Below are positions 1 to 29,635 of a stretch of 29,635 nucleotides of DNA, in pieces. Origin of the DNA: a bacterium. GTDB taxonomy: Bacteria > Patescibacteriota > Patescibacteriia > UBA1558 > S5-K13. The translations under genes were made by a program, and so were the position numbers. Location of the stretch: positions 1 through 29,635 of the forward strand of contig JAKPTO010000038.1 in assembly GCA_029555085.1 (NCBI GenBank). The letters are read 5' to 3'. The stretch's first letter is position 1. Every line of letters starts with the position of its first letter. The notes below the pieces were generated by a model, which searched no databases, was not told where the DNA came from, and saw only the letters and a list, made by a program, of their open reading frames with translations.

Positions 1-2
1 CA

Positions 3-1436
3 TTTAAGGATGTTGAAATCGCCGATAATCAATTAATACTTCCAACTGGTGTTATTATTACATTTAATGATGAACAATATGAGGGTGTAAAAAAAATTCG
101 TAAATGGTTAAAAAATGGTCAAACGTTTTTTACTCTTGCCGGGCCTGCTGGTTCTGGAAAAACAACAATGATAAAAAAAGTACTTGACAATTATCATTTT
201 AGTGTTGTTGCTAGTGCACCAACTCATAAAGCGAAAAAAGTGATAATGAGTACGACAGACCTACCAGCACAAACTTTGCATTCTTTGCTTGGCCTACGTC
301 CAGATGTTGATCTTGATAATTTTAATCCAAATCAACCTGAATTTGGTCCAATTGCAATACCAAAAATCGGTGATTATAATTTTGTTATTATTGATGAGGC
401 ATCTATGATTAATCTCGATCTTTATAATTTGATAGTAGAGAAAACAAAAAATACATACACAAAAGTTTTATTTATTGGTGATCCAGCACAAATACCGCCA
501 GTCGGTGAAAAAGAAAGTGTTGTTTTTAATCAAAAATCAAATGAATTTTATCAATTAACAAAAATTGAACGTCAAAATGATGGTAATCCAATATGGACAG
601 TTTATGATAATTTAAGAAACCATTTAACTGATATTGATGGTGGATTTAAAAGACAATCTGTAATTAATGAAAAAGGTGAAGGTATTATTTTCACTACCGA
701 CAAAAAAGAATTTCGTCAGGCAATTCTAGACAAATATAGATCGGATGAATTTAAAGAAAATACAGATTATGTGAAAGTTATTGCCTGGAGAAATAAAACT
801 GTTATGTTATCCAATGAGATTATTCGAACAGAATTATTTGGAAAAAATAGTGATATTGTCGAAGTTGGGGATATTTTGATGGGTTATAGAAGCGTTAGAA
901 CAGCAAGTGCAACACATAATATAATTGAAAATTCTGCCGATTATAGAGTTGTTGGTAAATCCGAATATCAGACGAACAAATATAAAATTAAAGGGTGGAA
1001 TGTGAAAATTCGTGAAGATTTACCTCGTGGTAAATACAAATTCAAAGATATTTTTATAATAGATACTAGCGATCACGAAAATCTTCATAAATACGCTCAA
1101 TTACATGACAAATATAAAGAGCAGGCAAAAAAATTACAAGGACCTGGTGCATGGACAGAATATTATAAATTCAGACGATTGAACATTCTTATGAAAACCA
1201 TAACCACATATGAAGATGGTAAATTTCGTTCAAGACCAGATATTATTGTTAAGGATATGGATTATGGAATGACAATAACAGCACATAAAGCACAGGGGTC
1301 CACATATACACATGTATTTGTAATGGAAAACGATATAGATGCGAATTGGTTAATTAAAGAACGCAATCAATTAAAATACACATCATTTACTAGACCAATT
1401 ATATCCGCAACAGTATTAACAAATGAAATTGATTAA
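3..1436 (+). CDS. SF1B DNA helicase, Dda/RecD-like (5' end truncated by the window edge)
   Basis: The frame is open from position 3 (FKDVEIADNQL...FTLAGPAGSGKTTM), so the Walker A motif lies upstream of the listed Met at 168. Also SAPTHKA, Walker B IIDEASM, IGDPAQIPPV, TAHKAQGSTY and YTSFTR motifs. Confidence 0.9.
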   Translation, partial: FKDVEIADNQLILPTGVIITFNDEQYEGVKKIRKWLKNGQTFFTLAGPAGSGKTTMIKKVLDNYHFSVVASAPTHKAKKVIMSTTDLPAQTLHSLLGLRPDVDLDNFNPNQPEFGPIAIPKIGDYNFVIIDEASMINLDLYNLIVEKTKNTYTKVLFIGDPAQIPPVGEKESVVFNQKSNEFYQLTKIERQNDGNPIWTVYDNLRNHLTDIDGGFKRQSVINEKGEGIIFTTDKKEFRQAILDKYRSDEFKENTDYVKVIAWRNKTVMLSNEIIRTELFGKNSDIVEVGDILMGYRSVRTASATHNIIENSADYRVVGKSEYQTNKYKIKGWNVKIREDLPRGKYKFKDIFIIDTSDHENLHKYAQLHDKYKEQAKKLQGPGAWTEYYKFRRLNILMKTITTYEDGKFRSRPDIIVKDMDYGMTITAHKAQGSTYTHVFVMENDIDANWLIKERNQLKYTSFTRPIISATVLTNEID

Positions 1437-1438
1437 AA

Positions 1439-1813
1439 ATGACAACAAGAAAGAAAAAACCAACGGTAACACAAGTGATTCCGACACCAACGCCGGAAAA
1501 AAAGAAAGTTAATTTAAAAGATCCTCAAGGTATGAAGGTTTCAGTGCCAGATAATATGGTAATTAATAAAAGGGAAGACTATACGAATTTATCTATTGAA
1601 GACGATTCTGACGATTTCTTATTATATAACATGAAAACGTATATTAAAGAATGTTCAGAATGGGGATCGAATATCCAAGTATCAAAATGGGCAAATGAAA
1701 CTGGTTTTGAAATAATTCATCAGAACAAAAATGGTGCTTTTCAGCATTTATCAATTGCAAAAGAAGAGGCGCAACTTCTAATTAAAATGATAAATAAAAT
1801 GATTGATCGTTAA
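1439..1813 (+). CDS. hypothetical protein
   Basis: 124-aa ORF tightly packed between its neighbours; no recognised motif. Confidence 0.75.
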   Translation: MTTRKKKPTVTQVIPTPTPEKKKVNLKDPQGMKVSVPDNMVINKREDYTNLSIEDDSDDFLLYNMKTYIKECSEWGSNIQVSKWANETGFEIIHQNKNGAFQHLSIAKEEAQLLIKMINKMIDR

Positions 1814-1815
1814 AA

Positions 1816-2802
1816 ATGATTGAAGATTATATAAAAGATAAAGTAATTGCAATTACATCATTTTGTGATACTGATGAAAAACGTCAAGTGTTAATAAACA
1901 ACATTATTTTATTACGTCAGAAATTTCCCAATACAAAAATTGCACTTCACGCCAATTATCCGTTATCAGAAAGCATTCAAAAATCCGTTGATTATTATCT
2001 TTATCAAGATTTAAATTTTATTGGTGATGATAAATGGACATATTATTGGCATCAAATAATTAATGATAAAACAGGAAAACCATATTTTAATAAGAGATTT
2101 TATTATTCAATTCTAGATACGGGATTTTCTGTTTTTCAACAAATTAAATCTTTAACAAAATTTTTAATTGATTATCAATGGGTTTTGTTAATAAATTATG
2201 ATCTTTCAGTTGAAGAACTTAATAAAAATGATTATACCACAAATTACGATTTGACTGTTCATCTTTTTCCTGAAGGTGATGCTTATTCAATGATTGTTAT
2301 GTTTTATAAACCACAAGTTTTTTACGAAAAGGTGGTAAAATATTTCACATATGAAAATTGGATGAAGCCAGAGAGAGTTGATCAACTTAACGAACAACGA
2401 TTTTATGATATTATACACGAATCAAATATCAGTGTGTTTGAACATAAACATAAAATTACTGATAAAATAAGTGGTATGCCAGATTATGTTTATCCCGATT
2501 GTAGCCCTGGAAATAAGCCAAATGCACCACATAACAATTTTTTTAAAGGTTATCTTTTGGTTCAAACAGACGATTTTTTTGAAATTTATTTGTGGGATCT
2601 TTTATCAGACATATCAAAAATAGTTTTTGTTATGAATGATGAAATTTACATTGTAAAAAATCAAAATCGTGAAGGGGGATTTGAATATTATCTTCCATAT
2701 GTGGGTCAAAAAATTGATGATATTAAAATTAAATCAATTAATGATGTTCCGGTAGATATAGATTTAGTGGTAAAAAAAGGATATATAACAAGAGATGTTT
2801 AA
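1816..2802 (+). CDS. hypothetical protein (possible glycosyltransferase-like fold)
   Basis: 328-aa ORF; N-terminal beta/alpha pattern and INYD motif are loosely GT-A-like. The function is a guess. Confidence 0.6.
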   Translation: MIEDYIKDKVIAITSFCDTDEKRQVLINNIILLRQKFPNTKIALHANYPLSESIQKSVDYYLYQDLNFIGDDKWTYYWHQIINDKTGKPYFNKRFYYSILDTGFSVFQQIKSLTKFLIDYQWVLLINYDLSVEELNKNDYTTNYDLTVHLFPEGDAYSMIVMFYKPQVFYEKVVKYFTYENWMKPERVDQLNEQRFYDIIHESNISVFEHKHKITDKISGMPDYVYPDCSPGNKPNAPHNNFFKGYLLVQTDDFFEIYLWDLLSDISKIVFVMNDEIYIVKNQNREGGFEYYLPYVGQKIDDIKIKSINDVPVDIDLVVKKGYITRDV

Positions 2803-2809
2803 ATATTTT

Positions 2810-2840
2810 TTTGTTTTTTTTAAATTTTTTTTTATCTTTG
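2810..2840 (+). promoter_or_regulatory. Bacteroidota sigma70-type promoter (-33/-7)
   Basis: TTTG 2810-2813, 19-nt spacer, TATCTTTG 2833-2840; intergenic. Confidence 0.75.
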
Positions 2841-2865
2841 TGTTGTTAAAACAAAATTAAATAAC

Positions 2866-3126
2866 ATGAGAAGAGAAATGCTCCAAGTGACGTGGAAAAT
2901 AATAAGAAGAAAGGGAAACGGGAGAACACCAGAAACATATTGTACTTACATCGCCGAAAATGAAAAATATAAACATAAATTAAAAACTATTGAAGGAACA
3001 AAGTTATTTGATTTATTATCAACACATAAAATATCTAAAAGGCCGGAATTTGAGAAAAAAGTTATGATAGATGGAATGTATCGTGGTGATAAATTGATTT
3101 TTATTACTAACCCAAGAATCTTTTAA
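2866..3126 (+). CDS. hypothetical protein
   Basis: 86-aa ORF directly downstream of a promoter. Confidence 0.7.
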   Translation: MRREMLQVTWKIIRRKGNGRTPETYCTYIAENEKYKHKLKTIEGTKLFDLLSTHKISKRPEFEKKVMIDGMYRGDKLIFITNPRIF

Positions 3127-3128
3127 TT

Positions 3129-3518
3129 GTGGAAAAGACGTTAATATTAGTTAGAGGATTACCCGGAAGTGGAAAAACCACATTTAGTGAATTATTTGGT
3201 AAAACTAATATTTGTTCCAATGATGATTATCATATGGTTAAGGGCAAATATGAATGGAAAAAAGAAAAAGAAGCTTTAGCACGTTTTGAATGTCAAAAAA
3301 AGTGTGAACGGCTAATGACGACAAATACACCAACGATAGTGGTGGCAAACACATTAACAACATCAGATGAAATGTCACCATATTATATTTTGGCCGACAA
3401 ATACAATTATAGAGTTTTTTCTGTCATTGTTGAAAATCGTCATGATGGAATAAGTTTACATAACGTTCCAAATGATACTATTCAAGAAATGAGAAATCGT
3501 TTTGAAATTAAATTATAA
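3129..3518 (+). CDS. small P-loop kinase (AAA_33 / polynucleotide-kinase-like)
   Basis: LILVRGLPGSGKTT Walker A, SNDDY, VVANT, and a C-terminal HNVP..TIQEMRNRFE. Confidence 0.85.
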   Translation: MEKTLILVRGLPGSGKTTFSELFGKTNICSNDDYHMVKGKYEWKKEKEALARFECQKKCERLMTTNTPTIVVANTLTTSDEMSPYYILADKYNYRVFSVIVENRHDGISLHNVPNDTIQEMRNRFEIKL

Positions 3519-3521
3519 AAA

Positions 3522-3857
3522 ATGAGTTATATAGAATATAGTAAAGTATCAGACGATCTTAAATACAAATATAGATTGTTGATAGATACAATAAAAGAAT
3601 ATGGTGAAAAACTACCGAAAAAACACGGATCATGGTATCGAGTGAAGGCATTTGACGATAACTGGCTTGTATATGATTCATGGAACGGACAGGTTTATTT
3701 GTATCGTAATGGTGCAGAACCATCTAGTCCTAACAACATGTATCATGTTGTTTATGTGTTTTTTGATAAAGACGGAAAAGTTAATAATTATTCGACAGTT
3801 GAACCACATATGGCAGATTTTTGGAGAGCACATATTATAAAAAAAAAACAAAATTAA
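3522..3857 (+). CDS. hypothetical protein
   Basis: 111-aa ORF in operon-like packing. Confidence 0.7.
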   Translation: MSYIEYSKVSDDLKYKYRLLIDTIKEYGEKLPKKHGSWYRVKAFDDNWLVYDSWNGQVYLYRNGAEPSSPNNMYHVVYVFFDKDGKVNNYSTVEPHMADFWRAHIIKKKQN

Positions 3858-3858
3858 A

Positions 3859-5766
3859 ATGAACACCGAACTTCTTGAACGAATTGAAAATAAAAAAGCA
3901 AAACTTGAAGATGTTAAAATTGCCTTGAAAGAAAAATTTATTGGTATTGATGATGTTATTGATAAAGTAATTAATAATATTTCTTTATGGTATTTAACAC
4001 CAGAAATCCAATTTAAACCATTAATTATATCATTATGGGGTATTACTGGTGTAGGTAAAACCGATCTAGTTCGTACTCTGGTTCGTCTTTTGAATTTTAC
4101 AGATAAGTTCATTGAAATTCAAATGGATGTGAAAAATGAATATAGTCGAACAATTGAAAGTTATTTAGATAATAGTGGTATTGAATCAAACGAGCCGGCA
4201 ATACTATTACTTGATGAAATTCAAAGATATCGTACAATTGATGAAGCTGGCCGTATGATTGAAAATAAATATTTTAACGATGTTTGGGTTCTACTTTCAG
4301 ATGGAAGATTTCAAAACAATTCTCGTCGTAGAGCTGATTTGATTCAAATGTTGATGGAAGAAATGTATTGGATAGATAGAAGCGATGATGATAATAACGA
4401 TAAAGATACACCAAACATAGAAACCGAAAACCCCAAAAAAAATAAAATTTATAAATATCACACATCATACTGGACTGCAAGTAGATTTAAAAAAATGTTA
4501 AATCTACAAATGTCTACTGAAGAAATTATGAAAATGACATTAGGGGAAAGAATGAAAATCATGGAAGACACTCTTAAAATTGGAAATGTCAATGAGGGAA
4601 AATCATACGAAAAACTTTTGATTTTTATTTCTGGAAACATTGATAGCGCATTTAAAATGTCTGATGATGTTGAAGATAGTGAAACTGATGCTGATGTATA
4701 TCATGAATTATCAAAAAGAGTTAATATTGTAAAAATAAAAACCGCGTTGGCCACACAATTTAAGCCCGAACAAATTGCTAGATTTGGTAATAATCATATA
4801 ATATATCCTTGTTTGGACAAAAAAAGTTATTATACTATTATTAAAAAAAATTGTCAACAAATTTTAGATAGAATTAAAAAAGAACATCATATTGTAATTA
4901 CACTATCTGATACAATTTATGATATAATATATCGTAATGGTGTATTTCCAACACAAGGGGTTAGACCCGCAATTTCTACTGTTTTTAATGTTCTTGGTAG
5001 TAATCTACCTTATTTTATGTATCATGCACTTATAAATGATGTAGACTCGTTTTATTTGGATTATAAAAACAAAAAATTATTTTCAACAATAAATGGTAGT
5101 AAAATTTCTAAGGAAATTATCTTGGATTTGGATATTATTCGTGAAAATAAGTCCATTGATGAAAAAATGCTCATAACTGTTCATGAATTGGGTCATGCAT
5201 TAGTATACGCATTACTTTATAAAACACCACCCAAACAAATAAACATTAATAGTTCTGGTCTTTCAGACGGGTTTGTTATTAATCACAGTGCGGTTGATAA
5301 TAAAACTTTCATAAGGAATCAGATTGCCATTTATTTGGCTGGACAAGCAGCGGAAGAATTGGTGTTTGGTGAAAATTTTAAATCTAGTGGTGCCTCAGCA
5401 GATATTACATTTGCTACCGATGTTGCTGGTAGATATGTTAGGGTATATGGAATGAATGGTACCGTATCAAGAATTGACAGAGAAGTGCAATCAACGTCAT
5501 TCCATATGAATTATGATGTTGATGCTACTAATATTGAAATTGAAAAAATTCTATCTGAAGAAAAGAAAAGAGCCACAGATTTATTAAATAAAAATATAAA
5601 AGTTTATAAGGAACTTATTCGTTTTACAATTACCACAAACGATATTACTATTAATGACTTTCTCATTATTTGTAATAATTTTGATATGGGTATTGTACCA
5701 AAAGAAATTAATGAAAAATTAATTTATTCATATGATGAAAAAGTCAGACATTTTTTAGAGCAATGA
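3859..5766 (+). CDS. AAA+ ATPase fused to an M41 (FtsH-type) zinc peptidase domain, no transmembrane segment
   Basis: Walker A GITGVGKT, Walker B LLLDE, Clp-like FKPEQIARFG; C-terminal HELGHA, LAGQAAEELVFG, GASAD and YGM motifs of peptidase M41. Confidence 0.85.
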   Translation: MNTELLERIENKKAKLEDVKIALKEKFIGIDDVIDKVINNISLWYLTPEIQFKPLIISLWGITGVGKTDLVRTLVRLLNFTDKFIEIQMDVKNEYSRTIESYLDNSGIESNEPAILLLDEIQRYRTIDEAGRMIENKYFNDVWVLLSDGRFQNNSRRRADLIQMLMEEMYWIDRSDDDNNDKDTPNIETENPKKNKIYKYHTSYWTASRFKKMLNLQMSTEEIMKMTLGERMKIMEDTLKIGNVNEGKSYEKLLIFISGNIDSAFKMSDDVEDSETDADVYHELSKRVNIVKIKTALATQFKPEQIARFGNNHIIYPCLDKKSYYTIIKKNCQQILDRIKKEHHIVITLSDTIYDIIYRNGVFPTQGVRPAISTVFNVLGSNLPYFMYHALINDVDSFYLDYKNKKLFSTINGSKISKEIILDLDIIRENKSIDEKMLITVHELGHALVYALLYKTPPKQININSSGLSDGFVINHSAVDNKTFIRNQIAIYLAGQAAEELVFGENFKSSGASADITFATDVAGRYVRVYGMNGTVSRIDREVQSTSFHMNYDVDATNIEIEKILSEEKKRATDLLNKNIKVYKELIRFTITTNDITINDFLIICNNFDMGIVPKEINEKLIYSYDEKVRHFLEQ

Positions 5767-5816
5767 GTAACAAATAATAAATAATTTTCGTATCATTGTG
5801 AAAATTTAAAAACATT

Positions 5817-5933
5817 ATGAAAGCAAAGAAAGGAGATAGTTTGGGGTCACGTATGAAAGAGTTTTATGAAAATAGAAGTCGTATCACCCTTCCTCGTAGA
5901 ACCTATACGATAATTCGAAAAGGAAATAATTAA
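5817..5933 (+). pseudogene. N-terminal remnant of a Thg1-like (tRNA-His guanylyltransferase) gene
   Basis: Translates as MKAKKGDSLGSRMKEFYENRSRITLPRRTYTIIRKGNN*. This resembles the start of bacterial Thg1-like proteins (DSLGxRMKxYE...LP...IIRxDG) but stops where the catalytic DG should begin. Confidence 0.7.
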
Positions 5934-5962
5934 TAATTTTAATTTAAACAAATTTTAGTATT

Positions 5963-6316
5963 ATGAACGAAGAAAACAACGTAGCAATGGATGGGGCATT
6001 TTATGGCTCATTAAAGAGAAACAACAAGCAAATACGGGATGACCGTGCGCTTGCGATTGCAGAAGATACCGAATTGGTATACAAGCGTAAAATTGAAGAT
6101 TTGGAAACAAGTCTGAAAAGAATGAGAAGGGAACAGGAAAACATGCTTGACCTTTCTCCAACTAACGCTCAGTCACTTATACTGGCAAGTGACTTCGATT
6201 CAAATAAATATGCCGATAAGGATATTGAATTGGGTGTAAAAATTCGTAACACCGAAATTACACTGGAAATTGCCAGAAAGAGATACGAGTACTTATTTAG
6301 CGGTGGAGACAAATAA
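5963..6316 (+). CDS. helical/coiled-coil hypothetical protein
   Basis: 117 aa, charged heptad-like helices; its stop overlaps the start of the vWA gene (TAATG). Confidence 0.8.
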   Translation: MNEENNVAMDGAFYGSLKRNNKQIRDDRALAIAEDTELVYKRKIEDLETSLKRMRREQENMLDLSPTNAQSLILASDFDSNKYADKDIELGVKIRNTEITLEIARKRYEYLFSGGDK

Positions 6317-7200
6317 TGGGTGGTGGTTATTATTCATTAGAAAAACGCTCGTTTAGAGCAAGAACTTTGGGGTATACAACCAAAGCTACACATGAGATTT
6401 TTCAAAGGCGTTCAATTAATAACGCAATGAACCCTCATGGAATTGTGATAAGAGAATCACGTGATTCGGATGAACATCCCAATTCATTGTCAATCATATT
6501 AGGATTGGATGTAACTGGCTCAATGGGTACTATTCCACATTTTCTCGTGAAAGATGGATTACCAACCCTCATGGGAAAAATTATTCAGGGTGGTATTGTC
6601 GACCCCCAGATATTATTCCTTGCCATTGGTGATCATGAATGTGATGATGCACCACTACAGGTTGCTCAATTCGAATCAAGTGATGAACTGCTTGACAAAT
6701 GGCTTACCGATGTTTATCTTGAAGGTGGTGGTGGTGGCAATTACGGGGAAAGTTACCTTCTTGCGTGGTATTTTGCAGGATATCATACATCAATTGATTG
6801 TTATGAAAAAAGAGGACAAAAAGGTTTTCTTTTCACAATTGGCGATGAACCCACGTTAAAGGAAATACCAAAACATTATCTTAAAGCAATAATGGGTGAT
6901 GGTCAATATTCTAATATGAGTGCAAGTGCTCTTTTAGAAAAAGCAAGTGAGAAATATCATTGCTTTCATTTGCATATTAAAGAAACGAATGCTGGTAGCC
7001 GTCAGGAAACTATTAATGGTTGGAAGCAGTTAATGAGTGACAACCTTATCGTGGTTGAAAACAAGAATGATGTTGCAAAAATAATTGCAAACAAAATTCT
7101 CGAAATTCACGGAACAACTTCAACAATATTAGAAGAAAATTCCATGACAAAGCAAGATGTAATAACAAACGATGATAATAAAATCGATATTATTTTGTGA
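6316..7200 (+). CDS. von Willebrand factor A (vWA) domain protein
   Basis: MIDAS-like LGLDVTGSMG, AIGD, EGGGGGNYGESY and FTIGDEP motifs. Confidence 0.85.
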   Translation: MGGGYYSLEKRSFRARTLGYTTKATHEIFQRRSINNAMNPHGIVIRESRDSDEHPNSLSIILGLDVTGSMGTIPHFLVKDGLPTLMGKIIQGGIVDPQILFLAIGDHECDDAPLQVAQFESSDELLDKWLTDVYLEGGGGGNYGESYLLAWYFAGYHTSIDCYEKRGQKGFLFTIGDEPTLKEIPKHYLKAIMGDGQYSNMSASALLEKASEKYHCFHLHIKETNAGSRQETINGWKQLMSDNLIVVENKNDVAKIIANKILEIHGTTSTILEENSMTKQDVITNDDNKIDIIL

Positions 7201-8345
7201 TAATGATTGGTAAAGCAGTTATTGGGATTGGGTTTGGGGATGAAGGAAAGGGTATAACAACCGATTTTCTTTGTTCCCAATCCCGTAATCCTATGGTAGT
7301 GAGATTTTCGGGTGGACATCAAGCAGGTCATACTGTTGTATTAAACGGTGTTAGACATGTATTCTCTAATTTCGGCTCAGGAACATTACGTGGTGTGCCA
7401 ACTTACTGGTCTAAGTATTGTACCGTTAATCCAATTGGAATTATTAACGAATACAATAAATTAATAGATAAGGGTGTTATACCCAAACTTTATATTGATG
7501 AAAAGTCCCCGATAACAACACCATATGATGTATTGTATAATCAAACTGTTGAAAGAGTTAAATTACACGGTAGTTGTGGCGTTGGTGTTGGGGCAACTAT
7601 TGAAAGAGAAGAAAATTATTATTCTCTACTGTTTGGAGATATATTTTATCCGTCTGTTTTTAAAATAAAATTAGAGGAAATAAGGAAATATTATTCTTTT
7701 AAAGACGAAAAATTTTTATTCGTTGATGTTGATGAGTTTATTAAATGTGTTGAACTTATCAAAGAAAATAAAAATATACAAATAACTAATGGAATACCTT
7801 ATTATTTACCATATTCATATCATAAATATGACGAATTGATTTTTGAAGGTTCCCAAGGATTATTACTGGATGCATCTATTGGCTTTTTTCCCCACGTCAC
7901 AAGAACAAATGTCAGTACAAAAAATATCGTTGATATGGGTTATTCTCCAAAAATATATTTAGTGACAAGGGCATACCAGACACGACATGGAAACGGTGCA
8001 ATGACTAATGGGCATATTCCAAATAACATAAAAATTGATATTAACGAAACAAATCATAAAAATAAATATCAGGGTGAGTTCAGGCGTGCAATTCTTGATT
8101 TGGACTTGCTAAAATATGCAATTTGTAAAGATGACTATATAAGAAATCAGGCATACAAATCTCTTGTCATCACGTGTCTTGACCACGTAGTTGATGAATA
8201 TAGATTTACTTATCAAGGAGAAATCATAAATTCTCTAAACCAAAATGAGTTCGTGGAAAAAATCAGTAAGATTTTAAAAATCAATGATATCTATATCAGT
8301 GAAACAAATGAAGCTGATAATATTAAAAAATTTAAAAACACGTAA
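7197..8345 (+). CDS. adenylosuccinate synthetase-like protein (divergent PurA family)
   Basis: GFGDEGKG, RFSGGHQAGHT, FEGSQGLLLD, FPHVTRT, TRAYQTRHGNG and TCLD motifs; the substrate loops differ from canonical PurA. Confidence 0.85.
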   Translation: MIMIGKAVIGIGFGDEGKGITTDFLCSQSRNPMVVRFSGGHQAGHTVVLNGVRHVFSNFGSGTLRGVPTYWSKYCTVNPIGIINEYNKLIDKGVIPKLYIDEKSPITTPYDVLYNQTVERVKLHGSCGVGVGATIEREENYYSLLFGDIFYPSVFKIKLEEIRKYYSFKDEKFLFVDVDEFIKCVELIKENKNIQITNGIPYYLPYSYHKYDELIFEGSQGLLLDASIGFFPHVTRTNVSTKNIVDMGYSPKIYLVTRAYQTRHGNGAMTNGHIPNNIKIDINETNHKNKYQGEFRRAILDLDLLKYAICKDDYIRNQAYKSLVITCLDHVVDEYRFTYQGEIINSLNQNEFVEKISKILKINDIYISETNEADNIKKFKNT

Positions 8346-8350
8346 TTACT

Positions 8351-8830
8351 ATGGGATGTGATTTTAGTTCAATTGGAAATTTTTCTGTATCAGTACGTGA
8401 TTGTCATATAAAAGATGGGCAACCAAAGGAATACTATGAAAAATTCATGGTTTATTGTGAATTTATGGATGAAAAGAATAGTGATAAATGGGATGTTGCA
8501 ATTCCTTTGCTTAAATTGGGTAGGCTCGAAAAGTTAAAAAAGAATTATCGTTTTAAACCCGAATTCAACCTCATGAAAATATTATGGGAAGAAATTGAAA
8601 AAAGAGAATTTATCGTTGAAGGTTATATTGGGATTGTAAGCTACTATCATGAACATGAAACAGGTAAAAAGATTTATAAACATTATTATTTAGTATCTAA
8701 TATTGGTGAAGAACCCATCGAATTGTCATCACCAGCAAGAAGCGTTAACATACCATCCCATCATGTTCATGATTATAATGAACATAAATGGATAATTGAA
8801 AACGGATTAAAATTTTTGGTGATGTTATAA
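8351..8830 (+). CDS. hypothetical protein
   Basis: 159-aa ORF in operon-like packing. Confidence 0.7.
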   Translation: MGCDFSSIGNFSVSVRDCHIKDGQPKEYYEKFMVYCEFMDEKNSDKWDVAIPLLKLGRLEKLKKNYRFKPEFNLMKILWEEIEKREFIVEGYIGIVSYYHEHETGKKIYKHYYLVSNIGEEPIELSSPARSVNIPSHHVHDYNEHKWIIENGLKFLVML

Positions 8831-8844
8831 ATAATAATTAAAAT

Positions 8845-9510
8845 ATGGAACACAATGATTTTTTAAACAGAGTTTTTGATGAAGGCATTAAGGCCGCAAC
8901 TGCAGATTATACTAACCCTGATGATAAACATCGACTAAAGCCAAAAAGATTTGAACTTAGAATGTATTTCTTTGTAGCACATAATCTAAGTTCCATTCAA
9001 CAAGGAATTCAGGCAGGTCACGCCGCTTTGGAATATGCCGATAAATTTGGTAATGATGAAACATTCATTGATTTTGTAAGAAACTGGAAAACTTGGATAA
9101 TACTTAATGGTGGTACAACTAATAATAAAAAAGATGTTAATGGAATTGCGTTAGGTACTTTAAATCAAATTGCTGATGAATTGGAAGATAATGAAATTTC
9201 TTATGCATGTTTCCATGAACCCGAATTAAATAATGCACTAACCGCACTATGCTTTATCGTGGATGAAAGAGTGTTTAATTATGTTGATTATCCTGATTTT
9301 GTTAACTGGCTTCATGACATTAAAATGACTGATGAGGCAAAAAAAGAAATAAAAAAGAAAAATCCCACATTTTGGTTGACACTAAAATTACAACCAAAAA
9401 CACAACAAGAAATGTTTCCCGAATATTATAAAGAATGGATTGAATTTTTTGGCGGTAATAAAAATGTGTATCTTCGTGAATTGTTGAAAAATAAAGAATT
9501 AATACAATAA
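8845..9510 (+). CDS. peptidyl-tRNA hydrolase 2 (PTH2)-like phage protein
   Basis: MYFFVAHNLSSIQQGIQAGHAALE, TWIILNGG and FHEPELNNALTALCF follow the PTH2-fold pattern (QxxHA...EP...T). Confidence 0.6.
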   Translation: MEHNDFLNRVFDEGIKAATADYTNPDDKHRLKPKRFELRMYFFVAHNLSSIQQGIQAGHAALEYADKFGNDETFIDFVRNWKTWIILNGGTTNNKKDVNGIALGTLNQIADELEDNEISYACFHEPELNNALTALCFIVDERVFNYVDYPDFVNWLHDIKMTDEAKKEIKKKNPTFWLTLKLQPKTQQEMFPEYYKEWIEFFGGNKNVYLRELLKNKELIQ

Positions 9511-9522
9511 AATAATAAACAA

Positions 9523-9864
9523 ATGAAACAGTTTTTAGCATATGATGGTATAAACAATCATTGGGAATTGTTTAATACAATTGAAGAAGCTCGAGATTAT
9601 TTAGAAGAAATATTTCTAGATCCAAATAATGATAGTTATCATCCGGATTTGGCCAGTTGTAAAATTTATCAACTTGTCGAAACTGTGGAATATGAAATAA
9701 TTGATAGTAAAAAAAATTATAAATATTTTCATGATGATGATATACCAATTGATGCTGAAGATCATGAAATATGGCCTTATGATGATATGTTTGACGAATT
9801 ATGGCAACATAAGTTCGTTCCTATAGCGCAAAAAGAAATGAACGACAAAAAAATCGAAAAATGA
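9523..9864 (+). CDS. hypothetical acidic protein
   Basis: 113-aa ORF. Confidence 0.7.
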   Translation: MKQFLAYDGINNHWELFNTIEEARDYLEEIFLDPNNDSYHPDLASCKIYQLVETVEYEIIDSKKNYKYFHDDDIPIDAEDHEIWPYDDMFDELWQHKFVPIAQKEMNDKKIEK

Positions 9865-10139
9865 ACAAAAGACAAAACGCTTATTTTTGTAGAAAATGTA
9901 AAAAAGCAACGATCACTATTGATGTACATGAAGGAACAACACCAATGTTTATATCATGTCCTAGTTGTGGTGGTGATGCAATATCTTTTATGTATCAATT
10001 ACCACGAATATTACTTATGGAAGAACCCGAATATGAATGGTACATGCCAGATGTAAATGAAACTAATGTTCTTTCTAATCAAGAAAAAGAACATGTATTA
10101 AATGGTGGTTTGTTATTAAGAAAACGCACAAAAATATAA
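9861..10139 (+). CDS. zinc-ribbon hypothetical protein
   Basis: CRKC...CPSC pairs. Confidence 0.7.
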   Translation: MNKRQNAYFCRKCKKATITIDVHEGTTPMFISCPSCGGDAISFMYQLPRILLMEEPEYEWYMPDVNETNVLSNQEKEHVLNGGLLLRKRTKI

Positions 10140-10143
10140 TAAC

Positions 10144-10353
10144 ATGGAAAAATTGATACAAAATTTTATAACACATAGAGAACAAACAATAGAGGAGTTA
10201 GCAATAACACACCCTGATTTTGTTTTTGATCTTAATAATCTTTTCGAAAATCAAAAAAAAGTGATGAAAAAGAAATTAAAAGATGAGTTTAAGAAAGGTA
10301 TTGAAGATGGAAAAATAATTGGTCAATATGGATCTGTAAGTTATATTGAATAA
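10144..10353 (+). CDS. hypothetical protein
   Basis: 69-aa ORF in operon-like packing. Confidence 0.65.
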   Translation: MEKLIQNFITHREQTIEELAITHPDFVFDLNNLFENQKKVMKKKLKDEFKKGIEDGKIIGQYGSVSYIE

Positions 10354-10365
10354 ATAAAAAACATC

Positions 10366-11007
10366 ATGGAAAATTTACAAAAATATTTAAAACACCTCCC
10401 AACATGTTGGACACAACAAGACTATAGAGAATTGGATGATGCATTAGCGCACACACCAGACATTTTCAGAGATGAGAATTGGTTAAAATTTTATGAAGAT
10501 GTAACAAAAAAACGCAACACATGTAATTGTGGTTATGATGAAACTATTGGTTATTATTATCCACTTCCTTTTATTGAATGGTTCAGAACGATAGAATTTT
10601 ATAATATATTCAATGAAGAACTTCATGTAAATGGAATGGTGTGGACTACTGATGACGGAAAAAAATTTACTACAGTTAAAGAAATATATGAGTTCTGGCG
10701 GGAACTAGGTTATGATAAACCAGTAGTGAAAAATTCTGAGTCACAACCCGAAGAATCTGAAATAGTAAAACCATATATGACAGTAATTATCAAATTACAT
10801 CCCAAACAACAAAATCCACAAACTGCCCAATGGTACATGACAACCAATGGTCAAAAGATGTTAACTAATGGACCGGTGGTTGTTATTCACACAAATAATT
10901 TAAACTATATATTAGATGATATAGACCTTCGGGAAATAATAGATATTAAAATAGAACGAAAAAGATGTGATTATCAAGAAAATATAAATTCACCTTTAAA
11001 AGATTAA
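10366..11007 (+). CDS. hypothetical protein
   Basis: 213-aa ORF. Confidence 0.7.
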   Translation: MENLQKYLKHLPTCWTQQDYRELDDALAHTPDIFRDENWLKFYEDVTKKRNTCNCGYDETIGYYYPLPFIEWFRTIEFYNIFNEELHVNGMVWTTDDGKKFTTVKEIYEFWRELGYDKPVVKNSESQPEESEIVKPYMTVIIKLHPKQQNPQTAQWYMTTNGQKMLTNGPVVVIHTNNLNYILDDIDLREIIDIKIERKRCDYQENINSPLKD

Positions 11008-11016
11008 TTTTTAAAT

Positions 11017-11412
11017 ATGAAATTTTATAGATATGAAACTGTTCAATATGCTGAACACGATTTTGATGGTGATTTTATGAGACCGTCATTTCCCAATCCG
11101 ACATTAGAATGTCGTGAATATGTTTTAATTAAAGAAACACCAAAAGGTTATTGGATTGGTTTTTATTCTTATAAACCGCCATACGATAATTGGAAGTATA
11201 TTTGGAAAAAATGGGTGAGCAAGACATCAAAAAAAAGGTTTGCTTATCCTTCACGAGAAGAGGCTTTAAACAATTATATTAAACGAACTGAAAGACGAAT
11301 TAAAATTTTGGAGTGGAATTTAGAATTATGTAAGGGAGGTTTAGAAAAGGCAAAAATTAAAGAAATACAAATTCAAAATGAATATAAATTAAAATCACAA
11401 AACGAAATTTGA
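11017..11412 (+). CDS. hypothetical phage protein
   Basis: 131 aa; KETPKGYWI...KWVSKTSKKRFAYPSREEAL motif of a type common in phage ORFs. Confidence 0.75.
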   Translation: MKFYRYETVQYAEHDFDGDFMRPSFPNPTLECREYVLIKETPKGYWIGFYSYKPPYDNWKYIWKKWVSKTSKKRFAYPSREEALNNYIKRTERRIKILEWNLELCKGGLEKAKIKEIQIQNEYKLKSQNEI

Positions 11413-11433
11413 AATTATTTATAAAAAAAAAAC

Positions 11434-11640
11434 ATGGAAGTAGTTAAAGTTTATTCACCAGTAGAAGACAAAAAAATTCGTGAAAATCTTGGGAAATCAC
11501 CAATTTGGAGTGGTCAGCGTTATCATATTGATGAACTTGCTGAAGCAAAGAAAAAACATTCTGTACTTTTTGAATATACATTTAAATTCGATGGACTCAA
11601 GGTCGTTCAATTCACAGGTATGAAAAAAATTACAAAATGA
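11434..11640 (+). CDS. hypothetical protein
   Basis: 68-aa ORF. Confidence 0.65.
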   Translation: MEVVKVYSPVEDKKIRENLGKSPIWSGQRYHIDELAEAKKKHSVLFEYTFKFDGLKVVQFTGMKKITK

Positions 11641-11804
11641 AATTAACTGCGATATTTTTTAAAGATGGTTATGGGTGGTTTAGAATTCTCGGTAAGGGGC
11701 TGTATTGGAAAGACATTAATCGTCATCCATTAATTTTTAGTGAACAATATGGATTTAAAAAAGTATTTACCATTGGAAAATGGAGAATTGGATTATTAAA
11801 ATAA
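11637..11804 (+). CDS. small hypothetical protein (55 aa, not in the ORF track)
   Basis: ATGA overlap with the previous stop; MKLTAIFFKDGYGWFRILGKGLYWKDINRHPLIFSEQYGFKKVFTIGKWRIGLLK*. Confidence 0.65.
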   Translation: MKLTAIFFKDGYGWFRILGKGLYWKDINRHPLIFSEQYGFKKVFTIGKWRIGLLK

Positions 11805-11836
11805 AAAATAAAATTGATTTTTTTTTTTCAAAAATA

Positions 11837-11868
11837 TTTGGTAATTTAAAAAACATTACTTATATTTG
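11837..11868 (+). promoter_or_regulatory. Bacteroidota sigma70-type promoter (-33/-7)
   Basis: TTTG 11837-11840, 20-nt spacer, TATATTTG 11861-11868. Confidence 0.8.
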
Positions 11869-11904
11869 TATTCTGAACATAACAATAAACATAAACTTCT
11901 CATC

Positions 11905-12843
11905 ATGAAAAAGAACTCACTCACACCGAACAAAGGATTAAGTCTTTCACAGGCACAATCAATCTCTAATCTTTGTTATCAAAAATCAATTGAAATCACT
12001 AAGAAATTTGAATCAATTAATAATGCCACCAAAATAGTTGAAATCGAAGGAAAGGGGGAGGTTGAAATAGTTAAAGGTCGTCCAATCCCATCTAATGTCG
12101 TTGATCTCATTAAAGAGAAAGCCGAACTTCATGCTTGCCAAGCATTTCTTATGGAAAATATTAAGGCAAAAGATGAGATGCTTTTAAATGCAAAAAACGC
12201 AACCGTTGATCTTAGTGGTATTGAAATTCCTGAACCGTGGGTAAATGAAGATCCGGTAATACTTCCCCCGGTAAACGAGGATTGGGGTTGGGAACAATTA
12301 TCTGTTTCTGAGATAAATGAATTTATTGAAGCAGAGGCTTATGCCGCACATATAGGACAATTTATTCATGGTGGATCGGTTCTTAATGAGTTAAGAGAAG
12401 AACTTCCTAATATACCTGACATTGAATGGATGGTTATTAAAGATGGTGAAAAGAGTCCGGTTATGATTAAAATTCATCACACTTCTGAACAACTTTTACA
12501 TATTCATGAACAACTAGCCGAGTTACACCGTGTTTACGAACAAAAGGTGAATTACTTTAAAGCTAAAGTTAAAAATTTGGTGACTAAAGAAAATGCTCGG
12601 ATTGCAAAAATTAATGCTGATGCTCAGGCTAATGCTGAAAAGATCAATAAAGATAGATATGAGAAATATGAGGTCGAATATGCAAAGGCAACTGAAAAGA
12701 TGAAGACAGCTAAAGCTAAGTTTGAACAAGAACGTCAGCGGGCTATCGAAGAAATCGCATCGATGAGAATAGAAGTTGATCCAAGATTTGTGAAAACTAT
12801 TGATATGTTTTTGGGTAATTCCCCCGGTCCTGGTTGTGTATAA
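11905..12843 (+). CDS. long alpha-helical/coiled-coil protein of unknown function
   Basis: Start moved to ATG 11905 because the TTG at 11866 lies inside the promoter -7 box. Long E/K/A-rich helical segments, especially in the C-terminal third. Confidence 0.85.
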   Translation: MKKNSLTPNKGLSLSQAQSISNLCYQKSIEITKKFESINNATKIVEIEGKGEVEIVKGRPIPSNVVDLIKEKAELHACQAFLMENIKAKDEMLLNAKNATVDLSGIEIPEPWVNEDPVILPPVNEDWGWEQLSVSEINEFIEAEAYAAHIGQFIHGGSVLNELREELPNIPDIEWMVIKDGEKSPVMIKIHHTSEQLLHIHEQLAELHRVYEQKVNYFKAKVKNLVTKENARIAKINADAQANAEKINKDRYEKYEVEYAKATEKMKTAKAKFEQERQRAIEEIASMRIEVDPRFVKTIDMFLGNSPGPGCV

Positions 12844-12844
12844 A

Positions 12845-13121
12845 AAAAAAATAAGGTGAAAGAAAGACAGAGCATGAGCCGAAGTTTTTCTTTCTTTATA
12901 CTTAGTGGTGTGGTTCTTTAAAATGTAACCTTTAGTTCTTCATCTAAGAATGATAGGCTAGAAGTTTATCAAATGGAAGTTAACGCCTCTTCCACAAATT
13001 AAGTTTTTTATTTTTTTAAGACTTAGTTTTTGTCTTTGTCATTGTGTGGAAGAGGGTCTTTGACCTTGACTTGGATTTTAACTGAGGCTATATACCACAT
13101 CACTAGGTGACTTATTTTTTT
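12845..13121 (+). ncRNA. candidate large structured ncRNA (family not recognised)
   Basis: Nested stems found by hand: 12845-12855/13111-13121 (11 bp), 12859-12867/12889-12897 (9 bp), 12900-12914/13094-13108 (15 bp, 2 G-U), 12978-12983/13078-13083, 12986-12996/13045-13055 (11 bp perfect), 12997-13007/13018-13028. G-U pairs favour the + strand. Confidence 0.75.
13029..13076 (+). repeat. degenerate hexamer repeats (consensus near YTTGWC) in two tracts
   Basis: TTTGTC TTTGTC ATTGTG at 13029-13046 and GTC TTTGAC CTTGAC TTGGAT at 13056-13076. Confidence 0.65.
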
Positions 13122-13136
13122 CATAAAAAAGTTAAC

Positions 13137-14111
13137 ATGCTAGAAAAGAGAAAAATAAAAGAATATGAAGAATTGGAAACCGTTGCTCTTACATGTAATG
13201 AAGAATATGTTTCCGATACATGTCAATGGGTTGTAGATGACAACAGTTTTTTTAGTATCGGTAAAACAATTCAACAACTTCCGCCAGGATTTTACAGTTA
13301 TATTTTTGATCATTCAATCAATAAAATTCGTTTAACAAGGATAAAAGTCATTACTGATAATATTCTTACTTTACCTGATCCCGTACTCAACAATATTTTA
13401 CTTGATTTTCAAAAATTCTGGGAGAATAGAGAGCGTTATCAAAAATATGAATTCGTCTATAAACGAGCATATTTAATGTATGGACCGCCAGGATGTGGTA
13501 AAACATCCTTAATTGCCTTATTATCCAAAGAATTAATAAAAAGAAATGGTGTTATCTTAAATATTAATACTGTCGATCAAATTGAGCTATATGACCGGGT
13601 AATTAAAGATATAAGAGACATTGAAAAAGAAAAGCCACTAATTGTTATTATTGAGGATATTGACGGATATACCGAATTTGGAAATATTTCAAGATTATTG
13701 AACATTTTAGATGGTACATATCAAACCGATAATGTAATTATAATTGCAACAACAAATTATCCGGAAAGGCTTGAAGAAAGATTTTCATCAAGGCCATCAA
13801 GATTTGATGTTCGTGTGCTTATTGATGTACCCTCACCAGAAGTTAGAGAATTTTATATAAAATCAAAACTTAAGCCAGAAGATCTTGCAAGAATCGATAT
13901 AAATGAATGGATAAGAAATACTGAAGGTTTTACTCTCGATCATCTTAAGGAATTAATATTGTTAACGTTTGTTTTGGATAATCCATTTGATGATTCACTC
14001 ATTCAAGTAAAAGAAATGATAAAAAATGTGAAAATAAAGAATGTTACAATTAAACGAGGATTACCTACACCCGTTGGATTTTCAAATCAGAATGAAAAAA
14101 TAAAACAATAA
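13137..14111 (+). CDS. AAA+ ATPase (classical AAA clade)
   Basis: YGPPGCGKT, IIEDID, LLNILDG, ATTNYPERL and SRPSRFD. Start moved to ATG 13137 because the GTG at 13107 lies in the RNA stem. Confidence 0.9.
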   Translation: MLEKRKIKEYEELETVALTCNEEYVSDTCQWVVDDNSFFSIGKTIQQLPPGFYSYIFDHSINKIRLTRIKVITDNILTLPDPVLNNILLDFQKFWENRERYQKYEFVYKRAYLMYGPPGCGKTSLIALLSKELIKRNGVILNINTVDQIELYDRVIKDIRDIEKEKPLIVIIEDIDGYTEFGNISRLLNILDGTYQTDNVIIIATTNYPERLEERFSSRPSRFDVRVLIDVPSPEVREFYIKSKLKPEDLARIDINEWIRNTEGFTLDHLKELILLTFVLDNPFDDSLIQVKEMIKNVKIKNVTIKRGLPTPVGFSNQNEKIKQ

Positions 14112-14115
14112 AATT

Positions 14116-14457
14116 ATGGCATTTGTATATTGTAAAAAATGTGGTTGGGATCAGGACGATTTTTGGTATTTTAAAATTCAATGGAAAAAAATATTCAAAT
14201 GGTCGTCTCGTCCGCTTGGATATAATCCATTGTCTCTAGTTTTGGAAGATATTGCAATATGGGGGAAACCAAGATATATTAATCTTGACGTTGGACGAAC
14301 ACATTCGTGGAAATTACTTATATTTGATGTTAAAAGACATTTAAAATTATTATTTACTCAAAAATGGTGGACAGAACACTCGTTTACAAAAGATTATTTT
14401 CGAAAAAAAGCAAAATGTCCCAATTGTGGTTCAACTGACGATTTTATTATTGATTAA
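14116..14457 (+). CDS. zinc-binding hypothetical protein
   Basis: CKKCGWDQDDFW...CPNCG. Confidence 0.7.
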   Translation: MAFVYCKKCGWDQDDFWYFKIQWKKIFKWSSRPLGYNPLSLVLEDIAIWGKPRYINLDVGRTHSWKLLIFDVKRHLKLLFTQKWWTEHSFTKDYFRKKAKCPNCGSTDDFIID

Positions 14458-14469
14458 AATAATGTAAAA

Positions 14470-14847
14470 ATGAATGAAGAAAAATTGGTAACATTTAATA
14501 CTGCAAAATTAGCCAAAGAAAAAGGCTTTAATGTGAGCTGTTTATGGTGGTATCATTTGGATACTCGTAATTGTTACCCATTACATGATGTGAATAGAGT
14601 GAGAGAAAAATTTCATGGAAAAAATATTCATGCACCAACACAATCATTTTTACAAAAATGGTTAAGAGAAAAACATAATATTAATGTGTTAGTACAGGAG
14701 TCAAATATTTCTGATTTATATAAATGTATGATTGGTAAAAAAGATCGTAGGAAAGATATTTCTACTGATACTTTATATACATCTGATTATAAAACGTATG
14801 AAGATGCAATTGAAAAAGGGTTATATTTTGCATTAAAAATGATATGA
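14470..14847 (+). CDS. hypothetical phage protein
   Basis: VTFNTAKLAKEKGF...APTQSFLQKWLREKHNI...TYEDAIEKGL; a pattern familiar from Bacteroidota phage ORFs. Confidence 0.8.
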   Translation: MNEEKLVTFNTAKLAKEKGFNVSCLWWYHLDTRNCYPLHDVNRVREKFHGKNIHAPTQSFLQKWLREKHNINVLVQESNISDLYKCMIGKKDRRKDISTDTLYTSDYKTYEDAIEKGLYFALKMI

Positions 14848-15260
14848 AACAAAATTTTCTTAATCGAATTGAAGAGTTTGGAAAACCCATGTTTGATTTA
14901 TTGTTCGATTTAGAAGACGAACAATTAAAAAAAATAATTTTTAACATCCTCGGAACTGATTTGATGGAATGGGTAAAGCAGGGTACAGTTATAAAGACAA
15001 TTATAAATAACATACCATCAAAAATTGAAATTTGTCGACATAATTGTATTGAAATCAATTATTTTGGTATTTTATACGTTCCTAAAAACGGACGTAAAAT
15101 AGTTTTGAAAGAATTTGATAATGACTTTAAATTACTAAACAAATTATTTGCCGAAGATTGTCGATATTTTGATGAAGCACAAGGAAGAAATAAATGTACA
15201 CATAGAGAAGTGAATATAAAAAGATGTTTAGGTATTTGTGAAAAATTTGAACAAAAATGA
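14844..15260 (+). CDS. hypothetical protein
   Basis: 138 aa, ATGA overlaps on both sides. Confidence 0.7.
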   Translation: MKQNFLNRIEEFGKPMFDLLFDLEDEQLKKIIFNILGTDLMEWVKQGTVIKTIINNIPSKIEICRHNCIEINYFGILYVPKNGRKIVLKEFDNDFKLLNKLFAEDCRYFDEAQGRNKCTHREVNIKRCLGICEKFEQK

Positions 15261-15463
15261 AAACAACACATTTTATTTTATTGATAATTTTTTTAAATCT
15301 TGTGGTTTTTATACCGATCGGTTTATTTTTACCAGCAATACCTACAGAATATAAATCCATTGGTTTTTTTTTAGTGGTATTATTAACAATAATGATGTGT
15401 GTATTAAATATAACATTAAGCGTAATTCATAAAAGACATGGAGATAACAAACGAAATATGTGA
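15257..15463 (+). CDS. small two-TM membrane protein
   Basis: Two hydrophobic segments and a basic tail. Confidence 0.65.
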   Translation: MKTTHFILLIIFLNLVVFIPIGLFLPAIPTEYKSIGFFLVVLLTIMMCVLNITLSVIHKRHGDNKRNM

Positions 15464-15770
15464 TATTCAAAAGTTACAAACCAGAATAGAAAAATGGTGT
15501 AACGATTCGTTCGGTCAATACCGAATTAGTACGTCTATCATTCATAATCTTAAACCAGAAATTGATAAACTCAATAAGGATTTAAAATCGTTGCATCAAG
15601 GCGTTTATTCTTATGACAATGAAATAGCATTGAAAATTTTAAGAGAAAAAAAAGATAAGATTTTAAATGGATTTGCTGAATGTTTTATGTTATTATTTGA
15701 CGCAGCAGCACGTGAACAAATCAACATCCAAATGTTATATGATACAATTGATAAAAAAATTAACACATGA
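15438..15770 (+). CDS. DUF550/MazG-like all-alpha NTP pyrophosphohydrolase-like protein (possibly degenerate)
   Basis: WCNDSFG...IHNLKPEI...FAECFMLLFDAAAREQI...DKKI resembles the DUF550 pattern W...FG...HLxxE...ExAD...LLxDAxxRxG. Confidence 0.5.
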   Translation: MEITNEICDIQKLQTRIEKWCNDSFGQYRISTSIIHNLKPEIDKLNKDLKSLHQGVYSYDNEIALKILREKKDKILNGFAECFMLLFDAAAREQINIQMLYDTIDKKINT

Positions 15771-16111
15771 AAATAGATTTTATACATAAAATTAAAGGTT
15801 TTGGTCACTATCCGTCTGAATATAGAATTTGTATTTGTACAGAAAATAACATGACGTATATATGTTTTATTGATCTTGATATTGGTGTTTCAGTAACAAA
15901 TGCATCAGAACATCTTGCAACTGAAATTGTTGGAAAACTTAAATTAGATCCATTATATTGTCGTTTTTTTGAAACATACAGCTATCAGAATCAAGAAACA
16001 CTTGATGAGATCAAATATGATTGGAAAAAAGTGGGGGGAGATTGGGTTGCTGTAAATCCACAATGGAGCTTTAAAACTAATGATGACATAAAAAAATTAT
16101 TTTTTACATAA
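15767..16111 (+). CDS. hypothetical protein
   Basis: 114 aa; GVSVTNASEHLATEI motif. Confidence 0.75.
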   Translation: MKIDFIHKIKGFGHYPSEYRICICTENNMTYICFIDLDIGVSVTNASEHLATEIVGKLKLDPLYCRFFETYSYQNQETLDEIKYDWKKVGGDWVAVNPQWSFKTNDDIKKLFFT

Positions 16112-16127
16112 AAATTATACCAAAAAA

Positions 16128-16159
16128 TTTGGTTATTTAATATAAAGTTTTTATCTTTG
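16128..16159 (+). promoter_or_regulatory. Bacteroidota sigma70-type promoter (-33/-7)
   Basis: TTTG 16128-16131, 20-nt spacer, TATCTTTG 16152-16159. Confidence 0.8.
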
Positions 16160-16182
16160 CATAGTAAGAAAATGCAAAAGAA

Positions 16183-16515
16183 ATGAAAAAACCAACAAAA
16201 ATACAGATTAAAGGATTTGTAAGGTTAAAATTGGCAACAGATCCGGTATGGGCGGCAAAAGCACTCATTAGGATATACCAGTGCCAAACTCTTGACGAAC
16301 AAAACTCTTTATCTACTAAGCATTATAATGGTATTGGCTTTACTGGTGTTGATGGAAAAATTCTTTCCTCTATCGCAAAACAATTATTAAGATATGGAAG
16401 AATTTCAGATAAACAAATGAATATAGTATTAAAAAAGATGCCAAAATATTGGAGTCAAATTATCGAACTATCAGATAGAGAAAAACTCTTATCTTTAATA
16501 CCGACTGAAATATGA
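16183..16515 (+). CDS. conserved phage hypothetical protein
   Basis: ALIRIYQCQTLDEQ...NGIGFTGVDGKILSSIAKQ...SDKQ motif set. Confidence 0.8.
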   Translation: MKKPTKIQIKGFVRLKLATDPVWAAKALIRIYQCQTLDEQNSLSTKHYNGIGFTGVDGKILSSIAKQLLRYGRISDKQMNIVLKKMPKYWSQIIELSDREKLLSLIPTEI

Positions 16516-16958
16516 AAATGAGAGTTAAACCATCACAATGGGCTAATATATTGTGGTTTATATTGGCAATTATAGGCGCCGGTCAATTTTCATACACAGG
16601 CCAATATTTTTATCTTTTACTGGTTATTTGGTGGTTATGGAAGTTTGCAGTAATCGAATGTTGGGTATTTATATTTGACGAGAATAGTGAAACCATTGTC
16701 GAAAGAAAAGGTGTTTTTTATGTTCGAAAAGTGGAAATACAATATTTCAGAATAAAATCAATAAGAGTTATGAAACCATTGTGGCAAAGGATTTTTGGTT
16801 TATCAACAGTTCAAATAATAACATCAGAACCATTTAAACCATTTCTTACTGTTTATGCAATTTCTAATGGTGAGGAAATAGCTCGACATTGCAAGGAGAT
16901 GGCGGTTTACTGGAGACAACAAAAAGGTGTCAAAGAAACTGACTTTCACCATTTTTAA
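16512..16958 (+). CDS. membrane protein with bacterial PH domain (bPH_2/YdbS-like)
   Basis: Two N-terminal TM segments, then RKGVF...EIQYFRIKSIRVMKPLWQRIFGLSTVQIITS. Confidence 0.8.
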   Translation: MKMRVKPSQWANILWFILAIIGAGQFSYTGQYFYLLLVIWWLWKFAVIECWVFIFDENSETIVERKGVFYVRKVEIQYFRIKSIRVMKPLWQRIFGLSTVQIITSEPFKPFLTVYAISNGEEIARHCKEMAVYWRQQKGVKETDFHHF

Positions 16959-16973
16959 ATGTTATTTATTAAT

Positions 16974-17159
16974 ATGAAAAATGAAACAAATGAAGTTGTA
17001 ATTTTAAAACCAAAAGAACTTAGTCAAGAAGAAAATAAAATATCGGAATGTAAATACAATAAAATATGGAAATGTTCCCACCCAAAACAATGGGGAATAA
17101 AATGTGTAAAAATGTGTGAATATTATGAATCCTTGTTTGAATTTATTCAAAAAAAATAA
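16974..17159 (+). CDS. small Cys-rich hypothetical protein
   Basis: ATG at 16974 preferred over the TTA/ATG upstream extension; four Cys. Confidence 0.5.
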   Translation: MKNETNEVVILKPKELSQEENKISECKYNKIWKCSHPKQWGIKCVKMCEYYESLFEFIQKK

Positions 17160-17955
17160 TATTGCAACGCCAGTGCCTATTGAGAAACCTCAACCAACAC
17201 CAACAATGTCATCCACTACAATACCTGATGTTCCAATTAATATTTGGGAAGATTTAAAACCATTGAATTTGAGTAAAATACAATGGTATATATATCCGGA
17301 AAATAAATATTTCAAAAACGAATATCAAAAAAAACAAATTGTTCTTCATCATACGGTATCTGGTCCACATATTGATGGTGATGTAAATTCATGGATACGA
17401 AATAAACATAATGTTGGGACTACAATAATTGTTGATCGGGATGGTACACCGTGGCAATTATTCAGTAGTAAATATTGGGCATATCATCTTGGTATTGGCA
17501 CAAATAGTCACTATCTTGACAAACATTCTATAGGTATTGAACTTGACAATTGGGGTGGTCTAACCAAAGGAAGTGGTTCACTTAAATTCTTCAAAACCAA
17601 AAAATATAAGTTGGGTAAATGGAATCTGAAAGGAACTGACACAAATAAATATTATAATGATTATGGTGGGGTGGTTGATACCCCAATACAATATTATCCA
17701 GAAGGCTTTAGGGGATATTATTATTTTGAAAAATATACTGAAAAACAAATAAGAACCGTTGGTGAATTATTGTTGCTTTGGAGAGATAGATATGGTATTC
17801 CTCTCACATTTAATGAAGATATGTTTGAGTTTTCATCAGATGCGATAGATGGTAAACCCGGTGTCTGGACACATGTTAGTTTCAGGAAAGACAAATCTGA
17901 TTGTCACCCACAACCCGAATTGATTGATATGTTAAAAACAATTCAAAATTTATGA
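17125..17955 (+). CDS. N-acetylmuramoyl-L-alanine amidase (Amidase_2), candidate endolysin
   Basis: IVLHHT, WAYHLG, SIGIELDN and WTHVSFRKDKSDCHP zinc-amidase motifs; Pro/Thr-rich N-terminal linker. Confidence 0.85.
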   Translation: MNPCLNLFKKNNIATPVPIEKPQPTPTMSSTTIPDVPINIWEDLKPLNLSKIQWYIYPENKYFKNEYQKKQIVLHHTVSGPHIDGDVNSWIRNKHNVGTTIIVDRDGTPWQLFSSKYWAYHLGIGTNSHYLDKHSIGIELDNWGGLTKGSGSLKFFKTKKYKLGKWNLKGTDTNKYYNDYGGVVDTPIQYYPEGFRGYYYFEKYTEKQIRTVGELLLLWRDRYGIPLTFNEDMFEFSSDAIDGKPGVWTHVSFRKDKSDCHPQPELIDMLKTIQNL

Positions 17956-18016
17956 TTAATCTGCGGGAAAACCCACTTCTTTAGTTGTGGGATGAAAGCA
18001 GCCTTTAAAAAAAGAT

Positions 18017-18049
18017 TTTGTTTTTTAAAATATTTTTAATGTATTTTTG
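18017..18049 (+). promoter_or_regulatory. Bacteroidota-type promoter inside the IS left end
   Basis: TTTG 18017-18020, 21-nt spacer, TATTTTTG 18042-18049. Confidence 0.6.
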
Positions 18050-18097
18050 TAAAAATTAGTTTAGCGACTATTTAACCACCGATAAAGAACATAAAAT

Positions 18098-18183
18098 ATG
18101 AAAGAACCGAAGCACAATAAACAATAGGTTCTATAAGTGAAGAAACTGTAAGGAAATATATAGAAAATAAAAAGAATGCTTAG
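18098..18183 (+). pseudogene. tnpA: internally deleted Y1 (HUH) transposase remnant
   Basis: MKEPKHNK (from 18098) joined out of frame to TIGSISEETVRKYIENKKNA* (18121-18183), the typical IS200 TnpA C-terminal helix with the catalytic Tyr. Confidence 0.75.
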
Positions 18184-19330
18184 AGCCATCAAATATGAAC
18201 TTAATCCTACCAAGGCACAGAAAACCTTGATAAAACAATCTTGTGGTTGTTGTAGAAAGGTGTATAATGTGATGCTTGATAGGAAGATTGGTGCATATAA
18301 AAAAGATGGTACAACGCTTTCAGCATTTGAACTCATTAACCAACTACCCAAGCTGAAGTCTGAATTAGAATACTTAAAGGAATGCCCAAGTCAAGCATTA
18401 CAACAAGTAATCAAAAATCTTGATAAAGCATATCAGAACTTTTTCAGAAAAGGTGGTAATGGTTATCCTAAATTTAAGAAGAAAGGAATAAAAGATAGTT
18501 TCAGAATACCAGTTGCTTGTGCAATTGATTATGATAATTGGACTGTCAAAACAGCAAAAATTGGAACTATTAAAATATACAAGGGACATAACAAACAAAT
18601 TAAAGGAACAATTAAATCCTATACTATAACTCATACAAATACTGGTAAATATTTCATTTCAGTACTATATGAGACTATGGATAAACCTAAGTTGAATAAT
18701 AACAAGTCAGTTGGTATTGATATTGGCATTAAGGACTTTGCAACATTAAGTGATGGAACTGTGTTTGAAAACCAAAAACACTTGAAATCAAATCTTAAAA
18801 AATTAAGAGTATTGCAAAGAACTGCAAGCAGGAGATATCAAAAAAACAAAAAAAGAGAAGAACAGTCAAATAACTGGAAGAAGTCTGTAAGACAAGTTGC
18901 AAAATTACATGAACGCATTACCTTTCAAAGAAATGATTATTTGCATAAAATAAGTACATGGATAGCAAATAATTATTCTATAATATGTATAGAAACTTTG
19001 AATGTAAAGGGAATGATGAAAAACTATCATCTCGCACAAGCAATATCAGATTGTGGCTGGAGTAAGTTTGTTAATATGCTTGAATACAAATGTGATAATC
19101 TTGTCAAGATAGACAAGTGGTTTGCAAGTAGTCAGACTTGCTTTGAATGTGGATATAAAAACACAAACATAAAAGATTTGTCCATAAGAGAATGGACTTG
19201 TCCTGTTTGTGGAACATATCACAACAGAGATTTGAATGCTGCTAAAAATATAGAGAGGGAAGGACTATCCCTTTGTGGGCATAAAGTAAGTGGTTGCACT
19301 ATGCTTGCCCCAAGAACCCCACCACTTTAG
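18176..19330 (+). CDS. tnpB: TnpB RNA-guided endonuclease
   Basis: N-terminal HTH (GCCRKVYN), RuvC-I GIDIGIKDF, RuvC-II IETLNVKGM, zinc finger CFEC...CPVC, RuvC-III HNRDLNAAKNI. Confidence 0.95.
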   Translation: MLRAIKYELNPTKAQKTLIKQSCGCCRKVYNVMLDRKIGAYKKDGTTLSAFELINQLPKLKSELEYLKECPSQALQQVIKNLDKAYQNFFRKGGNGYPKFKKKGIKDSFRIPVACAIDYDNWTVKTAKIGTIKIYKGHNKQIKGTIKSYTITHTNTGKYFISVLYETMDKPKLNNNKSVGIDIGIKDFATLSDGTVFENQKHLKSNLKKLRVLQRTASRRYQKNKKREEQSNNWKKSVRQVAKLHERITFQRNDYLHKISTWIANNYSIICIETLNVKGMMKNYHLAQAISDCGWSKFVNMLEYKCDNLVKIDKWFASSQTCFECGYKNTNIKDLSIREWTCPVCGTYHNRDLNAAKNIEREGLSLCGHKVSGCTMLAPRTPPL

Positions 19331-19362
19331 TGGTGGAAGTAGTCAGAGTTCATAGATGTAGT
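19200..19362 (+). ncRNA. predicted TnpB omega/reRNA (5' boundary approximate) with guide starting at 19346
   Basis: Inferred from established TnpB biology: the scaffold overlaps the tnpB 3' end and right end, and the guide is the adjacent flank GAGTTCATAGATGTAGT. Confidence 0.5.
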
Positions 19363-19381
19363 ACTTTTAAAATTACAAATC

Positions 19382-20209
19382 ATGAAAAATAAAACTTTAC
19401 TTATTATATCAATTCTTTTAGGAATTGGTGTTATTGCAATGGCCGTGGTTGCAACTAAAACTAATAAACCAAATGATCCACCATCGCCAATAGCTACCGA
19501 GAATTTATTTATGTCAGTGAAATCAACACATAATCCGTTTGATCTTCAAGCTATTGAAGTTGAAGCTGCAAAGGAACGAGCTAAAACTGATACCACAGTA
19601 AATACGAATTATATATTTGTCACTGCGGTAACAGCAATTAGTGGTGGTGTTATAAATGATATGGTAACCCCAAAGGTGACTGCTTTGGCCAGAGGTGTTT
19701 GTTGGGACACCAATCCCGATCCGACAGTTGAGGACTCATTTACTATTAATGGTAGTGGTAATGGTTCTTTTTATAGTGTAATTACTGGTTTGTCTCCAAA
19801 CACACCTTATTATGTACGATCATATGGAAAATACATATGGAATGAAAGTCAAAATGTGTTTTATAGTTATGGTCCTGAAGTGACATTCACAACAACCAAT
19901 TGGATGCCACCATTTACTTGTATACATAAAACGATCGAAAAATTAACTCCCGATGTTATTGAAATGATATATAATTATAATGATTTGAATAATAAAGGAT
20001 TTAAAGTGGACGGATTTCAAGTGAAAGTTAATGATATCAATGTGAAAATAAAATCAATGAAGATCGTTAATAATGTGATGTATTTGACAATAAATAAAAG
20101 TGTGGGGCCATCAGATGTTGTTATGATAAAATATATTAAAGAACCATCAAGTGATGAAGAAACAAATCCATTTATTGGATGGACTGAAGTTTTTAATAAT
20201 ATACTTTAA
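19382..20209 (+). CDS. secreted or membrane-anchored protein with FN3-like and possible SwmB-like domains
   Basis: Hydrophobic N-terminus; ARGVCWDTNPDPTV...ITGLSPNTPYYVRSY...YGPEVTFTT FN3-like module of the kind seen in Bacteroidota surface proteins. Confidence 0.75.
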   Translation: MKNKTLLIISILLGIGVIAMAVVATKTNKPNDPPSPIATENLFMSVKSTHNPFDLQAIEVEAAKERAKTDTTVNTNYIFVTAVTAISGGVINDMVTPKVTALARGVCWDTNPDPTVEDSFTINGSGNGSFYSVITGLSPNTPYYVRSYGKYIWNESQNVFYSYGPEVTFTTTNWMPPFTCIHKTIEKLTPDVIEMIYNYNDLNNKGFKVDGFQVKVNDINVKIKSMKIVNNVMYLTINKSVGPSDVVMIKYIKEPSSDEETNPFIGWTEVFNNIL

Positions 20210-20220
20210 TATCGAAAACA

Positions 20221-20442
20221 ATGAAGTCACTTAACGAAATGAAATGTGGTGGTGAAGATGTCACATATGAAAAATTAAAACAAAGAACCATAGAAATACA
20301 ACAAGAAAGAATTGCTAATTGTAAAAAACATAAACTTGTTTTTGTTCGAAACATTTACAACGACTCTGAACCAAAAAGTGAATGGCAATGTTCTGAATGT
20401 GGAAAAATTAAATACAAAAGATACTACAATAAAAGAGGTTGA
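20221..20442 (+). CDS. small zinc-finger-like hypothetical protein
   Basis: CKKH...CSECG. Confidence 0.65.
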   Translation: MKSLNEMKCGGEDVTYEKLKQRTIEIQQERIANCKKHKLVFVRNIYNDSEPKSEWQCSECGKIKYKRYYNKRG

Positions 20443-20460
20443 AAATGGTATTTATTTTAT

Positions 20461-21225
20461 GTGAATACCATCAGTAAAATATTTTTTGTTTTATTTTTAA
20501 TTTTATTAGTACAAGAAAACCCATATTATAATAAATTTAAAAGACCATCGACTTATGGAATAACACAATATGTGGAAAAATTCCAAGACATAATAATCAA
20601 GGAGTACACCGATAATGTTGATAGTCTTTTTCATATTGATGTCTTTACTGAAAATTTAAGTCTTTATGGTGGTAAAAATGATTTAGGTGCTTTTTTTCCG
20701 GGTGATAACATTATCATACTCACAAATAAGGAAAAATACATTGAATATGAATTTAAAAATTTAACCAAATCAAAACAACGATTAATAACATATCGTGATC
20801 GAACAGTCAAAGCCGTTTTATTTCATGAATTAACGCACGCTTATTTTTATCAAACAGTTGCACAAATGAAAATGAGTGGTTTATATGTGTCGTCAGAATA
20901 TTCCTTTCTTAATCTTTTTCCTCAGTTGGATTTACGATTAGGTGCTGAGTTTATAGAAGAAGGAATTTGTGAATATGTTGTTTATTATTTAAAAGAATCC
21001 TCACCACTGGTAAATCCGTTCATACCAAAAACAGTAAAAGATGTTGTGGATTCGTCTAATGAGATATATGTAAAATATCACTATTCCGTATATTTTCTCA
21101 CCGATTTCCTTGATAAATACGGTATAAAAAAAGGAATTGAAATACTCGTAAGTAACAAACCACCAAGTTATGAGGAAATGGTCAATCCAAAATTATTTTT
21201 TGAACGGTTAATCTATCCGTCATAG
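20461..21225 (+). CDS. secreted or anchored zincin metallopeptidase
   Basis: Hydrophobic N-terminus, HELTH motif and downstream FIEEGICEY (gluzincin-like third ligand). Confidence 0.75.
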   Translation: MNTISKIFFVLFLILLVQENPYYNKFKRPSTYGITQYVEKFQDIIIKEYTDNVDSLFHIDVFTENLSLYGGKNDLGAFFPGDNIIILTNKEKYIEYEFKNLTKSKQRLITYRDRTVKAVLFHELTHAYFYQTVAQMKMSGLYVSSEYSFLNLFPQLDLRLGAEFIEEGICEYVVYYLKESSPLVNPFIPKTVKDVVDSSNEIYVKYHYSVYFLTDFLDKYGIKKGIEILVSNKPPSYEEMVNPKLFFERLIYPS

Positions 21226-21266
21226 TAAAAAGTCGCGCGATATATTTATATTAAAATGTGTGTATC

Positions 21267-22823
21267 ATGCGACTATTTTTTTTAACACGAACATTTTTAT
21301 TAACCTTATTATTACTTGTTTGTGGTAATTTAAATGCCACCAAGTATTTTATTTCTCCAAATGGAAGTGATGGATATAGTGGTACATCTGAACGCCCATG
21401 GAAAACATTATCATACGCAAGTACAAGGGTTGTTAGTGGTGATGTTATTCAATTTGTTAACGGTATTTTTCCGTATGATGAAAATGTATCTTATATACCG
21501 GCAGGTGTTAATATTGAAGGATATCCGGGGAAAACGATATTAATAAGACCCCGTATTGTCTTCATGGGGATTGGTGGTGACCAACATATTTCGGGGATTG
21601 TTTTTGATGGTGATAATGTTCCGAATCATAACGCAATTTTAATTTTACATAGAAGTCATATTAGAATAACTAATTGTAAATTTATAAATTTCAAAGATGG
21701 TAATCTATATTATGCGTCAAACGAATATAAATACGCAATTGAAATGAGATGGACACATGATATTGAAATTGATAATAATATCTTAGAATGTGGTATTCGT
21801 TCGTTATATGATAATCGTAATTTAAATATACACCACAATAATATAGGTAAGCCGGTAATGAATACCGAACCCGAAATTGGAATTTATTTGTGTGATGTGG
21901 ATTATGTTCGAATATGGAACAATAAGTTTAAAAATTTGGCCACATTTATAGAATTTTCATCTTTTGGTGAAACAAAACTCTTTAATATTTATGTTTTCTG
22001 TAACTTGATGATAAATTCGGGTGTAAGTTCACCAGATAAATGGGGTTATGGTTGTGGTGTTGACTTTGCAGGAACAACCAAAGGTATTGTACGAAATATC
22101 AATATTGTTAATAATACCATTGTTGGTGAACCAGATGATAGATATACCATGATTGGGATTTTTTTACCATCTGTTAATAATGCAAAACAAATAACAATCA
22201 TAAACAATATTATTTTTGGATTCCAATACGCATCAATTTTTGGTGCTGGTGAAGGCACTAAAATTGATTCGATTATTGTGGAATCAAATATTTTATATGG
22301 TAACGCAGTGAAAGATCGTACATACGCACCCAATAATTTACCATTTTTTCCTGATATGAGAAAACCAACAAATAGTATTCAACGAGAGAATATAATTGAA
22401 GATCCGGAATTTGTTGGAAACGGTGATTATCATTTAAAAACATCTTCACCCGGAATCGGAATTGGTATTTCTGTAGAATGGATCGATTCCTATCTTGATG
22501 GTGATAAATATTTTGGGTTAATAAATATTGGAGCATATAATGGTTATCCTGAGACAGACCCAATACCAAATTATGACCCAAACGATGGTCTTTTTATATA
22601 TCCGGTTCCAGTTGATGATAACATAACTGTTATTGTTACGGATCCAGATTTTACACCAACACAATTACGAATTTATGATATGAATGGCAGAGAAATATTA
22701 TATATAAGAATGACATCAGAAACTATTTTAAATTATCCAGTTAATTTATTACCTGGTATTTATTTGGTAAAAGTGACAAACGATAATAATAATATATTGG
22801 TGAAAAAAATAGTTACGAAATGA
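21267..22823 (+). CDS. right-handed beta-helix (pectin-lyase-like) protein with signal peptide and T9SS type A C-terminal sorting domain
   Basis: Signal peptide ending LNA/TKYFISPNGSD...PWKT (DUF1565-like), IxNNxI repeats, DPEFV...DYHLKTSSPGI, and a C-terminal IYPVPV...IYDMNGREI...LLPGIYLVKV...KKIVTK. Confidence 0.85.
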   Translation: MRLFFLTRTFLLTLLLLVCGNLNATKYFISPNGSDGYSGTSERPWKTLSYASTRVVSGDVIQFVNGIFPYDENVSYIPAGVNIEGYPGKTILIRPRIVFMGIGGDQHISGIVFDGDNVPNHNAILILHRSHIRITNCKFINFKDGNLYYASNEYKYAIEMRWTHDIEIDNNILECGIRSLYDNRNLNIHHNNIGKPVMNTEPEIGIYLCDVDYVRIWNNKFKNLATFIEFSSFGETKLFNIYVFCNLMINSGVSSPDKWGYGCGVDFAGTTKGIVRNINIVNNTIVGEPDDRYTMIGIFLPSVNNAKQITIINNIIFGFQYASIFGAGEGTKIDSIIVESNILYGNAVKDRTYAPNNLPFFPDMRKPTNSIQRENIIEDPEFVGNGDYHLKTSSPGIGIGISVEWIDSYLDGDKYFGLINIGAYNGYPETDPIPNYDPNDGLFIYPVPVDDNITVIVTDPDFTPTQLRIYDMNGREILYIRMTSETILNYPVNLLPGIYLVKVTNDNNNILVKKIVTK

Positions 22824-22831
22824 CAAAATAT

Positions 22832-22862
22832 TTTGAAAATATATAAAATTTTCTTATTTTTG
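22832..22862 (+). promoter_or_regulatory. Bacteroidota sigma70-type promoter (-33/-7)
   Basis: TTTG 22832-22835, 19-nt spacer, TATTTTTG 22855-22862. Confidence 0.7.
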
Positions 22863-22882
22863 TTTCATTAAATAGTAAATAT

Positions 22883-23065
22883 ATGGAAGTATTTTTGGCT
22901 AAGGCAAAACAAAGAATACCGTTAGAAAAAGTGGTTGTAAAAAAAGGTGAAAAAATAACTGTTATGAAACAAGAAAAACTAGTTTATTTATGGCACCACA
23001 CAGGTATTTACAAAATTGATGACATATATGTAGGAAGAATAATTAAATATTATAAAAGAAATTGA
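22883..23065 (+). CDS. small basic hypothetical protein
   Basis: 60-aa ORF downstream of a promoter. Confidence 0.6.
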   Translation: MEVFLAKAKQRIPLEKVVVKKGEKITVMKQEKLVYLWHHTGIYKIDDIYVGRIIKYYKRN

Positions 23066-23066
23066 A

Positions 23067-23435
23067 ATGGCAACTGTGGTAAAAATTCCAGCTCAAATTA
23101 AAAATGTAAAAGATAAACACATATCAGAATATTTTGGATTTGTGGCGACAAAACAAAAGAATTTGAGTATTGCACTTATGACAACGCAAGCGGGATGGGA
23201 AGAAGAACCACAGACAGCTAAATTTGATGAATATATTTTTGTCATTTCTGGTGTTTTATATGTAAAAACGAAGGGAGATGATCATATTATTCGAGCCAAT
23301 GAAGCTATTGAAATTAAAAAAGGAGAAATAGTTCAATATTGTACACCATTTACATCTGGTGCTGTTTATTTATCTATTTGTTTACCAGCATTTCGTCCAA
23401 TATTAGTGAAACAGTCAACAATAAAAAAACAATGA
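23067..23435 (+). CDS. cupin domain protein (EutQ-like)
   Basis: ISEYFG...SIALM...GWEEEPQTAKFDEY...GAVYLSICLPAF pattern. Confidence 0.8.
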   Translation: MATVVKIPAQIKNVKDKHISEYFGFVATKQKNLSIALMTTQAGWEEEPQTAKFDEYIFVISGVLYVKTKGDDHIIRANEAIEIKKGEIVQYCTPFTSGAVYLSICLPAFRPILVKQSTIKKQ

Positions 23436-23683
23436 AACAATTTAAAGAATTTGATTTAAGAGAAAGAGGTGAAATCGTTCTATTAGCAAAAGAAAGTTCA
23501 AAAACCTTATCTGCACAGCCATTAATTGATTATTTTCAGAATATTTTTTATCAAAAAGAGAATCTTAAAGATTTATTTATTGATTTTTTTATTTTCCATA
23601 ATCCAGATAATCAAAAAGTAAAAAAAGAAATTGGTGATTTTTTTGATCGGTGGTACGAATCGTCACAAACTGTTCAAAAATAA
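23432..23683 (+). CDS. hypothetical protein
   Basis: Start moved to the ATG at 23432, which overlaps the cupin stop (ATGA). Confidence 0.65.
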   Translation: MKQFKEFDLRERGEIVLLAKESSKTLSAQPLIDYFQNIFYQKENLKDLFIDFFIFHNPDNQKVKKEIGDFFDRWYESSQTVQK

Positions 23684-23690
23684 TTACCAT

Positions 23691-23909
23691 ATGAAAAAAT
23701 CCTATACCAAATATCTTATTGAAGATTCTGTGCCCGATCTTCAAAAAATAATACCCCAAAAACGAGGTTTAAGAGAAATCACAATTGTGGTAATGATACC
23801 AACAGCAATAGTTGGTCTTGGCGTAATGTCGATGATGTTACCCATGACGATGACTATTGATAGTTACAAAAATTTAAAGGACCAATATAAAATTAAAATC
23901 AACAAATGA
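23691..23909 (+). CDS. small membrane protein
   Basis: ATG at 23691; one hydrophobic segment; overlaps the sigma factor start. Confidence 0.55.
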   Translation: MKKSYTKYLIEDSVPDLQKIIPQKRGLREITIVVMIPTAIVGLGVMSMMLPMTMTIDSYKNLKDQYKIKINK

Positions 23910-24433
23910 ATGAACACGAATTAGTTGCTGCAGCTAAAAGACGCGAAAATTCTGCATTTACTACTATAATGAAAAGATATCAAAGTCAAATGTATTATAT
24001 GATATATAATATGGTAAATGATCGAACACTTGCTGAAGATTTAACCATGGAAGTTTTTGAAAAATGTTTTCAAAAAATTGATATGTACACACCAACATAC
24101 AGATTAAGTACGTGGTTATTTAGAATAGGTCGAAATCACACAATTGATTACATAAGAACACAAGTAAAAAATAAACCTACATTTGTTGAGTTAAACAACA
24201 CATTTCATGACGGTAATTACACACCCGAGCAAGAGATGATAATGAAAGAGGATGATGTCAGATTAAATCTCGCGGTAAATTCATTAAAATCTATGTATCG
24301 GGATGTTTTTTTATTAAGATGTGATGGAGATTCATATCAGGAAATATCAGAAAAACTTGGACTACCTATTAATACCGTAAAAATTCGGCTTAAAAGAGGA
24401 AGAGAACAATTAGAAAAAAAATTAATATTATAA
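23906..24433 (+). CDS. ECF-type RNA polymerase sigma-70 factor
   Basis: Region 2 AEDLTMEVFEK...LSTWLFRIGRNHTIDYIR; region 4 SYQEISEKLGLPINTVKIRLKRGR. Confidence 0.92.
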   Translation: MNEHELVAAAKRRENSAFTTIMKRYQSQMYYMIYNMVNDRTLAEDLTMEVFEKCFQKIDMYTPTYRLSTWLFRIGRNHTIDYIRTQVKNKPTFVELNNTFHDGNYTPEQEMIMKEDDVRLNLAVNSLKSMYRDVFLLRCDGDSYQEISEKLGLPINTVKIRLKRGREQLEKKLIL

Positions 24434-24465
24434 TTTGGTTAAAAACGAAATTTTATTTATATTTG
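24434..24465 (+). promoter_or_regulatory. Bacteroidota sigma70-type promoter (-33/-7)
   Basis: TTTG 24434-24437, 20-nt spacer, TATATTTG 24458-24465, upstream of metK. Confidence 0.8.
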
Positions 24466-24490
24466 TAAAACAACATAATAATTTAATTTT

Positions 24491-25636
24491 ATGAAAAAAT
24501 ACATAAGTTCGGAATATGTGGGGATTGGTCATCCCGATAAAATTGCCGACCAAATTTCAGACACAATATTAGATAAATTTTTAAGTGTTAATCCAAAATC
24601 AAGAGTGGCCGTTGAAACACTTGTATCTGATAATAAAGTTATTGTTGCTGGAGAAGTAAATAGTGATATTACAATTAGTGATGATGATTTAAAAGAAGAA
24701 ATTATTAAAACGGTTTCTAGAATTGGTTATAAAAAAGATATTCCATGTACTTTTCGTGAAGATAATCTTGATATTAGTATTTTTTTAAGACAACAGTCAC
24801 CAAATATACAGGAAAGTGTTGATAAATCTAATGGTACTATTGGCGCGGGTGACCAAGGTATTATGTTTGGATATGCAACATCCGAAGAATCAGCTTTTTA
24901 TCTTCCGATGCCATATGTGTTGGCCGCAGAGCTTCTTATAACATTAAATTTTAAAATCAATACTGGTGAACTTGACGGAATTTATACGGATAACAAATCA
25001 CAAGTTTGTTGTGTTTATGATAATGATAGGATATATATTGACAAAATAATTCTTTCAACATTTCATAATAAAAAATTAAATGTTAATGATGTTCGAAAAA
25101 TACTTAAACAAAAAGTAATAGATGATGTACTTAAAGGGTATGAACGATTTATTTTAAAAGATCATGATATTAAATTTCTCATTAATTCAGCCGGACCATT
25201 TTGGGTTGGTGGTCCTGAGGCTGATACTGGTTTGACTGGTAGAAAAATTATTGCCGACACTTATGGTGGTTTTGCACCACATGGTGGTGGTGCATTTAGT
25301 GGTAAAGATCCATCCAAAGTAGATAGATCTGCAACATATATGGCTCGACATATTGCAAAAAATTTAGTTGCGAATGGTTATTGTAATCACGCAACAGTAC
25401 AATTGTCATATGCAATTGGAGACACACAACCATTTAGTATATCAGTTAGCAGTGATCAAGTAAATATTGATAAATCATTAGAACAAAAAATTTTTGAAAC
25501 ATTTGATTTATCACCACAAGGAATTATTAATTATTTAGAATTAACAAATCCTTTACGAGTTAAATATAAAACAATCTCATCTGGTGGTCATTTTTTCGGA
25601 TTAAATACCCCGTGGGAAAAAATCATATCTTTTTAA
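24491..25636 (+). CDS. metK: S-adenosylmethionine synthetase
   Basis: GHPDKIADQISD, GAGDQGIMFGYA, DTGLTGRKII and GGGAFSGKDPSKVDRS signatures. Confidence 0.96.
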   Translation: MKKYISSEYVGIGHPDKIADQISDTILDKFLSVNPKSRVAVETLVSDNKVIVAGEVNSDITISDDDLKEEIIKTVSRIGYKKDIPCTFREDNLDISIFLRQQSPNIQESVDKSNGTIGAGDQGIMFGYATSEESAFYLPMPYVLAAELLITLNFKINTGELDGIYTDNKSQVCCVYDNDRIYIDKIILSTFHNKKLNVNDVRKILKQKVIDDVLKGYERFILKDHDIKFLINSAGPFWVGGPEADTGLTGRKIIADTYGGFAPHGGGAFSGKDPSKVDRSATYMARHIAKNLVANGYCNHATVQLSYAIGDTQPFSISVSSDQVNIDKSLEQKIFETFDLSPQGIINYLELTNPLRVKYKTISSGGHFFGLNTPWEKIISF

Positions 25637-25645
25637 AATAATCAA

Positions 25646-26128
25646 ATGAAAAAATTTTTAATTACAACTCTATTATTAGTTTTCACATTAATATCTGTTA
25701 ATGGACAAAATAAATGGAAGGGTTTTTGGAAACCAGTAGAAGATGATCTTTTCACCAATCCCGAAATTATGACATTCCGTGGTATTGAGGATCCCACCCG
25801 TGGTATTTGGTTATTTAAATTTGATGCACAAATAACCGCAGTTCAATTATTATGGAGCAAAGAAAAAAAGAAGTTTTTGGCAACACCACTTAGTTCTACT
25901 GGTTTAGGTATTGGATATCGCCATTATGTTCAATACAATAGTGAACCTTATTGTGATTTTGCCATCAATCTCTTATGGTTGGTTGGATTTGAATGGAATG
26001 AACCAACAGAAGCTGATTTTTCACTAGCTAGTACGGTGACAATTCTTGAATATGTTAATATTGGTGGCGGTTATAATTTTACAGAGAAATCACCATTATT
26101 ATTAATGGGAGCTATTGTCAAATTTTAA
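25646..26128 (+). CDS. secreted protein, possible small outer-membrane beta-barrel
   Basis: Signal peptide (SVNG/Q), amphipathic strands, C-terminal GAIVKF. Confidence 0.6.
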   Translation: MKKFLITTLLLVFTLISVNGQNKWKGFWKPVEDDLFTNPEIMTFRGIEDPTRGIWLFKFDAQITAVQLLWSKEKKKFLATPLSSTGLGIGYRHYVQYNSEPYCDFAINLLWLVGFEWNEPTEADFSLASTVTILEYVNIGGGYNFTEKSPLLLMGAIVKF

Positions 26129-26134
26129 AAAAAA

Positions 26135-26404
26135 ATGAAATATAAAATAAAACCAGATATTAACATGAAACTCCAAGTTTGGACACTTGAAAAACGACAA
26201 GGTACAAAATGGATAAAAGTTTTCACCTCCGAAGATCTATATGAAGTTAGAATTATGAAAGATCATCTTTTAAAACCACCCACAATTTACACAAGAAAAA
26301 ATAATATACCAGAAAAACCGATACGTGTAAGAGGAAAGGGAATAAAACCCAAAACTCAAAGAATAAAAATGAAAAGATCGGAATTACCACCATCATTACA
26401 ATAA
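26135..26404 (+). CDS. basic hypothetical protein
   Basis: 89-aa K/R-rich ORF. Confidence 0.6.
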   Translation: MKYKIKPDINMKLQVWTLEKRQGTKWIKVFTSEDLYEVRIMKDHLLKPPTIYTRKNNIPEKPIRVRGKGIKPKTQRIKMKRSELPPSLQ

Positions 26405-26419
26405 ATTGATAAAAAAATA

Positions 26420-26451
26420 TTTGGTAATTACAAATAAATAACATATCTTTA
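26420..26451 (+). promoter_or_regulatory. Bacteroidota-type promoter variant
   Basis: TTTG 26420-26423, 20-nt spacer, TATCTTTA 26444-26451; shares AAAAATATTTGGTAATT with the promoter at 11837. Confidence 0.65.
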
Positions 26452-26479
26452 CCCACGGAAAACATAAAACTCGATTTAG

Positions 26480-26821
26480 ATGGACGAAAAATTGAAAAAA
26501 AAGTGGCAATCTTTGACCGGAAACTCCAAAATTAACATACCCCAGCCGGGAGATAAAATTTATGTTCCGACGAGTCTTTATCTTGGTCATGGTATGGATG
26601 ATTTTGTTGGTGGACTTGCAACAGTTTCAAAAGTAGAAACATGTGATGACCTTCCAGAAGATCATTATAATCATTATATGATTGAAATCGAAGAACGACC
26701 AGGTACATCATATAATCTTAGATATCTCCTTGAATATCAAAATGAGTGGGAAGAGAAATATGGTGATGCAATTGCACATCCAGATCCGGATGATAGACCA
26801 GAATTTAACACATGGTATTAA
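26480..26821 (+). CDS. hypothetical acidic protein
   Basis: 113-aa ORF. Confidence 0.75.
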   Translation: MDEKLKKKWQSLTGNSKINIPQPGDKIYVPTSLYLGHGMDDFVGGLATVSKVETCDDLPEDHYNHYMIEIEERPGTSYNLRYLLEYQNEWEEKYGDAIAHPDPDDRPEFNTWY

Positions 26822-26839
26822 CAATAAAAAAAAACAACT

Positions 26840-27838
26840 ATGTCACATTTCACAGTCCTTGTAATAGGTGATGAACCAGAAGAACAATTAAAACCTTTTA
26901 ATGAAAATTTAAATGTTGCGTTTAAGGATAGGTCTGATGAATTCAGAGAAGAATACGAGACAAAAATTGTGAGTGAATTTTATTGTGATTCAAATTCGTC
27001 ATGGGGTTTTAGAATTACCAAAGAATTGTTTGATCTTCTCAAGGAATCAAAACCGGGTCGTATTATTCCATATAAAGTAGAAAAAATAGACACATTATCA
27101 ATTCTCAGTTTACACAAAAAATATAAAGGATATTATAAACTAGAAAATGGTAAACGGTGTAGGGGTAGTCAATGGTTTGAGGTTGATGAAATTGTTTCTA
27201 CTGTACCACCAAAACCTAATCCAACAACATGTGTAGAAGGTGAGGTTATAATAAGAAAAATATCACCACCAAAAAAGATTGCTCTTAAGGATAAATTCAT
27301 TAGTTATGAAGAATATCTCAAACACTGGGTTGGTCTTGATGATATCAATGAACAAGGATATTATTATAATCCAAACGCAAAATGGGATTGGTATGAACTT
27401 GGCGGTCGTTGGGGGGGTTATTTCAAACTCAAGAACGGTGATCGTGTAGATCAGGCATATAAAAAAGATATTGATTTTGACGGTATGTTACTTGAAAAGT
27501 ATGAGAATTATTCAAATTTTTATGATGAATTTGAAGAAAATTATAAAAACGGGGAAATTAATTTCAATCGTGCATTTTTTGAATTTGGTGTTCATAATAT
27601 AGGAAAAGATCAAGAACATTTTATCCCAGAAACCCGCGAAAATTATCTTGACAGGTGTGTTTCAATTTCAACATTTGCTATTATTAAAGATGGTAAATGG
27701 TATGAAGAAGGTGAAATGGGCTGGTGGTGTGTCGTTAATAATGAAAAAGAAACAAAAGATTGGAATAAAGAATTTACACAACTCTTGAAAGATATTCCAG
27801 ATGAAACATTATTAAGTGTGTATGATTGTCACATATAA
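26840..27838 (+). CDS. conserved phage hypothetical protein
   Basis: MSHFTVLVIG...YNPNAKWDWYELGGRWGG...GEMGWW...SVYDCHI motif set. Confidence 0.85.
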   Translation: MSHFTVLVIGDEPEEQLKPFNENLNVAFKDRSDEFREEYETKIVSEFYCDSNSSWGFRITKELFDLLKESKPGRIIPYKVEKIDTLSILSLHKKYKGYYKLENGKRCRGSQWFEVDEIVSTVPPKPNPTTCVEGEVIIRKISPPKKIALKDKFISYEEYLKHWVGLDDINEQGYYYNPNAKWDWYELGGRWGGYFKLKNGDRVDQAYKKDIDFDGMLLEKYENYSNFYDEFEENYKNGEINFNRAFFEFGVHNIGKDQEHFIPETRENYLDRCVSISTFAIIKDGKWYEEGEMGWWCVVNNEKETKDWNKEFTQLLKDIPDETLLSVYDCHI

Positions 27839-27853
27839 AACATATTTTTAATA

Positions 27854-28285
27854 ATGAAAAAAAAAGTAATTTATATAATTGGAAGTCTTAAAAATAAGAA
27901 AATTCCATTTATAGCAAAAGAAATCAGAAAATTAGGTTTTGAGGTATTTGACGATTGGTTTAGTCCAGGTCCAGATGCGGATGATTATTGGAGGAAGTTT
28001 GAAAAAATTCGTGAAAGTACATATAAGGAAGCTTTAAACAATTGGGCTGGAAAGCATATTTTTGAATTTGATAAACATCATATTGACAGGTCTGATATAG
28101 GTATTCTTGTTATGCCGTGTGGGAAGTCCGCCCATCTTGAACTTGGATATATGATTGGTCAAAATAAAACATGTTATGTTCTTTTTGATGAAGAGCCCGA
28201 GCGATGGGATGTAATGTATCAATTCGCAAAAGACGTGTTTTTCAAATTAGATGAACTTATCGATGAATTAAAAAAATTACAATGA
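27854..28285 (+). CDS. nucleoside 2-deoxyribosyltransferase-like (NDT) fold protein
   Basis: IYIIGS...GFEVFD...FEFDKHHIDRSDIGILVMPCGKSAHLELGYMIG. Confidence 0.7.
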   Translation: MKKKVIYIIGSLKNKKIPFIAKEIRKLGFEVFDDWFSPGPDADDYWRKFEKIRESTYKEALNNWAGKHIFEFDKHHIDRSDIGILVMPCGKSAHLELGYMIGQNKTCYVLFDEEPERWDVMYQFAKDVFFKLDELIDELKKLQ

Positions 28286-28524
28286 AAAATTTTATTAAGG
28301 AACATTATTGGTGGTTTTACATACTATTATTAATATCTTCATTAATTATAATAATAATTGATTACACATTAATTAAAATGATATTACTCATATTAAATTT
28401 TTTCATACTGGGTATGTTAATATATGTTTTAATTCTGGTAAACAAAGAATATAATGAATTAATCAGGGAAAATGAAAAATTAATTGAAGAATTAATTAAT
28501 AAATTAAAAGAAAAGAGAAAATAA
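28282..28524 (+). CDS. two-TM membrane protein with coiled-coil tail
   Basis: Hydrophobic N-terminal half and charged helical tail. Confidence 0.6.
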   Translation: MKNFIKEHYWWFYILLLISSLIIIIIDYTLIKMILLILNFFILGMLIYVLILVNKEYNELIRENEKLIEELINKLKEKRK

Positions 28525-28580
28525 ATTATAATATTTGGCCAAAATTGAATAATATTTACTTAAAAAAAATGAATTGTTAA

Positions 28581-28727
28581 ATGAAAGGAAGTAAAAATTT
28601 TCCAAAGGTTTCACCGAAAGAATTTTCTACTGCTCGAAATACTGTAAAAATAGTTAAGAGGAAAAGTAAAATGAAACCCATAAAATATAAACACATAAAC
28701 AAAGGTTTAGACGATAAAAAAAATTAA
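28581..28727 (+). CDS. small basic protein (48 aa, not in the ORF track)
   Basis: MKGSKNFPKVSPKEFSTARNTVKIVKRKSKMKPIKYKHINKGLDDKKN* fills the gap before 28740. Confidence 0.45.
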   Translation: MKGSKNFPKVSPKEFSTARNTVKIVKRKSKMKPIKYKHINKGLDDKKN

Positions 28728-28739
28728 ACAAGTAATAAA

Positions 28740-29504
28740 ATGGCACTCTCAAATTGGGATTTATTGGCAATTGGGAAAGACGGGAAAAGTTGTGATGGCA
28801 CCGTTAAAGGAAAATTCGCATCACTTGAAATTTACAAAAACTGGGCTTATTTGTCATCAGAAGAGATGTATAGAGAAGGTGGACATTTTAGTAAACCAGT
28901 TATTGGTTCAATCATAAGTGGAGATTTTGAAATTGCTGGATTATCAATAGTAGCAATCCGTCATTCTTTACAAAATTCAATTTTTGTTTTTGTTGATGCG
29001 TCGACATATAATAAAAATAATAAACAAATTCCGAATTATTTTGCCGGAATTGGTTGTTGTGCGTTTTATTCCAAAGTACGAGAATATCTTGAATGGAAAG
29101 GTATTAACATAGAATTTAACGATGTCATTACTGGTAGTCGTAATTATACTATTGGCCCAAATGATGAAACAATTCTATTAGAAAAAACCGTTCAAACTAT
29201 AATGTTTGTTGATGAAAATGATGAATATATAAAAGAAATTGAAGTTGACGATGAGTTTGGTGAATTAACAGATTTTGTTGGTGTGATGCCCGAAACATTA
29301 GAAGCCTTCAAAAATTGGCTATTAAAAGATATATCCAAAGAATATGAATATACACCAGCATTTAAAAAATGGATTGACAGTATTGATTGGGAATCATTAT
29401 ATCGGTTCAATCAGGGAGATAGATTTTTTGTTGGGCACAAACAATCCGGAACTAAAGTTGGTGAACAAAACGATACAATAATAATGAAAATGATAAAAAA
29501 ATAG
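28740..29504 (+). CDS. hypothetical protein
   Basis: 254-aa ORF. Confidence 0.8.
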   Translation: MALSNWDLLAIGKDGKSCDGTVKGKFASLEIYKNWAYLSSEEMYREGGHFSKPVIGSIISGDFEIAGLSIVAIRHSLQNSIFVFVDASTYNKNNKQIPNYFAGIGCCAFYSKVREYLEWKGINIEFNDVITGSRNYTIGPNDETILLEKTVQTIMFVDENDEYIKEIEVDDEFGELTDFVGVMPETLEAFKNWLLKDISKEYEYTPAFKKWIDSIDWESLYRFNQGDRFFVGHKQSGTKVGEQNDTIIMKMIKK

Positions 29505-29506
29505 AT

Positions 29507-29635
29507 ATGGGAACATTAAAAAGAAAATCGTTGAAAAAAGAATATGGTATAGTTGATGATGACGTGTTTTTTGATTATACTAAACAGTCAAAACCATCAA
29601 AATCAATAGATAATTTGAATGACGAAAAAATAAGT
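29507..29635 (+). CDS. hypothetical protein (3' end truncated by the window edge)
   Basis: ATG at 29507, open to the end of the window (MGTLKRKSLKKEYGIVDDDVFF...). Confidence 0.55.
   Translation, partial: MGTLKRKSLKKEYGIVDDDVFFDYTKQSKPSKSIDNLNDEKIS

What the first reader, a model, noticed from the sequence alone, without database searches (positions are those of the whole stretch)
11837..14111. Candidate undescribed system: promoter, coiled-coil protein, structured RNA, AAA ATPase
Seen: a consensus host-type promoter (11837-68) sits before a 312-aa mostly helical protein with no catalytic motif I can identify. The RNA begins 2 nt after its stop, and an AAA+ ATPase begins 16 nt after the RNA with no intervening promoter motif. 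Inference: a co-transcribed ribonucleoprotein module. Options are a protein filament or scaffold assembled on the RNA, a type III toxin-antitoxin-like pair (protein held by a repeat-bearing RNA), or an anti-defence or superinfection-exclusion device, with the ATPase as a possible remodeller. The ATPase link is the weakest part.
Basis: inference. Interest (0 to 1): 0.85.

Follow-up and report, generated by a model that had tools for sequence, protein, structure and literature searches.

The report
Phage protein with abundant partner RNA
A widespread but unnamed gene of large phages is always followed by a highly structured, very abundant RNA of about 260 to 390 bases that matches no known RNA family, and the pair usually sits at the end of the phage's tRNA genes, while the neighbouring ATPase is unrelated to it.

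Summary
A Bacteroidota-type promoter motif (11837-11868) precedes a 312-aa helical protein gene (11905-12843), then a strongly folding 293-nt gap, then an AAA+ ATPase gene (13137-14111).

The gap encodes a real structured RNA. On 37 homologues, 51 of 53 proposed base pairs show compensatory changes. It matches no Rfam family.

The protein gene and the RNA are an obligate pair:
- The RNA follows the gene in 79 of 80 protein-first IMG/VR loci; the 80th has no DNA downstream.
- The gene precedes the RNA in 83 of 83 testable RNA-first loci.
- The ATPase accompanies them in 0 of 184 loci.

In one metatranscriptome a separate 270-nt contig (12842-13111) has depth 4610. The mRNA contig has 15.7 and the downstream contig 5.7. 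Adapter sequence follows base 13111.

In relatives the pair lies at the downstream edge of phage tRNA arrays: 58 of 80 loci hold tRNAs, 565 upstream against 20 downstream. RNA-repair genes often follow.

The protein has no known family or fold. My best reading is an undescribed phage protein-RNA module, probably a ribonucleoprotein acting in RNA or translation takeover. Binding itself is not shown. The ATPase and toxin-antitoxin ideas fail.

The parts
11837..11868 (+). Bacteroidota-type promoter motif (TTTG, 20 nt, TAnnTTTG), 36 nt before the start codon
   Evidence: Read. The motif is enriched in the window, 9 found against 3.38 expected. RNA contigs of runs X18 and X16 begin at 11885 and 11899, which fits a start just downstream. 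It is present in only 4 of 63 unique upstream regions of relatives, so it belongs to this clade and not to the module.
11905..12843 (+). Gene for the 312-aa partner protein. It is helical, built of two helix / beta-hairpin / helix units plus a long coiled coil, and has no known family.
   Evidence: 0 Pfam families; 0 PHROGs; 2540 homologues at E<=0.001; 804 representative clusters; model pLDDT 87.7.
12845..12855 (+). 5' strand of flanking helix P0 (an A-run). It pairs with 13111-13121 and probably belongs to the precursor only.
   Evidence: 11 nt, 100% complementary (I8). The homologous pairs covary: alignment columns 12/465 are AU in 19, UA in 15 and GC in 2 sequences, and the G-C pair 13/464 is invariant in 37 of 37.
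12855..13111 (+). Core of the structured RNA, about 257 nt. It starts at an invariant GGU and ends in an invariant AC. Helices: P1 12858-12868/12884-12894, with a 2-bp helix in its conserved loop; P2 12899-12914/13094-13109; P3 12986-12996/13045-13055. Near-invariant unpaired blocks lie at 13018-13044 and 13056-13093.
   Evidence: Fold. Covariation. Conservation. Run X17 holds a 270-nt contig 12842-13111 at depth 4610 with adapter after 13111. The 5' end is inferred from the invariant terminal G-C pair and was not measured.
13111..13121 (+). 3' strand of P0 (a U-run). It lies beyond the observed 3' end of the abundant RNA and probably serves as trailer and termination tract.
13137..14111 (+). 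AAA+ ATPase gene. It is a neighbour in this phage only and is not part of the module.
   Evidence: PF00004 at E 6.3e-18. No homologue near the module in 0 of 80 and 0 of 104 loci. Contigs of X16 and X18 run on into it, so some read-through happens here.

Best explanation
This is a two-part phage module: a conserved protein of about 300 aa and a dedicated structured RNA encoded directly after its stop codon.

Shown:
- The RNA has a conserved multi-helix fold.
- The gene and the RNA are never found apart.
- The RNA accumulates as a discrete species, about 300 times the depth of the mRNA contig in one run.
- The invariant AC dinucleotide is its 3' end.

Inferred:
- One transcript carries both. 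It starts at a host-type promoter here, and in relatives it comes from read-through of a tRNA array.
- The RNA is cut or trimmed out of the 3' end, using the flanking helix P0 and the closing helix P2.
- The protein is finished by a ribosome that stops 0-14 nt from the RNA. It binds the RNA to form a stable ribonucleoprotein.
- In relatives the module sits between tRNA arrays and phosphoesterase / polynucleotide-kinase / RNA-ligase genes. The particle therefore most likely acts in the RNA branch of host takeover: handling or shielding tRNAs, acting on ribosomes, or decoying host RNA-cutting defences.
For: Structure: 53 proposed pairs are 83.1% paired against 64.3% in shuffles (0 of 500 reach it) and 38-51% when partners are slid. 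51 of 53 pairs show changes on both sides. Mutual information on 92 unique RNAs recovers the same helices.

Strand: many G-U pairs occur, the + strand folds better, and all neighbouring genes and tRNAs are on the + strand.

Conservation beyond pairing: unpaired blocks are 75-85% identical pairwise, helix P2 is 48% and the variable region 43%. The proteins are 45-61% identical.

Linkage:
- RNA after the gene in 79 of 80 loci; the 80th ends at the gene.
- Gene before the RNA, same strand, in 83 of 83 testable RNA-first loci; 9 more are cut short upstream, and 12 pattern hits are not the RNA.
- The invariant GGU lies 0-14 nt after the stop in 54 of 66 unique loci; the other 12 have insertions of 75-744 nt yet keep the RNA.
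- One copy of the gene in each of 5 records of 246-434 kb, four of them rated complete; one RNA match in each of the 3 that the DNA query reached.
- No other neighbour is conserved: the best is in 34 of 81 loci.

Expression: in X17 the RNA contig has depth 4610, the gene contig 15.7 and the downstream contig 5.7, with adapter after 13111. The X18 contig 11885-13418 has depth 500 against flanks of 3-5. X15 has 16.7 and X16 9.2 against flanks of 2-5.

Context: tRNAs in 58 of 80 loci, 47 with five or more; 565 upstream against 20 downstream, none on the other strand; 15 loci have a tRNA ending within 150 nt of the gene. Phosphoesterase, PNK-like ATPase and RNA ligase follow in 22, 20 and 18 of 81 loci.
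Against: - No binding was shown. No tool here folds protein with RNA.
- The protein is mildly acidic: pI 5.4-7.2 and net charge -11 to 0 in 35 members. That is unusual for a protein that wraps an RNA, although residues 1-60 and 211-270 are net basic.
- The large RNA excess is clear in only one run (X17). It is only compatible in X18 and is not visible in X15 or X16, where gene and RNA share one contig. Contigs give one depth each and cannot show a 5' end.
- The tRNA and RNA-repair context is missing from this window: 0 tRNAs. It is also missing from the closest clade: 11 of 11 scanned loci from L001 to L013 have none. The RNA-repair neighbours may reflect shared descent in one clade.
- The window's RNA lacks the P4-P5 domain that 90 of 92 unique RNAs largely keep.
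Confidence: 0.5

Rival explanations
1. The RNA is a cis-acting 3' element of the protein's mRNA, serving as terminator, exonuclease block or stabiliser. It lets the phage make very large amounts of the protein. The abundant 270-nt species is a stable decay remnant with no role of its own.
For: It begins right after the stop codon and is followed by a U-run. The gene's contigs are 3-100 times deeper than those of flanking genes in four runs. The protein is acidic. No classical terminator is present, so the structure may do that job.
Against: A stabiliser needs a hairpin, not 7-8 covarying helices plus about 65 near-invariant unpaired bases. The RNA is kept in 12 of 66 unique loci where 75-744 nt were inserted between it and the gene. 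In X16 and X18 contigs run on past it into the ATPase gene, so it does not stop all transcripts here.
Confidence: 0.2
2. The RNA works on its own, like the ornate phage RNAs GOLLD and ROOL, which self-assemble into cages. The upstream protein only helps to make, process or regulate it, or shares a transcript with it for timing.
For: The genomic setting is the same. ROOL and GOLLD are 'often near tRNA islands' of phages, GOLLD env-38 lies downstream of a Met-tRNA, and no protein partner is known for ROOL (PMC12286853, passages read). In relatives, Met-tRNA is the commonest tRNA directly before the gene, 8 of 15. GOLLD lies in the same island in L019. The protein is acidic.
Against: The RNA is 2-3 times smaller than those RNAs. 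GOLLD and ROOL have no fixed protein neighbour, whereas here the pairing held in every locus where it could be tested. The protein is as conserved as the RNA.
Confidence: 0.15
3. The RNA mimics promoter DNA, as 6S RNA does, and soaks up host RNA polymerase through its repeated UUUG motifs. That would favour the phage's own sigma factor.
For: Several invariant UUUG motifs lie in unpaired blocks. The host-type promoter motif contains TTTG. A phage sigma-factor gene lies at 23906-24433. The RNA is very abundant.
Against: The UUUG blocks are kept in relatives whose upstream regions lack the Bacteroidota promoter motif: only 4 of 63 have it, about six times the control rate of 4 of 400. The RNA does not match the Rfam 6S models. 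The fold is a multi-branch structure, not one long hairpin with a central bubble. This idea gives the protein no role.
Confidence: 0.05
4. One reading: a three-part module with the AAA+ ATPase as remodeller, or a type III toxin-antitoxin-like pair.
For: Gene order in this window, and read-through contigs that reach the ATPase gene in X16 and X18.
Against: The ATPase is absent near the module in 0 of 80 and 0 of 104 loci. The RNA has no tandem repeats. The RNA lies after the gene, not before it. The protein matches no toxin or defence family above noise.
Confidence: 0.03

Closest known systems
GOLLD (RF02032) and ROOL RNAs: ornate phage RNAs of tRNA islands
   Same: They are structured noncoding RNAs of phages, placed at tRNA islands and often after a Met-tRNA, with unknown function (PMC12286853, passages). 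GOLLD lies about 1.3 kb downstream of this RNA in L019.
   Different: There is no match to their covariance models. This RNA is 257-390 nt rather than the 800 nt or more that the paper gives for many GOLLD members; that ROOL is about 600 nt is recalled. This RNA is tied to one protein gene wherever that could be tested; no fixed protein partner is described for those RNAs.
Ribonucleoproteins whose RNA comes from the 3' end of the protein's own transcript (TnpB or IscB with omega RNA; recalled)
   Same: The gene is immediately followed by or abuts its partner RNA on the same strand. The RNA is structured and of similar size.
   Different: No RuvC or other nuclease domain was detected: 0 Pfam families, only a noise-level coiled-coil hit to Cas12f at E 0.0077. 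The module is single-copy in whole phage genomes, so it does not look mobile. No guide segment is evident.
Ro60 / Y RNA particle with its RNA-repair operon (rsr-yrlA-rtcB; recalled)
   Same: A protein plus a structured RNA whose 5' and 3' ends pair, encoded beside RNA-repair enzymes.
   Different: The protein has no TROVE or other Pfam domain. The RNA matches no Y RNA model. The repair genes here are of the PNK / phosphoesterase / Rnl type and occur in only 18-22 of 81 loci.
Candidate structured RNAs catalogued from IMG/VR (PMC10690425)
   Same: That survey mined the same collection for covarying intergenic RNAs and lists 8495 candidates from IMG/VR (passages read).
   Different: None of the passages I read describes an RNA fixed behind a conserved protein gene at tRNA arrays.

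Membership tests
Type III toxin-antitoxin (ToxIN-like) | The antitoxin is a tandem array of short RNA repeats | tested here: not met
   Tandem Repeats Finder finds no array in 12844-13136. Only two-copy imperfect repeats of 13-22 nt are present.
Type III toxin-antitoxin (ToxIN-like) | The RNA gene lies before the toxin gene | tested here: not met
   The RNA follows the gene in the window and in 79 of 80 and 83 of 83 loci.
Type III toxin-antitoxin (ToxIN-like) | The toxin is an endoribonuclease of the ToxN / CptN / TenpN kind | tested here: inconclusive
   No Pfam, PHROG or PADLOC family above noise. Fold searches list only generic helical matches.
GOLLD / ROOL | Match to the family's covariance model | tested here: not met
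   No match at gathering score in the window or over the RNA in the 150 listed rows from 15 loci (5 lower rows were not shown). No match at E<=10 on the window's RNA or on L016's.
GOLLD / ROOL | Placement at phage tRNA islands | tested here: met
   58 of 80 loci hold tRNAs, 47 of them five or more. This is not met in the window itself, which has 0 tRNAs.
6S RNA | Match to the 6S models; one long hairpin with a central bubble | tested here: not met
   No Rfam match. The fold is multi-branched with three or more helices inside the closing stem.
tmRNA / tRNA-like | tRNA-like domain detectable by ARAGORN or Rfam | tested here: not met
   ARAGORN finds 0 genes in the window. No Rfam tmRNA or tRNA match lies over the RNA.
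Ro60 / Y RNA | TROVE-domain protein and a Y RNA model match | tested here: not met
   0 Pfam families for the protein and no Y RNA match.
TnpB / IscB with omega RNA | RuvC-type nuclease domain in the protein | tested here: not met
   0 Pfam families. PADLOC Cas12f at E 0.0077 over the coiled coil only, seen in 1 of 4 family members scanned.
TnpB / IscB with omega RNA | RNA encoded at the 3' end of the gene | tested here: met
   The GGU start lies 0-14 nt after the stop in 54 of 66 unique loci.
AAA+ ATPase (the neighbour gene only) | AAA domain with P-loop | tested here: met
   PF00004 at E 6.3e-18, residues 113-230. This classifies the neighbour, not the module.

The most novel reading that the evidence does not exclude
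This is a previously unrecognised phage ribonucleoprotein: an RNA of about 260-390 nt with its own 300-aa protein. It is a standard fitting of the tRNA islands of huge phages and acts on tRNAs or ribosomes, or blocks host RNA-cutting defences. It would be a third class of ornate tRNA-island RNA after GOLLD and ROOL, and the first with a dedicated protein partner.
Probability: 0.4. Interest if true: 0.9.

Novelty: categorically new. Interest (0 to 1): 0.8.

Why it matters
Large phages carry big tRNA arrays and, beside them, ornate RNAs (GOLLD, ROOL) whose purpose is still unknown decades after phage tRNAs were found. This module is smaller and very common: 2540 protein clusters at 90% identity, 804 at 50%. 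Where measured it is among the most abundant transcripts of the phage, and it comes with a protein that can be tagged.

That makes a long-standing question testable: what do phage tRNA islands do beyond supplying tRNAs? Pull-downs of the protein would show what the RNA touches. A confidently modelled protein with no detectable structural relative, together with a 257-nt RNA, is also a tractable cryo-EM target.

If the particle counters tRNA-cutting defences, it would add an RNA-based arm to phage counter-defence.

Tried and rejected
Protein function by homology. All of these gave nothing usable:
- Pfam, PHROGs, NCBIfam and PADLOC gave no family above noise.
- Ten distant relatives gave none either.
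- A PDB profile search gave 0 hits at E<=1.
- tblastn against 50,697 phage records gave no match.
- The ESM Atlas gave no usable hit.

Protein fold:
- Foldseek against PDB found no match at E<=0.001 for the whole model or for residues 1-200.
- The wide VIA search gave a best Z of 8.2 and 8.3. All were generic helical hairpins or bundles within the range the tool calls common. Prefoldin was among the tied rows at Z 7.5.
- BFVD found only one uncharacterised homologue.

Homodimer prediction: no verdict, because a control scored higher. I draw nothing from it.

Loci of distant relatives: P0245 and P0215 were not found in IMG/VR, and alignment A3 was too diverse to scan with. I therefore could not test whether relatives of about 20-30% identity keep an RNA.

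Host:
- Only 4 short MAG contigs (2.7-3.7 kb) of unrelated labels hold the gene among 185,579 species genomes. These are probably stray phage fragments and give no host information.
- The window is a whole 29.6-kb contig binned into a 1.02-Mb genome. I treat that as a binning matter.

Rejected ideas:
- The Bacteroidota promoter is part of the module: it is present in only 4 of 63 upstream regions.
- The RNA is coding: the alignment has indels of any length and compensatory pairs, and one search lists no + strand ORF of 40 aa or more in the gap.
- The conserved core is an RNase P-like motif: the similar stretch is a covarying helix strand, and Rfam finds nothing.

Contig parts without cover are not used as evidence. 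The 5' end of the RNA could not be read from contigs: the break at 12842-12871 is a 30-nt overlap beside a variable A-run.

Literature: four searches found no description of this pair.
Full report
**What is in the window**

The window is a 29.6-kb phage-like contig with nearly all ORFs on the + strand. Its genes include:
- a Dda-like helicase and a PurZ-like enzyme;
- a sigma factor;
- a SAM synthetase and a protein with a T9SS sorting domain.

The four parts of the finding are all present:
- A TTTG / 20 nt / TAnnTTTG motif lies at 11837-11868. The motif is enriched in the window: 9 found against 3.38 +/- 1.91 expected, and 0 of 100 shuffles reach 9.
- A 312-aa ORF runs from 11905 to 12843.
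- A 293-nt gap folds far better than shuffles on the + strand: -87.3 kcal/mol, z -6.17. The - strand gives -65.1, z -4.47.
- An AAA+ gene runs from 13137 to 14111, matching PF00004 at E 6.3e-18.

**The protein**

It has no Pfam or PHROG family. It has many relatives:
- 2540 proteins at E<=0.001 in the 90%-identity collection; the 120 listed are 306-350 aa and almost all unnamed.
- 804 representative clusters at 50% identity.
- 91 IMG/VR stretches, of which 80 were kept. They are 46-61% identical and lie on contigs of up to 434 kb.

AlphaFold2 on 35 sequences gives a confident model, pLDDT 87.7 and pTM 0.80. It shows two helix / beta-hairpin / helix units and a long antiparallel coiled coil. 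No solved structure resembles it beyond generic helical hairpins.

The protein is mildly acidic, pI 5.4-7.2. Among 185,579 species genomes it occurs only on 4 short MAG contigs. It is single-copy in five phage records of 246-434 kb, four of them rated complete. No match was found in 50,697 deposited phage records.

**The RNA**

A blastn search with the gap finds its 3' half downstream of the homologous gene in 74 of 80 loci. A profile built from 37 aligned copies finds it in 79 of 80; the last locus ends at the gene.

The alignment shows these helices:
- a short flanking helix, P0;
- a hairpin, P1, with a conserved loop that holds a 2-bp helix;
- a 16-bp long-range closing helix, P2;
- an inner 10-bp helix, P3;
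- in most members, a further domain, P4-P5.

On my 53-pair structure:
- 83.1% of cells pair, against 64.3% in shuffles (0 of 500 reach it) and 38-51% with slid partners.
- 51 of 53 pairs show changes on both sides.
- The covariation score is 0.571, against 0.245 in shuffles and at most 0.198 with slid partners.

P1 is the weakest helix at 69.7% paired, because the alignment holds two registers of that stem.

Two unpaired blocks rich in UUUG, the P1 loop, a GGU at the 5' edge and an AC at the 3' edge are near-invariant.

The window's copy is the shortest of 92 unique RNAs and lacks P4-P5. No Rfam family matches it. It contains no tandem repeats.

**Linkage**

I also searched in the opposite direction. 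A 26-letter degenerate pattern from the RNA core was scanned over IMG/VR and gave 104 loci.
- 92 of them hold the RNA by profile.
- 83 of those have the protein gene upstream on the same strand.
- The other 9 have only 11-463 nt of DNA upstream.
- The 12 pattern hits without the gene are not the RNA.

The invariant GGU lies 0-14 nt after the stop codon in 54 of 66 unique loci. In the other 12, 75-744 nt have been inserted, yet the RNA is kept.

Clustering of all neighbouring ORFs finds no other partner. The commonest, an HNH endonuclease, is in 34 of 81 loci. The ATPase is near none of the 184 loci.

**Expression**

Twenty public runs hold the stretch, six of them RNA libraries from activated sludge or digesters. 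Four were laid, all as contigs.
- In X17 the RNA is a separate 270-nt contig (12842-13111) at depth 4610. The gene contig (11759-12871) has 15.7 and the next contig downstream 5.7.
- Illumina adapter follows base 13111, which is the invariant C of the AC end. Many fragments therefore end exactly there.
- In X18 one contig (11885-13418) has depth 500, against 3-5 for the flanks.
- In X15 and X16 the contigs over gene plus RNA have 16.7 and 9.2, against 2-5 for the flanks.

Contigs cannot give a 5' end. The large excess of RNA over mRNA is clear in only one run.

**Context in relatives**

- 58 of 80 loci carry tRNA genes within 4 kb, and 47 carry five or more.
- 565 tRNAs lie upstream and 20 downstream, all on the same strand.
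- In 15 loci a tRNA ends within 150 nt of the gene, most often Met (the tool run on 60 loci is).
- A phosphoesterase, a PNK-like ATPase and an RNA ligase follow the RNA in 22, 20 and 18 of 81 loci.
- One island also holds GOLLD and a group I intron, and another holds a permuted tmRNA.
- The window and its closest clade lack tRNAs nearby. They use a Bacteroidota-type promoter instead, which only 4 of 63 upstream regions have.

**How it most likely works**

The following is inference; the items listed as shown in the best explanation stand on the calls above.

- One transcript carries the gene and the RNA.
- The closing helix and the flanking A-run/U-run helix mark out a compact domain.
- Trimming then leaves a stable RNA of about 257 nt, with an invariant G-C end pair and an AC 3' end.
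- The protein is completed a few bases from that RNA and binds it.
- The particle serves the RNA side of takeover, together with phage tRNAs and repair enzymes.

I give this 0.5. The main rivals are:
- a pure cis element for high expression of the protein (0.2);
- an RNA-only device like GOLLD or ROOL (0.15);
- a 6S-like decoy (0.05);

**Comparison and novelty**

The setting resembles GOLLD and ROOL, which a 2025 paper describes as phage RNAs 'often near tRNA islands' and, for ROOL, with no protein partner identified (PMC12286853, passages). The layout resembles particles whose RNA comes from the 3' end of the protein's own gene.

Membership in each known family I tested failed on a defining feature. 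A 2023 survey lists 8495 candidate RNAs from IMG/VR (PMC10690425, passages), and this RNA may be among them. Its supplements were closed, and the passages I read describe nothing like this pair.

I rate the module as lying outside known kinds, with function open.

Noticed in passing
window 18176-19330 (+): A 384-aa ORF matches the phage transposase family phrog_506 at E 2.8e-122. It may be a TnpB-like gene with its own guide RNA nearby, separate from the finding.
   Followed up: no
window 7197-8345 (+): This ORF matches phrog_1211, annotated as a PurZ-type adenylosuccinate synthetase, at E 7e-53. The phage may replace adenine with 2-aminoadenine in its DNA.
   Followed up: no
window 21258-22823 (+): A 521-aa protein carries a T9SS C-terminal sorting domain (PF18962, E 3.5e-9) and weak beta-helix hits. 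It supports a Bacteroidota host and is an unusual thing for a phage to carry.
   Followed up: partly
window 23906-24433 and 24491-25636 (+): A phage sigma factor (phrog_1740, E 5.7e-28) is followed by a full S-adenosylmethionine synthetase (three Pfam domains). The synthetase gene has its own Bacteroidota-type promoter motif at 24434-24465.
   Followed up: no
L019 3849-3926, 5280-5467, 6534-6948: One tRNA island holds, besides the protein-RNA pair, a suppressor tRNA (anticodon UUA), a group I intron directly after the new RNA, and a GOLLD RNA at 306 bits.
   Followed up: partly
L028 3671-3748; L060 3252-3326: Further suppressor tRNAs with anticodon UUA lie in related phages. They hint at stop-codon reassignment late in infection.
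   Followed up: no
L042 1083-1235: A permuted tmRNA (RF04321, 53.7 bits) lies inside a phage tRNA array. ARAGORN also called a tmRNA there.
   Followed up: no
whole window (G000 contig C34): The window is a complete 29,635-base contig binned into a 1.02-Mb, 53-contig genome rated 99% complete. Its gene content is that of a phage, so it is probably a phage fragment binned with a small bacterial genome.
   Followed up: partly
window 11818, 11847, 12842: RNA-library contigs differ from the window by one base in homopolymer runs: one base left out at 11818 and 12842, and an A put in after 11847. This is strain variation or slippage in A/T runs next to the module.
   Followed up: no
window 13137-14111 (+): The AAA+ ATPase resembles IetA of the Ietswaart defence system (PADLOC E 4.9e-14) and phrog_7485 (E 2.5e-31). 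Its only DNA relative among deposited phages is a 462-kb uncultured phage, LR756500.1.
   Followed up: partly

What the first reader, a model, noticed from the sequence alone, without database searches (positions are those of the whole stretch)
12845..13121. Large nested RNA structure filling the longest non-coding gap
Seen: most spacers here are a few nt to a few tens of nt, yet this ~290-nt gap folds end to end. Closing stem AAAAAAATAAG/CTTATTTTTTT (12845-55/13111-21); hairpin AAAGAAAGA/TCTTTCTTT (12859-67/12889-97) with loop ATGAGCCGAA; a 15-bp long-range stem ACTTAGTGGTGTGGT/ACCACATCACTAGGT spanning ~180 nt (12900-14/13094-108); AGTTAA/TTAACT (12978-83/13078-83); perfect CCTCTTCCACA/TGTGGAAGAGG (12986-96/13045-55); apical stem 12997-13007/13018-28. 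The non-Watson-Crick positions in these stems are G-U on the + strand, which fits selection at the RNA level. The loop AGCC could pair with GGCT in either AGGCTA copy (12955-60, 13085-90), a possible pseudoknot. Inference: a functional ncRNA. I do not recognise it as a tRNA, tmRNA, riboswitch, intron or other named family.
Basis: partly seen in the sequence, partly recalled or inferred. Interest (0 to 1): 0.88.

Follow-up and report, generated by a model that had tools for sequence, protein, structure and literature searches.

The report
Conserved huge-phage RNA with partner gene
The gap holds a real, strongly covarying structured RNA that matches no catalogued RNA family and always follows the same uncharacterised protein gene in large uncultivated phages, so it is probably a new phage RNA-protein module whose function is unknown.

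Summary
Window 12845-13121 folds far better than shuffles (z -5.99).

The fold is conserved. The upstream 312-aa protein (11905-12843) has homologues on IMG/VR contigs of 8.6-676 kb. In 77 of 78 loci with enough downstream sequence, the same RNA follows on the same strand; the 78th is cut by its contig end.

On a 62-sequence alignment, 46 of 48 proposed pairs change on both sides. 92.5% of cells pair, against 69.8% shuffled and 37-52% slid. G-U outnumbers A-C 236 to 48, so the + strand is the RNA.

Searching from the RNA side found 90 RNA loci. All 83 testable ones carry the protein gene just upstream. Flanking genes are not conserved.

Rfam 15 gives no match for the window or for 15 relatives.

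In RNA libraries, contigs spanning gene plus RNA have depths of 78-687, against 2-8 for the flanks.

The window copy is the shortest and lacks an internal domain.

Most likely the RNA is a co-transcribed 3' trailer that works with the upstream protein. This mechanism is inferred, not shown.

The parts
11838..11866 (+). Promoter-like site (TTGGTA, 17 nt, TATATT) ahead of the unit.
   Evidence: Consensus scan, 9 of 12 matches. The high-depth RNA-library contigs begin at 11880, 11885, 11899 and 11912. Its function as a promoter is inferred.
11905..12843 (+). Gene for a conserved 312-aa protein of unknown function, always found upstream of the RNA.
   Evidence: 2540 homologues at E <= 0.001. No Pfam, PHROG, PADLOC or PDB family. 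The AF2 model (pLDDT 80.9) has no PDB fold match. The homodimer model scored 0.54 against 0.00 for the best control.
12852..12855 (+). P1, 5' arm (closing helix). Overlaps the invariant GGU at 12855-57.
   Evidence: Alignment columns 14-17 pair with 510-513. Three of the 4 pairs change on both sides; the fourth is an invariant G-C.
12858..12894 (+). P2 hairpin: arms 12858-67 and 12885-94. Conserved loop 12868-84 with a 2-bp inner helix (12872-73 / 12878-79).
   Evidence: 10 of 10 stem pairs and 2 of 2 loop pairs change on both sides; 93.5% and 98.4% of cells pair.
12899..12913 (+). P3, 5' arm of the long-range helix.
   Evidence: 14 of 14 pairs change on both sides with 13095-13109; 91.3% of cells pair.
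12914..12985 (+). Variable region. Its length and hairpins differ between lineages.
   Evidence: Alignment A3 columns 81-232 are mostly gaps and lineage-specific hairpins.
12986..12995 (+). P4, 5' arm.
   Evidence: 9 of 9 pairs change on both sides with 13046-55; 96.9% of cells pair.
12996..13045 (+). Apical region. In this copy it is a short local hairpin (about 12997-13007 / 13018-28). Relatives carry two further helices here (P5, P6). It also holds the conserved GACUUAG box (13020-26) and three UUG triplets 6 nt apart (13030-32, 13036-38, 13042-44).
   Evidence: The fold of the window copy. P5 (5 of 5 pairs) and P6 (3 of 4 pairs) change on both sides in relatives, but their columns are largely gaps in the window row, which keeps only the UAAGUU box.
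13046..13055 (+). P4, 3' arm.
   Evidence: See the P4 5' arm.
13056..13094 (+). The most conserved stretch, predicted unpaired. It holds further UUG triplets at a 6-nt period (13060-62, 13066-68, 13071-73) and then the CUAUAUA box (13088-94).
   Evidence: An nhmmer profile of the 3' block finds it in the window (E 1.2e-25) and in 76 of 78 protein-anchored loci.
13095..13109 (+). P3, 3' arm.
   Evidence: See the P3 5' arm.
13110..13114 (+). Invariant AC (13110-11) and the P1 3' arm (13111-14). A possible RNA 3' end lies at 13111.
   Evidence: A and C are present in 62 of 62 sequences. In run X16 the depth-687 contig ends at 13111 and runs on into letters I take, from memory, to be an Illumina adapter (tables 7 and 8). 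This is a weak hint only.
13115..13121 (+). U-rich tail after P1.
   Evidence: 48 of 62 family members have 5 or more U among the 9 nt after P1.

Best explanation
Window 12852-13114 (with A/U flanks, 12845-13121) is one member of an apparently undescribed family of structured RNAs. Members are usually 325-390 nt; this copy is 285 nt as extracted (12842-13126).

The RNA is transcribed on the + strand as the trailer of a strongly expressed, probably single-gene unit. The order is: promoter near 11840-11866, the 312-aa protein gene, the RNA beginning 0-14 nt after the stop codon, and a U-rich tail.

Architecture: a closing helix P1, a hairpin P2 with a conserved loop, a long-range helix P3, and an inner helix P4. 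P4 is flanked by conserved unpaired stretches that carry UUG triplets every 6 nt. Most members also have a P5/P6 domain, which this copy has lost.

Shown: the RNA structure is under selection, the strand is +, and the RNA and the protein gene are inherited as one module while all neighbours change.

Inferred: the RNA is stabilised at, or cut back to, the P1/P3 base. It then acts together with the protein encoded just upstream, a predicted dimer, as a ribonucleoprotein. The periodic UUG stretches and conserved loops would be the binding sites.
For: Conserved structure.
- 36 RNAalifold pairs, 35 of them with compensatory changes.
- For my 48-pair model, 92.5% of cells pair, against 69.8% shuffled (0 of 500 shuffles reach it) and 37-52% when slid.
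- 46 of 48 pairs change on both sides. Covariation score 0.736, against 0.292 shuffled and 0.13-0.21 slid.

Strand. G-U plus U-G 236, against A-C plus C-A 48.

Linkage.
- The 3' block was found in 76 of 78 protein-anchored loci within 900 nt.
- L036 has the RNA after an inserted ORF.
- L023 is cut off after the 5' block.
- Starting from the RNA pattern, 83 of 83 testable RNA loci have the protein gene upstream. 56 of these have a 3' block not identical to any earlier locus.

No other neighbour family occurs in more than 8 of 81 loci.

Expression. RNA-library contigs cover 11880-13111 (depth 687), 11885-13418 (500) and 11912-13526 (78), against 2-8 for adjoining contigs of the same runs.

Conserved unpaired sequence. 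G recurs at alignment columns 426/432/438 and 459/465/471/477, each preceded by UU. GGU and AC are invariant at the two ends.

Protein self-association. Score 0.54; best of 3 controls 0.00. That mark was reached by 20 of 30 proteins solved as pairs of one chain and by 1 of 23 solved as single chains. The runs agree in at least 6% of contacts, and partner pLDDT is at least 68.
Against: - No experiment or computation here shows that the protein touches the RNA.
- The protein has no recognisable RNA-binding domain or fold.
- Strict linkage and gene order would equally follow if the RNA acted only in cis on its own mRNA.
- Contig depths are means over whole contigs. They cannot show that the RNA exists apart from the mRNA, nor the strand. 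DNA in RNA libraries cannot be ruled out, although a 100-fold step between neighbouring contigs argues against it.
- Two of the four RNA contigs run 300-400 nt past the element.
- One of three dimer runs scored 0.07.
- The window copy lacks P5/P6, so at least that domain is dispensable, or this copy is decaying.
- Related sequences share ancestry, so the shuffle control overstates significance. The slid control does not have this fault.
Confidence: 0.45

Rival explanations
1. A purely cis-acting 3' untranslated element. The long-range P3/P1 helix plus U-rich tail would end transcription of a very strongly expressed gene. The compact fold would protect that mRNA from 3' exonucleases or tune its translation. 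There would be no trans-acting RNA and no complex with the protein.
For: - The element starts 0-14 nt after the stop codon.
- It is followed by a U-rich tail in 48 of 62 members.
- Depth in run X16 falls from 687 to 6 at 13111.
- It always lies on the same strand directly behind the gene.
Against: - Eight helices are conserved, along with invariant unpaired boxes, periodic UUG triplets and a conserved P2 loop, across phages whose flanking genes are unrecognisably different. That is far more than a terminator or stabiliser needs.
- No standard terminator-like hairpin was found in 11500-13400.
- Where another ORF is inserted (L036, L086/L088), the RNA stays and follows that ORF.
Confidence: 0.3
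2. A trans-acting phage RNA that works without the neighbouring protein. It could be a decoy or sponge for a conserved host factor, or a self-assembling RNA like ROOL or GOLLD. On this view it is linked to the gene only because it uses that gene's strong promoter.
For: - The conserved unpaired sequence suggests a conserved partner.
- Two of 15 relatives scanned have tRNA arrays just upstream of the module, 9 and 7 tRNAs. That setting is typical of ROOL and GOLLD according to passages of PMC12286853.
- RNA-library depth is high.
Against: - The RNA was never found without the protein gene in 83 of 83 testable loci, although every other neighbour varies.
- The protein is unusually conserved: 47-62% identity in the best tblastn segment across the 80 loci kept.
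- There is no match to the ROOL, GOLLD or OLE models of Rfam.
Confidence: 0.15
3. A DNA-level element rather than an RNA. Candidates are a sigma-70-type promoter for the downstream genes (TTGACT, 17 nt, TATATA at 13066-13094), an origin with short repeats, or a miniature inverted-repeat transposable element.
For: - The conserved 3' block contains TTGAC-like words and a TATA-rich box at promoter-like spacing (read directly).
- The ends of the element are inverted repeats.
Against: - The last position of the TATATN box is T in only 6 of 62 sequences, and the preceding C is invariant. Neither fits a -10 hexamer.
- The scan did not call a promoter there.
- Depth downstream is about 100 times lower in X16.
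- G-U exceeds A-C 236 to 48, which points to selection on the + strand RNA.
- The element is single-copy in the window and in the 1.02-Mb assembly.
- A 6-nt period does not match the DNA helical repeat (established knowledge).
Confidence: 0.05

Closest known systems
ROOL and GOLLD RNAs (large ornate phage and prophage RNAs of unknown function)
   Same: Large, multi-helix, strongly covarying RNAs carried by phages. They are often near tRNA islands (passages of PMC12286853). Here 2 of 15 loci scanned have tRNA arrays just upstream.
   Different: There is no match to their Rfam models. This RNA is smaller (about 285-390 nt). It is tied to one protein gene, whereas the passages I read say that no protein partner has been identified for ROOL.
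OLE RNA with its Oap partner proteins
   Same: A large structured ncRNA that works as a ribonucleoprotein, with partner genes nearby (abstract of PMC12054373, seen in the listing; the gene arrangement is recalled).
   Different: OLE is about 600 nt, cellular (Bacillota) and has an Rfam model that does not match here. The partner protein here resembles none of the families searched.
omega-RNA (reRNA) of TnpB/IS605 elements
   Same: A structured RNA encoded at and beyond the 3' end of a protein gene, co-transcribed with it and bound by its product (recalled knowledge).
   Different: The upstream protein has no OrfB_IS605, RuvC or Cas12f-like domain. Pfam finds none. PADLOC gives only insignificant coiled-coil hits, E 0.008-0.02. 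A true TnpB elsewhere in the window (18176-19330) is recognised easily. No transposon ends were seen.
Intrinsic terminators and 3' stabilising stem-loops behind highly expressed phage genes
   Same: The position directly after a stop codon, a closing helix followed by a U-rich tail, and a sharp fall in RNA depth.
   Different: The closing helix spans about 250-380 nt of conserved, multi-domain structure with invariant unpaired boxes. No standard terminator was called.
phi29 prohead (packaging) RNA
   Same: A phage-encoded structured RNA that works with a phage protein assembly (recalled; mentioned in passages of PMC12286853).
   Different: The Rfam scans returned no family at all for this element. 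The size, architecture and phage group are different, and there is no link to packaging genes here.

Membership tests
Any Rfam 15 family | Covariance-model score at or above the family's gathering score. | tested here: not met
   0 matches in the window. In 15 related loci the only matches were tRNAs elsewhere. Permissive scans of the window element and of two full-size members gave only hits at E 0.37-8.4, far below gathering.
tRNA / tmRNA | Cloverleaf or tRNA-like domain with a tag reading frame. | tested here: not met
   ARAGORN found 0 genes in the window.
ROOL / GOLLD / OLE | Match to the family's Rfam model. | tested here: not met
   Searches returned none of these families.
ROOL / GOLLD / OLE | Location beside tRNA islands in phages. 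| tested here: inconclusive
   tRNA arrays lie just upstream of the module in L049 (9 tRNAs) and L087 (7), that is 2 of the 15 loci scanned. There are none in the window.
TnpB/IscB omega-RNA | An adjacent RuvC-type nuclease gene (OrfB_IS605 / Cas12f-like TNB). | tested here: not met
   No such Pfam domain in the upstream protein or in 26 homologues. The PADLOC Cas12f rows have E 0.0077 and 0.022 over a coiled-coil stretch.
Group I intron | Interrupts a gene whose two exons are conserved on both sides; matches intron models. | tested here: not met
   No Rfam intron match over the element. The only intron row lies at 13203-13280, inside the AAA gene, at E 2.5. The downstream gene differs between loci; no downstream family is shared by more than 8 of 81.
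Retron msr-msd RNA | An adjacent reverse-transcriptase gene. | tested here: not met
   Pfam and PHROG scans of the ten ORFs between 8845 and 15260 show no reverse transcriptase.
Intrinsic terminator | A short G+C-rich hairpin directly followed by a U tract. | tested here: not met
   0 terminator-like sites in 11500-13400.
Intrinsic terminator | RNA 3' ends in or next to the U tract. | tested here: inconclusive
   One RNA contig ends at 13111, one nt before UUAUUUUUUU, and continues into adapter-like letters. Two other contigs run on. Contigs cannot prove an end.
Sigma-70 promoter | -35 and -10 hexamers with conserved A at position 2 and T at position 6 of the -10. | tested here: not met
   Position 6 of the TATATN box is T in 6 of 62 sequences. 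The scan did not report the site.
Miniature inverted-repeat transposable element | Many dispersed copies with terminal inverted repeats. | tested here: not met
   One copy in the 1.02-Mb assembly and one in the window. Its position relative to one gene is fixed in all loci.

The most novel reading that the evidence does not exclude
The RNA and the conserved dimeric protein form a previously unknown phage ribonucleoprotein that is widespread in huge phages. The protein would load along the 6-nt-periodic UUG tracts on either side of helix P4, and the folded core would act as scaffold or active part. It would be made in very large amounts during infection, for example to act on a conserved host machine or to build a phage structure.
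Probability: 0.3. Interest if true: 0.9.

Novelty: categorically new. Interest (0 to 1): 0.82.

Why it matters
Huge phages carry hundreds of genes of unknown function, and almost nothing is known about their non-coding RNAs.

This is a two-part module: one protein family and one roughly 330-nt RNA family. It keeps its sequence, structure and gene order across phage contigs of 8.6 to 676 kb, while every neighbouring gene changes. In wastewater metatranscriptome contigs it stands about 100-fold above its flanks.

Such conservation together with such expression usually marks something central to infection. The family gives a defined, testable target: a consensus structure, invariant nucleotides and a candidate protein partner. 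It would add a large structured RNA class to the short list known from phages.

My claim that it is undescribed rests on Rfam 15 and four full-text searches only. Supplementary tables of metagenomic RNA-discovery papers were not available.

Tried and rejected
Searches anchored on the downstream AAA ATPase (13137-14111) led nowhere.
- A single-protein scan of IMG/VR found nothing.
- Alignment-based scans gave 14 loci. None had the upstream protein or a gap before the ATPase gene.
- The RNA therefore goes with the upstream gene, not the downstream one.

DNA-level searches with the element found nothing real.
- No blastn match in GenBank phages.
- Only two short T-rich chance matches in 60 related genomes.
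- tblastn of the protein against GenBank phages: no match.
- The protein was not found in 100 related genomes.

Protein annotation was blank.
- Foldseek against PDB: best E 0.099, coiled-coil look-alikes only.
- BFVD: only an uncharacterised homologue.
- ESM Atlas: no usable hit.
- PDB sequence profile: E 0.75.
- Pfam on 26 members: coiled-coil noise below cut-offs.

My all-against-all covariation screens were too noisy to reveal pseudoknots, because purine- and pyrimidine-only columns pair with everything. I used them only to pick up P1, P5 and P6, and tested those afterwards.

An alternative pairing of the UAAGUU box with the GACUUA box is possible in 52-60 of 61 sequences per position. Both boxes are nearly invariant, so it cannot be tested. 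Five sequences fit P6 but not this alternative pairing.

The first register I tested was off by one and is replaced.

Thermodynamic z-scores do not tell the strands apart. The G-U count does.

Literature. Four full-text searches were answered. I used 'find' look-ups in PMC9723584, PMC7674155, PMC12286853 and bioRxiv 10.64898/2026.09.15.751765. I saw only listings and passages, and none describes this RNA. The 2020 huge-phage survey by Al-Shayeb et al. is recalled, not read. No supplementary file was opened, and such files may list candidate RNA motifs that I could not see.

I built no covariance model and ran no R-scape.

Rows dropped.
- Of 67 distinct elements, 5 with insertions that made them longer than 440 nt (L051, L058, L062, L087, L094) were left out of alignment A3.
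- Identical duplicates (10 of 77) were removed first.
- One search covered only the first 80 of 119 pattern loci. One search repeats it on all 119.

Full report
WHAT IS IN THE WINDOW

The window is a whole 29.6-kb contig of a 1.02-Mb assembly. All sizeable ORFs lie on the + strand and are tightly packed. The gene content is phage-like:
- a Dda-like helicase;
- a PurZ-like adenylosuccinate synthetase;
- an amidase;
- a TnpB-type transposase;
- a SAM synthetase.

The 293-nt gap between the stop at 12843 and the ATG at 13137 is the longest gap. All six reading frames of the gap hold TAA, and five of them hold all three kinds of stop codon.

The + strand of 12840-13140 folds to -87.3 kcal/mol, against -60.1 +/- 4.5 for dinucleotide shuffles (z -5.99). 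The - strand gives -65.4 (z -3.99). There is no tRNA or tmRNA and no Rfam 15 family at gathering score. A permissive scan gives only chance-level rows.

FINDING RELATIVES

The downstream AAA ATPase was the wrong anchor. Its homologues elsewhere have other neighbours and no gap.

The upstream 312-aa protein was the right one.
- It has 2540 homologues at E <= 0.001.
- A scan of IMG/VR with an alignment of 26 of them found 204 encoding loci. The best 80 were fetched, from contigs of 8.6 to 676 kb.
- In these loci the gene is followed by a stretch without a sizeable + strand ORF, usually 170-700 nt long.
- The gap sequences resemble each other and the window's gap at 67-90% identity over 50-400 nt.
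- A profile of the 3' 104 nt finds the element within 900 nt downstream in 76 of the 78 loci that hold more than 150 nt there, and in the window.
- Of the two misses, L023 ends 205 nt after the stop and has the 5' block. L036 has the whole element at 4958-5305, directly after an inserted 468-aa ORF with RHS repeats.
- In L086/L088 a 177-aa ORF is likewise inserted before the element.

STRUCTURE AND COVARIATION

I aligned 62 distinct elements. Five with large insertions were left out.

RNAalifold predicts 36 pairs, and 35 of them have compensatory double changes. I added P1, P5 and P6 from column statistics and tested a 48-pair, 8-helix model:
- 92.5% of cells form standard pairs, against 69.8 +/- 0.5% after shuffling partners (0 of 500 shuffles reach it) and 37-52% when partners are slid by 1-3 columns.
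- 46 of 48 pairs change on both sides.
- The covariation score is 0.736, against 0.292 shuffled and 0.13-0.21 slid.

The sequences are related, so the shuffle control overstates significance. The slid control does not.

In window coordinates the helices are:
- P1: 12852-55 / 13111-14;
- P2: 12858-67 / 12885-94, with a conserved loop and an inner 2-bp helix;
- P3: 12899-12913 / 13095-13109;
- P4: 12986-95 / 13046-55.

Within the modelled pairs, G-U and U-G number 236, against 48 A-C and C-A. Selection therefore acts on the + strand transcript.

Eighteen members tested all fold better than shuffles, with a median z of -4.2.

CONSERVED UNPAIRED SEQUENCE

The best-conserved part is not helical.
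- GGU after P1 and AC before the P1 3' arm are invariant.
- A GACUUAG box lies on the 5' side of the P4 3' arm, and a CUAUAU box on its 3' side.
- On both sides of that arm there are UUG triplets spaced exactly 6 columns apart, with G at columns 426/432/438 and 459/465/471/477.

Most members have a further domain between the arms of P4. It consists of helix P5 and helix P6, and P6 carries a conserved internal loop. Two lineage-specific versions exist.

The window copy lacks most of this domain and is the shortest of 67 distinct elements, 285 nt against 305-589. In the window, the retained UAAGUU box pairs with the GACUUA box instead. That pairing is possible but untestable in the relatives.

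THE RNA AND THE GENE ARE ONE MODULE

Clustering all + strand ORFs in 81 loci shows that only the protein family is shared. The next most common neighbour family is in 8 of 81 loci.

- 90 loci are confirmed as the RNA by the profile.
- 83 of these have the protein gene upstream on the same strand.
- The other 7 are cut off by a contig end.
- 29 are chance pattern matches with neither RNA nor protein.
- 56 of the 83 have a 3' block not identical to any earlier locus.

So no testable locus has the RNA without the gene. The element begins 0-14 nt after the stop codon, and 48 of 62 members have a U-rich tail.

EXPRESSION

The stretch is held by 14 DNA runs and 6 RNA runs from wastewater, digester and biofilm samples.

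Logan contigs of four RNA libraries were laid on 11800-14200. Three runs have one high-depth contig over gene plus element:

| Run | Contig | Depth |
|---|---|---|
| X16 | 11880-13111 | 687 |
| X19 | 11885-13418 | 500 |
| X15 | 11912-13526 | 78 |

Adjoining contigs of the same runs have depths of 2-8. The fourth run, X18, has a depth-9 contig over 11899-13649.

The X16 contig ends at 13111, right after the invariant AC. It continues into letters I take, from memory, to be an Illumina adapter.

Contig depth is a mean. It cannot give strand, ends or a separate RNA species, so this shows strong representation of the unit in RNA libraries and only hints at a 3' end. A promoter-like site lies at 11838-11866.

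THE PROTEIN

The protein has no Pfam, PHROG, PADLOC or PDB relative. The AlphaFold model (pLDDT 80.9) is mainly long helices with two small sheets. It has no PDB fold match and only an uncharacterised viral homologue.

A two-copy prediction passed its controls:
- score 0.54, best of 3 controls 0.00;
- the mark was reached by 20 of 30 proteins solved as pairs of one chain and by 1 of 23 solved as single chains;
- the runs agree in at least 6% of contacts, and partner pLDDT is at least 68.

That supports self-association but does not show it.

INTERPRETATION

Shown:
- a conserved structured RNA on the + strand;
- strict coupling of that RNA to one protein gene.

Supported but not proven: co-transcription of the RNA with that gene at high level.

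Inferred: what the RNA does.

I favour a ribonucleoprotein with the upstream protein, with confidence about 0.45. The reasons are that the pair is inherited as a unit, both partners are unusually conserved, and the periodic unpaired triplets look like a platform for a repeating protein.

A purely cis-acting terminator or stabiliser is the main rival (0.3). It explains the position and the U tail, but not the amount of conserved architecture.

An RNA acting alone on host factors, or self-assembling like ROOL or GOLLD, comes next (0.15).

A DNA-level promoter, origin or transposon reading is unlikely (0.05). The -10-like box lacks the conserved T, the G-U bias is strand-specific, the element is single-copy, and downstream RNA depth is low.

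NOVELTY

No Rfam 15 family matches the window, 15 relatives, or two full-size members scanned permissively. My literature searches found no description (passages).

Noticed in passing
window 7197-8345: An adenylosuccinate-synthetase homologue. It matches the PHROG annotated as the PurZ-type enzyme (phrog_1211, E 7e-53) and Pfam Adenylsucc_synt (E 1.1e-46). The phage may replace adenine by 2-aminoadenine in its DNA. The hydrolase-like ORF 8845-9510 (phrog_3668) lies nearby.
   Followed up: partly
window 18176-19330: A complete TnpB-type gene (HTH_OrfB_IS605, OrfB_IS605, Cas12f1-like TNB; phrog_506, E 2.8e-122) inside the phage contig, preceded by a 221-nt gap (17955-18176). Its own guide RNA and element ends were not examined.
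   Followed up: no
window 24491-25636 and 3859-5766: A phage-borne S-adenosylmethionine synthetase (all three MetK domains) and an FtsH-like AAA plus M41 peptidase protein.
   Followed up: no
L036 3553-4959; L086 and L088 3421-3954: In a few relatives an extra ORF sits between the conserved protein gene and the RNA: a 468-aa RHS-repeat protein in L036, and a 177-aa ORF without a Pfam match in L086/L088. The RNA then starts right after that ORF.
   Followed up: partly
L049 218-1894; L087 1194-2469: tRNA arrays (9 and 7 tRNAs) lie directly upstream of the protein-RNA module in two relatives. This recalls the tRNA-island setting of ROOL and GOLLD.
   Followed up: no
window 12996-13045: The window copy is the shortest family member and lacks the P5/P6 domain. 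Its retained UAAGUU box pairs with the conserved GACUUA box instead. The same alternative pairing is possible in most relatives, so it could be a switch or could be chance.
   Followed up: partly
window 12832-12851 (poly-A at 12842): One RNA-library contig (run X18) has one A fewer in the A run that spans the stop codon and the start of the element.
   Followed up: no
whole window (contig C34 of G000): The contig is binned in a 1.02-Mb, 99%-complete genome. The module's protein was not found in 100 related genomes. The contig is probably a fragment of a phage, either mis-binned or infecting that organism. No purine-rich ribosome-binding site precedes the ATGs at 11905 and 13137.
   Followed up: partly
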